The position numbers and the translations under genes are program-made. The notes below the pieces were generated by a model. The model was not told the DNA's origin. It did not search any database and was given only the letters and a program-made list of their open reading frames with translations. A stretch of 64,000 nucleotides of DNA from an uncultured Candidatus Saccharibacteria bacterium (GTDB lineage: Bacteria; Patescibacteriota; UBA1384; XYA2-FULL-43-10; CAINNR01). Positions 1-64,000 of the stretch are shown here, one piece after another. Location: contig CAYRLY010000001.1 of assembly GCA_964425445.1 (NCBI GenBank), positions 5,537 to 69,536 of the forward strand. Reading direction: 5' to 3'. Within the stretch, counting starts at the first letter, position 1. Each line of letters starts with the position of its first letter.

Positions 1-2016
1 TTTTTCCAAGCGATAAAGAAATTTTTTCTAGTCATTTTCTTTTTCTTTTTGCTTAATCTGTATTGGCTGCCGGCGATGCTCTTTTTTCCTGATCCTGGAG
101 TTTCTGGGAGCAACATGATTAATAGCACGATCAGTCTGGGAACATCATTGCGTTTAAGTGCTATAAATTTATTGCGTGGTTGGGGATCTTTATTTAATTT
201 CCAATTTGAATCATCATATCCGCCGGGATTCCCTATCGTCTCATTTGTTTTAATATTTTTGTCGCTAACAATTTTTCTTTGGAAGCGACAGGTAAATAAA
301 AATTGGCTTACTTTTTTAACTTTGTTACTAATTCCCATCGCTTTTTATAAAATCGATCGAGATTTATTAACATATCTGCCGTTTGCCAATCTAATCCGGG
401 ATCTGGCTAGATTTTCAGTTCTCTCAACCCTTTCGTTAGTAGTTCTCGGAGCTTTTGCTGTTGATCAATTATTTCTTATTAAAAATCTTTTTGCCAGACG
501 TTTTTTATTGATTTTTATTGTAGTAATCTTGATCTTAAATTCTTGGCCGACATTAAATTGGGAAATGTTTTCTTACTCCCGAGGCGAATCAGATTTCCGT
601 TTTCGCACTTATAAACAGTCAGCCGAACTTTCAGAATTTGAGGAGAAAATTAATCAGGAAGAAAATTTACGAGTTCTTTATCTACCAATTGGCGCACTAA
701 TAAATTTAGATGACAAGCGTTTTGATGGTGGCTTTGAAAAAATTTGGGATACTCAAGGGGCTTTTTCCAAAAACCCGGGAGCAATTACTGATTCTGACCG
801 TGGTCAGGGCGCGGCTTCAGGACTTGTGAGGTTATTAAATTTAGCAATTAAAAACCGCGATTTAGAGCGATTAAACTCGTTGGCAGAAATTGCCAAAATA
901 AACATGTTAGTTTTCCGCCGTGATGGCAAGTATTATGACTGGGGAGAGGAAGAAAAAAATGATTTTGAAAATAAGCTCGATGCATTAGTCACTGATGGCA
1001 AGGCCGACATTTATTTTGATCAAGGGGATGTTCTAGCTGTAAAATATAAAAACTCTGAAAGCCTGGTGCAAACAAGTCAAGATTATACACTAGTTGATTC
1101 CAGTCAGCTCCAAGTTGCAGAAGAAATTTATCCAGATATCTTTCCTCGCGGATTAGTTTCGGACGCTAGTTTTTCCAATGGTTCTTTACTGCTGGAAGTT
1201 AAAGAGCTCGTTAATCTTCCTTTAATTTATCAAAATGAGCAAAAATTACCCGATTTAAATTCAAAATATAAAATTTTTCTCTTTCATCAAAATCAAGATA
1301 TTTACAATCTGATTAGTAATAAAAAAGCTCTCTGTAAAAAAAATTCTCAAAATTATAAATTAAAAAAAAATTTATTGAATCAGGCTAAAGAGTGTTATCA
1401 AGTGCTGTCAGATATCAGTTGTGCTGATAGTGGTTGCGATGATTATTATACATTTTTGCCAAGTTCGATTCCTCCTTCTGCGGAAATAATTTTTATATCT
1501 GATCAAAATGAAACCGTCGTTTTTAATGGTAAATCGTACAGCCTTAATGAAGCAGAAAAAATGAGTAAATATTTTAAGCTCGAGGTTGATAATTTGCAAC
1601 CCGGTTTGAACCGGCTAGAACCGAAGAAATCAAGACCGATTTTTGTTCAAATGATTGGCAACCCAGTTGCTTCTGTTACCAATCTTGAATACCAGAAAAT
1701 TAATCCTGGTAAGTATAAAATTTATGTTGAGAAAGACGGTATAAAGTTACTGACTTTTAATCAGAATTTTGATCATTATTGGAGAATTTATCAAGATGAC
1801 AGTTTGTTTTTGAGAGCAGTTTCCAGCGATGATAAACATCTAATTGTTGATAGCTATGCTAACGGCTGGTTGATTGATACAGATAAATTTAATGGTGATT
1901 TGTATATTATTTATTGGCCGGATAGATTGCTGGTTATCGGTGGTTTCTTAACAATAATGACTTTAGCTTTGATGATTGTATTTTTAGCGATTAACCGAAG
2001 TGACTATGAAATTTAA
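1..2016 (+). CDS. polytopic membrane protein, hypothetical. The reading frame is open to the window start, so it is possibly 5'-truncated. An in-window TTG start is at 49.
   Basis: Long ORF with many hydrophobic helices at the N- and C-termini. No stop upstream in frame back to position 1. Confidence 0.45.
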   Translation, partial: FFQAIKKFFLVIFFFFLLNLYWLPAMLFFPDPGVSGSNMINSTISLGTSLRLSAINLLRGWGSLFNFQFESSYPPGFPIVSFVLIFLSLTIFLWKRQVNKNWLTFLTLLLIPIAFYKIDRDLLTYLPFANLIRDLARFSVLSTLSLVVLGAFAVDQLFLIKNLFARRFLLIFIVVILILNSWPTLNWEMFSYSRGESDFRFRTYKQSAELSEFEEKINQEENLRVLYLPIGALINLDDKRFDGGFEKIWDTQGAFSKNPGAITDSDRGQGAASGLVRLLNLAIKNRDLERLNSLAEIAKINMLVFRRDGKYYDWGEEEKNDFENKLDALVTDGKADIYFDQGDVLAVKYKNSESLVQTSQDYTLVDSSQLQVAEEIYPDIFPRGLVSDASFSNGSLLLEVKELVNLPLIYQNEQKLPDLNSKYKIFLFHQNQDIYNLISNKKALCKKNSQNYKLKKNLLNQAKECYQVLSDISCADSGCDDYYTFLPSSIPPSAEIIFISDQNETVVFNGKSYSLNEAEKMSKYFKLEVDNLQPGLNRLEPKKSRPIFVQMIGNPVASVTNLEYQKINPGKYKIYVEKDGIKLLTFNQNFDHYWRIYQDDSLFLRAVSSDDKHLIVDSYANGWLIDTDKFNGDLYIIYWPDRLLVIGGFLTIMTLALMIVFLAINRSDYEI

Positions 2017-3346
2017 AGCGCAGGTAATCACTATCGTTTTGCTTTTAATCTCTTCTTTGTCAGTGTTTTTTTTATTATTTTATTATTCAAGGCCTGAACC
2101 AGTCGAAATTTCTGATCGACCGCTGGTATTAGTATCTTTTCTTTACGAACATGGGGAAAAGGATTTAGCTAAAAATCAGAGAGAAAAAAATTTTCAGAGT
2201 GCCGAAAATCTCTACCGCATTATCACCGGTAATTCGGAAGTAATCGACCTGACTGAAGACATATCGGCTTCCAAATATGTAGACAGGTCATTTTCTTTTG
2301 CTTTCCCATTAGAACAATTTATCTCTACAGTTGATTTGTCACGAGAGGAAAACAATAATAATTTTAGTTACAGTCGAGCGCTAGAAGACAGTTCGGTGGA
2401 AAAGTTTGTATACGTTGACCAAGAAAAGAATTATGATATTTATTTTAAAACTAAAAATCATTCCGACACTTTGATAGTCAATGGAGAAAAAAAATCTGCG
2501 ATAAATTCATTCTCTGATTGGAGGATGGTTGGCAACTACTTGTCTGGAGAAAATAATACTATCACTTTCAAATCCGCTGATCAATATGATCAAGTAGTTG
2601 AAGTGGTTTTGGTTATTGACGAGGAAATCCAAAACAAAGACAATCAAAGAGAATATAGTCTAAATTATAAAAACGGAAGTTACTGTTTCAATTTAAGTGG
2701 TAAAAATTATGCGATTACTCATAATCCGAAAAACATATTTTTATCACCGATATCCTGCAATGACAATTGTGAAAATCCGAAATTTATCTCATATTATCCG
2801 GCAGATAATGGTAGAGTCTCTTTTGATAAGAAATCAATTAATATTATCACTAACTCGGGCTACTATCGATTAAATAACTACAACTTCTCCCGAAATTTAT
2901 TGGCATCGATTCTCATATTGTTTTTTGATCTCTTTATAATTTTATTGATCATAAATAAAGATTTCAAAAGGGGTGTTGTTCATTTTTTGAATGATTCGAA
3001 ATATGTTCTTAAAAAATTTTTTTCCGGAAACAAAATCCAAATTAGTAAAATAATAATATTAAATTTAATACTATTTATCTTGCGATTTATTTTGATATTT
3101 AGACCGTATCTCTCAATGACGCTAATTATTTTGATAAATGTTTTCTTGCTCTGGTGGTTTTTTCGATCAAAAAAATTGCTTTCGGTTGTGGCAATTTTGT
3201 TTTTGCTAATAGCTGCATCATTAAACAGTTTATTTCTGTTCGAGAATCTAGTTGAAAAACTTGCAACCGGTATTATTTTCCTGATAGTTTTTATAATACT
3301 CGAATCTCTAATTAATATAATTGACGATTCCCCTAACCAATATTGA
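2000..3346 (+). CDS. membrane protein, hypothetical (N-terminal TM anchor, Asn-rich extracytoplasmic middle, multi-TM C-terminus)
   Basis: ORF track; hydrophobicity pattern; overlaps the upstream gene stop, consistent with an operon. Confidence 0.4.
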   Translation: MTMKFKAQVITIVLLLISSLSVFFLLFYYSRPEPVEISDRPLVLVSFLYEHGEKDLAKNQREKNFQSAENLYRIITGNSEVIDLTEDISASKYVDRSFSFAFPLEQFISTVDLSREENNNNFSYSRALEDSSVEKFVYVDQEKNYDIYFKTKNHSDTLIVNGEKKSAINSFSDWRMVGNYLSGENNTITFKSADQYDQVVEVVLVIDEEIQNKDNQREYSLNYKNGSYCFNLSGKNYAITHNPKNIFLSPISCNDNCENPKFISYYPADNGRVSFDKKSINIITNSGYYRLNNYNFSRNLLASILILFFDLFIILLIINKDFKRGVVHFLNDSKYVLKKFFSGNKIQISKIIILNLILFILRFILIFRPYLSMTLIILINVFLLWWFFRSKKLLSVVAILFLLIAASLNSLFLFENLVEKLATGIIFLIVFIILESLINIIDDSPNQY

Positions 3347-3355
3347 TACATTAAG

Positions 3356-4312
3356 ATGAAAAAAGTAAACATATCGGTGATCATCCCGGTTTATAATGAA
3401 GCGGAGAATATCAATTCTCTTTATTCGGAGTTGAAGGAGGTTTTTGCTCTGACCGATCGCAAACACGAAATTATTTTTGTTAATGATGCCTCCAGAGATA
3501 AGACGTTGGCCGAATTAGAAAAAATTGCCGCCAAAGATAAGCAGGTTGTGGTCATTGATTTTATTCGCAACTTCGGCCAGACGGCGGCGCTTTCGGCCGG
3601 AATTGATAACTCTGTCGGCGAAATTATTATCCCGATGGATGGCGATGGCCAGAATGATCCAGCGGATATTCCGAAATTGGTGCAGAAGATCGACGAAGGA
3701 TTTGCAGTAGTTTCCGGTTGGCGCAAGAACAGGAAAGACGCCTTCATTCGAGTTTTACCCTCTCAAATCGCCAATTGGTTAATCAGGAAGATAACCGGAG
3801 TAAAAATTCATGACAACGGCTGTTCGCTCAAGGCCTATCGCCGCGAGGTAATTGATGGCGTTCAGCTTTATGGTGAGATGCACCGCTTTATCTCTGTCTA
3901 TGCCTCCTGGTCCGGTGGTAGGATCGCCGAGATTGTCGTCAACCACCGTCCGAGAACTTGCGGCAAAAGCAAATATGGTTTTTCCCGAATTTTTAAAGTT
4001 GTGCTTGACCTTCTGGTTATCCGCTTTCTCCATAAGTATATCTCCCGGCCGATTCACTTTTTCGGCAAATACGGGTTTTGGGCGATATTTGTTTCAATAG
4101 TTTTTTCTGCCTGGTCAATCTATCTAAAATTATTCCAAGATCTTTCAATCAATCGTACGCCGTTGCCGGTACTTTCATCGATGTTTTTAATCGTCGGACT
4201 TCAGTTAATATTAACCGGCGTTTTGGCCGAACTCCTGACTCGCACCTACTTCGAGTCACAGGGCAGAAAAGCATATAAAATAAAAAAGATAATTAATGGC
4301 AAAAAAAGCTAA
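3356..4312 (+). CDS. GT2 family polyprenol-phosphate glycosyltransferase (dolichyl-phosphate mannose synthase / ArnC / GtrB-like)
   Basis: N-terminal VSVIIPVYNEAENI motif, DGD(G) motif and two C-terminal TM helices typical of this family. Confidence 0.8.
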   Translation: MKKVNISVIIPVYNEAENINSLYSELKEVFALTDRKHEIIFVNDASRDKTLAELEKIAAKDKQVVVIDFIRNFGQTAALSAGIDNSVGEIIIPMDGDGQNDPADIPKLVQKIDEGFAVVSGWRKNRKDAFIRVLPSQIANWLIRKITGVKIHDNGCSLKAYRREVIDGVQLYGEMHRFISVYASWSGGRIAEIVVNHRPRTCGKSKYGFSRIFKVVLDLLVIRFLHKYISRPIHFFGKYGFWAIFVSIVFSAWSIYLKLFQDLSINRTPLPVLSSMFLIVGLQLILTGVLAELLTRTYFESQGRKAYKIKKIINGKKS

Positions 4313-5267
4313 AACAATTTTAGTTACCGGCTCTGCTGGCTTTATCGGCTTTCATTTAGCAAAGAAACTTCTTGAAGAAGGTGTGGATGTTGTTGGCATT
4401 GATAATTTAAATGATTATTATGATCCGAAATTAAAGACTGATCGTAACAAAATACTGAAAAGCCATGAAAACTATACTTTTCTTAAAGGCGATCTTGCTG
4501 ATGAAAAGTTTATTACTCAACTATTTAAAAAATTTAAATTTGACCAGATCTGTCACTTAGCGGCCCAAGCTGGTGTGCGCTACAGCATTGAAAATCCAGC
4601 CGTTTACATTCAATCAAATATAGTCGGCTTTGCTAATTTGATTGAAGCGACAAAAAACGCCGGCATTAGGAATTTTGTTTATGCTTCTTCAAGTTCAGTC
4701 TACGGCAATAGTGCAAAAGCGAAATTTTCAGTCAAAGATCGCACTGATGATCCGATCTCTCTCTATGCGGCGACGAAAAAAGCCGATGAGCTTATCGCCT
4801 ACACTTATAATCATTTATTTGGATTAAACTGCACGGGTTTGCGTTTTTTTACGGTTTATGGCCCTTGGGGCCGACCGGACATGGCGCCTTTTAAATTTAC
4901 TGGGCGGATTATTGCTGGCAAAGAGATTGAGGTTTACAACTTTGGTAAGATGAAAAGGGACTTCACCTACATCGACGACATTGTTTCCGGAATTATTGCC
5001 GCCCTAAGACGCCCCAGGGGCTTCAAGATTTATAATCTTGGCAATAACCGACCGGTGACCCTAAACCGTTTTATCAAATCTATAGAGGCTGCCTGTGGGC
5101 AAAAAGCGAAGATTAAATACTTGCCGCTACAACCGGGAGATGTTTTGAAAACCGCCGCTGATATTTCCGAATCAAAAAAGGATTTAAAGTTTTCGCCGAA
5201 GATAGATATCGAAGAGGGAATAAGAAAATTTGTTGATTGGTATAAAGAGTATTATGGCAAAAAATAA
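4296..5267 (+). CDS. NAD-dependent epimerase/dehydratase (UDP-glucuronate/UDP-glucose 4-epimerase-like)
   Basis: ILVTGSAGFIGFH Rossmann motif and YAATK catalytic motif (SDR extended family). Confidence 0.8.
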   Translation: MAKKAKTILVTGSAGFIGFHLAKKLLEEGVDVVGIDNLNDYYDPKLKTDRNKILKSHENYTFLKGDLADEKFITQLFKKFKFDQICHLAAQAGVRYSIENPAVYIQSNIVGFANLIEATKNAGIRNFVYASSSSVYGNSAKAKFSVKDRTDDPISLYAATKKADELIAYTYNHLFGLNCTGLRFFTVYGPWGRPDMAPFKFTGRIIAGKEIEVYNFGKMKRDFTYIDDIVSGIIAALRRPRGFKIYNLGNNRPVTLNRFIKSIEAACGQKAKIKYLPLQPGDVLKTAADISESKKDLKFSPKIDIEEGIRKFVDWYKEYYGKK

Positions 5268-6372
5268 AACCAAAATTTTATTTTTAAATTATGAATTCCC
5301 ACCGCTAGGAGGTGGAGCAGGTAATGCAACTAAATATTTATTTTTAGAATTTGCTAAACAAGAAGATCTAGAAATCGATCTAATCACCAGCTCGACCGAC
5401 AAGTTTAAAATTGAGAAATTTGCCAAAAATATTCGCGTCCATTATCTCGATATTGGGAAAAAGGGTAATATTCATTATCAAAGCAACAGTGATCTTTTAA
5501 AATATAGCTGGAAGGCTTATTTTTACGGAAAAGGTCTAATAAAAAAGAAAAAATTTGATTTGACCCACGCTTTTTTCGGTATCCCCTGTGGCTATATCGC
5601 GATGAAACTAGGACTGCCGTATATTGTTTCTCTTCGTGGCAGTGATGTGCCGTTTTATAATCCCAGATTTGCAAAACTAGACAAGCTGGTTTTTCATCGA
5701 TTGTCGCGACGGATCTGGCGGCGGGCGAGAGCGGTAATCGCCAACTCCGAAGATCTAAAAGGATTAGCGATGAAAACTTTCGCGGGTGGGATAGGCGTGA
5801 TTCCTAATGGTGTTGATACCAGCGAATTTAAGCCATTAAAAAACAAAAAAATATCAAACAAGATTCGTTTGATCTCCACCGGTCGTCTTATTGCGCGGAA
5901 AGGTTATCAATATTTGATTCCGGCGTTTAAAGGTTTGAAAAATGTCGAGTTAATTTTGGTTGGTGGTGGTGATCTGCGTAGTGAGCTTGATGAATTAGCG
6001 AGAAAAAATCAGGTAAAAGTCAATTTTGCTGGTGAAGTCAAACATGATGAAATCGTGAAATATCTCCAAAACTCGGATATTTTTGTTCTCCCTTCGCTCA
6101 ACGAGGGGATGAGCAACTCGATACTTGAAGCGATGTCCTGTGGCTTGCCGATAATTACCACTAACACTGGGGGCAGCAAAGAATTGATTGATGGGAATGG
6201 GTTTGTTTTTAAAAAAAGATCAATTGCTTCAATTAAAAAAACGCTGGAAAGATATTTAAAATCACGAGATTTAATTCGAAAACATGGCGAAAAATCACGG
6301 GGAATTGTCCAAGATATGAGCTGGGAAAATGTCTCAAATAAATATAAGAAAATTTATGATCAACTGGCGTAA
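5254..6372 (+). CDS. GT4 family glycosyltransferase
   Basis: C-terminal EGMSNSILEAMSCGLPIITT motif (GT4 E-x7-E region). The ORF track start at 5230 is also possible. Confidence 0.75.
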   Translation: MAKNKTKILFLNYEFPPLGGGAGNATKYLFLEFAKQEDLEIDLITSSTDKFKIEKFAKNIRVHYLDIGKKGNIHYQSNSDLLKYSWKAYFYGKGLIKKKKFDLTHAFFGIPCGYIAMKLGLPYIVSLRGSDVPFYNPRFAKLDKLVFHRLSRRIWRRARAVIANSEDLKGLAMKTFAGGIGVIPNGVDTSEFKPLKNKKISNKIRLISTGRLIARKGYQYLIPAFKGLKNVELILVGGGDLRSELDELARKNQVKVNFAGEVKHDEIVKYLQNSDIFVLPSLNEGMSNSILEAMSCGLPIITTNTGGSKELIDGNGFVFKKRSIASIKKTLERYLKSRDLIRKHGEKSRGIVQDMSWENVSNKYKKIYDQLA

Positions 6373-7699
6373 ACCAACAATACTGGCTTTGCTTTATATC
6401 TCCGGAAGTAAAATTCCGCGCAATCTTAAAATAATTCAAAAACTTGCCAAAAGCAGTAAAAGAGAGATAAGGAAATATCAAAAGGAAAAGCTAAAGAAAC
6501 TTCTATCCCATGCTTATGAAAATGTCCCTTACTATCAACGAGTGCTAAAAGAATCTGGTGTGATTACAAAATCAGGGGAAGTTGATCTGAAAAAATTCTC
6601 CAATATACCAATTCTAACAAAAGATATTATCCGCAAAGAGGGTAAAAATTTATACTCCAAAGATTATAAAAGAAGGGGATATTATAAAAATACCTCCGGT
6701 GGATCGACTGGCGAGCCGGTGGAATTTATACAGGACAAAAAATATTCCGATTGGAATGATGCGACAAAAATATTCTATTTTAATTCCCTAGGTCATGATT
6801 GGGGTGATCCGGAGATAAAATTATGGGGGTCGGATCGGGATATTATAAAAGGTAATTTATCTTTGAAAGATAGAGTGGCTAATTATCTTTATAATCGTCG
6901 TTTTTTTAATTGCTATAATTTCTCAAAAAATAATATGACCTCTTTATTGCGTTTGCATAACAGTTATAGACCAGTGGGATACTGGTCATATATGGAGGCT
7001 GTGAGTGAATTCGCTGATTTTATTGTCGAAAACAATTTGAAAGTGTTCAGCCCTAAATATATTGTATCGACCATTGGTCCATTGGAAGATAATGTCAGAA
7101 AAAAAATTTCCCAGACATTCTCTTGCCCTGTATTTGACCAATACGGGTCGCGAGAAGTGGGATTTATTGCGGCTGAGTTTCCCAAAAGTGAAGGGAAGTT
7201 ATTCTTTCCCTGGTTTAATTATGTTGAGAATACTAATGGGCTAGTAAAAAATGTCATTGTAACTAATTTGGCCAATTTTTCAATGCCACTTATTCGTTAT
7301 GACATTGGTGATGCCGCAATAATTAATTATGGGAAGATTAAACGATTGTGTGGTCGCACATTAGGTTTTTTTTACAAAAAAGATGGGTCATTGATCCACA
7401 CTCACTTTTTGGTTCAAACGTTGTTTTTTGTTGAATGGATAAAACGTTTTCAGATTATCCAGCCTAATTTTGGGTCTATTGAAATTAAAATAGAAAAAAA
7501 AGAAAATGTGTTAGCCAGCCGAAGGGGTCAGCAAGAAATACTGCAAAAGGTTAAAAAACTAACTGGGGATGAGATTGAATGTAAGATAAAATTTGTAAAA
7601 AGAATATGTTCGCAAAAAAATGGGAAATATACATATACAATTTGTAAAATACCTAAAGAAGATTTAAAGAAGCTAAAGGAAAAAATAGATGGAAGTTAA
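6329..7699 (+). CDS. CapK / PaaK-like adenylate-forming enzyme (coenzyme F390 synthetase family)
   Basis: TSGGSTGEPV adenylation motif with family-typical length; sits inside the glycan locus. The start may be an internal Met at about 6356. Confidence 0.65.
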   Translation: MSQINIRKFMINWRKPTILALLYISGSKIPRNLKIIQKLAKSSKREIRKYQKEKLKKLLSHAYENVPYYQRVLKESGVITKSGEVDLKKFSNIPILTKDIIRKEGKNLYSKDYKRRGYYKNTSGGSTGEPVEFIQDKKYSDWNDATKIFYFNSLGHDWGDPEIKLWGSDRDIIKGNLSLKDRVANYLYNRRFFNCYNFSKNNMTSLLRLHNSYRPVGYWSYMEAVSEFADFIVENNLKVFSPKYIVSTIGPLEDNVRKKISQTFSCPVFDQYGSREVGFIAAEFPKSEGKLFFPWFNYVENTNGLVKNVIVTNLANFSMPLIRYDIGDAAIINYGKIKRLCGRTLGFFYKKDGSLIHTHFLVQTLFFVEWIKRFQIIQPNFGSIEIKIEKKENVLASRRGQQEILQKVKKLTGDEIECKIKFVKRICSQKNGKYTYTICKIPKEDLKKLKEKIDGS

Positions 7700-9206
7700 A
7701 AAACTAAAAATTAATCCTGATTTTAAAAGCCATAAAATTGCTAAATCAGTAATTTACAAGCTAAAAAAATATCTTAAGCCCAAAAGTTCGGTGCTAGATA
7801 TTGGTGCAGGTGATGGTTGTCTCCTTGACCTAATTAGCAAAACATTTAAAAATGTTAATGTTTTTGGAATTGATCCCGAGCCAAAATCAAAGAAGATAAA
7901 GAAAGCTGGAATCGAAAAATTGCCGTTTCCTGATCAAAGCATTGATCTTGTGGTTTGTACCGATGTTATTGAACATCTAACTGATTCTCAACTGCACAAA
8001 GGTATCAAAGAGATTAGTCGGGTGCTAAAAGAGGGGGGCAGAGCAATTATTACCACAGTTGTGAATGAAAATTTCAACAGACAACTCTGCTTGTGCCCTA
8101 GATGCAGTAAAGTGTTTCACAAGATTGGCCATCAGCAGATCTTTGCTCCAGAAGAATTGGTTCAAATTTTTTCCTCAAATAACCTAAAAGTTATTGAGAC
8201 ATTTAATTTTAACTTAACATTATTCGCAAAATACCCGATGTTAATAAGACTGGCTGAAAGACTGAATTTCCATAAGTTATTTTCTGGTGAAATTAGATAT
8301 CGACTAAAAAAAGATTTCTTGTTAGTTGTCCAAAAGGAAGTAAATCACAAAGATTGTCCAGTTTGTGATTCCAAGAATTGCAATATTGAGCGAAAAATCG
8401 GTGGTTATTATTTTTTGCGCTGTATGGAATGCGGTTTTATTTATTCTAATCTATCCAGCGAAGAAATTGAAAAAGAGAATTTTTCGTATGACAAAGAAGC
8501 GATCAAAAAGTATAAAGACACTCAAACAAAATTTGATATTGTTTGGTTTGGTGAATTAGCAAAAAGAATTAATTCACGTTTTAAACAAGATAGCACTAAA
8601 AGAGTATTAGATATTGGCTGTGGGAACGGAATATTGTTAAACGAATTTAAAAAACTTGGCTGGGAGACTTGTGGACTTGATCCGTCGCCTTGGTCTGTAG
8701 GCTTTGCAAAAAAATATAATTTCAAGTTATACAGAAAAGTTATAGGTGAAGAAAAGTTGCCTCAAGAATACTTTGATGCAATTGTCTGTACTTCCACATT
8801 AGAGCACATTGAAGAACCAAAAAAATTCATTAGTCAAATATTGCCATTATTAAAGTCAAAAGGCGTGCTGTATTTTTCTGGAATGCCGAACTATAATTCA
8901 TTAGCAGTAATTTTGGGATTTTCAGATTTCTCTAAAAACGCTCCGCCGCAACATGTCAGTTTTTTCAAACGGCAGATTTTTAAAACATTAGTTTCAAATA
9001 GCGGGTATAAAATCACTGTTAGAAGCTACGGTTTTCCTGGGTTGTATGGTTTTTATCGCAAGATCAAAATAATTCGCCGATCGGGTGGTCGATCGTCTGG
9101 TAATCGTAATTCTTTATTGGCTAGATTGTCTGTTCTTATTAATTATTATTCAGGTCGACTTTTTGGTTTGGGCGATAAACTGGAGGTTATAATTGAAAAA
9201 AAATAA
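7689..9206 (+). CDS. tandem double class-I SAM-dependent methyltransferase with internal Cys4 zinc-ribbon
   Basis: Two glycine-rich SAM motifs (LDIGAGDGCLL and LDIGCGNGILL), each followed by a DVI/EHI motif; CPVC...CMEC zinc-ribbon between the halves. Confidence 0.7.
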   Translation: MEVKKLKINPDFKSHKIAKSVIYKLKKYLKPKSSVLDIGAGDGCLLDLISKTFKNVNVFGIDPEPKSKKIKKAGIEKLPFPDQSIDLVVCTDVIEHLTDSQLHKGIKEISRVLKEGGRAIITTVVNENFNRQLCLCPRCSKVFHKIGHQQIFAPEELVQIFSSNNLKVIETFNFNLTLFAKYPMLIRLAERLNFHKLFSGEIRYRLKKDFLLVVQKEVNHKDCPVCDSKNCNIERKIGGYYFLRCMECGFIYSNLSSEEIEKENFSYDKEAIKKYKDTQTKFDIVWFGELAKRINSRFKQDSTKRVLDIGCGNGILLNEFKKLGWETCGLDPSPWSVGFAKKYNFKLYRKVIGEEKLPQEYFDAIVCTSTLEHIEEPKKFISQILPLLKSKGVLYFSGMPNYNSLAVILGFSDFSKNAPPQHVSFFKRQIFKTLVSNSGYKITVRSYGFPGLYGFYRKIKIIRRSGGRSSGNRNSLLARLSVLINYYSGRLFGLGDKLEVIIEKK

Positions 9207-10140
9207 CCAGAAAGAAATCTTGTTCAGCATAGCCAAAGTTTTCATCGCAGCCGGGCTTATTTTTTGGATATTCAAGAAGATTGATTTGAATTCAGTTAAA
9301 AATTTGTTTGTATCAGCTAATTGGATTTATCTCGTGTTGCAATTGCTTGTGATCACTGTTGGTGTAATTGTTAGCTCTCTTAAATGGAAAGCAATATTGG
9401 ATTTTTATCATGTTTATTTCCGGCTATCAAAGCTAATTATTTCCTACTGGATAGGATTTTTTTTAAATTCATTTTTACCTACAAGTATTGGTGGAGACGT
9501 CTATAAATATCATGTTTTGGGCAGAAAAAAACCGGAAGAAAAATTAAAAATTGCCTCATCGGTCATCATAGAAAGGGGGATAGGCTTCCTCACTCTATTT
9601 TTTGTTATGGTAATATCTCTCTTTTTTCTTCCAAATTCATCAAACTTTATTTTTTTCCTCGCCTTGTTATTGTCGGTATTATCTATATCTGGCATTATCT
9701 ATTCTTCAATTTTGTCCAAAAGAAAATATAAGATTAAGAGAAATAGCCGCTTTAAACTTATTAATTACTTTTATCAATTCTGTAATCATATTTTAGAAAT
9801 TAGCGATAAAAATTTGCTGGCCTATACATTTTTTCTTTCCCTGGTTTTTGTTGGTTTATCTGTAATTTCAAACCAATTATCCTTCTTGATCGTCGGCTAT
9901 CGTATGCCGTTGATCTATTTTTTAATTGCAGTGCCGATAATTAATTTTTCAAAACTTATTCCTTTCTCGATTGACTCGATTGGAATCAGGGAAGCGACGG
10001 GCGTTATGATATTTTCCTTTTTCGGTGTACCAAGTGAAGTCACATTGACAGCTATGATTGTCGGTAGAGTTTCTAGTTATCTGTTTAGTCTGTCGGGTGG
10101 TATTATGTATTTGATTCGAAAATTTACTAAAATAATTTAA
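9193..10140 (+). CDS. flippase-like / lysylphosphatidylglycerol-synthase TM-domain family membrane protein
   Basis: About 8 TM helices with the GGDVYKYHVLG motif characteristic of the UPF0104 flippase-like family. Confidence 0.6.
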   Translation: MKKNNQKEILFSIAKVFIAAGLIFWIFKKIDLNSVKNLFVSANWIYLVLQLLVITVGVIVSSLKWKAILDFYHVYFRLSKLIISYWIGFFLNSFLPTSIGGDVYKYHVLGRKKPEEKLKIASSVIIERGIGFLTLFFVMVISLFFLPNSSNFIFFLALLLSVLSISGIIYSSILSKRKYKIKRNSRFKLINYFYQFCNHILEISDKNLLAYTFFLSLVFVGLSVISNQLSFLIVGYRMPLIYFLIAVPIINFSKLIPFSIDSIGIREATGVMIFSFFGVPSEVTLTAMIVGRVSSYLFSLSGGIMYLIRKFTKII

Positions 10141-10142
10141 AA

Positions 10143-11444
10143 ATGTTTTTAAAAGAATTTACTAAAAAATTATTAGAAAATCGCATACTGATAATTTTAA
10201 TTCTCGTGGGATTTTTTGTGCGCTTACTTTTTATGCCTAGTGCAACCTTTATCGATCTCTTGTCATCGACTTGGCGGGAGATGGTTTTTGTCAATGAAGG
10301 TCGAGCGATTGTTTCAAATATGAATGAGTTTATTGTCGCGATCTATATGAAGGCTTTTAGCCCGCTTTTTTTACCTCTCAATCAAATTATTGGGATTTTC
10401 CGCGAAACCGCCGAACCAAATCTTTTCAAAAATGCTTTGCCGACTTATGATGTTTTTGTCACTTTTCCTCACGCTCCGCGAATGCTTTTTTTGTTGAAAA
10501 TTCCTTATATTCTATTTGATCTAGGAGTTTTATACTTGTCACTTCGTTTTTTCTCCGAAGACAAAAAGAAGAAGTTACTCGTGGCGATTTGGGCTTTCGG
10601 CTTACCGCTTATTTTCGCTGCTTACATCTGGGGGCGATTTGAGACACTACCGATATTTTTTGCCTTTTTGGCTTTTTACTTTGCATACAAAAGGCCGAAG
10701 ATTTTTTGGCCAGCAATTTTATCGCTAGCTGTTGCCGTAGTTTTTCGTGGTGCATTTGCCTTTATGTTGCCGGCATTTTTGCTTTATTTCTTCTATCAAA
10801 ATCGCCAGCGCTTTTTGCCCCTAATCTCTTTCGTTTTTAGCTACCTAGTAGTCGGGAAAATATTTCAGTTAATAATTTCTGCATTTCGATCAACTCCTTC
10901 ATTTGCTACAAATTTATCGATTTCACATTTTTCACTTGGTTACATTGACGAATTTATCTTAACCGGGCGAATTGGTATTGGGCCAGGCGAGGTGTCGCTT
11001 TTTATTCTCCTAGTCGCCGCAATGATTTATCTCGCATATTCAGGTAGGAAGAAATTCAATTTTGAGCAGCTAGTCTATTTCTCTTCTTTGTTTATGCTCG
11101 CGTTCTTTCTTTCGTCTCGTGTCCACACACACTATGTTGTTTGGTTGGTGCCGGCACTCTCCCTCGCCAGCGTTTATCGGCCTAAAATAATCATTCCATC
11201 GATTGCAATGATAATATTCTATTATTTTTATTATTTTGTTCTTTTTGAGCCTCAGGTAATGCTCGAGCTTTTTGCACCACTAAATCCACAATTTTTTATG
11301 CACCTGGCGCCGATAAGTTCTCAACAGTTTTTTATGAATCACCGAATTGAAAATATTATCATAGTTGCGCGTTCGCTATTCTCAATTTTGGTTGTTTTTA
11401 TCATGTTTTTATTAATTAGAAAAAATGAGAATAAACTATCTTAG
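10143..11444 (+). CDS. polytopic membrane protein, putative GT-C-type glycosyltransferase (DUF2029-like)
   Basis: At least 10 TM helices throughout; placement in the glycan locus. The family assignment is an inference. Confidence 0.35.
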   Translation: MFLKEFTKKLLENRILIILILVGFFVRLLFMPSATFIDLLSSTWREMVFVNEGRAIVSNMNEFIVAIYMKAFSPLFLPLNQIIGIFRETAEPNLFKNALPTYDVFVTFPHAPRMLFLLKIPYILFDLGVLYLSLRFFSEDKKKKLLVAIWAFGLPLIFAAYIWGRFETLPIFFAFLAFYFAYKRPKIFWPAILSLAVAVVFRGAFAFMLPAFLLYFFYQNRQRFLPLISFVFSYLVVGKIFQLIISAFRSTPSFATNLSISHFSLGYIDEFILTGRIGIGPGEVSLFILLVAAMIYLAYSGRKKFNFEQLVYFSSLFMLAFFLSSRVHTHYVVWLVPALSLASVYRPKIIIPSIAMIIFYYFYYFVLFEPQVMLELFAPLNPQFFMHLAPISSQQFFMNHRIENIIIVARSLFSILVVFIMFLLIRKNENKLS

Positions 11445-12105
11445 ATTATTAATTATAATTGTCATTTTAGGAGCGGTTTTGCTGATTGTCCGTTTCGGCT
11501 CGCTTGAGCTTGTACTCTCGGAGAACAAAAATTTTATTTACAGTGATTACTATGTAGAGACTCGCAATCAAGAAGTTCTGAATAAAAAAGGGAACACTGT
11601 ATCATTCAAAATTCATTCAGTCCGCAACGGGTTGTCAAAAGTTACACTCTCAACGTTGCGGCCACACTACTTGTTTGAAGATGAAGATTTAAAAATAAAT
11701 CTTTCAATATACTATTTGGATCAGGACGAGGGGAGAGAGCAGAAATACTCAGCTGATTTCCCAGCTTCACGATTGCGCAATTTTACTACTTTCGATTTTC
11801 CAAATCTTGAAGACTCAAAAGATAAAGATATTCTGTTTGAGTTCACTGCCGTAGAGGATGCAGTTGATGAGCGTCATGTTATAGAAATAGTTGTTAATGA
11901 CACTGATCCAGACGAGAGAGTCACTACCGGTCCACGACTTTTTTACAACGTTAAACTCTACGATCTATGGAGTGAATATCTCGGAATAGCCAGCAAAGAT
12001 TTTAAATTTTTTAAATATTACTACTTATTGGTAGGGTTTGTCTCATTAGCAATTATTTTTCTTTTGATTATTGATTATAAAAAGATTGACAAGTCTCGAT
12101 GCTAG
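11425..12105 (+). CDS. hypothetical protein with N- and C-terminal TM helices
   Basis: ORF track; start overlaps the previous gene. Confidence 0.4.
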   Translation: MRINYLRLLIIIVILGAVLLIVRFGSLELVLSENKNFIYSDYYVETRNQEVLNKKGNTVSFKIHSVRNGLSKVTLSTLRPHYLFEDEDLKINLSIYYLDQDEGREQKYSADFPASRLRNFTTFDFPNLEDSKDKDILFEFTAVEDAVDERHVIEIVVNDTDPDERVTTGPRLFYNVKLYDLWSEYLGIASKDFKFFKYYYLLVGFVSLAIIFLLIIDYKKIDKSRC

Positions 12106-12121
12106 TCTGATACAATTTAAT

Positions 12122-12230
12122 CACATTATCAAGAGAGACGTTAGGGAATTGGCCCATTGAGCGTCCAGCAACCATCATTCACATAAGAGTGAACGGTGCT
12201 AAGTCCAAGCCGGATGGCAAGATAATTATT
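12122..12230 (+). promoter_or_regulatory. SAM-I (S-box) riboswitch in the metK leader
   Basis: Match to the SAM-I core: UAUCAAGAGAGACGUUAGGGAAUUGGCCCAUUGAGCGUCCAGCAACC ... GGUGCUAAGUCCAAGCC. The P1 3' strand GAUAAUUAUU pairs with the 5' AUUAUC. Confidence 0.8.
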
Positions 12231-12259
12231 TATCACGCTTTTCTTGGCGTGATATTTTT
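12231..12259 (+). terminator. intrinsic terminator, expression platform of the SAM riboswitch
   Basis: atcacgc-ttttcttg-gcgtgat hairpin followed by a TTTTT run. Confidence 0.7.
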
Positions 12260-12283
12260 AATAATTAATTTCTAGGAGGACAT

Positions 12284-13450
12284 ATGGAGAAAAGACTGTT
12301 CACCTCTGAATCGGTGACTGAGGGACATCCGGATAAGATGGCTGATCAAATTTCAGACGCCATTGTTGATGCGCTTTTGGAGCGCGACGAAAGAAGTCGA
12401 ATTGCAGTTGAAACGCTGCTTACAAATGGAGTTTGTGTAATTGCTGGTGAAGTTACAACAAGTGCCTATGTTGATATGGCAGAAATCGCCAGAGGGGTTA
12501 TCAAAGATATCGGATATAATGGTTGTGGTTTCCACCATGAAACTTCTGGGGTGATGACAGCAATAAAAGAGCAGTCATCAGATATTGCACAAGGTGTAGA
12601 CAGTTTTAAAAAGAGTGAAAGCGGGAAAATAGTTAAGGAAGATTTGGAACACTTAGGGGCTGGAGATCAGGGTTTAATGTTCGGTTATGCCTGTAACGAA
12701 ACACCGGAGCTGATGCCTCTGCCTATCGTTTTAGCTCATAAATTATGCCAACAATTAACAGAAGTTCGGAAGAAAAATATTGTGAAAGGCTTACGACCGG
12801 ACGGAAAGTCGCAGGTAACTGTCGAATATGTTGATGGTAGGCCAGAGAGGATTGACACCGTTTTAATCGCTGCACAACATGACCCAGATGTAAAAATTGC
12901 GACGATGAAAAAAGAAATTGAGAAAAATGTCATTGTGCCGATATTAAAAGAGCATGGTTATAAAATTGATTCGAAAACCAATGTTTATATAAATACTACT
13001 GGCAAATTTGTCATTGGTGGTCCGGAGGGCGACACAGGACTTACTGGTCGAAAAATAATAGTCGATACATATGGTGGATATGCTCGTCATGGTGGTGGTG
13101 CATTTTCTGGCAAGGACCCATCGAAGGTTGATCGCTCTGGTTCCTACATGGCCCGTTGGGTGGCGAAAAGCATTGTCAAGAGTGGATTAGCCGAAAAATG
13201 CGAAATCCAACTAGCTTATGCAATAGGGCGACCTGAACCATTATCAATTTATGTTGATACTTATGGTACCGGGAAGTTTTCGGAGGAGGAGATAGTAGAA
13301 AAAGTAAAGAAGAACTTTGATCTTCGACCTGGGATGATAATCAAAGAGTTGGGTTTGCGTAAACCGCTTTATCGACAGTGTGCTGCGTATGGACATTTTG
13401 GTAGAGATGATCTGAAACTTCCTTGGGAAAAAGCGAAGAAGATTAAATAA
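12284..13450 (+). CDS. metK: S-adenosylmethionine synthetase
   Basis: Bacterial MetK N-terminal signature [22 protein letters not shown]; [18 protein letters not shown]-terminal motif; RBS AGGAGG upstream. Confidence 0.92.
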
Positions 13451-13460
13451 TAATCACGGA

Positions 13461-13490
13461 AAAAGCCAACAGAACACTGTTGGCTTTTTT
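13461..13490 (+). terminator. intrinsic terminator after metK
   Basis: gccaacag-aaca-ctgttggc hairpin followed by a T6 run. Confidence 0.7.
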
Positions 13491-13492
13491 GA

Positions 13493-13527
13493 TTGACAAT
13501 TTAAAAAAAATAACATACGATAATATA
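13493..13527 (+). promoter_or_regulatory. sigma70-like promoter for the GC-rich GHMP kinase gene
   Basis: TTGACA, spacer of about 17 nt, then GATAAT/TATACG-like -10 immediately upstream. Confidence 0.4.
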
Positions 13528-13565
13528 CGATGTTCCGAGATTACCAACAAGGAGACTGATAACTG

Positions 13566-14675
13566 ATGCCTAGAGTGCAAATAGTACAGCCTATGATGAC
13601 ACCGACCTTCTTGGGTTGGGCGGCACTTCGGGGTATCGATTGGGGGAAGTGGAGCGATGTCAAGAAGTTCTTGGAGCTGATTGGCTACGGCATGGTCTGT
13701 AACCTGTCGATGGTTCTCTCACCGTGGGGATCCGGAGGCAGGATGAAGGGAGTGGAAGTCGCAGCCCGAGTAATGCCTATGGCTAGGCAGCAGGGCCGAG
13801 TCATCGTCAACGCTGGTAGTGATCCGTCCTACGATGCCCTTGTGAGTGCAGCCGACCTAGCTGGTGGCCAATTCAATGTCAAAGAGCTGGTACTCTGCAT
13901 TCTCTCAATGTTGGATCTTGATCCACTTCGAGAGAACGATCTACACATCGATCTTATCTCGCCTGCACTGCCGGGTGCCTCGCTTGGTACATCTGCCAGT
14001 GTACTAGTCGCAATCTTGAGCGCCTTCCTTGGCGACAGTTACACGGCGGACGAGATTTGGCTGATGGCCTTGCGGGCTGAGTACGAGATTGCTCGCCGTA
14101 ATACTGGCAACCAAGATCATATCGCCGCTATTATGGGAGCCAGAGAAGAAATAAAGACTCCAGCCAGACTAATCACCATCAACGATCTCTTCGATGTGGA
14201 GATCGAACACTTGGTGGTAGGCCCCATGATCTCTGCCGTCCTGCCAAATACTCTGGTGTCGGTCATCGGGGCCCATGACAGCTCCGATACTCACCAGAGG
14301 CTACAGGACGAGCTCGAGGGCGATCCGGAAATGGCGCGGGACAAACTCTGCGCAATGCGCAACACCGCCGTCATGGCCGCCAACGCTTTTCGTAGCGATT
14401 CACCAGATCAGCTATTTGCCTCGATTGACGCTTTGCTGGCTGCTCAGCAGTCTTTGAGTACTGGCCTGATAGGACCGTTCCACTGGAAGATAATTCAGGA
14501 CGCCAGGGCATACGGAGGCTATTCCGGTGTGCCTGGTGCCGGTGGCGACGGGGGGTCAGTGATCACTGTTTTTCAGGAAGCTGACTCCATGAGATGTTTC
14601 GCAGAGTCGATTCAGCTGGCTTTGCCGGACATCCGCCTTTTCCAGGCCGGCTACCCCGGCATCAACTTCGTGTAG
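13566..14675 (+). CDS. GHMP-family sugar/small-molecule kinase on a GC-rich islet
   Basis: GHMP ATP-binding motif LPGASLGTSASVLVA; RBS AAGGAG upstream; composition and codon use differ markedly from the neighbours. Confidence 0.65.
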   Translation: MPRVQIVQPMMTPTFLGWAALRGIDWGKWSDVKKFLELIGYGMVCNLSMVLSPWGSGGRMKGVEVAARVMPMARQQGRVIVNAGSDPSYDALVSAADLAGGQFNVKELVLCILSMLDLDPLRENDLHIDLISPALPGASLGTSASVLVAILSAFLGDSYTADEIWLMALRAEYEIARRNTGNQDHIAAIMGAREEIKTPARLITINDLFDVEIEHLVVGPMISAVLPNTLVSVIGAHDSSDTHQRLQDELEGDPEMARDKLCAMRNTAVMAANAFRSDSPDQLFASIDALLAAQQSLSTGLIGPFHWKIIQDARAYGGYSGVPGAGGDGGSVITVFQEADSMRCFAESIQLALPDIRLFQAGYPGINFV

Positions 14676-14702
14676 TGACCCGTTGGTCACTGCCTCTCTT
14701 TT

Positions 14703-14733
14703 GTCCCGACACCATGTCGGGACACTTTTTTTT
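14703..14733 (+). terminator. intrinsic terminator after the GHMP kinase gene
   Basis: gtcccgac-acca-tgtcgggac hairpin followed by a T8 run. Confidence 0.75.
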
Positions 14734-14764
14734 ACCCTGTAAATTTGCTAGTATCGAGGGAGTG

Positions 14765-16927
14765 ATGAAGGAATTTTCTATAAAAAGTTGGTTTAGAAAA
14801 TACTGGCCGCTTGTCGGCTATTTTTTGATTTCGATAATATTCCTCTATCCGGTTCTGATTCAAAGGGGAGTACCGTTTAAATATGATTGGCTTTGGCCCC
14901 TTTTTGATATGAATGAATATTGGCGGGTGATCGCCGACAAGAGTAGCTTTGGTCTGGTTTCATCACTTGGGAAATATGCCAATTCTTTCTTCGGCCTCTT
15001 TGGTTGGTTGCATATTTCGCCAAATATTGCCCTTAAAATATTTTTACTCCTGATCCATACTGCCTCTGGTTACGGTTTTTATCTCCTGGTTTCTAGAAGG
15101 ATCAAATCAGCCGCCGCTGCATTTATCGCCGGTATCGCCTACGCTTTTTCGCCCTATATATTTATTCGAACGATCGTCGGATTTATATATTCATTGATCG
15201 CTTATGCCTCATTGCCGTTTTTCTTAAATATCTTTATAAACCATAAGAAGAAAAAAATCCTTGATTTTCTGCTGATGGGTTTACTTTTTTCTTTGGTAGC
15301 TTCACAGATTCAGGCGGGGATACTTCTGGTGTTTCTGGTGATCGTCATCAGCTTCTCCGAGAGAAAGAAGATTGTATTTCGATTAAAAGAGCTTGTCCTA
15401 TTGTTAGCTTCTGTCTTGATCGTCGCTTTGCCTTGGATTATTTACCTTCTGTTTATCGGTGGCAATGTGCAACCCATTGATGGTGGGCAGGTGACGACGC
15501 TAAATTATATCGCCAATTTGCCTCATAGTTTGCGTAATGTATTGTTTTTCTCTGATCACATAATTACCAGGGATTACTTTTATTCATTTGCCAGAGAGCC
15601 GATAGTAATCATCGGTTTTGTTCTTTTTTATCTGGTTGCTCTATTTTCACTCTTCGATAAAAAGAACCGATCCCTCGTGCTCTCCCTGATAATTTCGACC
15701 TTGATAATAATTCCATTTTCTATCGGGCCGACCAAAATTTTCACCGGTTTTTACACCTTCGTCTTCAATCATCTTTCGCAGCTGGCTGTCTTTCGCGAAA
15801 CCTATCATTTCCAGTTTCTGCTCTCGTTTAACTTTATCGCCTTATTTGCCTTTGGCCTTTCGTATATTTTCAAAAATTTAAGCAACAAAAGACCCTTCTT
15901 CTGGCTGATAAAAGTAATTGCTGCCTCATCAATAATAATTGTGATTGCACCTTATTTGGGTCTTGATTATGCCGGCTATTTTCGCCTTCAAGAGATTCCA
16001 GATGAATACCATCAAGCAGATGAGTTTTTTCAAGAAAACGCCGACTATTGTAAAAAAGCTTATTACCCACCAAACTTGGGATTTGTCCGATTCGCTTCTG
16101 ACCCGACAGCAGAAACTAGTGCCTCAAACTCGGATATTATTGCTTGGGATTTTGGCTTGCCTCGAGTAACCGATGCCGCCTCAGTTTTGTCGATCGCCGG
16201 TGATGAAATGTATCAGCGCAATCATCTGACGTCACAATTTTTGGAATTTTCTGACAATGGTGAATTTGCCGCTCTGGCCAAGGAGCAGGGAGTTGACTGC
16301 GTCATCATCCGTGATGATCTTACTAGCTTATATTTTTTGGCGAATAATGTCTGGCGTGATCCGTCATTTGATGTTCGCTTGAAGTGGATGAATCAAGATA
16401 TGTTGTCATTGGCCGAAAGTAAGATCGGTCTTCGTCTTGATAAAAAATTCGGGGGCAAAATTTACCTTTATAAAGTTGAGTCAGATAAGAAATATGAGGC
16501 AAGTAGGTTGATCGATCAAGTTCCCGATGGCATAAAATTGCCAATTACTGATTGGGCGAATAATTATGATTGGTATACCGAGGGTTGGGCGAGGGGACGG
16601 TACAATTTTTGGCGCAAACACCTTTTTGCTCAACTTGCACAGGATTTTATTTATACAAACAAATCCGACTCCGAAGTTAGCGGAAAGATCGCCGAGAGCG
16701 GCTCCTATGACCTGGTAATTAGATATTTGGATGGAGGAGAGGAGGGGAAATTCGAAATCCGAATATCGAAATTCGAAACAATTATCGAGAAAAAATCGGG
16801 GGAAGAAAGACTTGTCGTCAAAAATCTTGGAGCGATTGATATCAAGAAAGGCGATACAATCACAATTAAAAATACATCTGGCGAGAACGCTATCGCCGAT
16901 CTGTTGTTGGTCGGGAGTAAGGAGTAA
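14765..16927 (+). CDS. large polytopic membrane protein with a C-terminal extracytoplasmic domain (YfhO/GT-C-like), hypothetical
   Basis: Start at ATG 14765 preceded by GAGGGAG. The ORF track start at 14594 lies inside the upstream GC-rich gene and terminator and is rejected. About 13 TM helices followed by a soluble domain of about 250 aa. Confidence 0.55.
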   Translation: MKEFSIKSWFRKYWPLVGYFLISIIFLYPVLIQRGVPFKYDWLWPLFDMNEYWRVIADKSSFGLVSSLGKYANSFFGLFGWLHISPNIALKIFLLLIHTASGYGFYLLVSRRIKSAAAAFIAGIAYAFSPYIFIRTIVGFIYSLIAYASLPFFLNIFINHKKKKILDFLLMGLLFSLVASQIQAGILLVFLVIVISFSERKKIVFRLKELVLLLASVLIVALPWIIYLLFIGGNVQPIDGGQVTTLNYIANLPHSLRNVLFFSDHIITRDYFYSFAREPIVIIGFVLFYLVALFSLFDKKNRSLVLSLIISTLIIIPFSIGPTKIFTGFYTFVFNHLSQLAVFRETYHFQFLLSFNFIALFAFGLSYIFKNLSNKRPFFWLIKVIAASSIIIVIAPYLGLDYAGYFRLQEIPDEYHQADEFFQENADYCKKAYYPPNLGFVRFASDPTAETSASNSDIIAWDFGLPRVTDAASVLSIAGDEMYQRNHLTSQFLEFSDNGEFAALAKEQGVDCVIIRDDLTSLYFLANNVWRDPSFDVRLKWMNQDMLSLAESKIGLRLDKKFGGKIYLYKVESDKKYEASRLIDQVPDGIKLPITDWANNYDWYTEGWARGRYNFWRKHLFAQLAQDFIYTNKSDSEVSGKIAESGSYDLVIRYLDGGEEGKFEIRISKFETIIEKKSGEERLVVKNLGAIDIKKGDTITIKNTSGENAIADLLLVGSKE
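16748..16778 (+). repeat. in-frame heptanucleotide tandem repeat (CGAAATC / CGAATAT / CGAAATT units) inside the membrane protein gene
   Basis: aaattcgaaatccgaatatcgaaattcgaaac, translated GKFEIRISKFETI. Confidence 0.6.
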
Positions 16928-16945
16928 GGAGTAGGGAGTGGGTGG
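16913..16945 (+). repeat. GGAGTAA heptamer tandem repeat straddling the stop codon of the membrane protein gene
   Basis: gggagtaaggagtaaggagtagggagtgggtgg; the TAA stop at 16925-16927 lies inside the repeat. Confidence 0.55.
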
Positions 16946-18193
16946 TTAGACTCTAGTTCTTTTTCTCCGTCGAATGAGGATTATGAGGACTGCAAGGAGC
17001 GCAAGAGCAAGCACTCCGGCAGCGATGGTTATTATCAGATTATAATTTTTACTATCTTTAACCGCTTCAGCAACGCTTTTTGGTGGGTTTATATCATCCT
17101 CAGTCAAAATATTTATCGATCCACCTTTGGCTTGTGAGATTTCGAAGATAATCTCATCACTAACGGGTGTCAATACCTTCTCTTTCTGCCCTTGGACACT
17201 GAGTTTATAATGGCCGGCGGGTATAAAATAATCCATCTCGAGAGTGAAATTGCCATCCTCGTCAGACTCAATCTCAAGTTTTTTACCCTCTGGGAGTGCT
17301 GGCGTTGGGGTTAGAGTGATTTTAGCTAAATAATTTGGCTCGATGATTCCGGAGATCTTCAGCCCAGAGACGGTGCCATCATCAATCTTGTTTATAAAAT
17401 TTTCCATCTTCTCGATCTTGATCGATCTTGGTTTACTTAGATTCTCATCTACTTTCGGATCAGGCTCTTTGATATTTATCTGAAAATGGGTTGTAGAGCC
17501 CCAACCGTCAGCATTTTGCGCTCGAATATGAAAATAATGAGTCCCAACCGGTTGATTGTCATAGCTTGCAGAGGTGTTGGCTGATGTCGATTTTGCCGGC
17601 GGGGTTGTCGTTGCGTTTTGATCGAGAAGATAAGAAAATGCGGTGACACCAGATGCTTTCGTCCATGAAAGGTCAATTTTGGTTGCTTCGTAGGATTCTG
17701 CTGGATTTGGATGAGATGATGAAGTCACATTTATTGCTCCCGGAGGCGTTGGTGCTCGGGTAATTGAATAGGAAGCGCTTCCTGCACCGGTACCAACTTC
17801 GGCACCGTCATTCGCCATCCGCACAGAGGATACTGTCACCGCTCCGCTACCGACTCCGGTCGCTTTTAGTCTTATTGTCGCCACCCTCATCGAAGAGACT
17901 GCCGGCACCAGCATCCCCTTGAAGTGGCCCCCGTTAGCTGGGATTGAAATCCAAGTTGCTCCGCCAGCGGCGAAAGAAACAATCGATACCGGCCCAGAGA
18001 CCGATATTGTTCCCTCGATGGCATTAAAAGTTGCCCCCGAAGCATCAACAGTGACAGTAAATGTCTGACCGACGGTCACGTTTCCGCCACCAGAAGCATA
18101 AATACCGGCTGCTGCTGCGTTCATTGGCAATATTAGAAAATAAAATACACTCGAAACAGTCAGCATTGTCGAAATCAGTCTTTTCATCAGCAT
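16946..18193 (-). CDS. cell-surface protein with signal peptide, Ig/FN3-like beta-rich domains and a C-terminal TM anchor with basic tail
   Basis: N-terminal hydrophobic leader; Thr/Ser-rich beta repeats; C-terminal IITIAAGVLALALLAVLIILIRRRKRTRV. Confidence 0.5.
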   Translation of the reverse strand: MLMKRLISTMLTVSSVFYFLILPMNAAAAGIYASGGGNVTVGQTFTVTVDASGATFNAIEGTISVSGPVSIVSFAAGGATWISIPANGGHFKGMLVPAVSSMRVATIRLKATGVGSGAVTVSSVRMANDGAEVGTGAGSASYSITRAPTPPGAINVTSSSHPNPAESYEATKIDLSWTKASGVTAFSYLLDQNATTTPPAKSTSANTSASYDNQPVGTHYFHIRAQNADGWGSTTHFQINIKEPDPKVDENLSKPRSIKIEKMENFINKIDDGTVSGLKISGIIEPNYLAKITLTPTPALPEGKKLEIESDEDGNFTLEMDYFIPAGHYKLSVQGQKEKVLTPVSDEIIFEISQAKGGSINILTEDDINPPKSVAEAVKDSKNYNLIITIAAGVLALALLAVLIILIRRRKRTRV

Positions 18194-18223
18194 GAAATTA
18201 TCCTCCCAAAATTATTTTTTATT

Positions 18224-19204
18224 TTAGCTTCCCCAAGCTCCAGCTAATATCGACAGATCAAGAAGGTCGACAGTACCATCAGAATTTAGATCAGCATCGG
18301 CGTTATTGCCACCCCAGTGAGTTGCAATCAAGGAGAGATCTAGTAGGTCGACATTCCCATCACGGTTTGCATCGCCAGTTTTTCTTTCTGCTGGTGGCGG
18401 TGTATCAGAGACCAAAACTGGATATGGGACAGAAATATATTCAGGTATGGTATAAGCTTTCATCCAGCTTCCCTTGGTGTTTAAGAAACTCTCAATTTCC
18501 GCTGCGCTTAATGGGTTAGCATTTCGGAAATTATTGTCAGAAATAATGTTTGTTGACGAATAATCCCCACCGTTTGGTGTCCCACCCCACCAGGATATCC
18601 AGTTGGTGTAGAAAGATGACCCGGTATTATAAGAAGAATAATGGGGGGTGTATTTATAAAGTGCACAAGATCCGGCGTTGGCAGTAGCAATTGTTCCGCC
18701 ATCAACAGAAACGGAGTTATTTCCTTCGCAATAGGTTCCATTTGCTGGGTTGCCATCGCCAGCAAGGTTTCGAAGCTGGGCGGTTGCGTAGGCGATCTGC
18801 TGACCGACGCCGCCATAATTTTCGGCGCGGTATGAGTAATCCGGCTTGTTGTATTTAGTATCAGTACAGTCTGTGCCCAAGAGCAAACAATTCGCCATTC
18901 TTTCATCGTAGTTGTAGAAAAGAGGCCAAGCCCTGGTGGTGTCTGAAGACGGTTCGGATCTAGTAATTGCTGAGCTCTCTTTTTGCAGCATAATCAAGAT
19001 AAGCCTGGGATTTATGTCGTGTTGTGCTGACTCGTCATAGATCAATTGTGCAACAGTCTTATTAAAAAAGGTATCAATATAGGCTTGTCTGGCGTTAACG
19101 TAACGAAGCTCGACATGGTCAGCTAGCACTTTTATCGGCGCAATCAAAAACACGACCAGCAAAATTGCTACAATTAGACTGTAATTTTTTGTTTTTGCCC
19201 TCAT
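18224..19204 (-). CDS. secreted protein with a C-terminal double dockerin-type repeat
   Basis: Signal/TM leader; C-terminal DANRDGNVDLLDLSLIATHW ... DLNSDGTVDLLDLSILAGAW, a dockerin type I calcium-binding repeat pair. Confidence 0.6.
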   Translation of the reverse strand: MRAKTKNYSLIVAILLVVFLIAPIKVLADHVELRYVNARQAYIDTFFNKTVAQLIYDESAQHDINPRLILIMLQKESSAITRSEPSSDTTRAWPLFYNYDERMANCLLLGTDCTDTKYNKPDYSYRAENYGGVGQQIAYATAQLRNLAGDGNPANGTYCEGNNSVSVDGGTIATANAGSCALYKYTPHYSSYNTGSSFYTNWISWWGGTPNGGDYSSTNIISDNNFRNANPLSAAEIESFLNTKGSWMKAYTIPEYISVPYPVLVSDTPPPAERKTGDANRDGNVDLLDLSLIATHWGGNNADADLNSDGTVDLLDLSILAGAWGS

Positions 19205-19205
19205 T

Positions 19206-19700
19206 TTACCCTCTCGTTGCCTCCTGATCTTCTGGAAAGAAATATTCTTTTTCTAGAGTATCAAGTTTGGAGTTTAATATTTCACTATCTGGATTGGCTG
19301 TGATCCCAGCCTCCAGAGTTTTTTTCGCTTCTTCTAGTTGACTTAATAATATCTCCGCTTCTGACTTGAGCGAATAGTAGCTACTGTTATTCGGATTCGC
19401 GGCAATTGCTTGATTCAGCTTGTTTATCGCTTCTTGATAATTTTTGTTTTCAAAATCTTCTACCGCAGAAACATAAAGGACTTGATCAGGGGACAGCCCA
19501 TCATCCTCGTCTTGATCTGACTGGTTCACGACATCTTCCTGGATCGGCGATTCCTCTGCTGGGGTATCTTCGCTATCTTTGGCGCCAGTTTCCGTTTTCT
19601 GTTCTTTTCCAATCAAGTAAAGCCCAGCGACAATGAAAATCACTGTAATCACCAAGAGGGTGATGAAATAATAAAGGGTTCGGAAGTTTTTCCCGTTCAT
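19206..19700 (-). CDS. membrane-anchored TPR-repeat protein
   Basis: N-terminal TM helix, acidic linker, TPR-like NKNYQEAINKLNQAIAANPNNSSYY. Confidence 0.5.
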   Translation of the reverse strand: MNGKNFRTLYYFITLLVITVIFIVAGLYLIGKEQKTETGAKDSEDTPAEESPIQEDVVNQSDQDEDDGLSPDQVLYVSAVEDFENKNYQEAINKLNQAIAANPNNSSYYSLKSEAEILLSQLEEAKKTLEAGITANPDSEILNSKLDTLEKEYFFPEDQEATRG

Positions 19701-19832
19701 ATTTACCTCAAAAAGTATTATATCATATTAAAATTCTACTTTGAATCTATGACAGAACACTCTATTTAAAAAAATATCAGCTCTGGTAAACGAAAAAATC
19801 TATACCGACAGCATACATTTAGTTTTTTTCTA

Positions 19833-19862
19833 TTGACACAGCATAGATTTATGGTATATAAT
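19833..19862 (+). promoter_or_regulatory. strong sigma70-like promoter in the 620-bp intergenic region
   Basis: TTGACA, 18-nt spacer, then TATAAT. Confidence 0.55.
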
Positions 19863-19868
19863 AAGGTC

Positions 19869-19966
19869 AACATTAACAACTTAATATGACTTTGATCGCG
19901 GAGGGGCGATAAGTGTTTCTGTTAGTTGTGTCGTATTGTGCAGCTCCTCTTGCGAGGAGTTTTTTT
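19869..19966 (+). ncRNA. candidate small transcript / structured 5' leader ending in a GAGGAG-containing hairpin plus T7 run
   Basis: Promoter at 19833; ctcctc-ttgc-gaggag hairpin at 19944-19959 followed by TTTTTTT. The hairpin sequesters a Shine-Dalgarno sequence placed 8 nt before ATG 19968. Confidence 0.3.
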
Positions 19967-19967
19967 A

Positions 19968-20123
19968 ATGTTTCGAGCCGTTGGCGAGAAGCTTTTGGAA
20001 AGTTGTTCTAAGGTGATTAGATCCAAAAGTTTCTCGCCAAAAAATGCCAAAACAAAAACAGAAAGATCTGAAGAAAAATTGGCGAGGAACCTGGGGAAGG
20101 CAATCATAGAGTATGTCTCTTGA
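19968..20123 (+). CDS. possible 51-aa basic small protein (MFRAVGEKLLES...)
   Basis: ATG preceded by GAGGAG; contains an 18-bp near-perfect inverted repeat (19981-19998 and 20023-20040), which argues for an RNA structure instead. Confidence 0.2.
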   Translation: MFRAVGEKLLESCSKVIRSKSFSPKNAKTKTERSEEKLARNLGKAIIEYVS

Positions 20124-20279
20124 TTGACTTCTATAAGTCAATTAAGGGATGCTACGAAGCGATTTCCAAGTCGTTTTCGCGACACCCCTCAAAGGCGTAA
20201 GTGACGCGACAGGGCAATAATTAAAAAATTTTGTTCCCTATAAGTCCGCAAATCCTTGCGCCTTTTTTAATTGATAAAA

Positions 20280-20312
20280 GTTCGACAGAAAAAATGTTCA
20301 CCTGTTATAATA
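20280..20312 (+). promoter_or_regulatory. extended -10 promoter (TGTTATAAT) for pcrA, near-leaderless
   Basis: TGnTATAAT at 20304-20312, 10 nt before the ATG at 20323. Confidence 0.35.
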
Positions 20313-20322
20313 CAAAAGCTCA

Positions 20323-22218
20323 ATGAAAGATTTACTAAAAGATTTAAATAGTGCGCAGCAAGAAGCGGTCCGAACTACCGAAGGGCCGGTTTTAATTTTA
20401 GCTGGGGCAGGGAGCGGTAAAACTCGGGCATTGACTCACCGCTTGGCTTATCTAATTTCTGAGAAAAAAGTTTCCCCGACGAACATTTTGGCAGTTACTT
20501 TCACCAATAAAGCAGCGGGAGAAATGAAACAGCGGACAGAAGCGCTGCTAGCCGAAAGCCCTAAGTCGAAAGTCGAAAGTGCGAGGAGTATTCTTCCGTG
20601 GCTGGGAACCTTTCATTCAATTTGTGTAAAAATTCTGCGCCGAGAGGCAAAGCATATCGGTTACCCCTCAGGCTTTACGATTTATGATAGTCAGGATCAG
20701 CTTTCGGTTGTCAAGAAAATTATGCAAGATAAGGGGATCGACCCCAAACATTACAACCCAAATGCCGTTCTTCATTTCATTTCTGGGGCAAAAAACGAAT
20801 TTATCTCTCCTGAGGGTTACGAAAAGTATGTTAACTCGCCGTTCGAAGAAGTAGTCTCGACTGTCTATAAGGAATATCAAAAGTATCTTAAAACTGCTTT
20901 TGGTATGGATTTTGATGATCTTTTGGTTTTGTGTCTTAAACTTCTGACTGAGAACAACGAGATTTTGCAGAAATACCAGAATATTTTTAAATATATTCTG
21001 ATTGATGAATATCAGGACACAAATCACGTTCAATATCTTTGGGCGAAGTTGTTGTCAGAAAAGAGCAAGAATATTTGTGTTGTGGGTGATGATTCACAAT
21101 CAATTTACGGTTTTCGCGGGGCAAATTTTCGCAACATTCTCAATTTTGAGCGTGATTTTCCAGGGGCGAAAGTAATAAAACTAGAACAAAATTATCGCTC
21201 GACCGGTAATATTTTACGAGCAGCTGATGAACTCATCAAATATAATAAACAGAAGACTGAGAAGACTCTGTGGACCGAAAATCCAGTAGGATCTCCACTT
21301 CTTGTATACCAGGCGTTGAATGAAAAAGATGAAGCCGAATTTGTGGCGATGGAGACCAGGGGGCTGGCGGCAGTTTCGGGTAAATGGTCGGATTTTGCCG
21401 TCCTCTACCGTACCAACGCTCAATCGCGAGCAGTAGAGGAAGCTTTCATTCGCTTTGGCATTCCATACCGAGTAGTTGGTGGAATCCGTTTTTATGAGCG
21501 TAAAGAGATAAAAGATATCTTGGCTTATCTTAAATTAATTGCCAATCCTAATGATCGAGTATCTTTTGAGAGGATCGTAAACGTTCCAGCAAGAGGGATT
21601 GGATCAAAAACCCTGATAAAATATTTCTCTGGCCTATCCGGTCTAAACCCTGAAGTTCCGGAAAAGATTCAAAATTTTTTAGATATGGTACATCTTATCA
21701 GGGACAAGGCAAAAGAGCTTTCTGTGGCTGATCTGATAGATTTGATAGCAGAAAATAGCAGCTACAAGGAGTATATTTTGGATGGTACTCCGGAGGGCGA
21801 GGGGCGCTACGAAAACATCATGGAGTTAAAATCTGTTGCCGCATATAACGATGCCTTGAGCCTCGAAAAACCGCTAGAAAACTTTCTGGAAAAAGTCGCG
21901 CTGTATCAAGATGCCGATGATTATGATTCCAATTCAAACGTTGTTACTCTGATGACATTGCATGCTGCAAAAGGCTTGGAATTTAAAAATGTTTTTTTGG
22001 TTGGTGTCGAAGAGGGAATTTTACCACATTCTAGAAGTGTCGGAGATCAGAGTGAGGTAGAGGAAGAGAGACGACTTTGTTATGTAGGCCTCACCAGGGC
22101 GATGAAGAAGCTTTACATCTTATATGCCTCCGAGAGAATCTATTTCGGCAATCCGCAGATTAACCAGCCTTCGAGGTTTATTTGTGAAATACCCGACGAT
22201 GTCAAAAAAGAGTTATGA
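20323..22218 (+). CDS. pcrA: ATP-dependent DNA helicase PcrA/UvrD (compact, 631 aa)
   Basis: LNSAQQEAV...AGAGSGKTRALTHRLAYLI Walker A and UvrD motifs throughout. Confidence 0.88.
   Translation: MKDLLKDLNSAQQEAVRTTEGPVLILAGAGSGKTRALTHRLAYLISEKKVSPTNILAVTFTNKAAGEMKQRTEALLAESPKSKVESARSILPWLGTFHSICVKILRREAKHIGYPSGFTIYDSQDQLSVVKKIMQDKGIDPKHYNPNAVLHFISGAKNEFISPEGYEKYVNSPFEEVVSTVYKEYQKYLKTAFGMDFDDLLVLCLKLLTENNEILQKYQNIFKYILIDEYQDTNHVQYLWAKLLSEKSKNICVVGDDSQSIYGFRGANFRNILNFERDFPGAKVIKLEQNYRSTGNILRAADELIKYNKQKTEKTLWTENPVGSPLLVYQALNEKDEAEFVAMETRGLAAVSGKWSDFAVLYRTNAQSRAVEEAFIRFGIPYRVVGGIRFYERKEIKDILAYLKLIANPNDRVSFERIVNVPARGIGSKTLIKYFSGLSGLNPEVPEKIQNFLDMVHLIRDKAKELSVADLIDLIAENSSYKEYILDGTPEGEGRYENIMELKSVAAYNDALSLEKPLENFLEKVALYQDADDYDSNSNVVTLMTLHAAKGLEFKNVFLVGVEEGILPHSRSVGDQSEVEEERRLCYVGLTRAMKKLYILYASERIYFGNPQINQPSRFICEIPDDVKKEL
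20551..20588 (+). repeat. GTCGAAA heptamer tandem repeat, in frame in pcrA
   Basis: ctaagtcgaaagtcgaaagtgcgagg, translated PKSKVESARS. Confidence 0.55.
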
Positions 22219-22249
22219 TATAATGTTTGTTGCTGATTAAAATTTTCAA

Positions 22250-23227
22250 ATGAAAAATTTTTTTTACTCGCTGGTTTTGGTGTCAATTATTGTCCTCGGT
22301 GTCTCGACGACCAAAAATAGCTTTGCAGAAAGTGATTCTTTATCTTTGTCTCCGAACTATCCTTACAAAATTGTTGAAGTTCAACCAAGCGGGGAGACGG
22401 GCGACTTCTCCGGTGAGAGTTCAAATTTTGACCCAAGAAAAGTGGTCGCTGATTTAGGCCTAACTGTTTATCCGGAAGATCGGGTTTCGGCCTTTCCCGA
22501 TCCGAAGATTGGTATCGGTTCGGTTATCAATCTGGAACGAGCACCGGTTATAAAATTGCGCGATGGTAAGAAGGAATTAGAGCTGCGCAGCTGGGTTACA
22601 ACTGCTGGTGAGCTTTTGGCAGAAAAGGGAATCGAGCTTGGTCTTGATGATAAAACAAACTTTCGCTCTGATAGTAGAATCTATGACGGTATCGAATTAT
22701 CAATAATTCGAGTTGCTATTACGAAAGTGGTTGAAAGTGAGGCAATAAATTTTAAAACAATCAAAAAAGAGGATCCGAAGCTAGATAAGGGTAAAACTCG
22801 AGTTGAAACTGCCGGTGTAAAAGGGGAAAGAGAGCTAACATATCAGGTCACGAGAGAGGATGGAGTCGAAGTCTCTAGGGTACTCGTTGGTAATGAAGTG
22901 GTAAAGGAGCCGGTCAATCAAGTCGAGTATTACGGGACAAAGCCAGTGATCACGGTTCGATGTCGTTATAATGACACTGTTTTGGCTGCTTCGATAAAAT
23001 ACAAACAGGATCCGAACACAATTTGCAGTTTGATGATGAAAGAAAGCAATGGTAACCCGGGTAGCATCAATCCAAACGGTTATTATGGGCTTTTTCAGTA
23101 TGAGCTTGGCTTATGGACATCTGCCTCCTCAAAAGCTGGTTATAGCGGTGCCGATTGGAGCAACCCGACGGCGCAAATCTATACCACCTGTTATTTGTTC
23201 TCAATCGGTCAATCCTGGCGCTGGTAA
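22250..23227 (+). CDS. secreted DUF348 / G5 / transglycosylase-like domain protein (RpfB/YabE-like)
   Basis: Signal peptide; G5 domain (KTRVETAGVKGERELTYQVTREDGVEV); C-terminal ESNGNPGSINPNGYYGLFQY resuscitation-promoting-factor-like transglycosylase motif. Confidence 0.7.
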   Translation: MKNFFYSLVLVSIIVLGVSTTKNSFAESDSLSLSPNYPYKIVEVQPSGETGDFSGESSNFDPRKVVADLGLTVYPEDRVSAFPDPKIGIGSVINLERAPVIKLRDGKKELELRSWVTTAGELLAEKGIELGLDDKTNFRSDSRIYDGIELSIIRVAITKVVESEAINFKTIKKEDPKLDKGKTRVETAGVKGERELTYQVTREDGVEVSRVLVGNEVVKEPVNQVEYYGTKPVITVRCRYNDTVLAASIKYKQDPNTICSLMMKESNGNPGSINPNGYYGLFQYELGLWTSASSKAGYSGADWSNPTAQIYTTCYLFSIGQSWRW

Positions 23228-23275
23228 ATTAGATAAATCTTAATTGATTAATTAGCTGTCGATCGCGTATAAGCG

Positions 23276-23304
23276 TTGACAGTCTTTTTTTAATCGTCTA
23301 AAAT
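23276..23304 (+). promoter_or_regulatory. near-consensus sigma70 promoter
   Basis: TTGACA, 17-nt spacer, then TAAAAT. Confidence 0.6.
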
Positions 23305-23310
23305 ACTTAT

Positions 23311-23527
23311 TTGGTGACAAGCATCAGCTGGAGGTGAAGAGTTTTGAGAAGGCCACATTCAGGCGAGCAGAGGGACATCGAAGATGATATGCGGTTGGAG
23401 TCACTGGCCGCTAATGGCGGTGATCAGCTAGCCTTGCAGGTATTGCAGGCTGATCGTGTCCGAGCTCCCCAACAGGAAGCTCAATCGAGTCGAGACCGGG
23501 CCAAATAGGTGCCGGTCTTTTTTTAAT
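23311..23527 (+). ncRNA. GC-rich transcript of about 210 nt of unknown identity bounded by promoter and terminator. Alternatively it is the mRNA of a 54-aa ORF (TTG 23344 to TAG 23508, SD GGAGG).
   Basis: Promoter at 23276; gaccgg-(gccaaataggtg)-ccggtc hairpin followed by T7 at 23494-23524; GC-rich unlike the flanks. Confidence 0.4.
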
Positions 23528-23563
23528 TGATAAATAATTACTAAAAAGCTAAATTAGATACAT

Positions 23564-24406
23564 ATGAATAGACAAGAGCTGATAGATTATTTGCGCGCAA
23601 ACCAGATCTGGGCCAAAAGAACCATGGGTCAGAATTTTTTGGTTGATGAGCAAGCGCTGGCGCAAATAGTTGCTGCTGCTGATATTCAGTCTACAGATAC
23701 AATTGTTGAGATCGGCCCTGGCCTGGGGGTATTAACAGCGGAATTATCTAAACGTGCTGGTAAAGTGATCGCGATTGAAAAAGATGACAAATTTGCTGAT
23801 GTTTTAAAAACTCAATATTTAAATTCAAATGTCGAGATAGTTCATCAGGATGCATTGAACTTTGAACCTAACACTTATGGACTCATAGCCGAGAGCTATA
23901 AACTAGTTGCAAATATTCCATATAATATTACCTCTTTAATTATTCGAAAATTTTTGGAGGAAGAGGATAAGCCGGAGATGATGATTTTATTAGTCCAGAA
24001 GGAAGTCGCCGAAAGAATTATCGCGGAACCGGGTGATATGTCGCTTCTCGCTGTGTCTGTTCAATTCTATGCAGAGGTAAAGATTGTAGCAATTGTACCC
24101 AAGGAATCGTTTTTTCCTATTCCGAAGGTCGATTCGGCGATTATTAAGCTGAAAGTCAAAAGCCAAAAGCACAAAGTACAAAGCAGGGAATTTTTTCGAA
24201 TCGTGAAGTTTGGTTTTGCCGCCAAGAGGAAAACTCTGGAAAATAATTTATCTGCTGGCATGCATATTAAAAAGGATGATGCCCGTGATATAATTAAAAA
24301 AGCTGGTTTTGCTCCGAATATCAGAGCTGAAGGCTTAAGTGTTTTAGATTGGTTAAAATTATTTGAAACTTTGAAGGAGGGGAAAAGTGGACAAAAGAAA
24401 GTATGA
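23564..24406 (+). CDS. rsmA: 16S rRNA (adenine1518-N6/adenine1519-N6)-dimethyltransferase
   Basis: MGQNFLVDEQAL...IVEIGPGLGVLT KsgA signature. Confidence 0.9.
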   Translation: MNRQELIDYLRANQIWAKRTMGQNFLVDEQALAQIVAAADIQSTDTIVEIGPGLGVLTAELSKRAGKVIAIEKDDKFADVLKTQYLNSNVEIVHQDALNFEPNTYGLIAESYKLVANIPYNITSLIIRKFLEEEDKPEMMILLVQKEVAERIIAEPGDMSLLAVSVQFYAEVKIVAIVPKESFFPIPKVDSAIIKLKVKSQKHKVQSREFFRIVKFGFAAKRKTLENNLSAGMHIKKDDARDIIKKAGFAPNIRAEGLSVLDWLKLFETLKEGKSGQKKV

Positions 24407-25829
24407 AAGCTTCGATGAGAAAATTAGCATCGAAGACCGGCCCGATAAAAAGACGGAAACAACAATAATTGAAAGAGTTGTTGAAACTCCGGCCAAAGTC
24501 TTGGACGAAACGATTGAAATAACCAAAACGGTTGAAAAAGCCATAACCGACAATACTTCGACTAAAAAAGCCAAAGAATATTGGGAGATACTTGGACCGG
24601 GTTTGACCACCGGTGCTTCCGATAATGACCCTTCGGGAGTCGCTACTTATTCTCAAACCGGCGCTGTTTACGGATACAAGTTTCTTTGGCTGTCTCCTCT
24701 GGCTTTTCCTTTGATGGCTACCATTTCGGAGATGTGTGCCAGAATCGGTTTGGTTACCGGCCGCGGTTTGGCGGCGAATATAAGACAATTCTTTCCTCGT
24801 TGGATATTAATTTTGTGCACGATTCTTTTATTTGTTGCTAACACTTTTAATATTGGAGCCGATCTTGGAGCGATGTCGGAGGCGGTTAGGCTTTTCCGTC
24901 CGGAATGGAACTATTTTAATTTGATAATCATTTTTGCGTTGGCAATAATGCTTTTGCAAATCTTTACCAGCTATAAAAAATATGCCAGCTATTTGAAGTG
25001 GATGTCTTTAGTGCTTCTAACCTATATTTTTTCCACTCTGATGATTGACGGTCTCCCGTGGAGATTGATCGGAATTTCGGCAATCACGCCGTCTTTTGGT
25101 TTTAGTCGTGATGAAATTTTTATTGTCACCGGTGTCTTGGGGACAACAATTTCACCGTATTTGTTTTTTTGGCAGACCTCTCAAGAAGTTGAAGCTGATA
25201 TTGAGCGTGGCTATGAAACTGTCGTCATGCGCCAAGAGGCGGTTAACAATAAGCAAATAAACGATATGAGGGTTGATGTTTGGTCGGGAATGTTTCTGGC
25301 TCACTTGGTGATGTTTTTTATTATCACCGCCTGTGGAGCAACTCTAAATACCATCGGAATCACTAATATCTCTTCGGCCGCGGAAGCCGCCAGCGCCCTT
25401 CGGCCGTTTGCCGGTGATTATTCCTATTTTTTATTTGCTCTCGGAATTATCGGGACGGGAGCCTTGGCGATACCGGTTTTGGCTGGCGCTTCGTCTTATG
25501 CTCTTGCCGAAACTTTCGGTTGGAAACAGGGGCTTCGCTATAAACTTCGCCAGGCTTATTCTTTTTACGGGATAGTGATAATTTCCATGGTGATCGGAGT
25601 ATTGATTAACGTGATCGGCCTCGACCCGATAAAGGCTTTAATCTATTCGGCGGTTTTAAACGGTTTGGTTGCGCCGATAATTTTAATTCTAATTCTGATT
25701 TTAGCTTCAAACGGGAGATTAATGGGTAAATACAAAAATGGCATTTGGTCAAAAATCATCGGTTTGGCGACCGTTGTTCTTATGATACTAGCCGGAGCGG
25801 CCACCGTTTGGCTATTAATTTTTGGGTAA
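24387..25829 (+). CDS. mntH: NRAMP-family divalent metal (Mn2+/Fe2+) transporter with an N-terminal extension of about 60 aa
   Basis: GPGLTTGASDNDPSGVATYSQ Nramp signature; about 11 TM helices. Confidence 0.85.
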   Translation: MDKRKYESFDEKISIEDRPDKKTETTIIERVVETPAKVLDETIEITKTVEKAITDNTSTKKAKEYWEILGPGLTTGASDNDPSGVATYSQTGAVYGYKFLWLSPLAFPLMATISEMCARIGLVTGRGLAANIRQFFPRWILILCTILLFVANTFNIGADLGAMSEAVRLFRPEWNYFNLIIIFALAIMLLQIFTSYKKYASYLKWMSLVLLTYIFSTLMIDGLPWRLIGISAITPSFGFSRDEIFIVTGVLGTTISPYLFFWQTSQEVEADIERGYETVVMRQEAVNNKQINDMRVDVWSGMFLAHLVMFFIITACGATLNTIGITNISSAAEAASALRPFAGDYSYFLFALGIIGTGALAIPVLAGASSYALAETFGWKQGLRYKLRQAYSFYGIVIISMVIGVLINVIGLDPIKALIYSAVLNGLVAPIILILILILASNGRLMGKYKNGIWSKIIGLATVVLMILAGAATVWLLIFG

Positions 25830-25834
25830 AAAAA

Positions 25835-25851
25835 CCGAGCCTAGGGCTCGG
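25835..25851. terminator. bidirectional terminator hairpin between mntH and the convergent GC-rich gene
   Basis: ccgagcc-tag-ggctcgg with an A-run before and a T-rich tract after. Confidence 0.55.
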
Positions 25852-26167
25852 GTGGGTGCGTTTTCGACTCCTTGCAGAGCTCGATGTAATGCCTCGCAGC
25901 ATCAGTCCGGTGGTAGTGGGCTGCCTCACCGCTTAGGTGGGCGATCACTCGGTTGTTCTGAATGATCTTCGGCAGTTCGCCGTCTCTCACGGTTAGGTCG
26001 ATCGTCGTTCCTTGTAGATCGGGAAACTCAAGCATCCTGGTTTCGATCACCCTGAACTCGATGATCAGGGCGAGCATGTTGTCTTGGTCTGCTTCTGCGA
26101 GAAAGACAATCCGCCCCATATCTTCTCGCTCTGGGCTGTAGACAGCGGTCCGGGCTGCAATCTGCAT
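25841..26167 (-). CDS. GC-rich small hypothetical protein (108 aa; alternative upstream start at 26200)
   Basis: ORF with AAGGAGGTG 7 nt before ATG 26167; composition differs sharply from the flanking mntH and rsmI. Confidence 0.45.
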   Translation of the reverse strand: MQIAARTAVYSPEREDMGRIVFLAEADQDNMLALIIEFRVIETRMLEFPDLQGTTIDLTVRDGELPKIIQNNRVIAHLSGEAAHYHRTDAARHYIELCKESKTHPPEP

Positions 26168-26232
26168 CCTGACCACCTCCTTATAGGCCGAGAATAGCAT
26201 AATGAGTAGATTTTTGCTACAATTTCTTCACA

Positions 26233-26907
26233 ATGAGTAATGGTAAAATATATTTTATTGCCACTCCGATAGGTAACCTCGGTGACATATCAGAGAGAAC
26301 CAGAGAAGTTCTTTTATCTGTGGATTTGGTTGTTTGTGAAGACACTCGTGTTAGTGGCCGTCTTTTAAAACATTTGAAATTAAAAAAGTCGTTACTTTCT
26401 CTGCACCAACACTCTGATGACGGAAAGATAAACCATATAATTCATGAAACAGAAATTGGAAAAAACATTGCATATCTATCAGATTCCGGTACTCCGGGAA
26501 TCTCTGATCCTGGGCAGAAATTAGCCCGTGTTGCTCGTGATCTCGGGGTAGAAATAATTCCAATACCCGGACCGTCAGCGCTAGCAGCGGCAATATCGGT
26601 ATCTGGCATGATCGAGAAAGAGTTCTATTTTGCCGGTTTTTTGCCAAAAAAGAAGGGGCGGGAAACGAAGTTCAAGGAGTTGGCAATGCTTAATATTCCG
26701 ATAATAATATATGAAGCTGCACCAAGAATCGAGAAAACATTGACGGGAATTTTGCGGTTTTTTGGTCCGAATATGGAGGTTTTTCTTGCTCGGGAGATAA
26801 GTAAAAAATTTGAAGAGTATTGGGGTGGTGAAATTGAAGTTGTAATTAATAGTTTAAGTACCCACATAATTAAGGGGGAATTCACCCTAATTATTAGTAA
26901 AAAATAA
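26233..26907 (+). CDS. rsmI: 16S rRNA (cytidine1402-2'-O)-methyltransferase
   Basis: KIYFIATPIGNLGDISERTREVL...VCEDTR tetrapyrrole-methylase-fold RsmI signature. Confidence 0.85.
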   Translation: MSNGKIYFIATPIGNLGDISERTREVLLSVDLVVCEDTRVSGRLLKHLKLKKSLLSLHQHSDDGKINHIIHETEIGKNIAYLSDSGTPGISDPGQKLARVARDLGVEIIPIPGPSALAAAISVSGMIEKEFYFAGFLPKKKGRETKFKELAMLNIPIIIYEAAPRIEKTLTGILRFFGPNMEVFLAREISKKFEEYWGGEIEVVINSLSTHIIKGEFTLIISKK

Positions 26908-27014
26908 TATTTTTTGAAATTACCCTTTACCCATCGGCGCCTCAGGCGCTTGTTTTTGTGTTGAAAATGGGGTTTAGTTAAATTAGTTCCCACTCTGTTT
27001 CGGAGGCGATCACC

Positions 27015-27626
27015 GTGAGAATCAGCTGCGCTTTGTGGGTTTTAGCTATTGCGGCGGTTTCCTCCGCTGCTGATAGTCAAGTGGAGTTTCGGGGTGAGTA
27101 CTTCTTCAATCGTGATAGTTTCGACTTCTTTGAGCTCACTAATGAGCATTGGCCGGCGACGATCGAAATGCGGTTTTGCTCGCCTGATTCCGGGGGGAAG
27201 AACCGGCTTGGTCTCGCCTTTTCTTTGGGGTCAACACCAAAGATACATGAGAAACTGCGATTGGGATTGGCTTTTGACATCGACCCCAGAACGGTTGACC
27301 CGCTAAACCCTCATCGGGTGGATCGGGACAACCGATTCTACATCTATGGGAGATCAGAGTTTGATTGGGCTACCTTTCATCTCCTCTACCCGTTAGCCCA
27401 GAACTCCAAAGGACATGATTGGCATTGGCGGGTCGAGATTGATGACCTTCGGTACCCGATTCTGTCATCCGGTGACTTTGTTTCCAGTGCTATTGCTGAT
27501 GCCAGCTACAGCCCGGATCCTGATCTTGGGCTCGATTACAACTGCGGTTTGCGTTTCCAATACAAAGAGTATTGGATTGATGCAACTACCGAATGTTTCT
27601 CGGTTGGTGCCACGATTATCAGGTAA
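27015..27626 (+). CDS. GC-rich secreted hypothetical protein (GTG start, signal peptide)
   Basis: GGAGG 8 nt before the GTG; N-terminal MRISCALWVLAIAAVSSAA leader; aromatic-rich beta-like body. Confidence 0.4.
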   Translation: MRISCALWVLAIAAVSSAADSQVEFRGEYFFNRDSFDFFELTNEHWPATIEMRFCSPDSGGKNRLGLAFSLGSTPKIHEKLRLGLAFDIDPRTVDPLNPHRVDRDNRFYIYGRSEFDWATFHLLYPLAQNSKGHDWHWRVEIDDLRYPILSSGDFVSSAIADASYSPDPDLGLDYNCGLRFQYKEYWIDATTECFSVGATIIR

Positions 27627-27649
27627 TTCTCACCGCGCCCGCACCATGC

Positions 27650-27679
27650 AGGCGCTTTTTTTCATGAAAAAAAGCGCCT
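27650..27679. terminator. perfect palindromic bidirectional terminator
   Basis: aggcgc-TTTTTTT-catg-AAAAAAA-gcgcct. Confidence 0.7.
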
Positions 27680-27716
27680 TGATACTGCTCCAAGGCGCAC
27701 GGCTTAGGGGTGATGT

Positions 27717-28028
27717 TCAGATAGGATACTCGAAGTGTATGAGGTTGGTTCTCCCTCCCTCACAATCTTCTCGACATATCCTCATGCCGATTCCCAAAAT
27801 CGGCTTTTCATACTCGGCGATGCGGGATGCCACCAGCCTCAATCTCGCTTCCTGAAAGCTGGGGTTGATTTTGATCTCCTCCCCGAGCCATCCGGGATCG
27901 CCGACGTCAATAAGGATCTGGATTCTTTCTATGTCTCTTGTCGACGTTGCCTCCAGTTCATAGAACAGTAGCTCGATTTTCCCAAATATGACTTGGCGAC
28001 GAGTGATCTGCTTAAGCACGAACATCAC
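27717..28028 (-). CDS. GC-rich small hypothetical protein (103 aa), convergent with the previous gene
   Basis: ORF track; GC-rich codon usage; no recognisable motif. Confidence 0.35.
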   Translation of the reverse strand: MMFVLKQITRRQVIFGKIELLFYELEATSTRDIERIQILIDVGDPGWLGEEIKINPSFQEARLRLVASRIAEYEKPILGIGMRICREDCEGGRTNLIHFEYPI

Positions 28029-28150
28029 CTCCAGATAGAAGCATACCGATTAGCCTTTTAAATATGACATATATTAATTAATACGTCAATAATTGTTAGA
28101 GCGCCTTTCTTTTGCTATTCTAGAATAAAGACAGGTTTTAAATATTTTTT

Positions 28151-29590
28151 ATGAAAAAAGTTTTTTACATCACAACCCCGATTTATTACATTAATGATGT
28201 ACCTCACATCGGTCATGCTTACACAACAGTTGCCGCTGACGTTCTTGCTCGTTATTACCGAGGCAAGGGAGAAGATGTCTTTTTTTTGACTGGTGTTGAC
28301 GAACACGGCGCGAAAATTTCCGAAGCGGCGAAGAAGGCCGGGTTGGAGCCAAAAGATTTTGCAGATACATTGGTGCCAAGATTTCAAGAAGCGTGGAAGA
28401 ATTTAAATATCGAATATTCGGAATTTTTTCGAACGACTGACCCGAAACACGAAGAAATTGTCAAAAAACTGATACTTGACCTCAAAGAGCGCGGTTACGT
28501 TGAAAAGAAAAAATATACAGGCCTTTATTGTACGGCCTGTGAAAAATTTCTGTTGCCAGATGAGCTCAAGGACGGGAAATGCCCGGATCATGGAACCGAA
28601 CCGGAGAAACATTCTGAAGAGAATTATTTCTTTCTGCTCTCAAAACTTACCGATAAATTATTGAAGGTCGTTGAATCCGGAGAGGTTGCAGTTTTACCAC
28701 AGTCACGTAAAAACGAGGTAATCGGAAAAATTAAATCCGGGCTTGAAGATGTTTCAATCTCGCGCGAAAAAGTTGAATGGGGGATACCGTTTCCGGGTGA
28801 TGATTCACAGACAATTTATGTTTGGATTGATGCGCTGATAAATTATTGGTCTGCGACCAAAATTTATCAAGTCGAAAGTCGCAAGTCGAAAGTCGCAAGT
28901 GATGGAATCTGGCCGCCGGACATTCATCTAATGGCCAAAGATATACTTTGGTTTCACGCAATCATTTGGCCGGCGATGCTGCTGGCGCTAGATATACCTC
29001 TACCCAAAAAAGTTTTTGCTCACGGATTTTTCACCGTTGGCGGGCAGAAGATGAGTAAAACTCGTGGCAATGTGCTTGACCCGAATAAATTGGTTGAGAA
29101 ATTTGGAGCTGACGCCGTTCGCTATGCTCTACTGCGCGAATTTCCTTTCGGCGAGGACGGCGATATTTCCGAAGAGAAAATTGCTCATCGTTATCAATCC
29201 GAGCTTTCAAATGGGTTAGGGAACCTGGTACAGAGAACAATAAGTATGGTTAATAAATACAATGTCGAAATCCGAAATCCGAATGACGAAAAAAATCCGA
29301 AATCCGAACTGGGAAAAATCGGGAAACTTGTTGAAGAATTGAAATTTGATCAAGCATTGCAAGAAGTTAATAGTGAAATTACAAGGTTAAATCAATATAT
29401 TGAAGAAAATAAACCCTGGGAACTGGCAAAGAAAAGCAAAGATGAACTTGTTTTAATTTTGACTAAAGTGTATCAAGCATTGGAATCTTTGGTCTTGCCA
29501 TTGTCGATATTTATGCCGCAGACGGCGGAGAAGATGAAAAAACAACTCGAAGTTCTTGAACCAGAGCCTTTGTTTCCAAGAATAGACTAA
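28151..29590 (+). CDS. metG: methionyl-tRNA synthetase (compact form)
   Basis: PIYYINDVPHIGHAYTTVAADVLARY (HIGH); KMSKTRGN (KMSKS); zinc knuckle CTACEKF...CPDHG. Confidence 0.92.
   Translation: MKKVFYITTPIYYINDVPHIGHAYTTVAADVLARYYRGKGEDVFFLTGVDEHGAKISEAAKKAGLEPKDFADTLVPRFQEAWKNLNIEYSEFFRTTDPKHEEIVKKLILDLKERGYVEKKKYTGLYCTACEKFLLPDELKDGKCPDHGTEPEKHSEENYFFLLSKLTDKLLKVVESGEVAVLPQSRKNEVIGKIKSGLEDVSISREKVEWGIPFPGDDSQTIYVWIDALINYWSATKIYQVESRKSKVASDGIWPPDIHLMAKDILWFHAIIWPAMLLALDIPLPKKVFAHGFFTVGGQKMSKTRGNVLDPNKLVEKFGADAVRYALLREFPFGEDGDISEEKIAHRYQSELSNGLGNLVQRTISMVNKYNVEIRNPNDEKNPKSELGKIGKLVEELKFDQALQEVNSEITRLNQYIEENKPWELAKKSKDELVLILTKVYQALESLVLPLSIFMPQTAEKMKKQLEVLEPEPLFPRID
28868..28900 (+). repeat. 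GTCGAAA/GTCGCAA heptamer tandem repeat (4 units), in frame in metG
   Basis: aagtcgaaagtcgcaagtcgaaagtcgcaagtg, translated QVESRKSKVASDG. Confidence 0.6.
29264..29308 (+). repeat. CGAAATC heptamer repeats (two pairs), in frame in metG
   Basis: gtcgaaatccgaaatccgaatgacgaaaaaaatccgaaatccgaa, translated NVEIRNPNDEKNPKSE. Confidence 0.55.
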
Positions 29591-29605
29591 ATTAATCGGA
29601 GGGCT

Positions 29606-30445
29606 ATGACTTTAGCTTTAATCGCTGCTATTGGTTATGCCGGCGGGATTGTTGTTGACAAGATCATACTTTCGCGATATCGGATCCCGGTTAAGCGTTT
29701 TGTCCCATTGCTTTTTATCTGGTTAGCGACAATCACTGCTTTTTTATTGCCAAAGTTTGGTGTTGTTGATTGGTCGGTTTTTGGAACAACGAAATATCTG
29801 CTTTTATTCTTAGCGATGTTTGCGGTAGCTATAACATGGAACTCTTTCTATTATCGAGGAATTCAAAACGAAGAGATTCATGAATTTGAGCTGGTGATGT
29901 TGTTGTCCCCACTGGTTACGATTGTTCTTTCGGAGATTTTTCTGCCAAGCGAGCGAAATATCGAGTTATTTATTGCCGGTGCTGTCGCTTCTATTGCACT
30001 TATTCTTTCTCGATTTAAACATCATCATCTGCAGATAACGAAGAACACTAGTATAATTTTTATCGCCATGTTCTTTATGTCTGCCGAGTCGATAATCATT
30101 AAAATGTTGCTTGATGTATTCTCGCCCGTTGCGCTCTATTTTATCCGGACTGCAATCATGGCAGTGATTTTTCTCATAATTTGGCGACCTAAGTTGCTCT
30201 CTGTGCCGGCCCGATGCTTCGCTTATACCATAATCTCTGCCGTTTTTGGTGTAATCCAAATGGTATTAAAGTTCTATGGTTTTGCCAAACTTGGCGTTGT
30301 TGAAACAACGATAATCTTGGTGCTTGGACCGTTTTTGGTTTACTTTTTCTCCGCCTTTTATTTTAAAGAGAATTTGAAAAAGCGTGATATAATTGCAGCA
30401 CTGATAGTTATCGCTAGCGTTTTATATGTAACTCTATTTAGGTAA
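29606..30445 (+). CDS. DMT-superfamily (EamA-like) membrane transporter
   Basis: 10 TM helices in two 5-TM halves. The family call is an inference from topology. Confidence 0.45.
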   Translation: MTLALIAAIGYAGGIVVDKIILSRYRIPVKRFVPLLFIWLATITAFLLPKFGVVDWSVFGTTKYLLLFLAMFAVAITWNSFYYRGIQNEEIHEFELVMLLSPLVTIVLSEIFLPSERNIELFIAGAVASIALILSRFKHHHLQITKNTSIIFIAMFFMSAESIIIKMLLDVFSPVALYFIRTAIMAVIFLIIWRPKLLSVPARCFAYTIISAVFGVIQMVLKFYGFAKLGVVETTIILVLGPFLVYFFSAFYFKENLKKRDIIAALIVIASVLYVTLFR

Positions 30446-30448
30446 ATT

Positions 30449-31237
30449 ATGTTTATTGATACTCATGCACACTTAGACTTTCCAGAGTTTAAAAATGAAG
30501 TTCACCAGGTCTTGGGCCGGGCGAACTCTGCTGAAGTCAAAAGAATTATAAATGTCGGCGTTGATGTCGATTCCTCGAAGAGATCCGTTGATTTAGCTCG
30601 CAAATATCCTGAAGTTTATGCCGCGTGTGGAGTACATCCTCATTCTGCTAATGATCTCGATATCGAAGCCAATCAGAAACTGCTCTCAATTACTAATCAT
30701 CCGAAGGTGGTGGCGATCGGTGAGATCGGTCTGGACTATTACTATCTCAAGCGTTCGTCACAATTTTCCAAATACCCTTCGCGCGAAAAACAAATTTTAT
30801 GTTTTGAACAAATGCTTGATCTCTCGGTTGAATTACGACTGCCGGTTATTATTCATTCACGTGAGGCTGATTCCGATGTTTATGCAATTTTAAAAAGCTA
30901 TCAAAAAGATATTCGGGGCGTGGTTCATTGCTTTTCCTCCGATTGGGATTTTGCAAAAAAAATCCTCGATTTAAATATGGCAATATCATTCACCGGTAAC
31001 ATCACTTATAAGCAGGGCACAGAGGTCGAGCGAATTATTAAAGAGCTTCCACTTGGATCGATGATGATCGAGACTGATTGTCCGTATCTTGCGCCGGAAC
31101 CGTTTCGAGGCAAGCGTAATGAGCCGGCTTACGTTGTCAAAGTTGCAGAGGAGATTGCTAGAATTAAAGATCTGCCTTTGTCTGAAGTCGAGCGCCAAAC
31201 GACTAAAAAAGCGATGACACTTTTTGGAATAAAATAA
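30449..31237 (+). CDS. tatD: TatD-family metal-dependent hydrolase/DNase
   Basis: MFIDTHAHLDF start plus conserved HxH and GEIGLD motifs. Confidence 0.85.
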   Translation: MFIDTHAHLDFPEFKNEVHQVLGRANSAEVKRIINVGVDVDSSKRSVDLARKYPEVYAACGVHPHSANDLDIEANQKLLSITNHPKVVAIGEIGLDYYYLKRSSQFSKYPSREKQILCFEQMLDLSVELRLPVIIHSREADSDVYAILKSYQKDIRGVVHCFSSDWDFAKKILDLNMAISFTGNITYKQGTEVERIIKELPLGSMMIETDCPYLAPEPFRGKRNEPAYVVKVAEEIARIKDLPLSEVERQTTKKAMTLFGIK

Positions 31238-31242
31238 TTTTG

Positions 31243-31298
31243 TTGACTCATTCGACCATGACCAGAGTCAACTCTGAATGGCCAACAACAGAGTTGAC
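31243..31298 (+). promoter_or_regulatory. operator-like array of three GTTGAC-containing motifs, including a self-palindrome AGAGTCAACTCT
   Basis: gttgactc (31243), gagtcaac within agagtcaactct (31264-31275), cagagttgaca (31288-31298); followed by TTTACA, 17 nt, TATATC and the ATG. Confidence 0.45.
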
Positions 31299-31355
31299 AA
31301 AAAGTTACCTAAAATGTTACCTTATTTACAGGTAATTCTTTAAATTTATATCATA

Positions 31356-31565
31356 ATGAAAAACATTAACGTAAATGAACTACAAAACACAATTTCACAG
31401 GTAATGCGCGAAGTTGAATCGGGTGAGGTTTTTGAAGTAAGTCGTTATTCCAAGCCGGTGGCTTATTTAGTGCCACAACGTGAGTATGAAGCAGCTGTTT
31501 CCGGCAGTGGCTGCAAGGCTTGTATGGCAGATTTACGAAAAATCGCAAAAGAAATTAAAAAATGA
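31356..31565 (+). CDS. Phd/YefM-fold antitoxin-like small protein (69 aa), translationally coupled (ATGA) to iscS
   Basis: INVNELQNTISQVMREVESGEVFEVSRYSKPVAYLVPQREYE matches the Phd/YefM N-terminal domain pattern; no cognate toxin gene adjacent. Confidence 0.6.
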   Translation: MKNINVNELQNTISQVMREVESGEVFEVSRYSKPVAYLVPQREYEAAVSGSGCKACMADLRKIAKEIKK

Positions 31566-32827
31566 AAAGAATATACTTAGATAATTCAGCTACTACTCCG
31601 ACCGATCCGGAGGTTTTAAAGGTAATGTTACCGTGTTTTTCTGATGATTTTGGTAATCCTTCGTCGATTCACAATTTTGGTCAAAGTGCTAGATCAGCAA
31701 TCGATGAGTCAAGGGTAACAATTGCCAAGTTTCTAAATTGCAAATCAACGGAAATAATTTTTACTTCCGGCGGTAGTGAATCGGATAATCTCGCCCTAAA
31801 GGGCGTAGTTGAAAGTCTAAAGCCTCAAGTTAAAAACCGAAAGCCTCATGTGATTACTAGTGCTTTTGAACATCATGCAGTTTTGGATACCATTAAAGAG
31901 TTGGAAAATGACGGAGTGGTTGAAGCCACATACATTAAGCCCAATTCTGACGGGATAATTAAAACTGGAAGTGTTGAAAAAGCGATCAAAAATAATACCG
32001 TTCTAATTTCAATTATGTATGTCAATAATGAAATCGGTACGCTCCAGCCGATTAGAGAGATCGGACAGATGATTGAAAGAATCAATGAAGCAAGGAGTAA
32101 GAAGCAAGGAGTAAAAAGTGGAAACAAAATCCTTACTTCTAACCCCATACTTCATACTTCTGAAAATTCGTCGCGGATTTTTTTTCATTCAGACGCGGTT
32201 CAGGCGGCAGAATATTTTGAGATGAATGTTGATTATTTACATGTTGATCTACTTTCGATGTCAGCACACAAAATTTATGGACCAAAAGGTATCGGCTTGC
32301 TTTATATTCGTTCTGGAACGCCGATAAAACATCAGATTGTCGGAGGCGGTCAAGAATACAAAAAAAGGGCGGGAACGGAAAATGTGCCGGGAATTGTTGG
32401 CTTTGCGAAAGCAGTAGAATTAATAAATTCTAAATCCGAATATCGAAATTCAAAATTCAATATTCAAGAACTTTGTGATAGATTAATTGATGGTTTGTTA
32501 GAAATTCCAAAATCAAGGTTAAATGGTAGTCGGGAGCAAAGAAGTCCGGCGAATGTAAATATCTCGTTTTTAAATGCCGAAGGAGAGTCGATTTTGCTGA
32601 ATCTGGATATGGAGGGCATTGCTGCTTCAACCGGCTCTGCCTGTACTTCCGGATCGCTCGAGCCGTCGCATGTGCTTTCCTCATTGGCTTTGCCGCCAGA
32701 GGAATGCCATGGTTCGGTTCGTTTCACACTTGGAAGACAAACTAGCGCTGAAGAAATTGATAAAGTTATTTTGGCAATGAAAAATATTGTTGAGAAATTA
32801 CGCAAAATGAGTCCATTAAAAATTTAA
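31562..32827 (+). CDS. iscS: cysteine desulfurase (IscS/NifS class)
   Basis: IYLDNSATTPTDPEVL start; PLP-lysine SAHKIYGPKG; C-terminal GSACTSGSLEPSHVL active-site Cys loop. Confidence 0.9.
   Translation: MKRIYLDNSATTPTDPEVLKVMLPCFSDDFGNPSSIHNFGQSARSAIDESRVTIAKFLNCKSTEIIFTSGGSESDNLALKGVVESLKPQVKNRKPHVITSAFEHHAVLDTIKELENDGVVEATYIKPNSDGIIKTGSVEKAIKNNTVLISIMYVNNEIGTLQPIREIGQMIERINEARSKKQGVKSGNKILTSNPILHTSENSSRIFFHSDAVQAAEYFEMNVDYLHVDLLSMSAHKIYGPKGIGLLYIRSGTPIKHQIVGGGQEYKKRAGTENVPGIVGFAKAVELINSKSEYRNSKFNIQELCDRLIDGLLEIPKSRLNGSREQRSPANVNISFLNAEGESILLNLDMEGIAASTGSACTSGSLEPSHVLSSLALPPEECHGSVRFTLGRQTSAEEIDKVILAMKNIVEKLRKMSPLKI
32088..32119 (+). repeat. GGAGTAA-containing 11-mer direct repeat, in frame in iscS
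   Basis: gcaaggagtaa-gaa-gcaaggagtaa-aaagtgg, translated EARSKKQGVKSGN, in a low-complexity insertion. Confidence 0.5.
32428..32468 (+). repeat. CGAATAT / CGAAATT / CAAAATT heptamer tandem repeat, in frame in iscS
   Basis: ttctaaatccgaatatcgaaattcaaaattcaatattcaag, translated NSKSEYRNSKFNIQE. Confidence 0.55.
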
Positions 32828-32865
32828 AATCCCGCCATGGGCGGGAGTCGGTCTTGCGGCATGAG

Positions 32866-33129
32866 TTACGCCGCAGGGAAGATAGTGCGGAAGCGCTCGA
32901 TGACCCGCTCGGTCATCTCAGTACCGTAGGTCTCGCGGTCGGTAGCGTCTCTGACCCCGTCAGTCTCGTGGTCCCAGCACTGGTCGAGGTATGAGGAACC
33001 GCAGGGGTTGGTCTCGCCGATATTCGAGCGAATATGCTCTTCGGTGAGCTCCCCCCCATCCTCTTCGGTGATCCTCTTCGCGCGTACGAGCATGCCGTCA
33101 ATCTGTTCGTCAGAAATACTGCTTCTCAT
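32866..33129 (-). CDS. GC-rich small acidic hypothetical protein (87 aa)
   Basis: ORF track; GC-rich; flanked by the cccgccatgggcggg and tgcggc-atgagttac-gccgca hairpins on the iscS side. Confidence 0.35.
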   Translation of the reverse strand: MRSSISDEQIDGMLVRAKRITEEDGGELTEEHIRSNIGETNPCGSSYLDQCWDHETDGVRDATDRETYGTEMTERVIERFRTIFPAA

Positions 33130-33207
33130 GGCGTTTCCTCCGATTTAGTTTTGGACGCTAAATATTTGTAACATAAAATAATAAATCTGTCAATAATAAG
33201 GAGTAAA

Positions 33208-33624
33208 ATGGAAAATATATATAGCGAAAAAATTATGGATCACTTTCGCAACCCGAGAAATCTTGGGGAAATTGCTGACGCCGATGGTGTTGGTGTTGTT
33301 GGCAACCCAAGGTGCGGTGATGTGATGAAAATGTATATTAAAGTCGAAAGTCGAAAGTCGCAAGTCGGAAAGACCGAGGAATTTATCAGAGATATTAGAT
33401 TCCAAACTTTGGGCTGCGGAGCGGCGATCGCTTCCTCGTCAATAGCGACCGAGATGGCAAAAGATAAAACTCTTGATGAAGCGCTAAAAATCTCCGGTAA
33501 GGACATTTCACGTGAAATGGGCAAATTCCCCCCGGCAAAATTTCATTGTTCGATCTTAGCTGAAGAAGGAATAAAAAAAGCCATCGCTGATTATAGAAAA
33601 AACGAAGTAAGGAGAAAAAAGTAG
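33208..33624 (+). CDS. iscU: Fe-S cluster assembly scaffold protein (IscU/NifU N-terminal domain type)
   Basis: MDHFRNPRNLGEI...GNPRCGDVMKMYIKV...FQTLGCGAAIASSS; all three conserved Cys present. Confidence 0.85.
   Translation: MENIYSEKIMDHFRNPRNLGEIADADGVGVVGNPRCGDVMKMYIKVESRKSQVGKTEEFIRDIRFQTLGCGAAIASSSIATEMAKDKTLDEALKISGKDISREMGKFPPAKFHCSILAEEGIKKAIADYRKNEVRRKK
33340..33372 (+). repeat. GTCGAAA/GTCGCAA heptamer tandem repeat, in frame in iscU
   Basis: aaagtcgaaagtcgaaagtcgcaagtcggaaag, translated KVESRKSQVGK. Confidence 0.6.
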
Positions 33625-33626
33625 GA

Positions 33627-34430
33627 ATGAAAGTTTTTGATGGCCGAAAAATTCAAAAAGAAATCCTGGCTAAGATTAAGAAACGGCTAGAAAAAATTGA
33701 TTACCAGCCAACACTAGCGGTGATTTGGGTTGGCAATGATCCGATCTCTGCTCGGTATGTGGCAATAAAACAACGAATTGCTGAAGATTTGGGGATACAT
33801 TTTGATATTTATAAATATTCGACCGATGTCGAAATCGAAGAGTTAATTTCAAAGATTAAGGAGTTAAATCTGGAGAAAAAAGTCGATGGGATAATGATCC
33901 AGATGCCACTTCCGAGTCGAGTTGATTCAATAAAAATAATTTCAGAAATTGACCCCAAAAAGGATGTTGACGGGCTTAGAATGTGTGCTGATCTTGTATG
34001 CGAGATAAGACCGCCGGTAATAAAATCGGTGCTTATGGCAATAAAATCATCCGGTGTGGATATCAGGAAAAGCAAGGTAGCAATTGTTGGTAAGGGTTTC
34101 TTGGTTGGTGCACCACTTATTAAAATCCTGCAACAATTGGCTCTCGAGCTTAATGTTGCCGATATAGAAACCCCATACATTGGCACTATGACTGCCGATG
34201 CTGATATTGTGATCTCAGCGACGGGCAAAGCCGGTCTCATCACTTCGGATATTGTCAAGGATGGAGTCGTGATAGTCGACGCTGGTACCTCGGAAGTTGG
34301 CGGAGAACTTAGGGGGGATGTCGATCCTGAAGTTTACAAAAAGGCCTCGCACTATACTCCAGTCCCCGGTGGAATTGGTCCGGTAACCGTGGCAATGTTA
34401 TTTAAGAATTTAATTGAAAAATTGAAGTAA
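33627..34430 (+). CDS. folD: bifunctional methylenetetrahydrofolate dehydrogenase/cyclohydrolase
   Basis: KIDYQPTLAVIWVGNDPISARYVAIKQR and the FolD-typical C-terminal TPVPGGIGPVTVAML. Confidence 0.9.
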   Translation: MKVFDGRKIQKEILAKIKKRLEKIDYQPTLAVIWVGNDPISARYVAIKQRIAEDLGIHFDIYKYSTDVEIEELISKIKELNLEKKVDGIMIQMPLPSRVDSIKIISEIDPKKDVDGLRMCADLVCEIRPPVIKSVLMAIKSSGVDIRKSKVAIVGKGFLVGAPLIKILQQLALELNVADIETPYIGTMTADADIVISATGKAGLITSDIVKDGVVIVDAGTSEVGGELRGDVDPEVYKKASHYTPVPGGIGPVTVAMLFKNLIEKLK

Positions 34431-35566
34431 TGAAGCTAGCTGTTGCGATGTCCGGAGGCGTTGATTCTTCGGTAGTAGCTAAAATTTTAAAAGATCAGGG
34501 CCACGATCTAGTCGGTTTATTTTTAAAGATGTGGTCTGACCCGACCTGCTCAGCTAAAAAGGAGAATCGTTGTTGTGACTACGAAGCGCTTGAGGATGCA
34601 AGAGTAGTAGCAAAAAGTCTTAATATTCCTTTTTATGTTATTAATGCTGAAAAAGAATTTAAGAAAATGGTTGTCGATTATTTCCTTGATGAATATAAGA
34701 ATTTACGGACTCCAAACCCCTGCGTTGTTTGTAATAAAAAAATCAAATTTGATCTTCTTTTGCGCAAAGCGCTAGGGATTGATTGTGACAAGTTGGCAAC
34801 CGGACACTACGCCAGAATTGTCGAGGACAATTCTGGAATTTCTAAATTCGAAATCCGAAGCACGAAACAAAAAAAATCAAATTTCAAACTATTAAAAGGA
34901 ATTGACGAAACAAAGGACCAATCCTATATGCTTTATTCTTTAAATCAGGATCAACTTGGGAAAATTATCTTCCCTATTGGAGGAATGAGGAAAAAAAATG
35001 TTCGGGATTTAGCGATTAAATGGAATCTCCCAGTTAAGGAAAAGCCGGAGAGCCAGGAGATCTGTTTTTTCGCTGATAGAGATTATCGCTTATTTTTAAA
35101 AAGATATTTGCCGAAGAAATATTTTCGATCAGGTGACATTGTTGATACTAATGGTAAAAAAATTGGAAAACATGAAGGCTTGATAAATTACACAATTGGA
35201 CAGCGGAAAAGGTTGGAGCAAGAAGTATGGAGCAAGAAGTATGGAGATAAAAAACCATTATATGTTATCGGATTTGATATCAGGAATAATCAGTTAATCG
35301 TTGGCGAGGACAAAGATGTTTATTCGGATAAAATGGTGGTGACAGATTTAAATTTTATCCATGATTCACAATTCATAATTCATTATTCTAATCTTACAGT
35401 GAAGATTCGCTATCAACATCCGGCTGTGGAGTGCCAGATTGAAAATATTTCTAACAAAGAACTAAAAGTAAAATTCAAAAAATCCCAGAGAGCAATAACC
35501 CCGGGTCAATCAGCAGTGTTTTATCTAGAGGACGAGGTCATTAGTGGCGGAGTAATTGAATCTTAG
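34430..35566 (+). CDS. mnmA: tRNA-specific 2-thiouridylase
   Basis: KLAVAMSGGVDSSVVA PP-loop; catalytic Cys residues; C-terminal beta-barrel. Confidence 0.9.
   Translation: MKLAVAMSGGVDSSVVAKILKDQGHDLVGLFLKMWSDPTCSAKKENRCCDYEALEDARVVAKSLNIPFYVINAEKEFKKMVVDYFLDEYKNLRTPNPCVVCNKKIKFDLLLRKALGIDCDKLATGHYARIVEDNSGISKFEIRSTKQKKSNFKLLKGIDETKDQSYMLYSLNQDQLGKIIFPIGGMRKKNVRDLAIKWNLPVKEKPESQEICFFADRDYRLFLKRYLPKKYFRSGDIVDTNGKKIGKHEGLINYTIGQRKRLEQEVWSKKYGDKKPLYVIGFDIRNNQLIVGEDKDVYSDKMVVTDLNFIHDSQFIIHYSNLTVKIRYQHPAVECQIENISNKELKVKFKKSQRAITPGQSAVFYLEDEVISGGVIES
34835..34868 (+). repeat. TTCTAAA/TTCGAAA/TCCGAAG heptamer-like repeat, in frame in mnmA
   Basis: ggaatttctaaattcgaaatccgaagcacgaaac, translated SGISKFEIRSTKQ. 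Confidence 0.5.
35214..35243 (+). repeat. tandem duplication of the 15-mer GGAGCAAGAAGTATG, in frame in mnmA
   Basis: ggagcaagaagtatg occurs twice, translated LEQEVWSKKYGD. Confidence 0.6.
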
Positions 35567-35639
35567 ATAGTTGCACATTCTACTTTATCTTTTTTTTAAT
35601 TTATTTAAAAACCCCGACGCAATGATCGGGGCGGGGCTG

Positions 35640-36206
35640 TCATCCGCTAGTGACCTTCTGGGCCAGGCGGATGATCTCTGATAGAGGGTGGTGCCGACGC
35701 ATCCTCAGCACCGACCATGGGAGACGTATGTCTCTGGGTTCAGGATTCGAGGAGGTGCTGACCACCGGTGTTCCATCATTGGTCTCTTCAGACTCAGGGC
35801 CAGGCTCTAGATATGGGAGGTCGATTACCGGCATGCCATCCTCGGCCTCCTCGGGCGTGGTAGCGAAGACGATCAGACGTTTCTTGATCTCCTCGATCGT
35901 CTCGCCGGTGATCTTGGCGATCTTATCAAAAGGAATCAGATCGGTGACGACACCCGCCGGTACCGGTCCGCCGGAGGCAATATCCCCGGCATTGTGTTGG
36001 AGAAATACAACATCGCCAACACCGAGCCGGAAGGTGATCCGACTGGCGGCTCGAATCGCCACGATCTCCTGTTCTTTGCCACTTATATCGGGGAATGGTA
36101 TGAACTCTACTCCACAGTCGGCGGTTCCGATTATGGGGCTATCCGACACAACGACGATTCTACCTTTGCCCATTCCAAAGACTCCCTTCGGGGGATTCAT
36201 GCTCAA
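35640..36206 (-). CDS. GC-rich hypothetical protein (188 aa)
   Basis: Protein-like minus-strand ORF (GVFGMGKGRIVVVSDSPIIGTADCGVEF...). The overlapping plus-strand ORF is Ser/Arg/Pro-rich, as expected for a wrong frame in GC-rich DNA. Confidence 0.4.
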   Translation of the reverse strand: MSMNPPKGVFGMGKGRIVVVSDSPIIGTADCGVEFIPFPDISGKEQEIVAIRAASRITFRLGVGDVVFLQHNAGDIASGGPVPAGVVTDLIPFDKIAKITGETIEEIKKRLIVFATTPEEAEDGMPVIDLPYLEPGPESEETNDGTPVVSTSSNPEPRDIRLPWSVLRMRRHHPLSEIIRLAQKVTSG

Positions 36207-36308
36207 GATTTTTATAACATAATACTAAAAAATAGTCAATGGTTTTTTCGGTAACTGCCCCCATTACTATCATTATTTAGAGGATCTCTCGACAAAGCTC
36301 GAAATGTA

Positions 36309-36345
36309 CACCTATTCCCACACCCCGTAGGTGTGGGAATAGGTG
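36309..36345. repeat. perfect 16-bp inverted repeat (hairpin / palindromic protein-binding site) upstream of recG
   Basis: cacctattcccacacc-ccgta-ggtgtgggaataggtg; no T-run follows. Confidence 0.55.
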
Positions 36346-36459
36346 TGAGAACCCCGTGCTTGAACAAGTCAAGAGATCCTTCACTATGTTCATGATGACA
36401 CAAGATCGAGTGAGCAGTTATTTTTGGTGCCAATTGTTGCTTTGTTGTACAATTAAGCC

Positions 36460-38511
36460 ATGGAAATAACTCTAAAAACCAAAGTCCAGTATCTCAAAGG
36501 CGTCGGGCCGAAAATGGCCTCGAGGTTAGATCGACTGGGGATTAAAACAATTTACGACCTCATCTTTTATTTTCCTAGGACATATTGTGATTATTCCAAA
36601 ATTACCAAAATAGCCGATCTAACAATTTCTAATTCCGAATTTCTAATTTCTAATGAATATCAAAACCCAAATGTTAAAACAATAAAGGCCAAAATCATCA
36701 ACATCGCTAATCGAAGAACATCTAGACGTAGATTCACGGTTACTGAAGCGGTAGTTGCCGACGAAACTGGCAGTATAAAAGTAGTTTGGTTCAATCAACC
36801 GTATCTGGAAAAAATGTTAAAAGCTGGCAGAGAGATTATTTTAAACGGGAAAGTTAGAAGAAGCAGTTATTCCGGTGAGTTGCAGATGGAGTCGCCAAAT
36901 AGGGCTGATAAACCAAAGATTGTGCCGGTTTATTCGGAAACTGTGGGCATATCGAGCTACTATATACAGAAGTTAGTAAAATCTGTCAGCTGTCAGCTTT
37001 TAGTTGTCAGAGAATACCTTCCGGAAGAAATTATTAAAAAAAATAATTTAGTAGGGATATCGGCTGCGATTTCCGAACTGCATCAGCCGACAAGTACGGA
37101 AAAATTAGGAGAGGCTAGAGATCGGATGGCTTTTGATGAACTTTTTCTTTTTTCTCTTCAGAAACAGCTGTTGAAAAAAGATATTTTAATTCACGGTTCA
37201 CCAAAGATTGAGATAGACGAGGATTTTTTAAAAAAGTTCACCAAATCTTTGCCTTTTGAACTCACCGGAGCGCAGAAAAAAACGGCGTGGGCTATAATAA
37301 AAGACTTAAACTCCGATAAGCCGATGAATCGGCTCTTGAACGGTGACGTTGGTTCAGGCAAAACTGTGGTCGCAGCGATGGCGGCGGCTTTAGTGGTTAA
37401 ATCTGGCCTGCGGGTGGCAGTGATGGCACCGACAGAAATTTTAACACTTCAACATTATGAGACCTTAAAGAAGATATTACCCTCATTCTCGATTTCAGTC
37501 GGTTTAGTTAGCGGAAGCAAAAAGGAGCTTGTGGATGCGGAGATTGTTGTTGGTACTCATGCACTGATTAGCGGAAAAACTATTCAAAAAAATCTTGGTT
37601 TAGTAATTATTGACGAGCAACATCGTTTTGGTGTCCAGCAGAGAGAAAAACTTTTGCAAACGAAAACTAGTCGACGTCCGCATTTTCTTTCAATGACGGC
37701 GACGCCGATCCCGAGGACAATGTCACTAGTATTATTTGCCGATTTAGATGTTTCAGTAATTGATGAAATGCCGAGAAACCGCAAAAAAATTATTACAAAA
37801 GTAATTGCTGGAGATCGTCGCAAATCAGCCTACAATTTTATTCGAAAAGAGATCGATGAGGGCCATCAGGCGTTTGTTATTTGTCCATTGATTGAGGAGC
37901 AAGAGAAAGTGAGCGGAAAGTTAGAGATTTTCGAAGAGGATAGAAAAGCAGTGCTCCATGAATACAAAAAACTGAATGAGGAGATTTTTCCCGGTGCCAA
38001 AATCGCCATGCTTCATGGGAAGATGAAGTCAGGGGAGAAGGAGAGAGTGATGGCAGATTTTCGGGAGAAAAAATTTGACATTTTGGTGTCTACATCGGTG
38101 GTCGAGGTTGGAGTCGATATTCCTGGAGCGACGATTATGATGATTGAAAACGCCGATCGTTTTGGGCTTGCCCAACTTCACCAATTCCGTGGTCGTGTCG
38201 GCCGATCTGATTTACAGTCGTATTGCCTTCTCTTCTCATCATCGATGAGCGAAAATGCTCGCAAGCGGCTGAAGTATATGGAAAATATTCATTCTGGTTT
38301 TGAGCTAGCAGAAAAGGATCTAAAACTGCGAGGCCCAGGGGTTTTGTATGGCTACAAGCAGTCTGGTTTCTGGGATTTCCAGTTCGCCAGTTTGAATGAT
38401 AAAATAATGATAGAGAAAGCGACAGAAGCGGCCAAGACAGTCATTGGCGAAATTGAAAAATATCCACTGATATTAAAGAAGATTAGTGATAGATCAAAAC
38501 ATCTTGAGTAA
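36460..38511 (+). CDS. recG: ATP-dependent DNA helicase RecG
   Basis: N-terminal wedge/OB domain; helicase motifs GDVGSGKTVVA and DEQHRFG; QFRGRVGR. Confidence 0.9.
   Translation: MEITLKTKVQYLKGVGPKMASRLDRLGIKTIYDLIFYFPRTYCDYSKITKIADLTISNSEFLISNEYQNPNVKTIKAKIINIANRRTSRRRFTVTEAVVADETGSIKVVWFNQPYLEKMLKAGREIILNGKVRRSSYSGELQMESPNRADKPKIVPVYSETVGISSYYIQKLVKSVSCQLLVVREYLPEEIIKKNNLVGISAAISELHQPTSTEKLGEARDRMAFDELFLFSLQKQLLKKDILIHGSPKIEIDEDFLKKFTKSLPFELTGAQKKTAWAIIKDLNSDKPMNRLLNGDVGSGKTVVAAMAAALVVKSGLRVAVMAPTEILTLQHYETLKKILPSFSISVGLVSGSKKELVDAEIVVGTHALISGKTIQKNLGLVIIDEQHRFGVQQREKLLQTKTSRRPHFLSMTATPIPRTMSLVLFADLDVSVIDEMPRNRKKIITKVIAGDRRKSAYNFIRKEIDEGHQAFVICPLIEEQEKVSGKLEIFEEDRKAVLHEYKKLNEEIFPGAKIAMLHGKMKSGEKERVMADFREKKFDILVSTSVVEVGVDIPGATIMMIENADRFGLAQLHQFRGRVGRSDLQSYCLLFSSSMSENARKRLKYMENIHSGFELAEKDLKLRGPGVLYGYKQSGFWDFQFASLNDKIMIEKATEAAKTVIGEIEKYPLILKKISDRSKHLE
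36624..36654 (+). repeat. AATTTCT heptamer tandem repeat (reverse complement of the CGAAATT family), in frame in recG
   Basis: aatttctaattccgaatttctaatttctaat, translated ISNSEFLISN. Confidence 0.55.
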
Positions 38512-38533
38512 CTTGAATCATAAATGATTTGAG

Positions 38534-39016
38534 ATGAAAGATTTATTTGAAAAATACAGCAATTGGATCGGACTGGGACTGATAATTTTATCGCTCATTG
38601 GTGGGACATTATTAATAATGAAAAAAGGTACTCTGGCGGGGGAATCGAACAAAAATTCGCTGATGGAAGAAAAAAATCAAAAAATCTCTGAACTTGAAAA
38701 TAAAATTACTGATTTAGAAGGCCAAATTGAACAGTTAAAATCTGCCACACCGTCTGCGGATTCACAACCGGCGACTTCCCCATCTCCGTCGGCATCTCTG
38801 ACGCCTACTCCAAGTCAAGCTGCCGGCAAGATTAATATTAATACTGCAACTGTCGTTCAGCTTGACTCACTGCCAGGTATTGGCCCGGTCTACGCCCAGC
38901 GGATAATTGATTACCGAACTGCTAATGGCCCTTTCACCTCAATAGACCAGGTACAGAATGTAAAAGGTATAGGCCCGAAGACTTTGGAAAAATTTCGTGA
39001 TCTAGTGACGATTTAG
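38534..39016 (+). CDS. comEA: ComEA-family helix-hairpin-helix DNA-binding / competence protein
   Basis: N-terminal TM helix; C-terminal INTATVVQLDSLPGIGPVYAQRIIDYRTANGPFTSIDQVQNVKGIGPKTLEK double HhH. Confidence 0.85.
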   Translation: MKDLFEKYSNWIGLGLIILSLIGGTLLIMKKGTLAGESNKNSLMEEKNQKISELENKITDLEGQIEQLKSATPSADSQPATSPSPSASLTPTPSQAAGKININTATVVQLDSLPGIGPVYAQRIIDYRTANGPFTSIDQVQNVKGIGPKTLEKFRDLVTI

Positions 39017-39057
39017 TCTGGACATTTTGGACAATAACGGGTACAATTTTGCTGTTT

Positions 39058-39144
39058 GGGCGTATGGTGGAATTGGTAGACACGCATGCCTTAGGAGCAT
39101 GTGGAGTAAAATCCATGGGGGTTCGAGTCCCTCTACGCCCACCA
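39058..39144 (+). tRNA. tRNA-Leu (anticodon TAG)
   Basis: 87-nt cloverleaf with acceptor gggcgta/tacgccc, anticodon loop cuUAGga, long variable arm, T-arm ggggg-ttcgagt-ccctc and encoded CCA. Confidence 0.85.
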
Positions 39145-39203
39145 AGCTGAGGAAGTAATTCGTTTAGTTTTTCGGCTTGGTGAGTGCAATATTTCGGGGA
39201 CGA

Positions 39204-39292
39204 GAAAGCCGGAGGCGCGACTGGCGCCGAGGCGGGGTCGAGCGAAATTTCAGCAGAAATTTACGCGTGACCGAGTCCCTCTACGCCCACCA
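39204..39292 (+). other. conserved GC-rich structured element (copy A) ending in a 21-nt direct repeat of the tRNA-Leu(TAG) 3' end. Possibly a miniature integrative element, an att remnant or a tRNA-linked small RNA.
   Basis: gaaagccggag + hairpin + gaggcggggtcga + hairpin with a CAGCAG loop + gtgacc + cgagtccctctacgcccacca. The last block is identical to 39124-39144. Confidence 0.6.
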
Positions 39293-39348
39293 ATTTGAGA
39301 AAAAAACTGGATTTATTCCAGTTTTTGTTATTTTGTTATAATAAATGC

Positions 39349-39537
39349 ATGGACGATAGTGTTTTGTCTGACAACGATCTCGATGAGATCGATGACGAAT
39401 ATTACGAAAAGCTGGAAGAAGAGCTACTGGAAGAAGCCGATAAATCAGACCACAAAGAGATGCCGGTTTCCGGCAGAAGTGTTTTTGAGATTGAACGCCT
39501 GAAAAGAAAGAAACAAGAGGACAGAGACAAGGATTAG
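39349..39537 (+). CDS. small highly acidic protein (62 aa), hypothetical
   Basis: ATG just after TTGTTATAAT; preceded by the terminator hairpin 39303-39330. The ORF track's upstream extension at 39295 overlaps the terminator and is rejected. Confidence 0.3.
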   Translation: MDDSVLSDNDLDEIDDEYYEKLEEELLEEADKSDHKEMPVSGRSVFEIERLKRKKQEDRDKD

Positions 39538-39635
39538 TAACCCATAATTATAATATATCTCGTACCTTTTTCTTCTAAATTTGTGAGCCGTGTGTTTCTG
39601 GCTCTTTTTATTTTGTCCCTTAGATGTTATAATTT

Positions 39636-40535
39636 TTGCCAATGAAAAAAGAGCGGAAAATCATTTGTATTGTTGGCCCGACGGCCAGCGGAAAAACTGG
39701 CTGGGGGGTTTCTGTTGCCAGGAAGTTCAATGGTGAGATTATTTCAGCTGATTCTAGGCAGGTTTACCGTGGTTTAGATATTGGCACAGGTAAAGATCTC
39801 GAGGACTATCGTGATGTCAAATATCATTTAATTGACATTTGTGAACCGGGTGTATATTTTACGATGTTTGATTGGCTTGAGCGCGCCAGAGAAATTATTG
39901 AAGATATTTTTACTCGTGGCAAAACACCTATTATTGTTGGAGGGACAGGGTTATATGTTCAAGCATTGATCGAAGGATTTGAGCTAAAAGTCGAAAGTCA
40001 AAAGTCGAAAGTCAAAAGATATCGGAGGGAGGAACTGGAATCTAAGTCGCTAGAAGAATTGCAAAAAATCATTTTTAAATTGAAAATTTTAAATTCTAAA
40101 TTGGATATGAATAATCCTCATCGAATAATCCGGGCAATTGAGAAAGTCCAGTCCGGTGAAATTGCTAATAAAAAGAAACCGGATTTTCAAGCATTGCAAA
40201 TTGCTATCGATCTACCACGCGATGTTTTATATGATCGAATAGATCAAAGAGTTGAAGAGCGTTTTGAACAGGGAATGCTGGAAGAGGTAAAAAGCTTGAT
40301 TGCCTCTGGAGTTGATAAAAAATGGTTGCTTGGATTGGGGCTTGAATATCGAATTATTGGTAGATTTGTGCTAGGTGAAAATAACCAAATCTTTGATGAG
40401 ATGAAACAGGAACTTAAATACAAAATTCATGCTTTTGCCCGACGCCAGCTAACTTGGTTTCGGCGTTTTCCGGAGATTGTTTGGTGTAACGATTTAAAAT
40501 CGGCTGAAGAAGAAATTAAAAAATTTCTGATATAA
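39636..40535 (+). CDS. miaA: tRNA dimethylallyltransferase
   Basis: IICIVGPTASGKTG P-loop and SADSRQVYRGLDIGTGK. Confidence 0.9.
   Translation: MPMKKERKIICIVGPTASGKTGWGVSVARKFNGEIISADSRQVYRGLDIGTGKDLEDYRDVKYHLIDICEPGVYFTMFDWLERAREIIEDIFTRGKTPIIVGGTGLYVQALIEGFELKVESQKSKVKRYRREELESKSLEELQKIIFKLKILNSKLDMNNPHRIIRAIEKVQSGEIANKKKPDFQALQIAIDLPRDVLYDRIDQRVEERFEQGMLEEVKSLIASGVDKKWLLGLGLEYRIIGRFVLGENNQIFDEMKQELKYKIHAFARRQLTWFRRFPEIVWCNDLKSAEEEIKKFLI
39987..40018 (+). repeat. GTCGAAA/GTCAAAA heptamer tandem repeat (4 units), in frame in miaA
   Basis: aaagtcgaaagtcaaaagtcgaaagtcaaaag, translated KVESQKSKVK. Confidence 0.6.
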
Positions 40536-40542
40536 TTGATTT

Positions 40543-41832
40543 GTGATATTTGCCAAAATAAATAATTGGCTGCTCTCAAGGGGCGTGAGTTTTAGCAAAA
40601 AAGGCCTAGCCATTAGAGGCTTGGTTTTTTCGTGGATTGTCATCGCCGGAATGTTTACCATCTGTGGTGCCAGTTTTTGGGTGGCAAACGAATACAAATC
40701 GCTGGATGATCAACCAGATGATCAAGAAGTGGCGCTTGATAGCTCGGAAGAGTCGCAAGATGAGGAACAAGTGTCAACTGAAGGCACTGGCCAAACTGCT
40801 ACAACTAAGAAAAAATCTACTACCAGTAGTGGCTCCGGTAGTACTCCGCCAGCAGCGCCGGTTCCGGGTCCTGGCGAGCCGGAAACTCCGACGGCGGTTA
40901 GCAAACAGGTAGCAGTTTATCTGCCCTATTGGGATATGGAAAACGCTTTTTCTTCACTCCAAGCCAATGCTGACAAGATTAGCGTTGCTCATCCAGTTTG
41001 GTATTATCCAAATAGTGCTGGTGGAATCGAGCAATTCACTGGCGCTGGCAACGGAGCAATAATCAACTTTAGCCGAAGTAATAATATTAAAATCATTCCT
41101 AGCTTAAATAATGAGTGTAATCCGACAGCGATCGAACAGGTGCTCTCCGATTCTGGTAAAACTGCGACCCATATTCAAAATATTATCTCCTTGGTTGGCA
41201 CTTATGGCTACGATGGGGTTGATATCGACTACGAATGCTTTACTAATGTTGGGTTGAAAGACAGCTATTCAAATTTTATCGGCAATTTAGCCAATGAGCT
41301 TCATTCTCGAGGCAAATATTTAACAACCGCAGTTCATGCCAAAACCTCAGATGCTGGTGGTTGGTCTGGCACAGCGGCCCAAGACTGGAGTGCAATCGGT
41401 AATTATGTTGATCAAATGCTAATTATGACATATGACTATCACTGGAATACATCTGCTGCTGGTGATATCGCACCACTTTCTTGGATGCAGTCAGTTCTTT
41501 CCTACGGCAAGACAAAGGTCAACGCAAGTAAGATTCTTTTGGGTATTCATTTCTACGGCTATGATTGGGTAGGGACCTCGGGCACTGATAAAACCTATAA
41601 TGAAATTCAAGCAATCATTGCTGCCCACTCTCCCAACGTTTCGATTTCTGGCGAAACAGAAAAATATTTTACATATAATGATGGCTCCCCCCACACTGTA
41701 TATTTTGCTGATCGCGATGTCGTTGCTCCCAGAGTAAATTTGGTTAACAGTTATTCTGTAGCGGGGATTGGGATTTGGCGAATTGGTCAGGAAGATAGTG
41801 AAAACTGGCAGAAGATTGATCAAGCATTTTAA
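40543..41832 (+). CDS. membrane-anchored secreted glycoside hydrolase family 18 (chitinase-like) protein
   Basis: N-terminal TM; low-complexity Ser/Thr/Pro linker; GH18 catalytic motif YGYDGVDIDYE (DxxDxDxE). Confidence 0.7.
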   Translation: MIFAKINNWLLSRGVSFSKKGLAIRGLVFSWIVIAGMFTICGASFWVANEYKSLDDQPDDQEVALDSSEESQDEEQVSTEGTGQTATTKKKSTTSSGSGSTPPAAPVPGPGEPETPTAVSKQVAVYLPYWDMENAFSSLQANADKISVAHPVWYYPNSAGGIEQFTGAGNGAIINFSRSNNIKIIPSLNNECNPTAIEQVLSDSGKTATHIQNIISLVGTYGYDGVDIDYECFTNVGLKDSYSNFIGNLANELHSRGKYLTTAVHAKTSDAGGWSGTAAQDWSAIGNYVDQMLIMTYDYHWNTSAAGDIAPLSWMQSVLSYGKTKVNASKILLGIHFYGYDWVGTSGTDKTYNEIQAIIAAHSPNVSISGETEKYFTYNDGSPHTVYFADRDVVAPRVNLVNSYSVAGIGIWRIGQEDSENWQKIDQAF

Positions 41833-41852
41833 ATATTTTCTGGAATGTTGGA

Positions 41853-43388
41853 ATGAAAATTGCCAAGGTAAAAAGTTGCGCAGTTTTTGGGCTGGATGCT
41901 TATCCAGTTGAAGTTGAAGTCGATATTGGACGGGGGCTCCCGTCTTTTTCAATAGTCGGGTTGCCCGACAAAGCAATTGACGAATCAAAGGATCGTGTTC
42001 GTAGTGCGATAAAAAACTCTGGCTTGTTTTTCCCCGACAAGCGCTTGACGGTCAACTTGGCCCCCGCGGATATTAAAAAAGAGGGCCCGACTTACGATCT
42101 GCCGATCGCTGTCTCGATTCTTTTGGCCGGTGAGCAAATTTCTGATGAGTCAATTAGCAGCGATGATATATTTATCGGCGAACTTTCTTTATCGGGCGAA
42201 TTGCGCGCGGTCTCTGGGATATTACCGATGATAATGGCAGCAAAGGAATGGAAAGTAAGGAGAGTTTTTATCCCAGTTGATAATTCAAAAGAAGCCGAGT
42301 TGATAAGTGGGCTGGACATCTATTCGGTTCGATCGCTTGAAGAGCTTGTTAATTTCTTGCGTGGCGAGATTGAAATCAAGCCGATCGAAAAAACCGGTAT
42401 TGTCGAATCAGAAGAAATAATTTCTGAATATGACTTCGCTTTTGTTGCTGGGCAGGAAAATGCCAAACGGGCGCTAGAAATTGCTGCTGCCGGTTCCCAT
42501 AATGTGCTTTTGTCTGGCCCGCCGGGTTCTGGCAAAACTCTTTTGGCCAGAAGTCTGCCGACAATCTTGCCACCGATGGAGGAAGACGAGATTCTGGAGA
42601 GCTCAAAAATTTACAGTGTTGCTGGGCTACTTCACCGCGGAGATCTGGGGATAGTGAGCAAAAGGCCGTTTCGGTCGCCACATCACACAACTTCTTCAGT
42701 TGCGATGGTTGGTGGAGGCACTTGGCCAAGACCGGGTGAGATCTCCCTGTCGCATCGCGGAGTTCTTTTTTTGGATGAATTCCCAGAATTTCCCCGAAGC
42801 GTTCTTGAAGCTTTGCGCCAACCGTTAGAAGATGGCTTGGTCACTGTTTCTCGCGCTCAAGGTTCAATAAGTTTTCCGGCGCAGTTTATATTACTCGCGG
42901 CTCAAAATCCTTGTCCGTGTGGTTATCTTGGCTCCGATTATCGTGAGTGTATCTGCAGCCCAACACAAATTATTAAATATCAAAAAAAAGTTTCCGGCCC
43001 TCTCCTGGATCGAATTGATATGTATGTTGAGGTTCCAAGGGTAAAGATTGAAAAATTATCGGCAACCGTCAAAGCGGAACCAAGCAAAACTGTGAGATCT
43101 AGAGTGATGATAGCAAAAAAAATACAACAAGAAAGATTTAAAGGGACTAAAATCAAGTCGAATTCTGAAATGAGAAATAATGATATCAAAAAATACTGTC
43201 AGGTTGATGAGCGAACAAAGAAACTTCTAAATTCAGCGGTTGAAAGACTCGGGCTCTCTGCTAGAGGTTATCACCGGATTTTAAAGCTGGCGCGCTCAAT
43301 ATCTGACTTAGCAAACGAAAAAAATATTTCTTCCACACATATTGCAGAGGCCTTGCAATATCGGCCAAAAGAGAAGAAAGAATATTAA
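41853..43388 (+). CDS. comM: YifB/ComM-family Mg-chelatase-like AAA+ ATPase
   Basis: N-terminal Lon-like domain; GPPGSGKTLLARSLPTILPPM Walker A; GVLFLDEFPEF Walker B. Confidence 0.88.
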   Translation: MKIAKVKSCAVFGLDAYPVEVEVDIGRGLPSFSIVGLPDKAIDESKDRVRSAIKNSGLFFPDKRLTVNLAPADIKKEGPTYDLPIAVSILLAGEQISDESISSDDIFIGELSLSGELRAVSGILPMIMAAKEWKVRRVFIPVDNSKEAELISGLDIYSVRSLEELVNFLRGEIEIKPIEKTGIVESEEIISEYDFAFVAGQENAKRALEIAAAGSHNVLLSGPPGSGKTLLARSLPTILPPMEEDEILESSKIYSVAGLLHRGDLGIVSKRPFRSPHHTTSSVAMVGGGTWPRPGEISLSHRGVLFLDEFPEFPRSVLEALRQPLEDGLVTVSRAQGSISFPAQFILLAAQNPCPCGYLGSDYRECICSPTQIIKYQKKVSGPLLDRIDMYVEVPRVKIEKLSATVKAEPSKTVRSRVMIAKKIQQERFKGTKIKSNSEMRNNDIKKYCQVDERTKKLLNSAVERLGLSARGYHRILKLARSISDLANEKNISSTHIAEALQYRPKEKKEY

Positions 43389-43389
43389 A

Positions 43390-43707
43390 CTAGCTGGTAC
43401 GAATATTTAGAACTTTGATCAGCCAATCACCAAGTTTGTCGATTAGATCAGTCTGATTTTGGAGTATTTTCACACCAGCGAGAATGAGAACTAGAACAAA
43501 AACTGTGATTAAAATCATTTTAATATCTCTAGAGATCAATTTCTTAGTTGACGCATCAATAGTACTTGCGCTTATCGTCTCGTTTGTTTTTCCCTCATCT
43601 TTAGTATCTATCTCTTGAAAATCTAAATTTTTCTCAGGTGCAGAATACTGCTGGACTTTCTTTTGAATCTTTTCTTTTCTTTTCTTATTGCGATTTCTTT
43701 TGCTCAT
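43390..43707 (-). CDS. small Lys-rich membrane protein, hypothetical
   Basis: ORF track; basic N-terminus and a single TM helix. Confidence 0.35.
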   Translation of the reverse strand: MSKRNRNKKRKEKIQKKVQQYSAPEKNLDFQEIDTKDEGKTNETISASTIDASTKKLISRDIKMILITVFVLVLILAGVKILQNQTDLIDKLGDWLIKVLNIRTS

Positions 43708-43727
43708 AATTATTATATAAATTTATA

Positions 43728-43802
43728 TGGAGCGGGAAACGGGACTTGAACCCGCGACCTCATCCTTGGCAAGGACGCGCTCTACCACTGAGCTACTCCC
43801 GC
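43728..43802 (-). tRNA. tRNA-Gly (anticodon GCC)
   Basis: The reverse complement gcgggagtagctcagtggtagagcgcgtccttGCCaaggatgaggtcgcgggttcaagtcccgtttcccgctcca folds as a cloverleaf. Confidence 0.85.
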
Positions 43803-43894
43803 GTAATTACACTAAAAAATTTATCATTTTTTTACCTTGTTGTAAAGAATTGATTCTTGTTGATTGACTAAATTTTAATTTTAAAACCCGCGGT

Positions 43895-44485
43895 CTAGTA
43901 GACGCGGGTCGGTGCTTCGGGTATCTCTCCAAGTGCCCGGAGCCGGCGCTGGTTGATCACCTCAAGAGTGATCCTTTTCCAAAGCGGAATCGGCTCAATT
44001 GATGGCACCCAAATGGAAGGGATTCCGAGTCGATTGGCTCCGAGGATGTCGGTGCCGAATTGGTCACCAACCATCAGCGTGTTATCTAGGGTAGCGCCAT
44101 CCATCTCTGACATCGCTATCTCCAGCGCTCGTGGGTTCGGTTTCGTTGGATGTGGCCAGTAGTGGGCGACATACTGACACTCAAGGGCTTCGGCTAGCTT
44201 CTCGATCCGTCTGGCCATGAACCACAATTGAGCGTTTGAGGTCAGGCAGATCTCCCAGCCGTTGTCTTGGGCAGCTCGCAGGTTTTGTGCGATCTCTTCC
44301 GGCACAACCATCTTGCAGATCTGTGTGATTGTGCCATCGACATCGAGCAGCAGCTTAGAAAGTCCTTGTTCTCGCAGCGCTTCGAAGTCAATCGAGGCGA
44401 CGCTGCGAGCCTGGTAAGTCGGGCGGAACCTTTCGATGCTTTGAGCCAACAGAATCACCCCTTCTGGGTTTTTGTTGTGCTGCAA
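43895..44485 (-). CDS. GC-rich HAD-superfamily hydrolase (YqeG-like phosphatase)
   Basis: LLDVDGTI motif I and MVGDQFGTDI motif IV; GC-rich, unlike the neighbours. Confidence 0.6.
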   Translation of the reverse strand: MQHNKNPEGVILLAQSIERFRPTYQARSVASIDFEALREQGLSKLLLDVDGTITQICKMVVPEEIAQNLRAAQDNGWEICLTSNAQLWFMARRIEKLAEALECQYVAHYWPHPTKPNPRALEIAMSEMDGATLDNTLMVGDQFGTDILGANRLGIPSIWVPSIEPIPLWKRITLEVINQRRLRALGEIPEAPTRVY

Positions 44486-44589
44486 GGAATAATATTAACA
44501 GATTTAGGTCATTTTGTAAACGCTTTTCAGCTACTAACATTTACAAATTCTTCACATTAGGGTAGTATTTTCATATGACTGTGGCTTCC

Positions 44590-44663
44590 GGCCTCGTGGC
44601 GGAGTGGTTACGCAGCGGTCTGCAAAACCGCGTACGCCGGTTCAATTCCGGCCGAGGCCTCCA
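44590..44663 (+). tRNA. tRNA-Cys (anticodon GCA)
   Basis: ggcctcgtggcggagtggttacgcagcggtctGCAaaaccgcgtacgccggttcaattccggccgaggcctcca cloverleaf. Confidence 0.85.
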
Positions 44664-44719
44664 CTCATCAATTAGATTAATTTGGTGTAAACTCTCGTTT
44701 ACTCTGAGTGCAGTAAAAA

Positions 44720-44794
44720 GCCGATGTAGCTCAGTGGTAGAGCAGTGGACTGAAAATCCTCGTGTCGCCAGTTCGATTCTGGCCATCGGCACCA
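44720..44794 (+). tRNA. tRNA-Phe (anticodon GAA)
   Basis: gccgatgtagctcagtggtagagcagtggactGAAaatcctcgtgtcgccagttcgattctggccatcggcacca cloverleaf. Confidence 0.8.
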
Positions 44795-44817
44795 TTACCA
44801 TTTTTTAAAAATTAAAA

Positions 44818-45039
44818 ATGACTGAGAGCTATTTTCAAATTTTACAAATTATTTTCGCGATTTTGGTGGTAATTTTAATATTATTGCAACAGCAAGGAAG
44901 CGGACTCGGTTCTGCTTTTGGTGGCGAGGGGAATTACTATCGTTCGAAAAGAGGATTAGAAAAGGTATTTTTTTACTTAACCATAGTGTTAATTGTGCTT
45001 TTTGCGGCCTCGGTCATAGTCCCCCTGTTTTTGAACTAA
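44818..45039 (+). CDS. secG: preprotein translocase subunit SecG
   Basis: Two TM helices flanking LLQQQGSGLGSAFGG. Confidence 0.8.
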   Translation: MTESYFQILQIIFAILVVILILLQQQGSGLGSAFGGEGNYYRSKRGLEKVFFYLTIVLIVLFAASVIVPLFLN

Positions 45040-45054
45040 TCTCCAGAGGAGAAA

Positions 45055-46629
45055 ATGTCTAACATCAACGATTTTTGGGGGTCGGCAAAAGAGAGATTGA
45101 AGCCGAAAAGAAAAATTTCAATTCGACCGAAAATAGATTACAAAAATAAAATTCTCCCTGTTTTAAGCCGATTTTCCAGCTGGTTAAAATCTTTTATTGT
45201 TCGCATTTCCCGCTTACCGTTTGTTCTTAGTCGCAGGGATAGGTTGATAGTTTTAGTGTTATTTGTTGTGCTTTCAGGATTGATTGGCTATCGTTTTTAT
45301 CGGGAGTATCTAATTAAAACTGAAATTGTGCCAGCTATTGGCGGAACATTTGAAGAAATTCTTATTGGCGAAGCAAACTATTTAAACCCGATTTTGGCGA
45401 AAAATGACACCGACAGAATTATTAATGGTTTGATTTACTCTGGCCTAACGAAAATTGATAGCTCGGGGAGCATTGCACCGGATTTGGCTACTAAATGGGA
45501 AATTACTGATGAGAATAAAACTTATACTTTTCATCTTCGCGATGATGTAAACTGGCATGACGGGATGAAGCTTTCAGCAAACGATGTGGCCTATACAATC
45601 GAGGAAATTAAAGATCAAAATATTAAAAGTCCTTATTTTCAAGCCTGGGAAGACGTGAAAGTTGAAATACCTGATGATCTAACGGTGGTTTTTCGTTTAG
45701 AGAATCCATATGGACCATTTATTTATAATACTCTGGTTGGAATCATTCCCGCGCACATTGATAGCTCAACAATTTCATCATCCCCCGTTGGCACTGGTCC
45801 ATTTAAATTTTCGAAAGCGGTTTCTGATAAAAACAAAAAAATCCAAGAAGTGTTATTGGCGAGGAATGATAATTATTGGTTGGATAAGTATTATATAAAA
45901 AATATTAAATTTCATATCGTTTCTGATGAGAAAAATGCTGAAAAGAAATTTCGGTCAAAAAATATCTCTGCAGTTGCAAATTTACGAATAGAGAGAGAAG
46001 GGACTAAAGATTATTCTTTCCCGACCTCGCGTCATTTTGCTTTGTTATTTAACCTGACTTCCGAAAAATTTAAAGATGAAGCTTTGAGAAAAAAAATCAA
46101 ATCTGAGGAAAACTTTGATCCAAAATTTGAAATGACTTTAACAATACTCGATAGGCCGCTCTATGCGGCTCAAGCCGAGAAGATTAAAAATGACTTTCTT
46201 GACCGAGGTATTGAAATTAATATTGATAAACGCTCGCCGATCGAGTTTCAAACCGTGATTGAGAAAAGACAGTTTGAATCTATGCTTTACGGTTTTGATC
46301 CTGGCTATGACCGCGATCCGTATCCGTTTTGGCATACAAGCGAGATAAATGGCGGGATGAATTATTCCGGTTTTTCAGAGAAAAATGCTGATATCCTTCT
46401 TGAAGATGCGAGAATGACTGTTGACCCAGCGATTAGAAATCAAAAATATGATGAATTTATGAATATTATCAACGAGAAAGTACCGGCGATTTTTTATCAG
46501 AATCAAGACTTTATTTTTTCCGTCAAAGATACGGTAAAAGGAATCGAAAAAATTGACGGTGACGAACCCTGGGATCATCTAAATTCAATTCGAGACTGGT
46601 ATATTAAAACCAAGAGAGTAAAACCATAA
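45055..46629 (+). CDS. ABC transporter substrate-binding protein, family 5 (oligopeptide/nickel type), membrane-anchored
   Basis: N-terminal TM anchor; SBP_bac_5-like architecture. Homology is judged by eye. Confidence 0.55.
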   Translation: MSNINDFWGSAKERLKPKRKISIRPKIDYKNKILPVLSRFSSWLKSFIVRISRLPFVLSRRDRLIVLVLFVVLSGLIGYRFYREYLIKTEIVPAIGGTFEEILIGEANYLNPILAKNDTDRIINGLIYSGLTKIDSSGSIAPDLATKWEITDENKTYTFHLRDDVNWHDGMKLSANDVAYTIEEIKDQNIKSPYFQAWEDVKVEIPDDLTVVFRLENPYGPFIYNTLVGIIPAHIDSSTISSSPVGTGPFKFSKAVSDKNKKIQEVLLARNDNYWLDKYYIKNIKFHIVSDEKNAEKKFRSKNISAVANLRIEREGTKDYSFPTSRHFALLFNLTSEKFKDEALRKKIKSEENFDPKFEMTLTILDRPLYAAQAEKIKNDFLDRGIEINIDKRSPIEFQTVIEKRQFESMLYGFDPGYDRDPYPFWHTSEINGGMNYSGFSEKNADILLEDARMTVDPAIRNQKYDEFMNIINEKVPAIFYQNQDFIFSVKDTVKGIEKIDGDEPWDHLNSIRDWYIKTKRVKP

Positions 46630-46647
46630 TTTATTTTGTGGAAATAG

Positions 46648-46734
46648 GGGCGAATGGTGGAATTGGTAGACACGCAGCGTTCAGAACGCTGTGGCCGCAA
46701 GGTCGTGGAGGTTCAAGTCCTCTTTCGCCCACCA
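46648..46734 (+). tRNA. tRNA-Leu (anticodon CAG)
   Basis: 87-nt cloverleaf with acceptor gggcgaa/ttcgccc, anticodon loop uuCAGaa and long variable arm. Confidence 0.85.
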
Positions 46735-46758
46735 AATTTTAGAAAAGTAATAGGACTT

Positions 46759-46848
46759 GAAAGCCGGAGTCCGCCATGGCGGACGAGGCGGGGTCGACGA
46801 ATTCGCCAGCAGACGAATATCGGTGACCAAGTCCTCTTTCGCCCACCA
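46759..46848 (+). other. conserved GC-rich structured element (copy B) ending in a 21-nt direct repeat of the tRNA-Leu(CAG) 3' end
   Basis: gaaagccggag + tccgccatggcgga hairpin + gaggcggggtcga + hairpin with a CAGCAG loop + gtgacc + caagtcctctttcgcccacca (identical to 46714-46734). Shares its core and hairpin architecture with copy A at 39204-39292. Confidence 0.6.
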
Positions 46849-46955
46849 AGCTTTACATTTAAATTGAATTTTGTTAAGATACAGACAATAAAATCATTAA
46901 ACTAGCTTGAATAAGAATAATTATTATCTCGGGCTAGTTCCGGGATTTTTTGTTC

Positions 46956-47032
46956 GGGCGATTAGCTCAGCTGGTTAGAGCGCCTCGTTTACACCGAGGA
47001 GGTCGCGGGTTCGATCCCCCCATCGCCCACCA
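46956..47032 (+). tRNA. tRNA-Val (anticodon TAC)
   Basis: gggcgattagctcagctggttagagcgcctcgtttTACaccgaggaggtcgcgggttcgatcccccatcgcccacca. Confidence 0.85.
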
Positions 47033-47033
47033 T

Positions 47034-47120
47034 GCCGAGGTGGTGGAATTGGTAGACACGCAGCCTTGAGGTGGCTGTGCCCGCAAGGGCGTGGAGGTTC
47101 AAGTCCTCTCTTCGGCACCA
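47034..47120 (+). tRNA. tRNA-Leu (anticodon GAG)
   Basis: 87-nt cloverleaf, 1 nt after tRNA-Val, with acceptor gccgagg/cttcggc and anticodon loop uuGAGgu. Confidence 0.85.
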
Positions 47121-47163
47121 TTCAACTCGCACTGCTCGCTCATGGCAGGCCAAAAATTTATTT

Positions 47164-47556
47164 ATGCCAGATAACTTTTTTACAACTGAATATCTTTTTG
47201 CAACAGTTGCACCGACAAACAAAGTCACTTTTTTTGTTCTTCTTGGTGCCTACGTTATTTTTATTGTTTTGGCATATTTGACCAGCATCAATAAAAAAAT
47301 GCACAAACAGCTCAAAGCCTGGGTTTTTAACTATTTTTTAACTCTTGGCACAGTCGGTGTAATAATTTCATTTTTCCGTTCACAAAGTATACCTTATCTT
47401 GGAAGCAGATTCGCGATGTTGGTAGTTATTTTCACGGCGATTATCTGGTATTTTGCGATTGTTTTTTACACACTGTTTAAAATGCCCAACGAAGTAAAAA
47501 TGACTAAAAACGAAGAAACTTATCAGAAATATTTACCGAAGAAAAAAAATAAATGA
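47164..47556 (+). CDS. small membrane protein (130 aa), hypothetical
   Basis: Start at ATG 47164. The ORF track start at 47071 lies inside tRNA-Leu and is rejected. Three or four TM helices. Confidence 0.4.
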   Translation: MPDNFFTTEYLFATVAPTNKVTFFVLLGAYVIFIVLAYLTSINKKMHKQLKAWVFNYFLTLGTVGVIISFFRSQSIPYLGSRFAMLVVIFTAIIWYFAIVFYTLFKMPNEVKMTKNEETYQKYLPKKKNK

Positions 47557-47580
47557 TTTTTTTAGAAAGGAATAATTAAG

Positions 47581-48843
47581 ATGGCAGAAGAAAAGAAAAA
47601 GGCAGTTAAAAAGATTGAAGAAACCGAACAAAAAGAGGAAATGGTAAAAAAAGAGAAAACAAAAAAAGAAAATGTTGATTCGATGGAGAGTCTGATTGAA
47701 AAGGCTGGTGATTCTCTGCTCCCGTATCGCGAGGGCGAGATTGTCGATGCCAAAGTTTTGTCCGTGAGTCGTAACAAAATTTGGGTTGATGTCCAAGGAT
47801 TATCTTTGGGTTATGTGCCGGAAAAAGAGATAACGCTAAACTCTGATATAAAAGTTGGCGATACGATAACTTCCTATGTTATCTTGCTCGAAGACGAAGA
47901 TGGTAATGTGGTCTTGTCTTTGAAGCGGGCTGATCGAGAAAAATACTGGAAAGATATGGAAGAGCGATACAAAACTGGTGAGCCAGTCGAGATTACTGTA
48001 AACGAGGCTAATAAAGGTGGCTTGATTTCAGAGATCGGTGGAATACCAGGATTTTTGCCTGTTTCTCAGCTCTCTCCTGAACACTATCCAAGAGTCAGTG
48101 GTGGTGATCGCGAAGAGATTCTTTCCAGGCTCTCTAAATTGATTGGTGAAAAAATTTATGTCAAAGTAATAAATTGCGATAAAGCAAGCAATAAGTTGAT
48201 CTTTTCGGAAAAAGCCGTTGACGCTGAAAAATTAGCTTCAAAGATAGAAAAATATAAAGTTGGGGATGCAGTAGAGGGCAAAATTTCTGGTATCGTTGAT
48301 TTTGGTCTCTTTGTAAAAATTGATCCTTTGGTTGAAGGTTTAGTCCATATTTCTGAGGTTTCTTGGTCAAGAATTTCCGACCTAAATAAGGAATTTAAGG
48401 TTGGCGATTCTGTCAAAGTTATGGTGATCGCTATTGATGACGGTCGTCTTTCTTTATCATTGAAAAAATTAACTCCAGATCCTTGGGTGAAAGCTGCCGG
48501 CAAATATAAAGTCGGGGATTTAGTTAAGGGCGAAATCACTAAAATTACTCCATATGGCGCTTTTGTTTCTTTGGATGATCAAATTGATGGTCTTGTTCAC
48601 GTTTCCGAGCTTTCTGATCAGCACGTGATTGATCCTGGACAGGTTGTTGAGCTGGGCAAAACCTATGAATTTAAAATAATTTCCATCGAGCCAGATATTC
48701 ATCGTCTGGGCTTAAGCCTCAAAGCGCTTTCTGGCAAAAGTAAGGAAGAAAAAAAGGGAAAAGAAGAAGTAATTGTTGAGCCGGAAGCTAAAACCGAGAA
48801 CAAAAAAGCTAAAAAAGAAACAAAAAAGAGTATTAAAAAATAA
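47581..48843 (+). CDS. rpsA: 30S ribosomal protein S1 (four S1 domains) with Lys/Glu-rich N- and C-terminal extensions
   Basis: Repeated S1 OB-fold motifs (GEIVDAKVLSV..., GDAVEGKISGIVDFGLFVKI..., GDLVKGEITKITPYGAFVSL...). Confidence 0.8.
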   Translation: MAEEKKKAVKKIEETEQKEEMVKKEKTKKENVDSMESLIEKAGDSLLPYREGEIVDAKVLSVSRNKIWVDVQGLSLGYVPEKEITLNSDIKVGDTITSYVILLEDEDGNVVLSLKRADREKYWKDMEERYKTGEPVEITVNEANKGGLISEIGGIPGFLPVSQLSPEHYPRVSGGDREEILSRLSKLIGEKIYVKVINCDKASNKLIFSEKAVDAEKLASKIEKYKVGDAVEGKISGIVDFGLFVKIDPLVEGLVHISEVSWSRISDLNKEFKVGDSVKVMVIAIDDGRLSLSLKKLTPDPWVKAAGKYKVGDLVKGEITKITPYGAFVSLDDQIDGLVHVSELSDQHVIDPGQVVELGKTYEFKIISIEPDIHRLGLSLKALSGKSKEEKKGKEEVIVEPEAKTENKKAKKETKKSIKK

Positions 48844-48856
48844 GTGAGGAATAAAA

Positions 48857-49339
48857 ATGATAATAAGTTATCTGGGTAGTGAAAAATTTAAAATCAAGAC
48901 TAAAGATGCAGAGATTTTATTAAGCGATGGAAAGATAGAGATCGACGGCTTTGTCATCGATTGCCCTGGCGAATATGAAAGGAAAAACATCTTCGTTGAA
49001 TCGCCGATAGATAAACCAGCATACAAACTTTTTGTCGAAGAGGTCAAAATGTTGTATCTGGGGAAGGTAAAAAGTTTGACTGATCGTGAGGTGGAAGAAA
49101 TTGACGGAATTGATCTAATTTTTCTTCCAGGCGGTTCTGAGAATTCTATGGATTTGAAAAATGCTCTCGACCTTGCTGCTACACTTGAACCGGGGATAAT
49201 AATTCCAATGCTTTATGAAAGCATGGAATCTTTGCAAAAAGAAGGAATTGAAGGGGAAATTGTTAAATCAGCAAAGATTGGTAAATCTTCTATACCCGAA
49301 GAAGGCAAAATGGTTGTTATTCTCGAGAAGAATAATTAA
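48857..49339 (+). CDS. hypothetical protein (160 aa)
   Basis: ORF track; no confident motif. Confidence 0.35.
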   Translation: MIISYLGSEKFKIKTKDAEILLSDGKIEIDGFVIDCPGEYERKNIFVESPIDKPAYKLFVEEVKMLYLGKVKSLTDREVEEIDGIDLIFLPGGSENSMDLKNALDLAATLEPGIIIPMLYESMESLQKEGIEGEIVKSAKIGKSSIPEEGKMVVILEKNN

Positions 49340-49357
49340 GACTAGCTTTAAACTTAA

Positions 49358-50323
49358 ATGTCTTCTATCAACAAGTTCATTTCTCACATAAAAGAGGAAA
49401 AAAACGACAATTTTCTTTTGATCGCTCATGAACGTCCCGACGGCGATACAATATCTGCTGTTCTATCTTTAAGGTCGATGATCCTTTCTTATAAAAAGAA
49501 AGTTCATCCCGCATCTTCGCAAGGTGTGCCTGAAGTTTTCCGTTTTCTTGACGGCTGGAATCATATCAAGGAAGATTTTTTAACTGGTGATTTTCAAACG
49601 ATTGTTTTGGTTGATAATGGTGATCTGAAAAGGACCGGCTATATGAGTCGAATTATAGCTGCCAAAAAGAGCGGGGCAACGATCGTAAATATTGATCATC
49701 ATCCAAAAAATGACATCTGGAAATTGGCAAATATTAATATTGTCGATGAAAAAGCTTCTTCTACCTGCGAGATTGTTTATAATATTTTTAAGCATGCTGG
49801 TATGCAAATAAGTCACCAGGTGGCGACTGCTCTTCTAACGGGAATTTACACTGACACTGGTGGTTTCCAGCATGCGACAACAACGGCAAAAACGCTTGGA
49901 ATTGCTTCGGATCTTATGAGTCTGGGGGCAAAATTAAAAAAAATTTCTGGCAACATCAGCAATTTTAAAAGTGTCTCGATGCTTAAACTTTGGGGCGTCG
50001 TATTAAATCGCATGGTATCCAGGTCAGACCTCGGACTAATATATTCGGTTATCACTAGAGATGACATTCAAAAATGCCAGGCCAAAGAGGAGGATTTAGC
50101 CGGAGTTGTAAATTTAATTGCAGCTATACCTGATGAGAGGGCTTCGCTCTTGCTATACGAGCTTCCAAATGGTAAAATCAAGGGTAGTTTACGCACAGAA
50201 AATAACGAGGTTGATGTTTCTCAAATTGCCTCGCTTTTTGGTGGCGGTGGTCACAAGCGAGCCTCAGGATTTGAGATTGATGGACGATTGCGACAGACAA
50301 AAGATGGTTGGGAAGTAGTTTAA
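49358..50323 (+). CDS. nrnA: DHH/DHHA1-family phosphoesterase (NrnA-like nanoRNase / pAp phosphatase)
   Basis: HERPDGDTISA, LVDNGD and DHHP motifs plus the C-terminal GGGH motif of DHHA1. Confidence 0.8.
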   Translation: MSSINKFISHIKEEKNDNFLLIAHERPDGDTISAVLSLRSMILSYKKKVHPASSQGVPEVFRFLDGWNHIKEDFLTGDFQTIVLVDNGDLKRTGYMSRIIAAKKSGATIVNIDHHPKNDIWKLANINIVDEKASSTCEIVYNIFKHAGMQISHQVATALLTGIYTDTGGFQHATTTAKTLGIASDLMSLGAKLKKISGNISNFKSVSMLKLWGVVLNRMVSRSDLGLIYSVITRDDIQKCQAKEEDLAGVVNLIAAIPDERASLLLYELPNGKIKGSLRTENNEVDVSQIASLFGGGGHKRASGFEIDGRLRQTKDGWEVV

Positions 50324-50337
50324 ACAATAACAATTAT

Positions 50338-50425
50338 GCCCGAGTGGTGGAATTGGTAGACACGAAGGACTTAAAATCCTTTGGCCTAAAAAACCGTATC
50401 GGTTCGACTCCGGTCTCGGGCACCA
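50338..50425 (+). tRNA. tRNA-Leu (anticodon TAA)
   Basis: gcccgagtggtggaattggtagacacgaaggactTAAaatcctttggcctaaaaaaccgtatcggttcgactccggtctcgggcacca, followed by the aaaaaacagaagaaattctgttttttt terminator. Confidence 0.85.
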
Positions 50426-50480
50426 AAAAAAACAGAAGAAATTCTGTTTTTTTGTTTTTTATTATGTTACAATTATCTCA

Positions 50481-51161
50481 ATGATAAAAATTAGATCTGC
50501 GATAAAAACTCTAATTGTTTCTTTTGTTTTAGTTGTGGTAGTTGTCGCCGGCTATTTTTATTTACCGGGGGTTTTAGGTGATTCTGTCTTTCCGCTTGAA
50601 TATGAGGATACGATTAAAAAATGGTGCAAGAAATACAACGAAGACCCGTTTTTGGTCGCTGGTATAATTATGCAGGAATCTGGGTTTAACCCACAAGCCA
50701 AGTCTTATGCTGGTGCAATGGGAATTATGCAAATAATGCCGACTACTGGAATGAGTATCGCCAAGGGTGTCGGGATAACAAATTTTTCAACTGATATGCT
50801 TTATAATCCGGAAATTGCGATACAAATGGGGACTTGGCATATCCATGTTTTGAAAGAAAAATATGGTGGTAGCGTGCCGGCTGTACTAGCTGCTTATAAT
50901 GCCGGAACTGGTAATGCTGACAAGTGGATTAGAATGGGAATTTTGAATGATCTTCCTTACGGCGAAACTCGAAAATATGTTGCTAATGTTCAGGAATATA
51001 TGCAAGTTTATCACAAACTTTATCAGGATCGCTTGGAGTTGACTGATGAACCAGTGGGCGAACCGGTGCCAATTGTTAAAAAACAGGAAGAACCATCGAC
51101 TGCTGTTGTTTGGGGGCGAATGTTGAAAGAATTGGTAAACGTCTTTTATAACGTTGAATAG
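50481..51161 (+). CDS. lytic transglycosylase (SLT domain), membrane-anchored
   Basis: N-terminal TM; SLT motifs AGIIMQESGFNPQAKSYAGAMGIMQIMP and AYNAG. Confidence 0.8.
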   Translation: MIKIRSAIKTLIVSFVLVVVVVAGYFYLPGVLGDSVFPLEYEDTIKKWCKKYNEDPFLVAGIIMQESGFNPQAKSYAGAMGIMQIMPTTGMSIAKGVGITNFSTDMLYNPEIAIQMGTWHIHVLKEKYGGSVPAVLAAYNAGTGNADKWIRMGILNDLPYGETRKYVANVQEYMQVYHKLYQDRLELTDEPVGEPVPIVKKQEEPSTAVVWGRMLKELVNVFYNVE

Positions 51162-51163
51162 AG

Positions 51164-53056
51164 ATGAAATCGGGTGAATTAAGAGAAAAATTTCTGAAAT
51201 TCTTTGAGGAGCGGGGTCACAAGGTGATCCCTTCTGCTTCTTTAGTGCCGGAAAACGATCCTTCGGTTCTTTTTACAACCGCCGGAATGCACCCACTAGT
51301 TCCATATCTTCTGGGCGAAAAACATCCTTTGGGCAATAAACTTTGTAATGTCCAGAAATGTTTGCGAACAGACGACATTGATGAAGTCGGAGATATGCAA
51401 CACTGTACATACTTTGAAATGCTAGGTTATTGGTCGCTCGGCGATTATTTTAAGAAAGAATCAATCCACTATACTTTTGATTTTTATACTCAAATACTCG
51501 GGTTCAATAAGGATGACATTTCCGTCACCGTTTTCGCAGGTGACGATGACGCGCCTTTTGATCAAGAATCATTTGATACTTGGAAAAACGAAATTGAAAT
51601 TCCAGAAGATAGGATTTACAAATATAATCGGAAAGATAACTGGTGGGGCCCTGTTGGCAATACTGGCCCATGCGGACCTTGCACAGAAATGTTTGTTGAT
51701 ACTGGCATAGATGCGTGTGGTCCAGATTGTGGGCCAAGTTGTAACTGCGATAAATTCGTTGAGATTGGCAACAATGTTTTTATGGAGTACAACAAAACTG
51801 CAGATGGCAATTTTGAGCCACTGACACAAAAAAATGTTGATGTTGGACTTGGCTTAGAGCGTTTAGCGATGTTTTCGCAAAAAAAGGATGATGTTTTTCA
51901 GATTGATACTTTTGAACCAATTATAAAGAAAATAGAGGAGCTATCAGGAAAAACATATAAGGGCAACGAAAAGGCTTTTCGAATAATTGCAGATCATTCT
52001 CGAGCCGCTGTTTTCGCAATTGGAGACGGGGCAGTTCCATCAAATAAGGGTACGGGTTACATTGTCCGCAGGCTGATCCGCCGAGCGATTAGATATTCTT
52101 GGCTCTTGGGATATGAGGGTTCTTTAGCATCAATATTGGAACTGATTATTTCTGGAAGCTCGTATGAAATGCGAGAGGGAAAAACTATTAAAGATAAATT
52201 CAAAACAGAAGAGGAGCAGTTTTCAAAGATCATTGATAGTGGCTTAAAACAGGTTGAAAAGGTTTTTGCCAGCAAAACGCCGATTCCACAGAATGAATAT
52301 TCCAAGGTAATGCAGTTTCCAAATAGAAGAAATATACTCCGAGAGATTCACAGTCAGGAACCAAATGACCAAATCCATCCAGAATTCAAAAAAGCCGGAA
52401 TCAACATGACCAATCGGCAGATGCACGATGCTTACATTAGTGGGAAAGAAGGATTTGATCTTTATCAGACTTATGGTTTGCCGCATGAAATCTTGCTTGA
52501 TCTGGGTCAGAAAAGGCATTTATTTATTAGCATAAGAAACTTTGAAGCAGAACTAAAGAAACATCAGGATCTTTCTCGCACTGCTTCAGCCGGAATGTTT
52601 AAAGGTGGATTAGCTGATAATAAAGTTGAAACAATGCGACTACATACTGCGGCACATCTACTTTTAGCAGCGTTGCGTCAAGTTTTATCACCGGAGGTTT
52701 CGCAAAAAGGCTCAAACATTACCGAAGAGCGATTGCGGTTTGATTTTAATTGGCCTGAAAAATTATCGGTTGAACAAATCTCTGAAGTTGAAAAAATTGT
52801 CAATGAAAAAATTAGTGATGATTTGCCGGTTAAAATGGAAGAGATGAGTCTGGAAGAAGCGAAACAATCTGGAGCGACCGGCGTTTTTGATGATCGATAT
52901 GGCGAGAAAGTAAAAGTATACAGTATAGATAAATTCTCCTGCGAAATTTGCGGTGGTCCTCATGTCGAGGGAACTGGCGAGCTTGGTCATTTCAAAATTA
53001 TCAAAGAGGAATCTTCCTCTGCTGGTGTTCGCAGAATCAAGGCGATATTGGAATAG
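51164..53056 (+). CDS. alaS: alanyl-tRNA synthetase (compact, 630 aa, lacks the C-terminal C-Ala/oligomerisation region)
   Basis: FFEERGHKVIPSASLVP...FTTAGM...HCTYFEMLGYWSLGDYFK catalytic core; HTAAHLL / CGGPHV editing-domain zinc motifs. Confidence 0.88.
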   Translation: MKSGELREKFLKFFEERGHKVIPSASLVPENDPSVLFTTAGMHPLVPYLLGEKHPLGNKLCNVQKCLRTDDIDEVGDMQHCTYFEMLGYWSLGDYFKKESIHYTFDFYTQILGFNKDDISVTVFAGDDDAPFDQESFDTWKNEIEIPEDRIYKYNRKDNWWGPVGNTGPCGPCTEMFVDTGIDACGPDCGPSCNCDKFVEIGNNVFMEYNKTADGNFEPLTQKNVDVGLGLERLAMFSQKKDDVFQIDTFEPIIKKIEELSGKTYKGNEKAFRIIADHSRAAVFAIGDGAVPSNKGTGYIVRRLIRRAIRYSWLLGYEGSLASILELIISGSSYEMREGKTIKDKFKTEEEQFSKIIDSGLKQVEKVFASKTPIPQNEYSKVMQFPNRRNILREIHSQEPNDQIHPEFKKAGINMTNRQMHDAYISGKEGFDLYQTYGLPHEILLDLGQKRHLFISIRNFEAELKKHQDLSRTASAGMFKGGLADNKVETMRLHTAAHLLLAALRQVLSPEVSQKGSNITEERLRFDFNWPEKLSVEQISEVEKIVNEKISDDLPVKMEEMSLEEAKQSGATGVFDDRYGEKVKVYSIDKFSCEICGGPHVEGTGELGHFKIIKEESSSAGVRRIKAILE

Positions 53057-53107
53057 TTCTAAAATTTGCTATAATTTAATAAATGTCTGTTTTTGTAGTG
53101 GAGGGAT

Positions 53108-54352
53108 ATGGGACTCTGGAATTTTCGCAAAAAAAATAATTACGCACTTGCGCTCGATGTTGGGACTGAGTTTGTGAAGGCTTTGATATTTCGCATTGAC
53201 GACGATCAAGCTTCGGTTATCGGTGTTGGTCGCCAGCGTCAGCGATTATCCGACATGCAGGGCGGACGAGTAACTGATATCACTGGGGTGATTTCGAATT
53301 GTGAAAAAGCGCTAGATCAGGCAGCCGAGGAGGCTGGTGTTGCGCCGACACAGTGCGTCGTTGGCATTGCCGGAGAGCTGGTAAAAGGAACGACAACAAC
53401 GGTTCACTATCAGCGCCCAGCGCCGAAGTCAAAAGTCACTGTGGCGGAATTGAAAACAATAATTACTGAAGTTCAAAAGAAAGCTTTCGAAAAAACTAGA
53501 GCTAATCTGGTCTGGGAGACAGGATATTCAGAGATTGATGTTCGACTTGTTAATAGCGCAGTAGTTGATGTTAAAATCGATGGCTATAAGGTTACAAATC
53601 CAGTTGGTTTCCAAGGCCGCGATGTTTCTGTTGGGATATTTAATGCTTTTGCACCAGTTGTTCATTTAGGAGCGCTCCAAACCATTACTGAAGGACTGGG
53701 TCTTGATCTCCTAGGAGTAGTTGCTGAGCCATATGCAGTTGCTAGGAGTATGGGTATGGAAGAGTCGGTAGAATTTTCAGCAGTATTTATTGACATTGGT
53801 GGCGGAACAACTGATATTGCTGTTGTCAGCAACGGTGGAGTTGAGGGAACAAAGATGTTTGCTCTTGGTGGCCGAGTTTTCACTAAGCGGATTGCCAATG
53901 ATTTTGGCTTGTCATTCCAAGAAGCTGAGAAAATGAAGCTTATGTATTCAAATGAAGAAATTGATAAAAAACAACAAGAAAAAATTGTCAAATCTTTGGA
54001 TGGAGATTGCCAGGTTTGGCTCTCCGGGGTACAATTAGCACTGGAGGAGTTTTCAGGGATTGATCTTTTGCCATCAAGAATTCTTCTTTGTGGTGGTGGT
54101 TCAATGTTGCCGGATATTAAAAAATTACTTGAAGACTCTGATTGGGTGGAAGATCTGCCTTTTGCCAAGAAGCCGAAGGTCAGTTTTATCCACCCCAGAG
54201 ACGTTGCCAATGTTATTGACGAAACGCAAAGTCTTGATGATGCTCAGGACATCACTCCGATGGCCCTTGCTAATATGGCAATCGATCTCGCCGGTACTCC
54301 GTCTGTGATCACTGGTGCAATGGACAAAATAGTTGATTCTTTAAAGGAATAG
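53108..54352 (+). CDS. ftsA: cell division protein FtsA (actin-like ATPase)
   Basis: ALDVGTEFVKALIF (phosphate 1) and VFIDIGGGTTDIAVVSNGG (phosphate 2); SHS2-type insert. Confidence 0.8.
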   Translation: MGLWNFRKKNNYALALDVGTEFVKALIFRIDDDQASVIGVGRQRQRLSDMQGGRVTDITGVISNCEKALDQAAEEAGVAPTQCVVGIAGELVKGTTTTVHYQRPAPKSKVTVAELKTIITEVQKKAFEKTRANLVWETGYSEIDVRLVNSAVVDVKIDGYKVTNPVGFQGRDVSVGIFNAFAPVVHLGALQTITEGLGLDLLGVVAEPYAVARSMGMEESVEFSAVFIDIGGGTTDIAVVSNGGVEGTKMFALGGRVFTKRIANDFGLSFQEAEKMKLMYSNEEIDKKQQEKIVKSLDGDCQVWLSGVQLALEEFSGIDLLPSRILLCGGGSMLPDIKKLLEDSDWVEDLPFAKKPKVSFIHPRDVANVIDETQSLDDAQDITPMALANMAIDLAGTPSVITGAMDKIVDSLKE

Positions 54353-54356
54353 AAAT

Positions 54357-56198
54357 ATGTCGAAGTTGATTTATCTTGAACCCGATGAAGAGATAACTGA
54401 TGTTATCGACAAGATAAGTAAAGCGGACAGCGACGCCGTTTCCTTAGTCATTCCAAGAGGTTCAACTTTAGCTAACAGTATCGTAAATCTGAAACTATTG
54501 GGTAAACGTAGCAAGAAGCTAAAAAAAGATGTGTTTTTGGTTACCAATGACAAGATTGCCCGAAACTTGGCTTCTCAAATTGGGCTTCCGGTTTTTGCTT
54601 CGGTAAACGAGGCAAAATCTGGAGTAGCGGCCAAAGTGCCGGAAGAAAAGAAACCGGAAAAAGTGTTAGAACCTCAAAGCTCAGAAACCGATAATATTGA
54701 AGAAATTGATGGAATTAAAGTCCACAAATATGATAAGGATGCTGAAGATAAATTAGAAGATAGCGCGCCAGAGGTTGAAGAACCAATAATAGAAGATACC
54801 GTGACAACTGACCATGATTCTGGTGTTGAACCTGAAGTGATAGAAGCAGTTCAGGATTTAGAAAAAGATGAGCCAGAAGAGCCAAAAGTAGAAAGAAAAG
54901 AGATGAGCACAGAAACAATTAAACCAAATGATTACAAGCTAGAAAAGAAAAAGACAGAAAGAAACGGAATTGCTGGTGATGTTGGCCGTCCTGGTGGCTC
55001 ACTGTTTGGAGAAATTAGAGATAAAAAAACTCGAAGAAAAAAGAAAATTATTATTACAGCGGCAATTGCCTTTGTGGTATTAGCTTTTGCTCTATATATT
55101 CTAATACCCACCGCAAAGATTGTAATCGCTGTGGTCTCTGAACCTTTTTCTTCCGAGGCTAATATAAATGTAAGCAAAGATAGCAGTGAAATTGATTCCG
55201 AGAATTCTACCATTCCGGGTAATTTTATTGAAAAAGAGGAGGAACTTTCAAAGACCTTCTCCGCTACTGGCGAAAAAAATGTTGGAGCGAAGTCTAAAGG
55301 AAAAATCACCGTTTACAATAATTGGGACCAGCAACCAATAAGTCTGGCTGCCGGTACGACATTTGCTTCTTCCGGCGGAATAAATTTTGTCTCAACATCA
55401 GCTGTTACTGTGCCGGGGGCTCAGGTTGGTTTGCAGGGGGGTCAGTTTGTGATCACCGCTTCCGGTACTGCCGATGTCAATGTCGAAGCAGTGGAAGTTG
55501 GCGAACAAGGTAATATTGGGCCGTCAGATTTTACTATTACCTCAATTCCCAAAATTCAACAATCAAAGATTTATGGTAAAAGCGCAAATTCAATGTCAGG
55601 TGGCACTAACCAGATAGTAAAGGTTGTTGCTAAAAGTGACATATCTGACGCTAAAACTGCCACCGAGAACGAACTTAAAGAAACAGCAACGAACAAAATT
55701 AATGAGGAGCTGGGAGATAACTATAAACTCTTAGAATCTGCCCTGACATTTGAAGTGCTCTCTGAAAATTCTGACAGGAAAGAGGGTGATCAAGCAGATA
55801 CCTTTAATTATGAGTTAAAATTCAAAGTTAGAGCGTTAGCATTTTCAGAGGAAGACTTTAGAAATATGTTAGTTAAAAATGCAGAGGAACAATTACCCGA
55901 GGATCAGGAGATTGTTTCTGATGAAGTCGAGGATATAAATTACGAAGTTGTCAGCAGTGATATCGCTAGTGGGAAAATCGAATTAAAAGGCAAGTTTGAG
56001 GGATATATTGCTAATAAGTATGATAATGACATTATAAAGAGTGATACAAGAGGAAAATCAATAACGGCAGCGAGGAAAAAAATAACTTCCTATGACAAGG
56101 TATTGTCTGTTGACATAAATACCTTCCCTCGTTTTATCCATTCGATTCCCTATATTACGCGAAATATTACGATCGAATATAACTATGGTAAAGAGTGA
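54357..56198 (+). CDS. hypothetical bitopic membrane protein (cytoplasmic N-domain, acidic linker, TM, beta-rich exodomain) immediately downstream of ftsA
   Basis: ORF track; TM helix IIITAAIAFVVLAFALYILIP; no FtsZ motifs (no GGGTGTG). Confidence 0.4.
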   Translation: MSKLIYLEPDEEITDVIDKISKADSDAVSLVIPRGSTLANSIVNLKLLGKRSKKLKKDVFLVTNDKIARNLASQIGLPVFASVNEAKSGVAAKVPEEKKPEKVLEPQSSETDNIEEIDGIKVHKYDKDAEDKLEDSAPEVEEPIIEDTVTTDHDSGVEPEVIEAVQDLEKDEPEEPKVERKEMSTETIKPNDYKLEKKKTERNGIAGDVGRPGGSLFGEIRDKKTRRKKKIIITAAIAFVVLAFALYILIPTAKIVIAVVSEPFSSEANINVSKDSSEIDSENSTIPGNFIEKEEELSKTFSATGEKNVGAKSKGKITVYNNWDQQPISLAAGTTFASSGGINFVSTSAVTVPGAQVGLQGGQFVITASGTADVNVEAVEVGEQGNIGPSDFTITSIPKIQQSKIYGKSANSMSGGTNQIVKVVAKSDISDAKTATENELKETATNKINEELGDNYKLLESALTFEVLSENSDRKEGDQADTFNYELKFKVRALAFSEEDFRNMLVKNAEEQLPEDQEIVSDEVEDINYEVVSSDIASGKIELKGKFEGYIANKYDNDIIKSDTRGKSITAARKKITSYDKVLSVDINTFPRFIHSIPYITRNITIEYNYGKE

Positions 56199-56614
56199 TG
56201 TACCTAGGAGTTGATTGGGGTAGTAAGATGATTGGCCTAGCCGTTGGCAGTGAGATACCCTACGAATTGGCGACGATTAGAAATGACAAAGAAGCAATTG
56301 AAAAGATTGCTAAACTTTGTGCTGAGGAGAAAATTGAAAGAATTGTTATTGGTATGCCGGTACTGGAAAGTGGCGACAAGGGGAACCTGGCCGACAAAGT
56401 TGAAGATTTTGGTCGCCAGCTAAAAGAGAAAACAAATTTGCCAGTCTATTTTGAGCCGGAAAATTTGACTACACAGACTGCCCTAGAGCTTCTTAGAGAG
56501 GAGGGCATGAAACCGGATGATATTGGAAAGAAAGTTGATCAAACTGCAGCAAGATTGATCTTGGAGCAGTATATCGCAAATATTGAGGAGGATATATCGC
56601 AAGAGGCACTATAA
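56195..56614 (+). CDS. ruvX: Holliday-junction resolvase-like / pre-16S rRNA nuclease YqgF
   Basis: YLGVDWGSKMIGLAVG RNase H-like N-terminal motif; family-typical size. Confidence 0.85.
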   Translation: MMYLGVDWGSKMIGLAVGSEIPYELATIRNDKEAIEKIAKLCAEEKIERIVIGMPVLESGDKGNLADKVEDFGRQLKEKTNLPVYFEPENLTTQTALELLREEGMKPDDIGKKVDQTAARLILEQYIANIEEDISQEAL

Positions 56615-56640
56615 AAACAGTACTGCTTATACTTCTCCTT

Positions 56641-57561
56641 TTGTTTATCTTTTCTATTAGCGGGTTTTTATATTATTTCAAAAACGAGGTAAGAAAAGCT
56701 ACCGGAAGTGGTAAAATTGTTCAGATCGAAATCGAAAAAGGCGAAAGCGTTTCAAATATCTCCAAAAAATTAGAATCTAAGGGTCTGGTAAATTCCTCGA
56801 TAATTTTTTACCTGTACGAACGGATAAAAGATAAAAAAATTGTTGCCGGTAAATATCTGATTCCTGATAATTTGACCCTGGTTGAGATCGCAAACGTTTT
56901 GGAGAAAGGTGAGAGACAAGTTCGCAGAATTACGATTCCTGAAGGCTGGAGGATGGAGCAGATTGCTACTTATTTGGAAGCAAATACCGGTATTTTAGCC
57001 CTGGATTTTTTACAGGAGGCCCGAGGAAAAGAGGGTAAACTTTTTCCTGATACTTATGAATTAATGGATCAGCCCACCGCCAAGGAAGTAATTCAAAAGA
57101 TGGATGACAATTATCTTTTTAGAATTTCAGAATTGTCGCCGACAGATGATCAACTTGTGCTAGCCTCGATAATTGAGCGTGAAGCAGCCAGTGACTCTGA
57201 AAGAGCCGATATCGCTGGAGTTTTTGCCAACAGATTAAAAATTGGCATGAAACTAGAAGCTGACCCGACGGTCCAATACCAAAAAGATTCTAATAATTAT
57301 CCTCAAATCGGTTTGATTTCTTATACTTTCTGGCAAAAATTAATTCCAGGTGACCTGCGTGGGGTACAGGGGCCGCATAATACCTATCTGCGTTCTGGTT
57401 TGCCGTCGAGCCCAATTTGCAACCCTGGTCTAAAAAGCATTGAAGCAGCAGTCAAACCCGCTAGCCATGATTATTATTTTTTCTTGCATGGCTCTGATGG
57501 CAATATTTATTTCTCAAAAAACGAGGAAGAACATAATAGAAAAAAGGCTTTATATTTATAA
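56641..57561 (+). CDS. mltG: endolytic murein transglycosylase MltG (YceG family)
   Basis: N-terminal TM; YceG motifs ITIPEGWRMEQIATYLE and ASIIEREA. Confidence 0.8.
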   Translation: MFIFSISGFLYYFKNEVRKATGSGKIVQIEIEKGESVSNISKKLESKGLVNSSIIFYLYERIKDKKIVAGKYLIPDNLTLVEIANVLEKGERQVRRITIPEGWRMEQIATYLEANTGILALDFLQEARGKEGKLFPDTYELMDQPTAKEVIQKMDDNYLFRISELSPTDDQLVLASIIEREAASDSERADIAGVFANRLKIGMKLEADPTVQYQKDSNNYPQIGLISYTFWQKLIPGDLRGVQGPHNTYLRSGLPSSPICNPGLKSIEAAVKPASHDYYFFLHGSDGNIYFSKNEEEHNRKKALYL

Positions 57562-57565
57562 AAAA

Positions 57566-58443
57566 ATGTCTGAAGTAATTCAAGTTAAAGGTTTAAAAAA
57601 ATATTTTGGCAAAACCCGTGCGGTTGATGGTGTTGATATCGATGTTAAAAAAGGCGAGATTTTTGGTTTTTTGGGACCAAATGGCGCCGGAAAAACTACT
57701 CTAATCCGTTGCTTAATGGATTTCATTCGTCCTACTGCCGGGCAAATTACAATTCTCGGTAAAAATTCAATTATAAATTCTTCAGAACTAAAAAAAGATA
57801 TCGGTTTTCTGCCTGGAAATGTCCGTTTGTATGATTCTTGGACCGGAAAAGAACATATCTCTTTTTTCAATCATTTGGCGCCGATAAAAAAATTGCCGAC
57901 GAGCTTTCCTCAAAGCTTGATTTTGATCAAAATAAAAAATTTAAAAATCTTTCATCAGGAAATAAGCAAAAGCTTGGGGTTATTCTTGCATTAATGAAAA
58001 AGCCTAAAATTCTTATTATGGATGAGCCGACAAATGCTCTCGATCCTTTGCTACAAAATCAAGTTCATGAGCTTCTGAAAGAAGAGAAAAATAGAGGGAC
58101 AACTGTGTTTATTTCGTCGCATAATTTATCGGAGGTTGATCGTATCTGTGATCGTGTGGCAATAATTAAAGATGGAAAAATTATTGCGACTGAAAATATT
58201 AGAAGCTTGAAAGAGAAGCGAATACATACAACAACGATTTATTTTGTCGACAAAGTTAAGAAGACCGAGTTTGAAATTCCTGGAGTTGAAAATGTTGAGG
58301 AAATTGTCGACGGTCTAGTTATTAGATCAAAAGGAGATATCGGACCATTGCTGAAGAGAATCGCTGGCTATAGATTAAAAGATATAGAGATCGCTCATGC
58401 CAGCTTGGAAGAGATATTTCTAGAGTTTTATAATAACAAATAA
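57566..58443 (+). pseudogene. ABC transporter ATP-binding protein interrupted by a -1 frameshift at a T6 tract near 57862-57868
   Basis: Walker A GPNGAGKTT in the first frame (ORF 57440..57994). ABC signature LSSGNKQKL, Walker B ILIMDEPTNALD and the H-loop are in the second frame (57838..58443). One extra T in cttttttcaatc would restore ...HISFFQSFGADKKIADELSS... Confidence 0.7.
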
Positions 58444-58444
58444 A

Positions 58445-59248
58445 ATGTGGCCAATTATTAAAAGAACAATCAACGATCGCAAAACTGTAATTATGATTTA
58501 CATCATCGTTGCGCTTGCTTTTCTTCTGATGTATGTTTCGATGTTCCCATCGTTTGCCGATCAAACACAGCAGTGGGACGAGTTGATGAAAACAGTGCCG
58601 GAAGGTGTGATGAAAGCCTTCAATCTTGAGGATTACAGCTTTGCTCGCTTGGAGAATTTCTTATCTGGGGAGCTGTATTCAATAACCTGGCCATTGCTTC
58701 TAATTATTCTAGCTGTTTCAACTGCTGGAGCGGCAATTGCTAATGAAGTCGAGAAAGGCACAATTGAAATTATTCTTTCCCAACCAATTACCAGGGCAAA
58801 ATTTTATCTATCGCGTTATATTGCTGGTATAGCAGTTATTTTTGCCTTCGTCGTTATTACCATTTATCCAGCAATTCCAATGGCAAAGATTTTTGATATC
58901 TCGATTACTACTGCCAACTATTCTACACTGGCACTTTCAGCGTTTTTGTTTGGTGTGGCTGTTTTTAGTATCGGCTACGCTTTGTCAGCGGTTTTTTCTG
59001 ATCGCGGCAAAGTTTATTTTTTAACCGCTGGTCTGATGGTTTTGATGTATGTGTTTAATATCGTTGCCCTTTTGAAAGAGAATTTTTCTGATCTTAAATA
59101 CCTATCCTTTTTCCACTATTTTAATCCGGTGGATAATCTGGTTCGCAACCAAATAAGCGACACCGGCGCTATAGTATTCATTTCAACAACTATAATTACT
59201 TTTATTATTGGAATGATTGTTTATAACAAAAGAGATATCGCAACCTAA
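58445..59248 (+). CDS. ABC-2 family transporter permease
   Basis: Six TM helices. The start overlaps the ATPase stop (ATAAAATG), which is typical ABC-2 operon coupling. Confidence 0.7.
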   Translation: MWPIIKRTINDRKTVIMIYIIVALAFLLMYVSMFPSFADQTQQWDELMKTVPEGVMKAFNLEDYSFARLENFLSGELYSITWPLLLIILAVSTAGAAIANEVEKGTIEIILSQPITRAKFYLSRYIAGIAVIFAFVVITIYPAIPMAKIFDISITTANYSTLALSAFLFGVAVFSIGYALSAVFSDRGKVYFLTAGLMVLMYVFNIVALLKENFSDLKYLSFFHYFNPVDNLVRNQISDTGAIVFISTTIITFIIGMIVYNKRDIAT

Positions 59249-59263
59249 ATAATTAAAGGAGGA

Positions 59264-59869
59264 TTGATGTCTACAGTTTGGAAGATTGTTATTGCGATAG
59301 TAGTAACTTTAGCCGTAGTCGGTGGTGGCACCTACTACTATATGAATCAAAAAGCCACTAGTGAAAAAGATGAATTGCAGTCTCAGATTGACGAGTTGAA
59401 CAATCAGGTCGAGGATTTACAGGCTAAAAACACAACAGCAGCTTCCAATGAATCTTCTTCCCCCGTAACAAACTCGCCAACAACTGCAACAACTTCTGAT
59501 TGGAAAAATTATTCAAATACGAAGTATGGTTTCTCACTGACGTTCAATGATTTGTGGAAAAATTACGAGATAGTTGAAAAAAGTCCTGATGATTCGACAG
59601 CCACTGCTTACTTGTATACCTGTGTCCCGACGACTTCTTCCAGCTGGTCAGACCAGAAATCTGGAATGTTCTGTCCTTTTTCCATCACAGTCGTATCGCT
59701 ATCTGGCAAAAGTGCTTTTGAGCAAGCGAACGACCCCATGATTCCAAAATATCTTGGTGCCAATTCTTCTTATGCTTTTTATACTGGATCAGCACAAGAT
59801 CGACCAGATGATGGCGTTACTGTAATGAATGATTCGCAAAATATTATTGTAACCTTCAAAGCTAACTAA
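59264..59869 (+). CDS. membrane-anchored secreted hypothetical protein with a coiled-coil
   Basis: RBS AAGGAGG; N-terminal TM; ELQSQIDELNNQVEDLQAKN coiled coil. Confidence 0.4.
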   Translation: MMSTVWKIVIAIVVTLAVVGGGTYYYMNQKATSEKDELQSQIDELNNQVEDLQAKNTTAASNESSSPVTNSPTTATTSDWKNYSNTKYGFSLTFNDLWKNYEIVEKSPDDSTATAYLYTCVPTTSSSWSDQKSGMFCPFSITVVSLSGKSAFEQANDPMIPKYLGANSSYAFYTGSAQDRPDDGVTVMNDSQNIIVTFKAN

Positions 59870-59987
59870 TAAATAAAAAATCAATCTCTTCTGGGATTGA
59901 TTTTTTATATTCTTTGATCTAGTGTTAGTTTATAACCAGGGGAGGTAGACTCTGGCTTTTTTGTCGCATTAATTTATAATCAGCAAT

Positions 59988-61046
59988 ATGAAGTCACCGT
60001 TTAATTTTATTTTTAATCGCCTGTCTCATGATATCGGTATCGATCTCGGTACCGCTAACTCTTTGGTCTATGTAAAAGGTAAAGGAATTGTTATCACCGA
60101 GCCGTCAGTGGTGGCGATAAACAAAAAAACCAAAGAAATTTTAGCGATCGGAGAAGAGGCCAAAAGAATGGTTGGTCGCACTCCCGCACATATAGTTGCA
60201 GTTAGGCCTTTGGTTGATGGCGTAATCTCTGATTTTGAAGTAACAGAACAGATGCTAAAATATTTTTTTGACAAGGTTCATCGAGAGAAATTTTCCTTAT
60301 TTCCACACCCAAGGGTGGTGATCGGTATACCCTACGGGGTTACCGAGGTAGAAAAAAGAGCAGCGGAGGAAGGGGCAATTAACGCTGGTGCCAGGGAGAT
60401 TTATCTTATCGAAGAGCCGATCGCTGCAGCGATCGGCGCCCGACTTCCGGTTCAAGACGCATCCGGAAATATGATTGTTGATATTGGTGGGGGAACGACT
60501 GAGGTGGCAATTATCTCTCTTGGTGGCATTGTTTCCTCCCGGTCGCTACGAATTGCTGGTGATGAAATGAATACTGATATAATTCAGTATGCGAGAGATA
60601 ATTTTAATCTTTTGTTAGGTGAGAGAACGGCAGAAGAAATTAAAATTAAAGTTGGGGCAGCGATACCAATTAAAGAGAAATTAGAAACACCGATGCGAGG
60701 AAGGGATTTGGTGACCGGTTTACCAAAAGAAATAATTGTTAATAACGAACAGATTCGTCAAGCGATACAGAAATCGGTCAATGCTATTATTGATAGCATC
60801 AAAGTTACGATGGAAGAATCACCTCCTGAGCTCCTGGCCGATATAATGGATCGAGGCATCGTTCTTGCTGGTGGTGGGGCCTTGCTCCGGGGTCTTGATA
60901 AACTGATTGCTGTAGAAACTAGAACGATAGTGCATATTGCCGATGATCCATTAACCTGTGTTGTTCGTGGGACAGGTATAGTTCTTGAAGATATTGATCT
61001 ATTGTCAGATGTTCTTGTTCCTAATCGATTTAAATTGAGGGCGTAG
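59988..61046 (+). CDS. mreB: rod shape-determining protein MreB
   Basis: IGIDLGTANSLVYVKGKGIVITEPSVVAI and DIGGGTTEVAIISLGG actin-fold motifs. Confidence 0.92.
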   Translation: MKSPFNFIFNRLSHDIGIDLGTANSLVYVKGKGIVITEPSVVAINKKTKEILAIGEEAKRMVGRTPAHIVAVRPLVDGVISDFEVTEQMLKYFFDKVHREKFSLFPHPRVVIGIPYGVTEVEKRAAEEGAINAGAREIYLIEEPIAAAIGARLPVQDASGNMIVDIGGGTTEVAIISLGGIVSSRSLRIAGDEMNTDIIQYARDNFNLLLGERTAEEIKIKVGAAIPIKEKLETPMRGRDLVTGLPKEIIVNNEQIRQAIQKSVNAIIDSIKVTMEESPPELLADIMDRGIVLAGGGALLRGLDKLIAVETRTIVHIADDPLTCVVRGTGIVLEDIDLLSDVLVPNRFKLRA

Positions 61047-61049
61047 TTA

Positions 61050-61838
61050 ATGACTAGGAGGAATTTATTTTTGTTTTTTTTCATTGTAGTGCTGATTTTG
61101 ATATTGCTGGTACCATCGAAGATAAGCCAAACGACCAACAATTTTATTTTGAAAGTGAGTCAACCTTTGACTTCTGGAATGGTTAAAGCTGGAAAAAGTA
61201 TCGCTGGCACACTGTCAATATTTGGAGAAATCAGCAACCTGCGCAAGGAAAACCGTCGTTTAGCCGAGGATATAATCAAGGCGAAAGTTGACAGCACTAA
61301 ACTTGAGGAGCTTGAACAAGAAAATACTAGCTTGAAGGAAGCTCTTGAGTATAAAGAAGCCCATCCGGAAATGAAGCTACTTCTTGCGGAAATAATCGGT
61401 CTGGACCCGACAAATTTTTATGATTCTTTGGTTTTAAACAAGGGTTCAAATGATGGAGTGTCTGACGGTATGGCAGTGGTTTATCTTGGTGTGTTGGTCG
61501 GGAAAATTGATCAGGTGACTCCTGACACTTCGCGAGTCGTGCTTATAACCAGTAGAGACTCAATTGTTCAGGTGATGCTTGAGAGCTCAAGAACTACCGG
61601 GATTTTAAAAGGTGGAATTTCAGGTATGACTTTAGAAAATATTCCGCTAGATACGCCGATAGCTGAGTCAGAGAGTATTATTACATCTGGTCTTGGTGGC
61701 AAATTGCCAAAAGGTATATTCGTTGGAAGCGCTGGAAGTGAAGTATCAGCAAAATCAGATATTTTCAAGACAATTGAGGTAAAATCTCCGATAAACTTCT
61801 CGAAACTGGAGAACTTGTTTATTATTATTGGGATTTGA
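61050..61838 (+). CDS. mreC: rod shape-determining protein MreC
   Basis: N-terminal TM; coiled-coil LRKENRRLAEDIIKAKVDSTKLEELEQEN; beta-rich C-terminal domain; position after mreB. Confidence 0.75.
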   Translation: MTRRNLFLFFFIVVLILILLVPSKISQTTNNFILKVSQPLTSGMVKAGKSIAGTLSIFGEISNLRKENRRLAEDIIKAKVDSTKLEELEQENTSLKEALEYKEAHPEMKLLLAEIIGLDPTNFYDSLVLNKGSNDGVSDGMAVVYLGVLVGKIDQVTPDTSRVVLITSRDSIVQVMLESSRTTGILKGGISGMTLENIPLDTPIAESESIITSGLGGKLPKGIFVGSAGSEVSAKSDIFKTIEVKSPINFSKLENLFIIIGI

Positions 61839-62343
61839 TATGTGGTTATTTATGCTTCTGATTTCATTATTCGTTGCTATTCTCGATGCAACTGTTGCCC
61901 CATCTTTATCAATTTATGGTGGAATTTTCAGTTTCACTACTTCTATAATTTTAGTTTTCCTAGTAAAAAAATCTTTTCAGAATGCAAGTATGCTACTTAT
62001 ATTTTCGACGATATTTTTAGTAATATTTAGTCAAATCCCCGTTGTCTATATTCTCCTACCGAATTTTTTTCTATTTATCACAATAATTTTTGCCATCAAC
62101 AAGAGGTTAATTGATCGACCGTCAACGATGTTATCGGTTCCAATTTATGCTATTGCTTTTCTGTTTTTCGGATTGTTCAGATTGTTAATTATGAGTGAGT
62201 TCTCTCTGGCAAATTTACTCGTAACACTCGAGGGGGCAATTTATTCAACGATCATCACAGTGGCATTATATTTTATAATCAATAAAATAAATTATCTCTT
62301 AAACCCACAAGCAGGTAGAGAACAGATAAAAATTAACATTTAA
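61828..62343 (+). CDS. mreD: rod shape-determining protein MreD
   Basis: Small polytopic membrane protein following mreC in synteny. Confidence 0.6.
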   Translation: MGFDMWLFMLLISLFVAILDATVAPSLSIYGGIFSFTTSIILVFLVKKSFQNASMLLIFSTIFLVIFSQIPVVYILLPNFFLFITIIFAINKRLIDRPSTMLSVPIYAIAFLFFGLFRLLIMSEFSLANLLVTLEGAIYSTIITVALYFIINKINYLLNPQAGREQIKINI

Positions 62344-62345
62344 TT

Positions 62346-64000
62346 ATGGATATTTTTGGGAATTTTTCCGCTTTAATTGGAGAAAAGAGAAAAAGAAAAG
62401 TCTCTCTGAATGAAGAGAGCGATTTTCAATATCAGGATGTCACACTGGAGGGTCAATCTCGGATTGAGGAGACTCAAACAAGCAGACTATCAATATATCT
62501 CAAATTAATAATATTAATCATATTTATCGCTATTGGTTCCAAGTTGTTTTATTTGCAGGTAATAAACGCCTCAAAAAGTTTCAATTTGGCTGAGGGTAAC
62601 AGGATACGTCCTAGGAGTATTCTCTCAAGCCGCGGGGTGATTACTGATTCAAAAGGGGTTTGGCTGGCGCGGAATAAACCGAGTTTTGCTCTCGGAGTTT
62701 ACCCCTCAGATTTACCAAGAAAAAAAACGGAGAGGGAAGATCTACTCAATAAAATATCAGCCTTGGCTAAAATCCCAAAAGACGAGATCAAACAAAAGAT
62801 CGAAGCTAACGGCGAGTTTTCAATTGATTTGACAATTTTAAAGGCAAATTTACCACGGGAAGAAGCTTTAATTTTAGAGGAAGAGGTAGCTGGTCTACCG
62901 GGAGTTGTCGTCAGCAAAAGAGCGATTAGGGAGTACAAAAGCGATTCAGGCCTGGCCCACATAATGGGCTACACCGGCATTATATCAAGCGATGAATTGG
63001 CAAAAAATCCTAATTATCTGATGAGCGAGGAGTTTGGTAAGGCAGGAATCGAAAAGTATTATCAAACTGAACTTCGTGGTGATCCTGGAATTGAACAGGT
63101 TGAAGTTGATTCGCGTGGAAGAATTATTCAGGTGCTTAAGGATTTTAATAACTTGCAGCCGATTGGTGGCAACAACTTGGTATTAAATATCAACTATGAT
63201 CTGCAACAAAAAATGACGGAGAAACTTGTTTCCGGCATACAAAGTGCTGGTCCGGAGGTAAATTCCGGAGTAGCGGTTGCAATGAATCCTCAAACGGGTG
63301 CTGTTCTGGGTATGGTTTCTGTGCCGTTTTATGACAATAATATTTTTCAAGGCGAGATTAACAAAAGTGAATACAGCCGGTTGCTTAAAGACCCGTCTTT
63401 GCCACTTTTAAATCGAGCAACAATGGGGACTTACCCCCCTGGTTCGATAATAAAGATTGTTACAGCGGCAGCCGGTCTCCAAGAGGGAATAATCACTAAA
63501 AATACCTCAATCGAGACACCACAAGAAATTATTATCGGAGAATGGAAGTTCCCTGATTGGAAATATCATGCTGGCATGTCAAATGTTACGAGAGCAATAG
63601 CAGAATCAAATAATATTTTCTTTTATGCTGTTGGCGGTGGTTGGGACAAAATTAAAGGCCTTGGCCCTGATGTTTTGCGAAATTATCTTTCGATGTTTGG
63701 TTTCGGTGCAAAGAGCGGAGTGGATTTATCCTCTGAGGCTTCGGGTTTAGTTCCGGGTCCCGAATGGAAGAAAAATTACAAGGGCGAGAATTGGTATTTG
63801 GGTGACACCTATCATGTTGCTATCGGTCAAGGCGATCTTTTGGTCACTCCGATCCAAATGGTAAAGGCATTATCAGCGGTTGCTAACGGAGGGCGGTTAC
63901 TCAGGCCTCAGATTCTAAAAGAGATAACCGATGTCGACGGGAATGTGGTTAGAAATTATTCAACTGAGGTTGAGCGAGACAATTTTATTTCGGCCGAAAA
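62346..64000 (+). CDS. mrdA: penicillin-binding protein 2 (elongation-specific transpeptidase), 3'-truncated by the window end
   Basis: Open frame from ATG 62346 to the window end. N-terminal TM; PBP dimerisation domain; transpeptidase motifs (TYPPGSIIK is SxxK; SNN-like). Absent from the ORF track because no stop lies in the window. Confidence 0.8.
   Translation, partial: MDIFGNFSALIGEKRKRKVSLNEESDFQYQDVTLEGQSRIEETQTSRLSIYLKLIILIIFIAIGSKLFYLQVINASKSFNLAEGNRIRPRSILSSRGVITDSKGVWLARNKPSFALGVYPSDLPRKKTEREDLLNKISALAKIPKDEIKQKIEANGEFSIDLTILKANLPREEALILEEEVAGLPGVVVSKRAIREYKSDSGLAHIMGYTGIISSDELAKNPNYLMSEEFGKAGIEKYYQTELRGDPGIEQVEVDSRGRIIQVLKDFNNLQPIGGNNLVLNINYDLQQKMTEKLVSGIQSAGPEVNSGVAVAMNPQTGAVLGMVSVPFYDNNIFQGEINKSEYSRLLKDPSLPLLNRATMGTYPPGSIIKIVTAAAGLQEGIITKNTSIETPQEIIIGEWKFPDWKYHAGMSNVTRAIAESNNIFFYAVGGGWDKIKGLGPDVLRNYLSMFGFGAKSGVDLSSEASGLVPGPEWKKNYKGENWYLGDTYHVAIGQGDLLVTPIQMVKALSAVANGGRLLRPQILKEITDVDGNVVRNYSTEVERDNFISAE

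Follow-up and report, generated by a model that had tools for sequence, protein, structure and literature searches.

The 69-residue protein encoded at positions 31356–31565 (+) of the window, the 64-kb stretch of DNA analyzed here, is predicted to adopt the Phd/YefM antitoxin fold without an accompanying toxin. We read it, with a probability of roughly 60%, as a domesticated autorepressor, which would act as a dimer on the promoter of its own operon, would have lost its toxin, and may sense Fe-S clusters through a CxxC motif in its C-terminal helix. The combination of an antitoxin fold, no toxin, an invariant CxxC, and a fixed place before Fe-S genes where relatives have IscR makes this probably a new kind of regulator. 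The analysis draws on Pfam and NCBIfam profiles, an AF2 model compared with the PDB by Foldseek, and an alignment of 43 homologous sequences.

The reading frame and the protein sequence quoted in the original prediction were recovered as given, and the Phd/YefM fold proposed there is borne out by both profile and structure comparisons. Residues 1 to 47 match PF02604 (PhdYeFM_antitox) with 35.5 bits (cutoff 29.8), and the protein matches TIGR01552 with 34.8 bits (cutoff 20.8). The AF2 model (pLDDT 92) has the order β1-α1-α2-β2-β3-α3-α4, and its top Foldseek matches are all antitoxins (Phd, VapB46, YefM, and RelB-type), with the Phd-operator complexes 4zm0 and 4zm2 among the best. Residues 1 to 49 correspond to the DNA binding and dimerization domain of these proteins, and residues 51 to 68 form a helix that opens with the CxxC. 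In the Pfam search, the protein matches neither the Rrf2 winged helix (PF02082) nor the Nfu-type domain (PF01106).

The conservation pattern of the N-terminal domain points to DNA binding. N7, Q10, S14, R30, Y31, and S32 are invariant across the 43-sequence alignment and sit in both DNA-contact segments of YefM, whose contacts in Staphylococcus aureus are N5, Y6, S7, R10, Q11, K14, and T32 (PMC7544224). R30 aligns with an arginine common to YefM (R31) and Phd (R30). Against this, position 10 of the family is an invariant glutamine, where YefM and Phd carry Arg10, their main base-reading residue.

The small gene opens a string of Fe-S and tRNA-thiolation genes. Its stop codon (TGA, 31563–31565) overlaps the ATG (31562–31564) of a 421-residue class-V aminotransferase of the IscS/NifS/MisS cysteine desulfurase type (31562–32827, +; PF00266, 255.6 bits), for which the best NCBIfam model is TIGR03402 (NifS) at 481.6 bits, below its cutoff of 530.75. 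An Fe-S scaffold of the IscU/NifU-N type follows at 33208–33624 (+; PF01592, 150.4 bits), scoring 168 bits against TIGR03419 (clostridial NifU), again below the cutoff (187.9). The ATGA overlap and the iscS-iscU order originally described are thus both correct. An 87-residue GC-rich reading frame between iscS and iscU has no Pfam or PHROG match and no homolog except itself. FolD (33627–34430, +) and the tRNA 2-thiouridylase MnmA (TrmU; 34430–35566, +) complete the string, and both are kept in most related loci, where the usual order is small gene, desulfurase, iscU, folD, and mnmA. MnmA uses sulfur that the desulfurase supplies. Clostridium perfringens has its Rrf2-iscS-iscU-trmU genes in the corresponding order (cpe1786-iscS-iscU-trmU; PMC2940859). 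The adjacent class-V desulfurase and U-type scaffold give the window a minimal IscS/IscU (MIS) or NIF-like context, and hscBA, fdx, and iscA are absent from its gene string. [quoted passage not shown]

Linkage to the desulfurase is strict. The desulfurase lies directly 3′ of the small gene in all 30 distinct genome loci, down to 39% identity, and IscU is also seen in 28 of these, the remaining two being a contig that ends earlier and a locus with no IscU match. Six distant members of the family (24 to 38% identity) likewise have a desulfurase downstream in eight of eight loci, once with one intervening gene. The gene on the upstream side, TatD in the window, differs among related loci. Translational coupling to iscS, part of the original prediction, does not hold as a general feature, as about half of the loci have a gap of 30 to 126 nt between the two genes.

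The position ahead of the desulfurase is one that other lineages fill with a known type of regulator. In a set of 69 related desulfurase loci whose upstream sequence extends far enough, this slot is occupied by the small protein in 25, by an Rrf2/IscR-type protein in 23, and by Nfu in 8, and never by two of them together. The slot Rrf2 proteins of sister Patescibacteria loci match PF02082 with 101 to 131 bits. No IscR- or Rrf2-like reading frame is present in the 64-kb window. The Nfu proteins (PF01106) are 74 to 85 residues long, carry a CxxC, and lie directly upstream of the desulfurase; a Nfu gene is absent from the fetched range of every locus that has the Phd-like gene. The small gene corresponds to IscR/Rrf2 by position only, in that it comes first in the iscS-iscU operon. 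Its mutual exclusion with Rrf2 in the same slot of the fetched loci supports the original idea of a domesticated antitoxin fold as a putative Fe-S operon regulator in place of IscR, and the genomic pattern indicates that the small protein has probably replaced IscR ahead of the Fe-S genes in Berkelbacteria. In a 2026 review, IscR and SufR are named as the dedicated sensors of Fe-S cluster status (PMC13066941).

The only cysteines of the protein lie in the motif Cys53-Lys-Ala-Cys56 (codons at 31512–31523, +). Both are invariant in all 43 aligned homologs; the CxxC is present in 30 of 30 genome loci and 25 of 25 metagenome loci, and it is also kept in the distant family members at 24 to 38% identity. 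The original prediction had overlooked this motif. The CxxC opens a short C-terminal helix at the place of the toxin-binding tail of antitoxins; the PF02604 match stops at residue 47, and residues 51 to 68 are unlike the Doc- or YoeB-binding tails. In YefM, the α3 helices of the two subunits cross at residues 41 to 57 (PMC7544224). By analogy with this published geometry, the CxxC would fall at the crossing, bringing the two motifs of a predicted dimer near one another and giving a site with four cysteines. A few variants, such as P0059 and P0149, bear another CxxC or additional cysteines in their tail, and the four-cysteine tails fit a four-ligand site, for which zinc is as suitable as a cluster.

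Upstream of the small gene, the conserved cis-element consists of two (T)GTTAYMT boxes, placed exactly 12 bp apart and located between the −35 box (TTGACA) and the −10 box. In the window, the −35 box lies at 31294–31299 (+) and aligns with TTGACA, TTGACT, or TTTACA in nearly all related loci, 2 to 4 nt before box 1. Candidate operator box 1 (AGTTACCT, 31303–31310, +; GTTACCT core 31304–31310) falls in the promoter spacer, and candidate box 2 (TGTTACCT, 31315–31323, +; GTTACCT core 31316–31322) covers an extended −10 formed by TG (31315–31316) and TACCTT (31318–31323), 18 nt past the −35 box. In other loci, box 2 has the sequence TGTTATATT, in which TATATT comes after TGn, and the boxes again span the spacer of the promoter together with its −10. 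A third candidate box (AGGTAAT, the inverse of ATTACCT; 31330–31336, +) forms with box 2 the palindrome GTTACCT-N7-AGGTAAT near the inferred transcription start, which the window has only once; with an 8-nt spacer, this palindrome recurs in L006, L009, L013, L035, L037, and L038. The GTTACCT boxes had also been overlooked in the original prediction.

The pair is specific to this promoter. Searched on both strands, the 64-kb window contains a single TGTTAYMT pair at 12 bp; the 220 kb of sequence from related loci contains 21, of which 20 lie just upstream of the small gene, and a search of the window for a regulon found no second box pair or palindrome. The 12-bp spacing alone is enriched, being found in 19 of 31 loci compared with 0 or 1 for each other spacing from 8 to 24. 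This geometry recalls the YefM operator, in which two core boxes lie 12 bp apart, center to center, over the −10 box (PMC1802561). The boxes also covary with the protein at residue 11, which aligns with the base-contacting Q11 of YefM: GTTACC boxes accompany Asn11 in 15 of 18 loci and Ala11 or Ser11 in 0 of 31, a pattern that rests on few clades and so counts few independent events. The distant locus L038 (32% identity), which has Asn11, carries GTTACC too. Strong sequence evidence, both locus-specific and covarying, thus suggests that the box pair is the operator through which the small protein would repress its own expression. Because box 2 partly coincides with the requirements of an extended −10, only box 1 and the inverted box escape that explanation.

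The proposed −10 box, TACCTT, is weak in the window, and the only consensus promoter returned by the promoter scan is TTTACA-18-TATCAT at 31325–31354. We keep the latter as a possible second promoter and do not prefer it, since TTGACA-N18-TGnTAYMTT is the arrangement conserved across loci. The scan found no terminator after tatD. Boxes 2 and 3 were also considered as the arms of an RNA hairpin or attenuator, and a run of T follows the palindrome in several loci. This was rejected: with the −10 box placed in the 5′ arm, transcription would begin within the palindrome.

In the mechanism we favor, the N-terminal domain of the dimer would bind two or three GTTAYMT boxes, the first two being direct repeats 12 bp apart and the third inverted. 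In a promoter of the form TTGACA-N18-(TG)n-TAYMTT, these boxes occupy the spacer, the −10, and the start region, so that the protein, once bound, would keep RNA polymerase out, in the manner of YefM at its own promoter, and thereby repress an operon comprising its own gene and those of the cysteine desulfurase, IscU, (FolD), and MnmA. The short helix with its invariant CxxC would stand in for the toxin-binding tail, and the four cysteines of the dimer may ligate an Fe-S cluster made by the IscS and IscU encoded downstream; less likely roles for them are sensing persulfide or the redox state of thiols and binding zinc. The affinity for DNA would then depend on cluster occupancy, producing a negative feedback like that of IscR.

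The last step of this scheme could alternatively proceed without a cluster. The CxxC of an autorepressor might act as a thiol-disulfide or persulfide switch responding to redox state or sulfane sulfur, or might hold a structural zinc with no sensing function at all, a reading that we consider unlikely, though deserving of weight. A CxxC placed at a helix N terminus is typical for redox-active motifs, and the antitoxin MqsA has two CxxC pairs for structural zinc. Here, there are just two conserved cysteines per chain, and the first enzyme of the operon makes persulfide. Against this stand the strict linkage to an Fe-S scaffold gene and the position of the small protein in place of IscR, which senses a cluster (PMC13066941). 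The variants with four tail cysteines also point to a four-ligand site, be it for zinc or for a cluster.

Somewhat less probable still is a role in Fe-S assembly itself, in which a dimer with two CxxC motifs would hold a cluster or persulfide sulfur and pass it on, in the manner of an Nfu carrier or of a protein partnering IscS/IscU. The Phd fold would then be a dimerization module only, and the boxes would be bound by another factor or be plain promoter features. The presence of an Nfu-type carrier, a CxxC protein of similar size, in the slot of eight loci and never together with the Phd-like gene means that the small protein could be a carrier instead of, or besides, a regulator. The MIS-type two-gene system, with no carrier known for it (PMC13066941), would have room for such a protein. 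The stop/start overlap, seen in about half of the loci, is frequent among proteins that are produced in a fixed ratio, and in comparison with the relative L008, the CxxC tail and iscS have been exchanged as one block between flanks that are 88 to 100% identical. However, the best-conserved residues are the YefM DNA-contact positions and not a partner surface, the box pair is promoter-specific and covaries with residue 11, its geometry equals that of the YefM operator, and an Rrf2 regulator is as frequent in the slot as the small protein. The two roles are not mutually exclusive, and an autorepressor may also carry.

A different operator had originally been proposed for the small protein, namely, an array of three GTTGAC motifs upstream of the boxes (31242–31298; arms 31242–31249, 31264–31276, and 31289–31298). 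The clustering was correctly noted: copies at 31242 (+), 31267 (−), and 31293 (+) place 3 motifs within 57 bp, compared with 27 in the whole window on both strands, which chance does not account for, although the first begins at 31242 and not 31243. The motif AGAGTCAACTCT, described as self-complementary, is so at 10 of 12 positions, its central CA being the exception. The arms can pair with one another, the region folds as RNA at −19.3 kcal/mol (z = −2.7), and all five substitutions relative to L008 lie outside the arms. An operator role is nevertheless very improbable. The array is kept only in L008, which is nearly identical, and partly in L007, and is absent from the other approximately 28 genome loci even though the DNA-contact residues of the protein are invariant; its third copy is accounted for by the −35 box TTGACA, which it contains in its 3′ part; and a position upstream of the promoter is a poor site for a repressor. 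An Rfam scan of the window returned nothing in 31200–31360 and only tRNAs and a SAM riboswitch elsewhere, so that no known RNA element explains these repeats.

No toxin gene adjoins the small gene in the window, where its neighbors are tatD and the desulfurase gene, and none is adjacent to it in 38 loci fetched via the protein or in 25 fetched via the desulfurase. The missing toxin of the original prediction therefore extends to all relatives examined (about 60 loci), and synteny in relatives, suggested there as a check, gives a uniform picture in which the desulfurase always follows and a toxin never does. The window contains no other Phd-like reading frame. The degenerate toxin-antitoxin locus offered as an alternative is at odds with the conservation of the gene, under selection, across more than 60 species-level loci, in each of which the desulfurase accompanies it and a toxin does not. 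That the protein is a type II antitoxin, whether ordinary or in decay, orphaned or with its toxin encoded elsewhere and beside iscS incidentally, is the least credible reading of all, despite the Pfam and NCBIfam antitoxin models that it matches, its public label as a [quoted passage not shown] and a weak PHROG match to "Phd-like antitoxin," since no toxin is adjacent in the 38 and 25 loci, the gap of at most 126 nt before iscS would not fit a toxin gene, an 18-residue CxxC helix replaces the toxin-binding tail, and the desulfurase linkage holds to 24% identity while the upstream neighbor changes.

Hundreds of database entries of this family carry the type II antitoxin label, a probable misannotation that swells the number of toxin-antitoxin systems counted in these genomes. 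We found no published description of the family in the literature on antitoxin families or on Patescibacteria together with Fe-S, IscS, or IscR. If our favored reading is true, an antitoxin DNA binding module has been reused for a housekeeping operon, with its toxin-binding tail swapped for a cysteine motif, making a clean example of IscR displaced by a non-orthologous protein. A broader proposal, which we advance tentatively and at less than even odds, is that the family represents a class of Fe-S- or persulfide-sensing transcription factors built on the Phd/YefM fold, in which a CxxC-bridged cluster would replace the toxin as co-repressor, which would have displaced IscR from the first position of the minimal iscS-iscU operon in Berkelbacteria and other Patescibacteria, and which may double as the missing carrier of the two-gene system. 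Few sensors are dedicated to Fe-S cluster status, and the Patescibacteria (Candidate Phyla Radiation) are mostly uncultivated, with regulation that is essentially unknown. For their MIS system, the 69-residue protein is a concrete and easily expressed candidate regulator, and its boxes and two cysteines offer simple mutational tests in Escherichia coli or in vitro.

Among the known systems nearest to the protein are the Phd/YefM autorepressors of type II toxin-antitoxin loci (PF02604). The N-terminal fold is the same, with a profile that runs 1:1 with Phd residues 1 to 47 and Foldseek superpositions at 1.8 Å rmsd over 51 residues and 29 to 31% identity; the arginine of the β2-β3 loop is kept, and the candidate operator likewise consists of two short boxes 12 bp apart, center to center, over the protein's own −10 box. 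It differs in having no toxin gene, a CxxC helix for the disordered toxin-binding tail, Gln for Arg10, and housekeeping genes for Fe-S assembly and tRNA thiolation under its putative control, such that its co-repressor, if any, would be a cofactor and not a toxin. With the IscR/CymR-like Rrf2 regulators (PF02082), it shares the slot, the operon order, a small cysteine-bearing architecture, and the expected Fe-S or sulfur feedback, whereas the folds are unrelated (winged helix versus Phd/YefM) and the sizes differ (~130 to 150 versus 69 residues). IscR ligates its cluster through three cysteines and one histidine of one chain, whereas the small protein has two cysteines per chain. Nfu carriers (PF01106) pair single CxxC motifs across a dimer to bridge a cluster, and have the CxxC and, in eight loci, the slot in common with the small protein; their fold differs, and they lack DNA binding features. 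MqsA, an antitoxin and transcription factor of the HTH-Xre type with four cysteines in one chain and the cognate toxin MqsR, is comparable in its metal use through CxxC pairs and has no link to Fe-S genes. NikR joins a ribbon-helix-helix domain shared with antitoxins to a metal-sensing C-terminal part and represses a metabolic operon; although it is not homologous, belongs to a different fold class, and senses through a whole domain instead of a single CxxC helix, it embodies the same concept as the one proposed here.

The small gene lies at 31356..31565 on the + strand and encodes the 69-residue protein of the original prediction, whose assignment to the Phd/YefM fold is supported by profile matches, a structural model, and structure comparison alike. 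Residues 1 to 47 match PF02604 (PhdYeFM_antitox) with 35.5 bits (gathering score 29.8), and TIGR01552 matches the protein with 34.8 bits (cut-off 20.8). An AF2 model built from 43 homologues has a mean pLDDT of 92 and the topology β1(2-5), α1(6-11), α2(13-21), β2(26-30), β3(33-38), α3(41-49), α4(51-68). When the model is compared with the PDB by Foldseek, every top match is an antitoxin with this fold (VapB46, Phd, YefM, and RelB-type); those to Phd (29-31% identity, rmsd of 1.8 Å over 51 columns) take in its complexes with operator DNA, 4zm0 and 4zm2, and the family profile aligns one to one with Phd residues 1-47.

Homologues form 63 clusters at 90% identity in a sequence search and 396 in a profile search; those that are named belong to Candidatus Berkelbacteria or Patescibacteria and are labelled "prevent-host-death family antitoxin" or hypothetical. 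The family is compact, with 15 representatives at E <= 1e-10, followed by generic antitoxins, when the profile is run against 1.84 billion representatives (50% identity); a literature search for it found no paper. Invariant in the alignment are N7, L9, Q10, S14, G23, R30, Y31, S32, P34, A36, C53, and C56. The two cysteines, the only ones in the small protein, form a CxxC motif at the start of helix α4, and the segment matching this helix binds the toxin in Phd/YefM. Remoter members (24-38% identity) have retained both the "RYS.P" loop and a CxxC, and a few variants (P0059, P0149) have a second CxxC or additional tail cysteines. One distant homologue (P0139; 4001-4657 of locus L038) is a 218-residue fusion of the Phd-CxxC module to a C-terminal NUDIX hydrolase domain, its gene followed directly by a desulfurase and then IscU.

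In the window, the small gene is preceded by TatD and has no recognizable Shine-Dalgarno sequence. It leads into a gene for a 421-residue class-V cysteine desulfurase (iscS; PF00266, 255.6 bits), whose best NCBIfam model is NifS (TIGR03402), at a score that stays under the equivalog cut-off. Next on the same strand come an IscU-type scaffold gene (33208..33624), FolD, and MnmA. The desulfurase lies directly 3' of the small gene in all 30 distinct genome loci (28 GTDB species genomes and two metagenome contigs), at identities down to 39%. An IscU match follows in 28 of them (the L025 contig ends beforehand, and L028 has no IscU match), usually with FolD and/or MnmA next, and the upstream neighbour varies by locus (TatD, a giant fn3 protein, or an HTH_17 protein). 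Six distant CxxC members (8 loci) have the desulfurase downstream too, in one member behind a 23S_rRNA_IVP gene. Any gap between the small gene and iscS is at most 126 nt, and a toxin gene is absent from all 30 genome loci and the 8 distant ones, as had been claimed for the window; with a desulfurase downstream in 30/30 and 8/8 cases, the alternative of a degenerate toxin-antitoxin locus falls away. The predicted translational coupling to iscS holds for the window, where the TGA (31563-31565) overlaps the ATG (31562-31564), but is not general, the overlap being found in about half of the loci.

Compared with its near-identical relative L008, the window is mosaic over 31449-32848: nucleotide identity runs at 85-97% as far as 31448, falls to mostly 61-86% between 31449 (near residue 32, hence including the CxxC tail) and the iscS end, is still lower in three 100-nt windows holding alignment gaps, and is back at 95-100% in iscU and folD. 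The tail of the small protein and the desulfurase were exchanged as a single block, which may reflect co-adaptation or mere adjacency.

We classified the direct upstream neighbour, on the same strand, at 80 metagenome loci fetched via the desulfurase (45-76% identity). This slot holds a Phd-CxxC gene in 25 loci (all with the CxxC), an Rrf2 gene with IscR-like cysteines in 23 (PF02082, 101-131 bits), an Nfu-type gene (PF01106) in 8, and another occupant in 13, with too little upstream DNA in the remaining 11. In none of the fetched loci do two of the three types occur together directly upstream of the desulfurase, and no Rrf2 or Nfu gene lies in the fetched range of the Phd-CxxC loci; two Nfu loci (L083 and L095) have an Rrf2 gene further upstream. 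The 64-kb window contains no Rrf2-like and no second Phd-like ORF. This mutual exclusion lends comparative support to the proposal of a domesticated regulator standing in for IscR, and the Nfu-type genes in the same slot keep alive a role as carrier, whether in competition with the regulator reading or in addition to it. At another desulfurase (L115), a gene at 1895-2278 encodes a 127-residue HTH_3 protein whose C-terminus is rich in cysteine (CEVCKKYNKGVLAYC). About 220 nt separate the end of this gene from the desulfurase, with a 91-residue ORF nearer, and its product could represent a further cysteine-bearing regulator type in this position.

Upstream of the small gene, the aligned loci share a conserved order of a TTGACA -35 box, 2-4 nt, and a pair of 12-bp units, ATGTTAYMTANN and ATGTTAYMTTAN. 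Within the latter, 18 nt downstream of the -35 box, lies an extended -10 element (TG, one base, TAYMTT), so that box 2 is partly accounted for by promoter requirements; the former sits in the promoter spacer, where promoters need no specific sequence. With both strands of the window searched, a TGTTAYMT pair 12 bp apart (at least 7/8 matches each and at least 15/16 jointly) occurs there once, at 31303. Related loci totalling 220 kb hold 21 such pairs, 20 of them directly 5' of the small gene. Of all spacings from 8 to 24 bp, the 12-bp one alone is enriched, occurring in 19 of 31 loci where each of the others occurs in 0-1. In the window's clade and in distant members, box 2 (31315-31323 in the window) and an inverted copy (31330-31336) form the palindrome GTTAYMNTA-N4-TANKRTAAC, seen in the window as GTTACCT-N7-AGGTAAT at 31316-31336, the sole such palindrome there. 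The proposed -10 box of the window (TACCTT) is weak, and a promoter scanner prefers TTTACA-18-TATCAT downstream of it, an alternative promoter whose -35 region the operator-like boxes would still overlap. In L010 and L011 only 6-7 nt separate the end of the -10-like box from the ATG, a distance implying that the mRNA is leaderless. In L005 (3800-4003) and at the same position in L009, REP-like hairpin repeats are inserted between operator and true start, together with a 27-nt duplicate of the first codons (MKQINVNEL...), yielding an upstream ORF of 27 codons that ends in a TGA overlapping the small gene's GTG/ATG start.

These paired boxes, rather than the GTTGAC array favoured by the original prediction, are the conserved element. 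The array itself is real, with copies at 31242(+), a start one base before the predicted one, 31267(-), and 31293(+), and its clustering is not due to chance, since three copies fall within 57 bp against 27 in the whole window. It is kept only in L008 (neighbouring proteins 98% identical) and partly in L007, and its third copy is the -35 box, so we rejected it as operator. The arms are mutually complementary (alternative pairings 1-2, 2-3, and 1-3); the supposedly self-complementary 12-mer pairs at only 10 of 12 positions. As RNA, 31242-31298 has -19.3 kcal/mol (z = -2.7), and the arms contain none of the 5 substitutions that distinguish it from L008. The region could form a 3' structure on the tatD transcript or be bound by a different factor.

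An antisense ORF of 87 residues (32866..33129, - strand) occupies the gap between iscS and iscU; its GC content is about 60%, against 40% for the genome, and it has its own GGAGG ribosome-binding site and intrinsic terminator (minus strand, hairpin 32829-32848). It has no Pfam or PHROG match, finds only itself among 5.8 billion proteins, and is absent from L008. It was read on 13 contigs, between desulfurase and IscU in 6/6 placements listed, and is 100% identical even where IscS (396 versus 421 residues) and IscU (143 versus 138) differ. A second GC-rich island (35640..36250, 0.53-0.58 GC), just 3' of mnmA, has long ORFs of 188 (-) and 190 (+) residues without Pfam or PHROG match and no Rfam match; similar genes of 186-192 residues adjoin mnmA in L122 and L123. 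The only Rfam matches in the window are a SAM riboswitch (RF00162, 12123-12228, 52.2 bits) and a tRNA cluster at 39-50 kb.

E. coli YefM represses its own promoter through two palindromes with TGTACA cores, 12 bp from centre to centre, with a footprint that extends over the -10 box (PMC1802561). The S. aureus structure of YefM and YoeB on DNA shows two YefM dimers in neighbouring major grooves, contacting DNA through N5, Y6, S7, R10, Q11, K14, and T32, and the α3 helices (41-57) of both subunits cross at the dimer interface (PMC7544224). On alignment with YefM and Phd, the invariant N7, Q10, S14, and R30-Y31-S32 loop of the family fall at or beside YefM contact positions; R30 aligns with YefM R31 and Phd R30, and Gln takes the place of the base-reading Arg10. 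Position 11, which corresponds to the base-contacting Q11, varies in step with the boxes: Asn11 goes with GTTACC in 15 of 18 loci and Ala or Ser in 0 of 31, which have GTTATA or GTTACA instead, counts that rest on few independent evolutionary events. The distant L038 (32% identity), with Asn11, has GTTACC too. This covariation is the best in silico evidence that the small protein itself may read the boxes.

Taken together, the fold, linkage, invariant CxxC, locus-specific boxes, covariation, and Rrf2 exclusion suggest a putative toxin-less, CxxC-bearing regulator dedicated to Fe-S assembly genes, which would act as a dimeric autorepressor of the operon and bind the boxes in the YefM manner. 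The CxxC helix would replace the toxin-binding tail as signal input, most likely through an Fe-S cluster bridged by the 2 x 2 cysteines of the dimer, because the motif lies in the stretch where the YefM α3 helices cross and because IscR, which it would replace, senses a cluster; this model builds on sequence comparison, a predicted monomer fold, and likeness to YefM. The CxxC may instead act as a switch based on persulfide or disulfide, hold structural zinc, or dock onto IscS or IscU. In a 2026 review, IscR and SufR are given as the regulators responding to Fe-S cluster status, and the minimal IscS/IscU (MIS) system is described as the least studied (PMC13066941). The order found here, regulator-iscS-iscU-(folD)-mnmA, is that of Clostridium perfringens, Rrf2-iscS-iscU-trmU (PMC2940859).

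Follow-up and report, generated by a model that had tools for sequence, protein, structure and literature searches.

A folded, tRNA-linked repeat family in Patescibacteria and its putative guided insertion behind tRNA and tmRNA genes

The locus studied here raises a simple question: why is an intact tRNA gene followed, at the end of a 148-nt insert, by a second and exact copy of its own 3' end? It lies in a window of 64,000 nt (the whole stretch of DNA analysed) from an uncultured Candidatus Saccharibacteria bacterium, and all features of the window described below are on the + strand. Judged by the relatives of its MiaA, the window comes from a Berkelbacteria-like member of the Patescibacteria. 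The host gene of this first copy, tRNA-Leu(TAG) (39058–39144, intact, CCA encoded), was recognised by ARAGORN and by the Rfam tRNA model (58.3 bits) and is preceded by a site that is promoter-like by consensus match alone (TGGACA-17-TACAAT, 39019–39047). The duplication reported in the initial annotation is real: the 21-mer CGAGTCCCTCTACGCCCACCA has two exact occurrences, the left one at 39124–39144, spanning tRNA positions C56 to A76, and the right one at 39272–39292, where the same positions form the tail of the insert. None was expected from 100 shuffles of the window, 0 of which reproduced the pair, and the right copy may be read as a target-site duplication.

The two repeats are separated by a spacer, estimated before at about 60 nt and measured as 59 nt, and by a GC-rich block which, tail included, occupies 39204–39292 as described. 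The spacer opens immediately 3' of the CCA with a predicted hairpin, H0 (39145–39177), whose base would be extended by pairing of the tRNA CACCA with UGGUG 39178–39182. Relatives have other hairpins of different sequence in this position, and the spacer of locus L001 differs yet folds too. Next comes UGGUGAGUG (39178–39186), which in the fold of the 148 nt is complementary to the 3' end (CGC-C-CACCA) of both tRNA and tail; complementarity of this type is weak in copy 1 and long in other family members. Both stem-loops seen earlier are present, as hairpin P1 (GGCGC/GCGCC, 39214–39228, fold prediction) and helix P2 (39236–39272), the latter formed by GGUCG...GUGAC plus C56, with 10 of its 15 pairs changing on both sides. 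In copy 1, P2 has a bulged A at 39263, the loop CAGCAG at 39251–39256 and the last pair G39236:C39272, in which C39272 is C56 of the tail. Fold and covariation place P1 within a stretch at 39204–39235 that consists of a GNRA-like junction GAAA, helix Pa (GCC/GGC), an internal loop GGA/GA, P1 itself and a junction GG; GAGGCGGGGUCG comprises the junction and the base of P2. The 5' arm of the closing helix P0, GGGGAC (39196–39201), pairs with GUCCCU 39275–39280, which corresponds to tRNA positions 59–64 in the tail. Since this arm lies 5' of the GC-rich block, the element starts earlier than 39204. The previous picture of a T-arm interrupted by an insert therefore stands in one respect, the closing helix being T-stem-like, but its 5' half had been wrongly assigned to gaggcggggtcga, the true partner being GGGGAC. 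The tail is followed by an intrinsic-terminator-like hairpin (39302–39326), probably the native tRNA terminator.

The second copy proposed behind tRNA-Leu(CAG) was also found, at 46735–46848 (85 bits with the covariance model R1, see below). Its host gene occupies 46647–46734, where ARAGORN sets the start at 46648 and acceptor pairing suggests 46647. The copy has a 24-nt spacer without a hairpin, the arm AGGACUU (46752–46758), the core (46759–46827) and a tail (46828–46848) that is CAAGTCCTCTTTCGCCCACCA, the 21 nt of its own tRNA-Leu(CAG). Compared with copy 1, compensatory changes occur in P1, P2 and the closing helix. As had been claimed for copy 1, neither insert carries an integrase: the 148 nt and the 114 nt contain no ORF. 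ARAGORN and RF00005 detected no cloverleaf on 39145–39292 or 46735–46848, and only the tail and P0 are tRNA-like. Over the window, R1 recognised the two copies at 85 and 81.5 bits and nothing else above 11 bits, so that the element stands behind 2 of the 8 tRNAs; tRNA-Leu(GAG) (47034–47120, ARAGORN) has none. Each of the two host tRNAs has a promoter-like site in front, and terminator-like hairpins were predicted 3' of the elements only (39302–39326 and 46926–46946). Both copies thus lie between the tRNA promoter and the terminator, which makes their co-transcription with the tRNA probable. As a terminator stands 3' of the tail, a T-box-like or riboswitch function in controlling a downstream gene was rejected.

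The two copies belong to a widespread family of folded elements of about 85 nt located behind tRNA and tmRNA genes in Patescibacteria. Scanning with the pattern GAAAGCCGGA-hairpin-GAGGCGGGGUCG-hairpin-GUGAC (equivalently GAAAGCCGGA, 8–24 nt, GAGGCGGGGTC) gave at least 120 matching metagenome stretches and at least 119 matching stretches of GTDB species genomes, with nearly all of the matches listed coming from Patescibacteria; by our own arithmetic, about 5 chance matches would be expected in the genome collection. The named genomes among the matches listed are Saccharibacteria, Paceibacterota/Parcubacteria lineages, WWE3 and Berkelbacteria, and in Saccharibacteria, Paceibacterota, WWE3 and Berkelbacteria the core sequence hardly varies. 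A few matches came from Elusimicrobia bins, and two weak ones (a Verrucomicrobiae bin and a Pseudobdellovibrionaceae bin) had poor model scores and are probably due to chance. The initial annotation had proposed building a covariance model and searching for further copies; R1, run on the loci of the matches listed, returned 276. Most of them (216, or 78%) lie at most 300 nt downstream of a same-strand tRNA (208) or tmRNA (8), the remainder being 15 copies at contig ends and 45 without a tRNA or tmRNA in front. The hosts cover all amino-acid classes, with more than 30 tRNA species plus tmRNA, and in these loci, which were chosen for carrying the family, an element follows 209 of 491 tRNA/tmRNA genes. 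The elements are about 90–150 nt long, have no ORF and show specificity for tRNA and tmRNA genes, namely for their 3' part. An Rfam 15 scan of the whole window at the gathering threshold gave no family at the element, and cmscan at E ≤ 10 on window positions 39000–39400 and on L056 positions 3640–4000 gave the tRNA itself plus noise only. A pattern scan of IMG/VR and blastn searches of phage and plasmid records yielded no match either, and the element is hence not evidently phage- or plasmid-borne. In a full-text literature search of incomplete coverage, which included the core sequence string, no description of the element was found.

The fold was tested on alignment A2 of 48 diverse copies, against shuffles and against slid pairing partners. 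It is a three-way junction of the closing helix P0, of Pa with P1, and of P2. In P0, the 5' arm just before GAAAGCC pairs with the first 7–10 nt or so after GUGAC+C; Pa (GCC/GGC) leads through the GGA/GA internal loop to hairpin P1; and P2 is the long helix GGUCG...(U)GUGACC with a conserved bulged A and a loop that is often CAGCAG. In A2, 93.4% of the cells were paired, compared to 74.4% in shuffles, 266 cells were changed on both sides (77±7 in shuffles), and the covariation score was 0.53, against 0.07–0.12 with slid partners. Moreover, Pa covaries in R1 copies that had not been picked by the pattern (GAC/GUC, GGC/GCC, AGC/GCU), and in copies outside the search pattern the 4-nt junction after P0 varies as GAAA, GAGA, GCGA and GCAA, i.e., in a GNRA-like way. 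Owing to invariant G-U pairs, the fold can form on the tRNA-sense strand only. The P2-type loop, judged by eye, varies as YANYAR and may sit on P1 instead of P2. A role of CAGCAG as an anticodon mimic or fixed pairing partner was discarded, as the loop is variable and its position moves between P2 and P1. Hammerhead, twister, hairpin and HDV-like topologies were dropped, since the junction strands measure 4, 2 and 0 nt and there is no pseudoknot.

The order of parts is an optional hairpin after the tRNA, the 5' arm, the three-way-junction core ending in GUGAC, and the tail. The left end is variable, while the right end of the core is always GUGAC, and in every informative case the tail starts right after GTG(A/G)C with C56 of the host tRNA. 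The perfect repeat has a mode of 19–22 nt, whether CCA is encoded or not; the longer repeats of 30–66 nt in a few copies are tandem, partly tandem or include the native terminator (L056), and could reflect tandem copies instead of longer duplications. The arm is complementary to tRNA positions 57–65 and in some copies reaches the 3' end. It pairs better with its own tail (−6.8 kcal/mol) than with the tails of other copies (−4.2; p=7e-13), and the anti-3'-end segment behaves in the same way (cognate −9.0 vs. non-cognate −7.5, p=9e-5). The last base of the arm covaries with tRNA position 57 (C:G in 29 and U:A in 12 copies), and C56 pairs with the invariant first G of GGUC; with 57 onward bound to the arm, P2 stacks on P0 across GUGAC|C56. 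As modelled, one "template" strand holding this stack would have the geometry of a splint. One subtype has an extra upstream segment that pairs with the acceptor 3' strand and the trailer, and a hairpin with loop AACUGCUU between this segment and the arm; modelled in this way, it looks like half a tRNA, the one with acceptor and T-arm, in which the T-loop is replaced by the conserved core.

How closely the tail follows the host tRNA depends on the part considered. Positions 56–65, which belong to P0, agree fully with the tRNA in 43 of 87 pairs, and the acceptor part is bimodal: 41 copies have at least 7/8 identity and 42 at most 4/8, which is essentially random. Such bimodality fits a neutral duplication that decays where the structure does not need it. 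With drifted tails, the arm still pairs with the tRNA version in 18 copies and only with the tail in 8, which indicates that copies arose with an arm complementary to their target. CCA is present in 8 tails whose tRNA gene has none, and 26 tails lack CCA as their genes do. On the left, the junction frequently falls where an RNA has its 3' end, at CCA or, as in L056, at the end of a terminator. The spacer hairpin duplicates the native terminator in only 7 of 50 cases (e.g., L056), and a type AAUGAU...AUCAUU is common to elements behind Trp, Met, Ser and Val tRNAs. Many spacer hairpins between tRNA and core are terminator-like and would limit transcription of the core, and the fold may act either as RNA or as single-stranded DNA. 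Inspection of the spacers by eye, without scoring, revealed no consistent promoter of its own between spacer hairpin and core.

Presence of the element differs between relatives, and the empty sites that the initial annotation had suggested looking for were found at two tRNA genes. The tRNA-Leu(CAG) site is filled in the window and in L001 and L246 (relatives at ≥96%) and empty in L003, L005 and L249 (71–74% identity), where the homologous flank directly follows the tRNA. The tRNA-Leu(GAG) site is empty in the window and filled in L001 and L032, the L001 copy being nearly identical to a Leu(CAG) copy but carrying a Leu(GAG) tail. Behind tRNA-Leu(TAG), L003 has a decayed 169-nt remnant whose last 19 nt equal the tRNA and which R1 does not recognise. 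There is a truncated second copy in L008, and in L119 two copies stand in tandem, of which the second has a foreign tail. The direction of change is read from few relatives, and deletion between direct repeats could also give "empty" sites. Core similarity within one locus was 0.752, compared to 0.731 between genomes (p=0.07); this excess is marginal, and recent intragenomic bursts are not evident. The same comparison of within- and between-genome similarity gave no significant sign of co-inheritance of the core with the tRNA type.

Taken together, the family on balance probably consists of non-autonomous insertion elements that duplicate their target and find it by pairing with the tRNA T-arm. 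Of the possibilities offered at the outset, two are compatible with the conserved, structured element now seen at tRNA 3' ends: a miniature non-autonomous element and a new structured RNA linked to tRNAs. In the proposed mechanism, the arm and the first G of GGUC would serve as a splint or guide that docks onto the 3' strand of the T-loop and T-stem of a target tRNA, present either as the single-stranded gene strand or as a transcript. The 3' end of the element would then be joined to C56 and the 3' part of the tRNA re-synthesised, giving the direct repeat of about 21 nt. The joining activity might be encoded elsewhere in the genome or be supplied by the folded core itself, and insertion would be tolerated because the tRNA is left intact. 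To our knowledge, a target duplication of about 21 bp fits no standard transposase.

The duplication might more simply be a chance repeat or a decaying tandem tRNA pseudogene, and 3' remnants of tRNA-Leu do persist in L247 and L248. This explanation is practically negligible, given the absence of the 21-mer pair from all shuffles, a core that is not tRNA-like for ARAGORN or the Rfam tRNA model, and covarying recurrence in hundreds of genomes; the earlier view that the repeat is no accident is borne out. The classic reading put forward initially, attL and attR of an integrase element inserted in the tRNA T-loop and later deleted to about 130 bp, has more to recommend it. Islands integrating into tRNA genes classically carry an identity block that extends from T-loop to 3' end, direct repeats of the 3' part of the target tRNA do flank the insert, and tRNA-Leu(TAG) is a real integration hotspot, with a serine-recombinase element in L002 and a recombinase in L005. 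Yet the 3.9-kb element in L002, which encodes a large serine recombinase, is bounded by another core, the 13-nt ACGCCCACCAGAC, and not by the 21-mer, and it is nested in the spacer between tRNA and structured element. No full-length element bounded by the 21-nt repeat was found, nor an integrase inside: all of the approximately 276 copies are short, have no ORF and share the same structured core, with no larger relative of which they could be scars. In the clustering of 933 ORFs around 245 loci (top 10 clusters judged from sequence, without a Pfam scan), no recombinase, transposase, reverse transcriptase, RtcB or nuclease cluster appeared. The best cluster, at 13 of 245 loci, was housekeeping, clusters beyond the top 10 occurred at ≤8 of 245, and the neighbours were housekeeping-like (MiaA, RluD, CCA-adding enzyme, FtsH). 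Instead of one lineage and one target tRNA, the hosts comprise more than 30 tRNA species, and in each the repeat matches the tRNA concerned; near-identical L001 cores carry different tails. Had the element moved from Leu(CAG) to Leu(GAG) by crossover, a hybrid tRNA would be expected, and none was seen; moreover, a circle of 110–150 bp seems implausible as an integrase substrate. With no integrase or larger relative, matching repeats in so many hosts and a different core in L002, the att-scar reading fails and is very improbable.

Two further explanations take the core as a functional RNA. The family could be a putative host-beneficial, co-transcribed, tRNA-linked non-coding RNA whose three-way junction is a protein- or ligand-binding domain, which we regard as unlikely, if far from negligible. 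Arm and tail would then act together as a switch, imitating or sensing the 3' strand of the tRNA (in 3'-end processing, in quality control or as a nuclease or integrase decoy), and tail identity would be kept by selection or gene conversion. The extreme phylum-wide conservation of the core and its occurrence behind 209 of 491 genes, counted in ascertained loci, are likewise compatible with a role for the host; still, only two of the eight window tRNAs carry the element, strains with 96% protein identity differ in having it, and relatives at 71–79% have an empty site. That genomes as reduced as these hold little junk speaks for a host function; a decayed copy (L003), truncated and tandem copies and the loss of the acceptor part in half of the tails speak against it. 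The position of both window copies within tRNA transcription units, as predicted from promoter and terminator positions, is set against the terminator-like hairpins that often separate tRNA and core, whereas the GNRA-like junction variants, the G-U pairs typical of RNA, and the drifted tails whose arm matches the tRNA (18) more often than the tail (8) agree with an RNA role.

It is distinctly unlikely that the junction of about 70 nt is itself a catalytic RNA, a new small ribozyme whose arm would dock any tRNA/tmRNA T-arm 3' strand and which would cleave and/or ligate at U55|C56, that is, at GUGAC|C56. It might thereby release or exchange the 21-nt tRNA 3' fragment, or insert at 55/56 in a manner resembling reverse splicing and later pass to DNA. 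If true, it would be a minimal "homing" RNA that writes itself behind tRNA genes with a C56-to-3'-end duplication, or else would produce or exchange 3' fragments of tRNAs. Many self-cleaving ribozymes are carried by repeated elements, and such a molecule might well look like this one: a compact three-way junction in which the junction nucleotides are invariant and the arm, similar to a substrate helix, covaries with the tail. A boundary at a single phosphodiester in every copy and a left junction often at an RNA 3' end (CCA, or the terminator end in L056) would agree with it too. However, the site lies inside a continuous stacked helix, atypical for in-line attack, few conserved nucleotides are unpaired, and no Rfam ribozyme matches. 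A further argument in its favour is the CCA in 8 tails whose genes have none, but 26 other tails are without CCA, as are their genes, and so were no copies of the mature tRNA; the 245 loci also show no linked reverse transcriptase.

Returning to the guided insertion element, we rate the family as lying outside known kinds, with a putative mechanism as judged from sequence, because no known family matched it in full and the nearest analogues share one trait each. T-loop-integrating islands and prophages with tyrosine or serine integrases likewise target tRNA and tmRNA genes, leave direct repeats from the T-loop to the 3' end and keep the tRNA functional. In comparison, the present element has no integrase or cargo and only 90–150 nt, its repeat always runs from C56 and matches each of more than 30 host tRNAs, and a covarying three-way junction abuts the right repeat. 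MITEs, REP/BIME, Correia and RUP elements are also short, non-coding, folded, strain-variable and present in many copies, with functions in trans. As in MITEs, the elements are small, non-coding and multi-copy with a target-site duplication (unusually long, 19–22 nt), but there are no terminal inverted repeats matching an autonomous insertion sequence nor a related one, the target is one tRNA-gene phosphodiester with a duplication of about 21 nt, and the core is phylum-wide.

Targeting by group I/II intron guides or EBS-IBS pairing works in a like manner only, through a short arm that pairs with the target beside the insertion point and a nucleotide-exact junction. Group I introns are known in Patescibacteria tRNA genes at position 35/36, as described in the one related paper that the literature search gave (PMC13011429). 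In contrast to these introns, the core is only about 70 nt long without an Rfam intron match or intron-encoded protein, the host gene is duplicated and not interrupted, and catalysis is putative. The TnpB omega-RNA (IS200/IS605/IS607) shares the conserved right-end scaffold followed by about 20 nt of flanking target sequence. In the present family the scaffold is unrelated and much shorter, the flank duplicates the gene in front, so that a guide would hit the intact tRNA gene, and neither tnpB/tnpA nor IS ends were found among the neighbour ORF clusters of the 245 loci. HDV-like "theta" ribozymes adjoin phage tRNAs immediately downstream, and the likeness is that of a structured RNA 3' of tRNAs; the element lacks their HDV-like nested double pseudoknot, an Rfam match and occurrence in the viral collection. 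A retroviral primer-binding site is a segment complementary to the tRNA 3' end and recalls the arm and the anti-3'-end segment, except that in the element the complementarity is masked by the sense copy and no reverse transcriptase is linked.

If the preferred reading is true, the highly reduced genomes of Patescibacteria would hold hundreds to thousands of unannotated copies of a structured element that recognises a universal RNA-gene feature, the T-arm, by base pairing and inserts at a single phosphodiester with the tRNA intact. A tiny element without any protein would then select and duplicate its target by a new route, with possible implications for new ribozyme or RNA-protein machinery, programmable insertion, tRNA-gene evolution, and genome assembly and annotation. 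R1 is a ready covariance model for annotating this family, which is missing from Rfam. Several minor observations concern the relatives: in L005 the recombinase lies beside an inverted tRNA, 3' remnants of tRNA-Leu persist in the lineage (L247, L248), and contigs break at the element repeats, with tRNA 3' fragments being mis-read.

At the tRNA-Leu(TAG) locus, a relative of the window (L002, MiaA identity of 96%) carries a 3.9-kb insertion (L002 3109-7080, corresponding to approximately window position 39145) between the tRNA gene and the structured element. The inserted segment encodes a large serine recombinase of 621 aa together with a protein bearing a Big domain, and is bordered by the 13-nt repeat ACGCCCACCAGAC; it is a genuine integrative element, whose attB is the tRNA 3' end. 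In the Berkelbacteria relative L005 (5405-7019), tRNA-Leu(TAG) is inverted relative to miaA and adjoined by genes for a 387-aa serine recombinase and for restriction-modification; recombination seems to be frequent at this hotspot-like locus.

Two relatives, L247 (4695-4900) and L248 (2506-2715), possess a tRNA-Leu(CAG) gene of differing sequence, followed about 90 nt downstream by a 47-nt 3' remnant extending from the variable arm to the CCA. This remnant is of the tRNA-Leu(CAG) type found in the window; the arrangement suggests a gene replacement that left the displaced 3' fragment behind. The contigs of close relatives (L246, at 3098, and L247-L250) end within or just past the element region of tRNA-Leu(CAG), which suggests that structured-element repeats break metagenome assemblies.

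The structured element itself exists in several forms. One subtype has an additional upstream hairpin with the loop AACUGCUU in the spacer (loci L013, L016, L022, L048, L056, L058, L073, L105, L110, L114 and L118), and this loop is complementary to AGCAG within the CAGCAG loop of other copies. The CAGCAG hairpin can be located on P1 rather than P2 (L137, L199, L224, L176). The two loops may form a kissing-loop or represent a common protein site. Some copies contain an additional small hairpin within the tail after A58 (L011, L014, L025). Copies were also found downstream of tmRNA genes (L025, L061, L035 at 8706, and L067); in L025, the element arm shows complementarity over 16 nt to the 3' end of the tmRNA.

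After tRNA-Leu(GAG), the window has a 32-nt extra segment, CAACTCGCACTGCTCGCTCATGGCAGGCCAAA (47123-47154), which is absent from the relative L001. Resembling trailers of the form TTCGACTC...CGCTCATGGC stand behind tRNAs or tails in L059, L090, L094 and L005 and, together with the window segment, may constitute a second small repeat family.

Two Elusimicrobia MAG contigs (L132 and L145) gave strong matches to the covariance model, with scores of 76 and 56 bits, which could reflect mis-binning or transfer outside Patescibacteria. The matches in Pseudobdellovibrionaceae and Verrucomicrobiae (L164, L197) were weak (24-26 bits) and are probably due to chance.

Among other features of the window, a SAM-I riboswitch (12123-12228; Rfam score of 52.2 bits, above the gathering score) has no relation to the structured element. 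The stretch that separates miaA from the terminator of the element holds a conserved small acidic ORF (39349-39537), which was found in L001-L006 and whose product is 62 aa long in relatives.

What the first reader, a model, noticed from the sequence alone, without database searches (positions are those of the whole stretch)
46648..46848. Second copy of the tRNA-Leu-associated element, with structure-preserving variation and a repeat matching its own tRNA
Directly seen: tRNA-Leu(CAG) ends at 46734 with ...caagtcctctttcgcccacca. At 46759-46848 the same architecture recurs. It has gaaagccggag, then hairpin 1 (tccgcc-atg-gcgga, a different sequence from copy A but still a clean stem), then gaggcggggtcga (identical core), then hairpin 2 with the same CAGCAG loop but different stem sequences (cgaattcg...cgaatatcg), then gtgacc. 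It ends in a 21-nt repeat that matches this tRNA and not the one from copy A. Invariant single-stranded blocks, covarying stems and a target-specific terminal repeat are what a mobile structured RNA or DNA element looks like when it recombines at the T-loop/acceptor region of tRNA-Leu genes. The other two tRNA-Leu genes in the window (GAG at 47034, TAA at 50338) lack the element.
Basis: seen in the sequence. Interest (0 to 1): 0.85.

Follow-up and report, generated by a model that had tools for sequence, protein, structure and literature searches.

The report
tRNA-tail insertion element with duplicated target
A small non-coding, highly structured element sits just after two tRNA genes here and after tRNAs of every type across the Patescibacteria, each copy ending in a duplicate of its own tRNA's last ~21 bases; no catalogued RNA family or known kind of mobile element that I tested fits it.

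Summary
Copy B (46735-46848) and copy A (39145-39292) share one architecture: a left arm, a three-way-junction core (AAAGCCGGAG, hairpin 1, GAGGCGGGGUCGA, hairpin 2, GUGAC), then a 21-nt exact repeat of the host tRNA from T-loop C56 to CCA.

It is not specific to tRNA-Leu. A pattern scan and a covariance model found about 80 copies in Patescibacteria genomes, downstream of at least 17 tRNA isotypes. The repeat always matches the local tRNA and starts at C56.

Helices P1, hairpin 1 and hairpin 2 covary strongly: 92.7% of cells are paired, against 33-46% in slid controls.

Close relatives carry exact empty sites at both window loci, so the element is gained and lost as DNA.

The left arm is roughly the reverse complement of the duplicated tRNA segment. 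It can pair with either copy.

No integrase, transposase or reverse transcriptase is linked to it. Rfam, viral contigs and the literature gave nothing.

Best reading: a previously undescribed non-autonomous, tRNA T-loop-anchored insertion element. It is co-transcribed with the tRNA, and its integration chemistry is unknown.

The parts
46648..46734 (+). tRNA-Leu(CAG), intact, CCA encoded. Host gene of copy B.
   Evidence: ARAGORN; Rfam tRNA 55.5 bits.
46714..46734 (+). T1: native tRNA segment from C56 to CCA. Left copy of the 21-nt direct repeat.
   Evidence: Identical to 46828-46848. The empty-site relative L122 has this segment followed directly by the downstream flank.
46735..46751 (+). Spacer of copy B. 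It has no 5' hairpin. It may be a decayed distal left arm.
   Evidence: A comparable short-spacer form is seen in L128.
46752..46759 (+). Left arm AGGACUUG. Pairs with CAAGUCCU (46828-46835) to form helix P1.
   Evidence: P1 covaries across 33 copies; CM alignment.
46760..46827 (+). Core three-way junction. AAA 46760-62; GCC 46763-65; GGA 46766-68; hairpin 1 46769-84; GA 46785-86; GGC 46787-89; GGG 46790-92; GUCG 46793-96; A 46797; hairpin 2 46798-46822 (bulged A, C-AGCA-G loop); GUGAC 46823-27.
   Evidence: RNAalifold; pair counts; CM R1 88.4 bits.
46828..46848 (+). T2: duplicated tRNA segment from C56 to CCA (right copy of the repeat), contiguous with the ancestral downstream flank.
   Evidence: L122 empty site; L120 empty site.
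46926..46946 (+). Intrinsic terminator of the tRNA-Leu(CAG) unit. It lies downstream of copy B, so copy B sits inside the transcript.
   Evidence: The same terminator is present at the empty sites L120 and L122.
39019..39047 (+). Promoter-like site (TGGACA-17-TACAAT) in front of tRNA-Leu(TAG).
   Evidence: consensus match only.
39058..39144 (+). tRNA-Leu(TAG), host gene of copy A. T1 is 39124-39144.
39145..39177 (+). 5' hairpin of copy A.
   Evidence: MFE fold. The ortholog in L123 keeps the hairpin through compensatory changes.
39178..39204 (+). Full-length left arm of copy A. UUGGUG pairs with CACCAA and GGGAC-GA-G pairs with C-GA-GUCCC of T2. It can pair with T1 instead.
39205..39271 (+). 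Core three-way junction of copy A. Hairpin 1 39214-28; GAGGCGGGGUCGA 39229-41; hairpin 2 39242-66; GUGAC 39267-71.
   Evidence: (89.4 bits).
39272..39292 (+). T2 of copy A: 21-nt repeat of tRNA-Leu(TAG) from C56 to CCA.
   Evidence: The empty ortholog L127 has the tRNA followed directly by the terminator.
39302..39326 (+). Intrinsic terminator immediately after copy A.
   Evidence: It is conserved at the empty site L127.

Best explanation
Both window copies belong to a large family of small (about 95-170 nt), non-coding, non-autonomous insertion elements. The family is restricted to Patescibacteria (CPR bacteria) as far as these scans show, and I found no prior description of it.

An insertion adds [optional 5' hairpin] - [left arm, roughly the reverse complement of the tRNA 3' segment] - [AAA + three-way-junction core ending GUGAC] to the 3' side of a tRNA gene. 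It also duplicates the tRNA segment that starts at T-loop C56 and runs to (or a few nt past) the tRNA 3' end. The tRNA therefore stays intact (T1), and a second copy (T2) follows the core.

Shown:
- the element is gained and lost as DNA;
- it lies inside the tRNA transcription unit in this window;
- on the tRNA-sense strand it folds into P1 (left arm with T2), P2 (hairpin 1) and P3 (hairpin 2).

Inferred, with low confidence in the chemistry:
- The left arm acts as a guide or splint that pairs with the T segment of a tRNA gene or transcript.
- This pairing places the element's 3' end (GUGAC-OH) next to C56, where it is joined.
- The interrupted tRNA strand is re-extended from U55, which produces the duplication.
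- The new strand is then joined to the element's 5' end, which the 5' hairpin holds at the far end of the same helix.
- The catalyst is a trans-acting host or unlinked enzyme, or the conserved junction itself.
- Spread between strains is probably helped by homologous recombination after DNA uptake, with the tRNA and T2 acting as built-in homology arms.
For: - Architecture and repeat.
About half are chance hits in high-GC genomes. 62 are low-GC Patescibacteria loci that also have GTGRC downstream. CM R1 finds 80 copies in 66 loci, about 16 of which do not match the search pattern.
- Target: in 44 of the 62 loci a same-strand tRNA lies within 400 nt upstream. Isotypes include Asn, Leu, Ser, Gly, Ala, Phe, Val, Met, Arg, His, Asp, Tyr, Pro, Trp, Gln, Cys, Glu and Thr. 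The sequence after GUGAC repeats that tRNA from C56.
- Repeat length: it ends 1-5 nt past the discriminator in 25 of 31 measured cases. Outliers are 33 nt (L023) and 53 nt (L061, which runs through the terminator).
- Structure: 92.7% of cells are paired, against 73.6% shuffled and 33-46% slid. There are 189 double-change cells against 60 expected. Divergent copies add covariation in P2ext (GCC/GGC to GAC/GUC and ACC/GGU) and show an alternative P3ext.
- Strand: G-U pairs, including the invariant G52-U80, are far more common than A-C. This fits folding of the tRNA-sense strand.
- Gain and loss: exact empty sites exist for copy B (L122; L120) and for copy A (L127). Filled orthologs are L121 and L123-L126, L128.
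- Same core lineage on different tRNAs: L044 (Asp), L047 (Ser) and L070 (Ala).
- Tandem arrays and cargo: L008, L019, L020, L104.
- Left arm pairs with T1 or T2.
- Non-autonomous: the window inserts are 93 and 127 nt. Among the 101 nearest ORFs no Pfam family recurs more than twice, and no recombinase or RT recurs.
- Co-transcription in the window: promoter-like site and terminators.
- Not catalogued: Rfam negative; literature negative.
Against: - No enzyme is identified, and no intermediate (circle, cleaved RNA) has been observed.
- The guide/fill-in scheme needs the left arm to change when the element moves to a new tRNA. I can only offer quasi-palindrome template switching or selection to explain this.
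- The test of whether the left arm is a templated complement of T or a copy of the tRNA 5' strand was inconclusive: 3 cases against 1, with 13 uninformative.
- Many copies have a terminator-like hairpin between the tRNA and the core. That would limit transcription of the core and sits awkwardly with an RNA intermediate.
- The blocks AGCCGGAG and GAGGCGGGGTCGA are invariant partly by ascertainment, because they were the search pattern.
- Presence/absence could in principle reflect ancient presence plus frequent precise deletion between the repeats.
- Junction nucleotides that the search pattern did not fix (GAA before the core, GUGAC after it) stay nearly invariant across Saccharibacteria, Paceibacteria and Berkelbacteria. 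This would also fit a host-useful RNA.
Confidence: 0.6

Rival explanations
1. Host-functional RNA in the tRNA 3' trailer. Either a conformational switch (the left arm pairs with the tRNA's own 3' half or with the decoy T2, and the three-way junction senses a factor and so gates tRNA maturation), or a tRNA-like scaffold (an acceptor/T-type helix made of left arm plus T2) that delivers assorted small structured RNAs to tRNA-processing enzymes.
For: - Both window copies lie inside the tRNA transcription units.
- The T1 / left arm / T2 pairings are mutually exclusive in nearly all loci.
- The junction sequence is strongly conserved across CPR phyla.
- Different cores occupy the same scaffold at one locus, window versus L126.
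- In the long class, the hairpin inserted in the left arm falls at the acceptor/T-stem boundary, which gives a tRNA-like shape.
Against: - Distribution over tRNAs is patchy and differs between close relatives, with exact empty sites.
- T2 decays in many copies (L007, L070, L074, L077).
- Protein-coding cargo of 0.9-1.6 kb can sit between the tRNA and the left arm (L020, L104), which is incompatible with a co-transcriptional switch.
- A terminator often lies upstream of the core.
- Tandem arrays occur.
Confidence: 0.2
2. Small self-cleaving or self-ligating ribozyme, possibly a circular RNA replicon. The conserved three-way junction cuts or joins at GUGAC|C56, which sits exactly at the junction. 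The excised unit (5' hairpin, left arm, core, T) would close into a dumbbell circle and re-enter DNA through an RNA- or ssDNA-mediated step.
For: - The scissile-looking position lies at a junction with no linker nucleotides (J3/1 = 0).
- The unpaired purines (AAA, GGG, A53/G79, bulged A) and a G-U wobble are nearly invariant in the 33 aligned copies, though several of these positions lie inside the search pattern.
- The T segment fits exactly between the element's 5' and 3' ends in the fold.
- The repeat's 3' end tracks RNA-like ends: just after CCA in CCA-encoding genes, and the end of the terminator in L061.
Against: - No match to any known ribozyme class in Rfam, even at E up to 10.
- The junction strands do not fit the hammerhead core.
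- No reverse transcriptase is linked, and group II introns are reported absent from Patescibacteria (PMC13011429).
- T2 never carries a non-templated CCA where the gene lacks it.
- C(GAA)G mini-hairpin tips hint at ssDNA rather than RNA, going by my own knowledge of d(GCGAAGC) stability.
Confidence: 0.1
3. attR-side remnants of conventional tRNA-targeting integrative elements (phage or island with a tyrosine integrase, T-loop crossover class). The repeat would be the att identity block and the core the P arm.
For: - Direct repeats of the tRNA 3' end starting in the T-loop flank the insert.
- Tandem arrays and a 1.6-kb cargo island with the core at its right end occur (L104).
- tRNA-associated rearrangements are common in this lineage (L118, L122).
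Against: - An attP identity block is carried by the element and should be the same wherever it goes. Here the repeat matches each of at least 17 different tRNAs, while the core lineage can be the same.
- Whole inserts are only 93-150 nt, with no integrase anywhere nearby.
- There is no copy of the T-stem 5' strand (core-type site) next to T2.
- The covarying hairpins indicate a folded single strand, not arm-type protein sites.
- There are no hits in 2.9 M viral contigs.
Confidence: 0.07

Closest known systems
Integron gene cassettes and attC sites (including integrase-less CALIN arrays)
   Same: - The recombination-site-like module is a folded single strand with covarying stems, a conserved extrahelical base and a conserved junction.
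- Units occur in tandem arrays, with or without a promoterless ORF in front (L008, L020, L104).
- The sequence 3' of the junction belongs to the target.
- An inverse box inside the unit pairs with that target sequence.
   Different: - There are no R''/R' boxes (RYYYAAC/GTTRRRY), no IntI and no attI.
- The platform is the T-loop of any tRNA gene.
- About 21 nt of target are duplicated.
- The inverse box (left arm) is target-specific and up to 22 nt long.
Integrative elements that target tRNA genes with tyrosine integrases (T-loop sublocation class; Williams 2002, recalled from memory)
   Same: - The insert lies at the 3' end of a tRNA gene.
- The tRNA stays intact.
- Direct repeats run from the T-loop to the 3' end.
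- Tandem integration occurs.
   Different: - There is no integrase.
- The insert is 93-170 nt.
- The repeat is copied from each target, not carried by the element.
- An inverted copy of the target is present.
- The core is a structured single strand.
IS200/IS605-type PATEs and TnpB omega-RNAs; IS110 bridge RNAs; group II intron EBS-IBS pairing
   Same: - The element carries a sequence that base-pairs with its flanking target.
- It has structured non-coding ends.
- Non-autonomous derivatives exist in those families.
- For omega-RNA, the layout is also a scaffold followed by about 20 nt identical to the flank.
   Different: - There is no tnpA, tnpB, IS110 recombinase or intron-encoded protein.
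- There is no match to the Rfam models of these RNAs.
- Those elements make no 20-nt target duplication.
- A nuclease-guiding omega-RNA here would target the intact tRNA gene itself.
CTX-phi-type IMEX elements (folded ssDNA attP recombined by host XerCD)
   Same: - Two inverted target-like segments, separated by about 70-90 nt, fold into a duplex copy of the chromosomal site.
- No element-encoded recombinase is needed.
   Different: - The target is not dif.
- The arms differ for every tRNA.
- No phage genome is attached.
- Xer involvement is untested.
MITEs
   Same: - Small, non-coding, non-autonomous and multi-copy.
- Flanked by a target duplication.
- Inverted repeats fold into a hairpin.
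   Different: - MITE inverted repeats are the ends of a parent transposon and are constant between copies. Here they are target-derived.
- The duplication is 19-53 nt with one fixed end, rather than short and fixed.
- Insertion is restricted to one position of tRNA genes.
Archaeal BHB introns at non-canonical tRNA positions (T-loop included), which transpose among tRNA genes
   Same: - A short structured insert is associated with the T-loop.
- The same insert lineage is found in different tRNAs.
- The insert pairs with the neighbouring exon.
   Different: - Here the tRNA is not interrupted.
- There is no BHB motif and no splicing endonuclease in bacteria.
- The target is duplicated.

Membership tests
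Any Rfam 15 family (4227 models, including hammerhead, twister, twister-sister, pistol, hatchet, HDV-like, group I/II introns, tmRNA, IS605-orfB, HEARO) | Covariance-model score at or above the gathering threshold. | tested here: not met
   Only tRNA and one SAM riboswitch reach threshold in the window. At E up to 10 nothing credible overlaps either copy. Nothing overlaps elements in 17 related loci, L122 or L126.
Hammerhead ribozyme | Three-way junction with CUGANGA and GAA junction strands and a UH cleavage site. | tested here: not met
   The junction strands are AAA, GGG and zero nucleotides.
Integron attC / gene cassette | R'' RYYYAAC and R' GTTRRRY boxes. | tested here: not met
   The 3' junction is GUGAC|C-R-A-N-Y-C-C. 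No GTTRRRY is present.
Integron attC / gene cassette | Integron integrase next to the array, or attC clusters. | tested here: not met
   No recombinase family recurs among the 101 neighbouring ORFs.
Integron attC / gene cassette | Folded single strand with extrahelical bases; ORF-plus-site units in tandem. | tested here: inconclusive
   Hairpin 2 has a conserved bulged A. Arrays and ORF-carrying units exist (L008, L020, L104). This is resemblance only.
Tyrosine-integrase integrative element at a tRNA gene | Direct repeats of the tRNA 3' end flank the insert. | tested here: met
Tyrosine-integrase integrative element at a tRNA gene | Integrase gene within or next to the element. | tested here: not met
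   The inserts are 93 nt (copy B) and 127 nt (copy A). No integrase was found near 62 copies.
Tyrosine-integrase integrative element at a tRNA gene | The att identity block is carried by the element, so one element lineage means one tRNA sequence. | tested here: not met
   The repeat matches the local tRNA for at least 17 isotypes. The same core lineage sits at Asp, Ser and Ala tRNAs.
MITE | Terminal inverted repeats conserved between copies, plus a short duplication of fixed length. | tested here: not met
   The arms differ with every tRNA. The duplication is 19-23 nt, sometimes 33 or 53 nt, with only its 5' end fixed.
IS200/IS605 PATE / TnpB omega-RNA | Association with tnpA/tnpB; no target duplication. 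| tested here: not met
   The Rfam IS605 models are negative.
Group I / group II intron | Interrupts the host gene; catalytic core. | tested here: not met
   The tRNA is complete upstream of the element. The core is about 68 nt. Intron_gpI hits occur elsewhere in L039 but not on the element.
Self-cleaving or self-ligating ribozyme (new class) | Site-specific cleavage or ligation in vitro. | not testable with these tools
   Only circumstantial: the nearly invariant junction and the position of the GUGAC|C56 bond.

The most novel reading that the evidence does not exclude
The free form of the element is a 'padlock': a 5' hairpin, a single-stranded guide (the left arm) and a three-way junction. 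The T-loop-to-3'-end segment of any tRNA gene or transcript fits exactly between its two ends. The conserved junction (or a universal host enzyme that it recruits) joins the element's 3' end to C56 and its 5' end to the tRNA 3' end.

That would make it a guide-programmed mobile element and cassette carrier with no gene of its own, using tRNA T-loops as a universal attachment platform in CPR bacteria. The three-way junction would be a new strand-transfer or ligase ribozyme, or a new recombinase-recruiting fold.
Probability: 0.15. Interest if true: 0.95.

Novelty: categorically new. Interest (0 to 1): 0.8.

Why it matters
- It would add a new widespread structured nucleic-acid family, and probably a new mode of insertion, to a bacterial radiation that covers a large share of bacterial diversity and has tiny genomes.
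- It shows that tRNA 3' trailers in CPR bacteria are a dynamic platform for small structured modules and occasional gene cargo. In this lineage several unrelated cores share the same scaffold.
- If the left arm really programmes the insertion site, the system would be a minimal, protein-gene-free example of guide-directed integration. That would interest both mobile-element biology and genome engineering.
- Practically, the duplicated tRNA ends may help explain contig breaks next to tRNAs in CPR assemblies (several relatives' contigs end within a few hundred nt of these tRNA loci) and can confuse tRNA annotation.

Tried and rejected
- **Known RNA families.** Rfam at gathering threshold and at E up to 10 gave nothing on either copy, on 17 related loci, or on the other cores.
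- **tmRNA, permuted tmRNA, tRNA-like gene.** ARAGORN finds only ordinary tRNAs.
- **Group I intron in tRNA** (reported for Patescibacteria, PMC13011429). Those sit at 35/36 in the anticodon loop and interrupt the gene, so this is not the same thing.
- **Phage or plasmid attP.** No hit in the viral contigs.
- **Linked enzyme.** BLAST clustering of all ORFs within 5 kb and Pfam on the 101 nearest ORFs found nothing recurrent.
- **tRNA-Leu specificity.** Rejected.
- **Chance or assembly artefact.** Rejected by CM scores, by dozens of independent assemblies and by filled/empty orthologs.
- **Left arm as a copy of the tRNA 5' strand versus a templated complement.** Inconclusive.
- **Exact-word scan for solo inverted or direct repeats after all 116 tRNAs.** Too strict to be informative.
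- **Literature.** Searches by topic and by the core sequence string found no description. One possibly relevant 2026 preprint could not be opened.
- **Integration chemistry.** I considered TPRT-like, casposase-like, IS91 (GTTC target), HUH/rolling-circle, protelomerase and fold-back-synthesis schemes. None accounts for all of these together: the fixed C56 junction, the variable repeat end, the inverted target copy and the absence of an enzyme.

Full report
**1. Observation**

- tRNA-Leu(CAG) occupies 46648-46734.
- After a 17-nt spacer comes AGGACTTG (46752-59), then AAAGCCGGAG.
- Hairpin 1 lies at 46769-84 and GAGGCGGGGTCGA at 46785-97.
- Hairpin 2 lies at 46798-46822. It has a bulged A on its 3' strand and a CAGCAG loop.
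- GTGAC lies at 46823-27.
- CAAGTCCTCTTTCGCCCACCA (46828-48) is identical to the last 21 nt of the tRNA.

Copy A, behind tRNA-Leu(TAG) (39058-39144), has the same blocks, different hairpin stems and its own 21-nt repeat at 39272-92.

A covariance model built from 33 copies (31 from other genomes plus these two, so they match partly by construction) scores the two window copies 89.4 and 88.4 bits. Nothing else in 64 kb scores above 10.9 bits. The other six tRNAs are therefore empty.

**2. A large family, not tied to tRNA-Leu**

About half are chance matches in high-GC genomes. The other 62 are low-GC Patescibacteria: Saccharibacteria, Paceibacteria/Parcubacteria groups, Berkelbacteria, WWE3 and Moranbacteria. 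All 62 also have GTGRC downstream.

In 44 of them a tRNA on the same strand lies within 400 nt upstream, usually 58-90 nt. The tRNAs are of at least 17 isotypes. The sequence after GUGAC is an exact repeat of that particular tRNA, starting precisely at T-loop C56.

The repeat ends 1-5 nt beyond the discriminator in 25 of 31 measurable cases. In CCA-encoding genes it ends just after CCA. It can be longer: 33 nt in L023, and 53 nt in L061, where it runs through the tRNA's terminator.

The model finds 80 copies in 66 loci, including about 16 that do not match the search pattern.

Viral contigs gave no hit. The window itself comes from a Berkelbacteria-like organism.

**3. Structure**

I aligned 33 short-class copies. 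RNAalifold and explicit pair counts support a three-way junction with these parts:
- P1: an upstream left arm paired with the first 8-9 nt of the repeat. There is covariation at the positions opposite tRNA N59 and R57, and a tandem G-A variant.
- A GCC/GGC helix that continues, through a GGA/GA internal loop, into hairpin 1.
- GGUCG/UGACC, which continues into hairpin 2.

Overall 92.7% of cells are paired. The shuffled controls give 73.6% and the slid controls 33-46%. There are 189 double-change cells against 60 expected.

The two blocks used as the search pattern are invariant by ascertainment. The divergent copies found by the model show covariation there too (GCC/GGC to GAC/GUC and ACC/GGU). 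They also show a completely different but still complementary P3 base (GGCUGCGAC/GUUGUAGCC) directly in front of C56.

G-U pairs, one of them invariant, far outnumber A-C. The tRNA-sense strand is therefore the folded one.

The junction strands are AAA, GGG and nothing. The bond between the element and C56 lies exactly at the junction.

**4. The left arm**

In most loci the sequence between the tRNA and the core is a hairpin followed by a near-complete reverse complement of the duplicated segment. The whole stretch T1 - hairpin - left arm folds into one long hairpin. Alternatively, the left arm pairs with T2 and closes the junction.

In copy A the fold is very stable (-63.6 kcal/mol, z = -4.7). 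The left arm even pairs with CCAA. Copy B has lost the 5' hairpin and keeps 8 bp of P1.

The T segment fits exactly between the element's 5' and 3' ends. An excised unit containing one T would therefore be a closed dumbbell. This is an inference from the fold.

I could not decide whether the left arm is copied from the target at insertion or adapts afterwards.

**5. Gain, loss and turnover**

*tRNA-Leu(CAG) locus.*
- A relative carrying an identical tRNA 3' end and downstream flank (L122) has the tRNA followed directly by the flank. This is the exact empty site.
- A relative whose neighbouring SBP gene is 71% identical at the protein level (L120) is also empty.
- A 96% relative (L121) is filled, but it carries copy A's version of hairpin 1.

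*tRNA-Leu(TAG) locus.*
- 96% relatives (L123, L124) are filled. Promoter, tRNA and terminator are identical, but the stems of the 5' hairpin and hairpin 2 are rewritten with compensatory changes.
- A 78% relative (L128) lacks the 5' hairpin.
- A 74% relative (L126) has the same scaffold and repeat but a different ~90-nt core.
- A 72% relative (L127) is empty.

The element is therefore gained and lost as DNA. It evolves much faster than its flanks while keeping its fold, and its modules are exchanged.

Nearly identical cores occur at tRNA-Asp, -Ser and -Ala in different genomes. Tandem arrays (L008, L019, L066, L086, L090) and units carrying ORFs exist: L020, and L104 with CYTH plus DUF5677.

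**6. No linked enzyme, no known family**

The inserts are 93-150 nt. ORF clustering and Pfam on the 101 nearest ORFs show no recurrent recombinase, transposase or reverse transcriptase.

Rfam has nothing at any threshold. Literature searches by topic and by sequence string found no description. The reported Patescibacteria tRNA introns are group I introns at position 35/36, which is a different thing.

**7. How it most likely works**

Shown:
- DNA-level insertion that preserves the tRNA by duplicating C56 to the 3' end.
- Location inside the tRNA transcription unit in this window: a promoter-like site at 39019-47, and terminators at 39302-26 and 46926-46.
- A conserved three-way-junction fold on the sense strand.

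Inferred: the left arm acts as a guide or splint for the T segment and places the element's 3' end at C56. The fixed right junction and the variable left junction fit this sequence of events: one precise joining at C56, re-extension of the tRNA strand from U55, then joining to the element's 5' end at the far end of the guide helix. The catalyst is unknown. It could be an unlinked or host enzyme, or the junction itself.

Horizontal spread to the same tRNA in related strains needs only homologous recombination after DNA uptake. These organisms carry competence genes; ComEA lies next to copy A.

I put about 0.6 on 'non-autonomous insertion element of a new kind' and only about 0.25 on this particular chemistry.

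**8. Rivals**
- A host-useful trailer RNA, either a switch or a tRNA-like scaffold. The transcription context and the conserved junction favour it. Patchiness, decay of T2, cargo genes and arrays count against it.
- A new small ribozyme or circular RNA. The junction geometry and RNA-like repeat ends favour it. The absence of RT and of non-templated CCA count against it.
- Remnants of integrase att sites. The fact that the repeat is re-made for each tRNA, and the lack of any integrase, count against it.

**9. Comparison with known systems**

It works somewhat like an integron cassette site or a CTX-type folded attP (a folded single strand, an inverse box pairing with target sequence, arrays). 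It also resembles guide-bearing elements such as group II introns, IS110 and IS605. It meets the defining features of none of them (see the membership table).

**10. Verdict**

The object is real, widespread and uncatalogued, with an unusual target/anti-target/target architecture. Its mechanism is open.

Noticed in passing
L122 (Ga0172381_10106464), minus strand, about 90-290: In the relative whose tRNA-Leu(CAG) site is empty, tRNA-Val(TAC) is followed by an unrelated ~170-nt GC-rich structured insert and a 32-nt direct repeat (GGTCGCGGGTTCGATCCCCCCATCGCCCACCA) that starts before the T-stem. In the window, tRNA-Val (46956-47032) abuts tRNA-Leu(GAG) directly. There is no Rfam hit.
   Followed up: partly
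L126 1116-1290: At the orthologous tRNA-Leu(TAG) locus, the same 5' hairpin / left-arm scaffold and a 25-nt repeat (starting at A59) enclose a different ~90-nt core. It folds with z = -4.6 and has no Rfam hit. Cores appear to be exchangeable modules.
   Followed up: partly
L008 5650-5890; L019; L066 2300-2490; L086; L090 (oriented 440-520): Tandem arrays occur behind one tRNA, in which units with other, unrelated cores (for example AGGATTTTCC... and GACCTTGAG...) use the same left-arm / duplicated-T architecture. The 3WJ core is thus one member of a wider superfamily.
   Followed up: partly
L118 / L119, downstream of the SBP gene: A 79% relative has a complete but different tRNA-Leu(CAG) (different acceptor stem). 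It is followed by about 85 nt and then a remnant of the 3' two-thirds of the window-type tRNA-Leu(CAG), contiguous with the conserved flank. This is a tRNA replacement event.
   Followed up: no
window 46769-46784 versus L121 3030-3098: Between strains whose flanking SBP gene is 96% identical at the protein level, hairpin 1 of copy B is replaced wholesale by the hairpin 1 sequence of copy A (GGCGCGACTGGCGCC). This suggests gene conversion between copies in one genome.
   Followed up: partly
L104 (oriented) 600-2252; L020 (oriented) 700-1591: Protein-coding cargo sits between the tRNA repeat and the left arm. L104 has a CYTH-domain protein plus a DUF5677-like protein. L020 has a 210-aa predicted membrane or secreted protein between two elements that share the same repeat.
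   Followed up: partly
L023, L024, L077, L029 (second copy), L043 (second copy): The tip of the long hairpin between the tRNA and the left arm is often a C(GAA)G / GCGAAGC mini-hairpin. From memory, this motif is exceptionally stable in single-stranded DNA. It may hint that a ssDNA form matters.
   Followed up: no
L100 and L114, right arm: The duplicated T segment is itself interrupted after CGA by a 16-nt hairpin (AAGTGGTAATCCACGG). This looks like a nested insertion.
   Followed up: no
L030 5640-5726 (minus strand); L006 2653-2730 (minus strand): Weaker CM hits show the GGAG-hairpin 1-GAG ... hairpin 2 (CAGCAG loop) module closed by arms that are not tRNA-like. The two-hairpin module can therefore exist outside the tRNA context.
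   Followed up: no
L009, L017, L051, L072, L076, L081 (long hairpin-2 class): In a subclass with a long hairpin 2 (a conserved CUUAG...CUUAGUAAC internal loop) and a 5' hairpin with a CUGC loop, the sequence after GUGAC is not a T-loop repeat. In L072 and L009 the short left arm instead matches the extreme 3' end of the upstream tRNA (for example AUCACAAC in L072). The insertion point may therefore differ in this subclass.
   Followed up: no
window 12123-12228 (+): SAM riboswitch (S-box), 52.2 bits, above the Rfam gathering score.
   Followed up: no
L039 6813-7058 and 7570-7777: Two group I introns lie next to tRNA genes in a Moranbacteria contig that also carries two copies of the element.
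   Followed up: no
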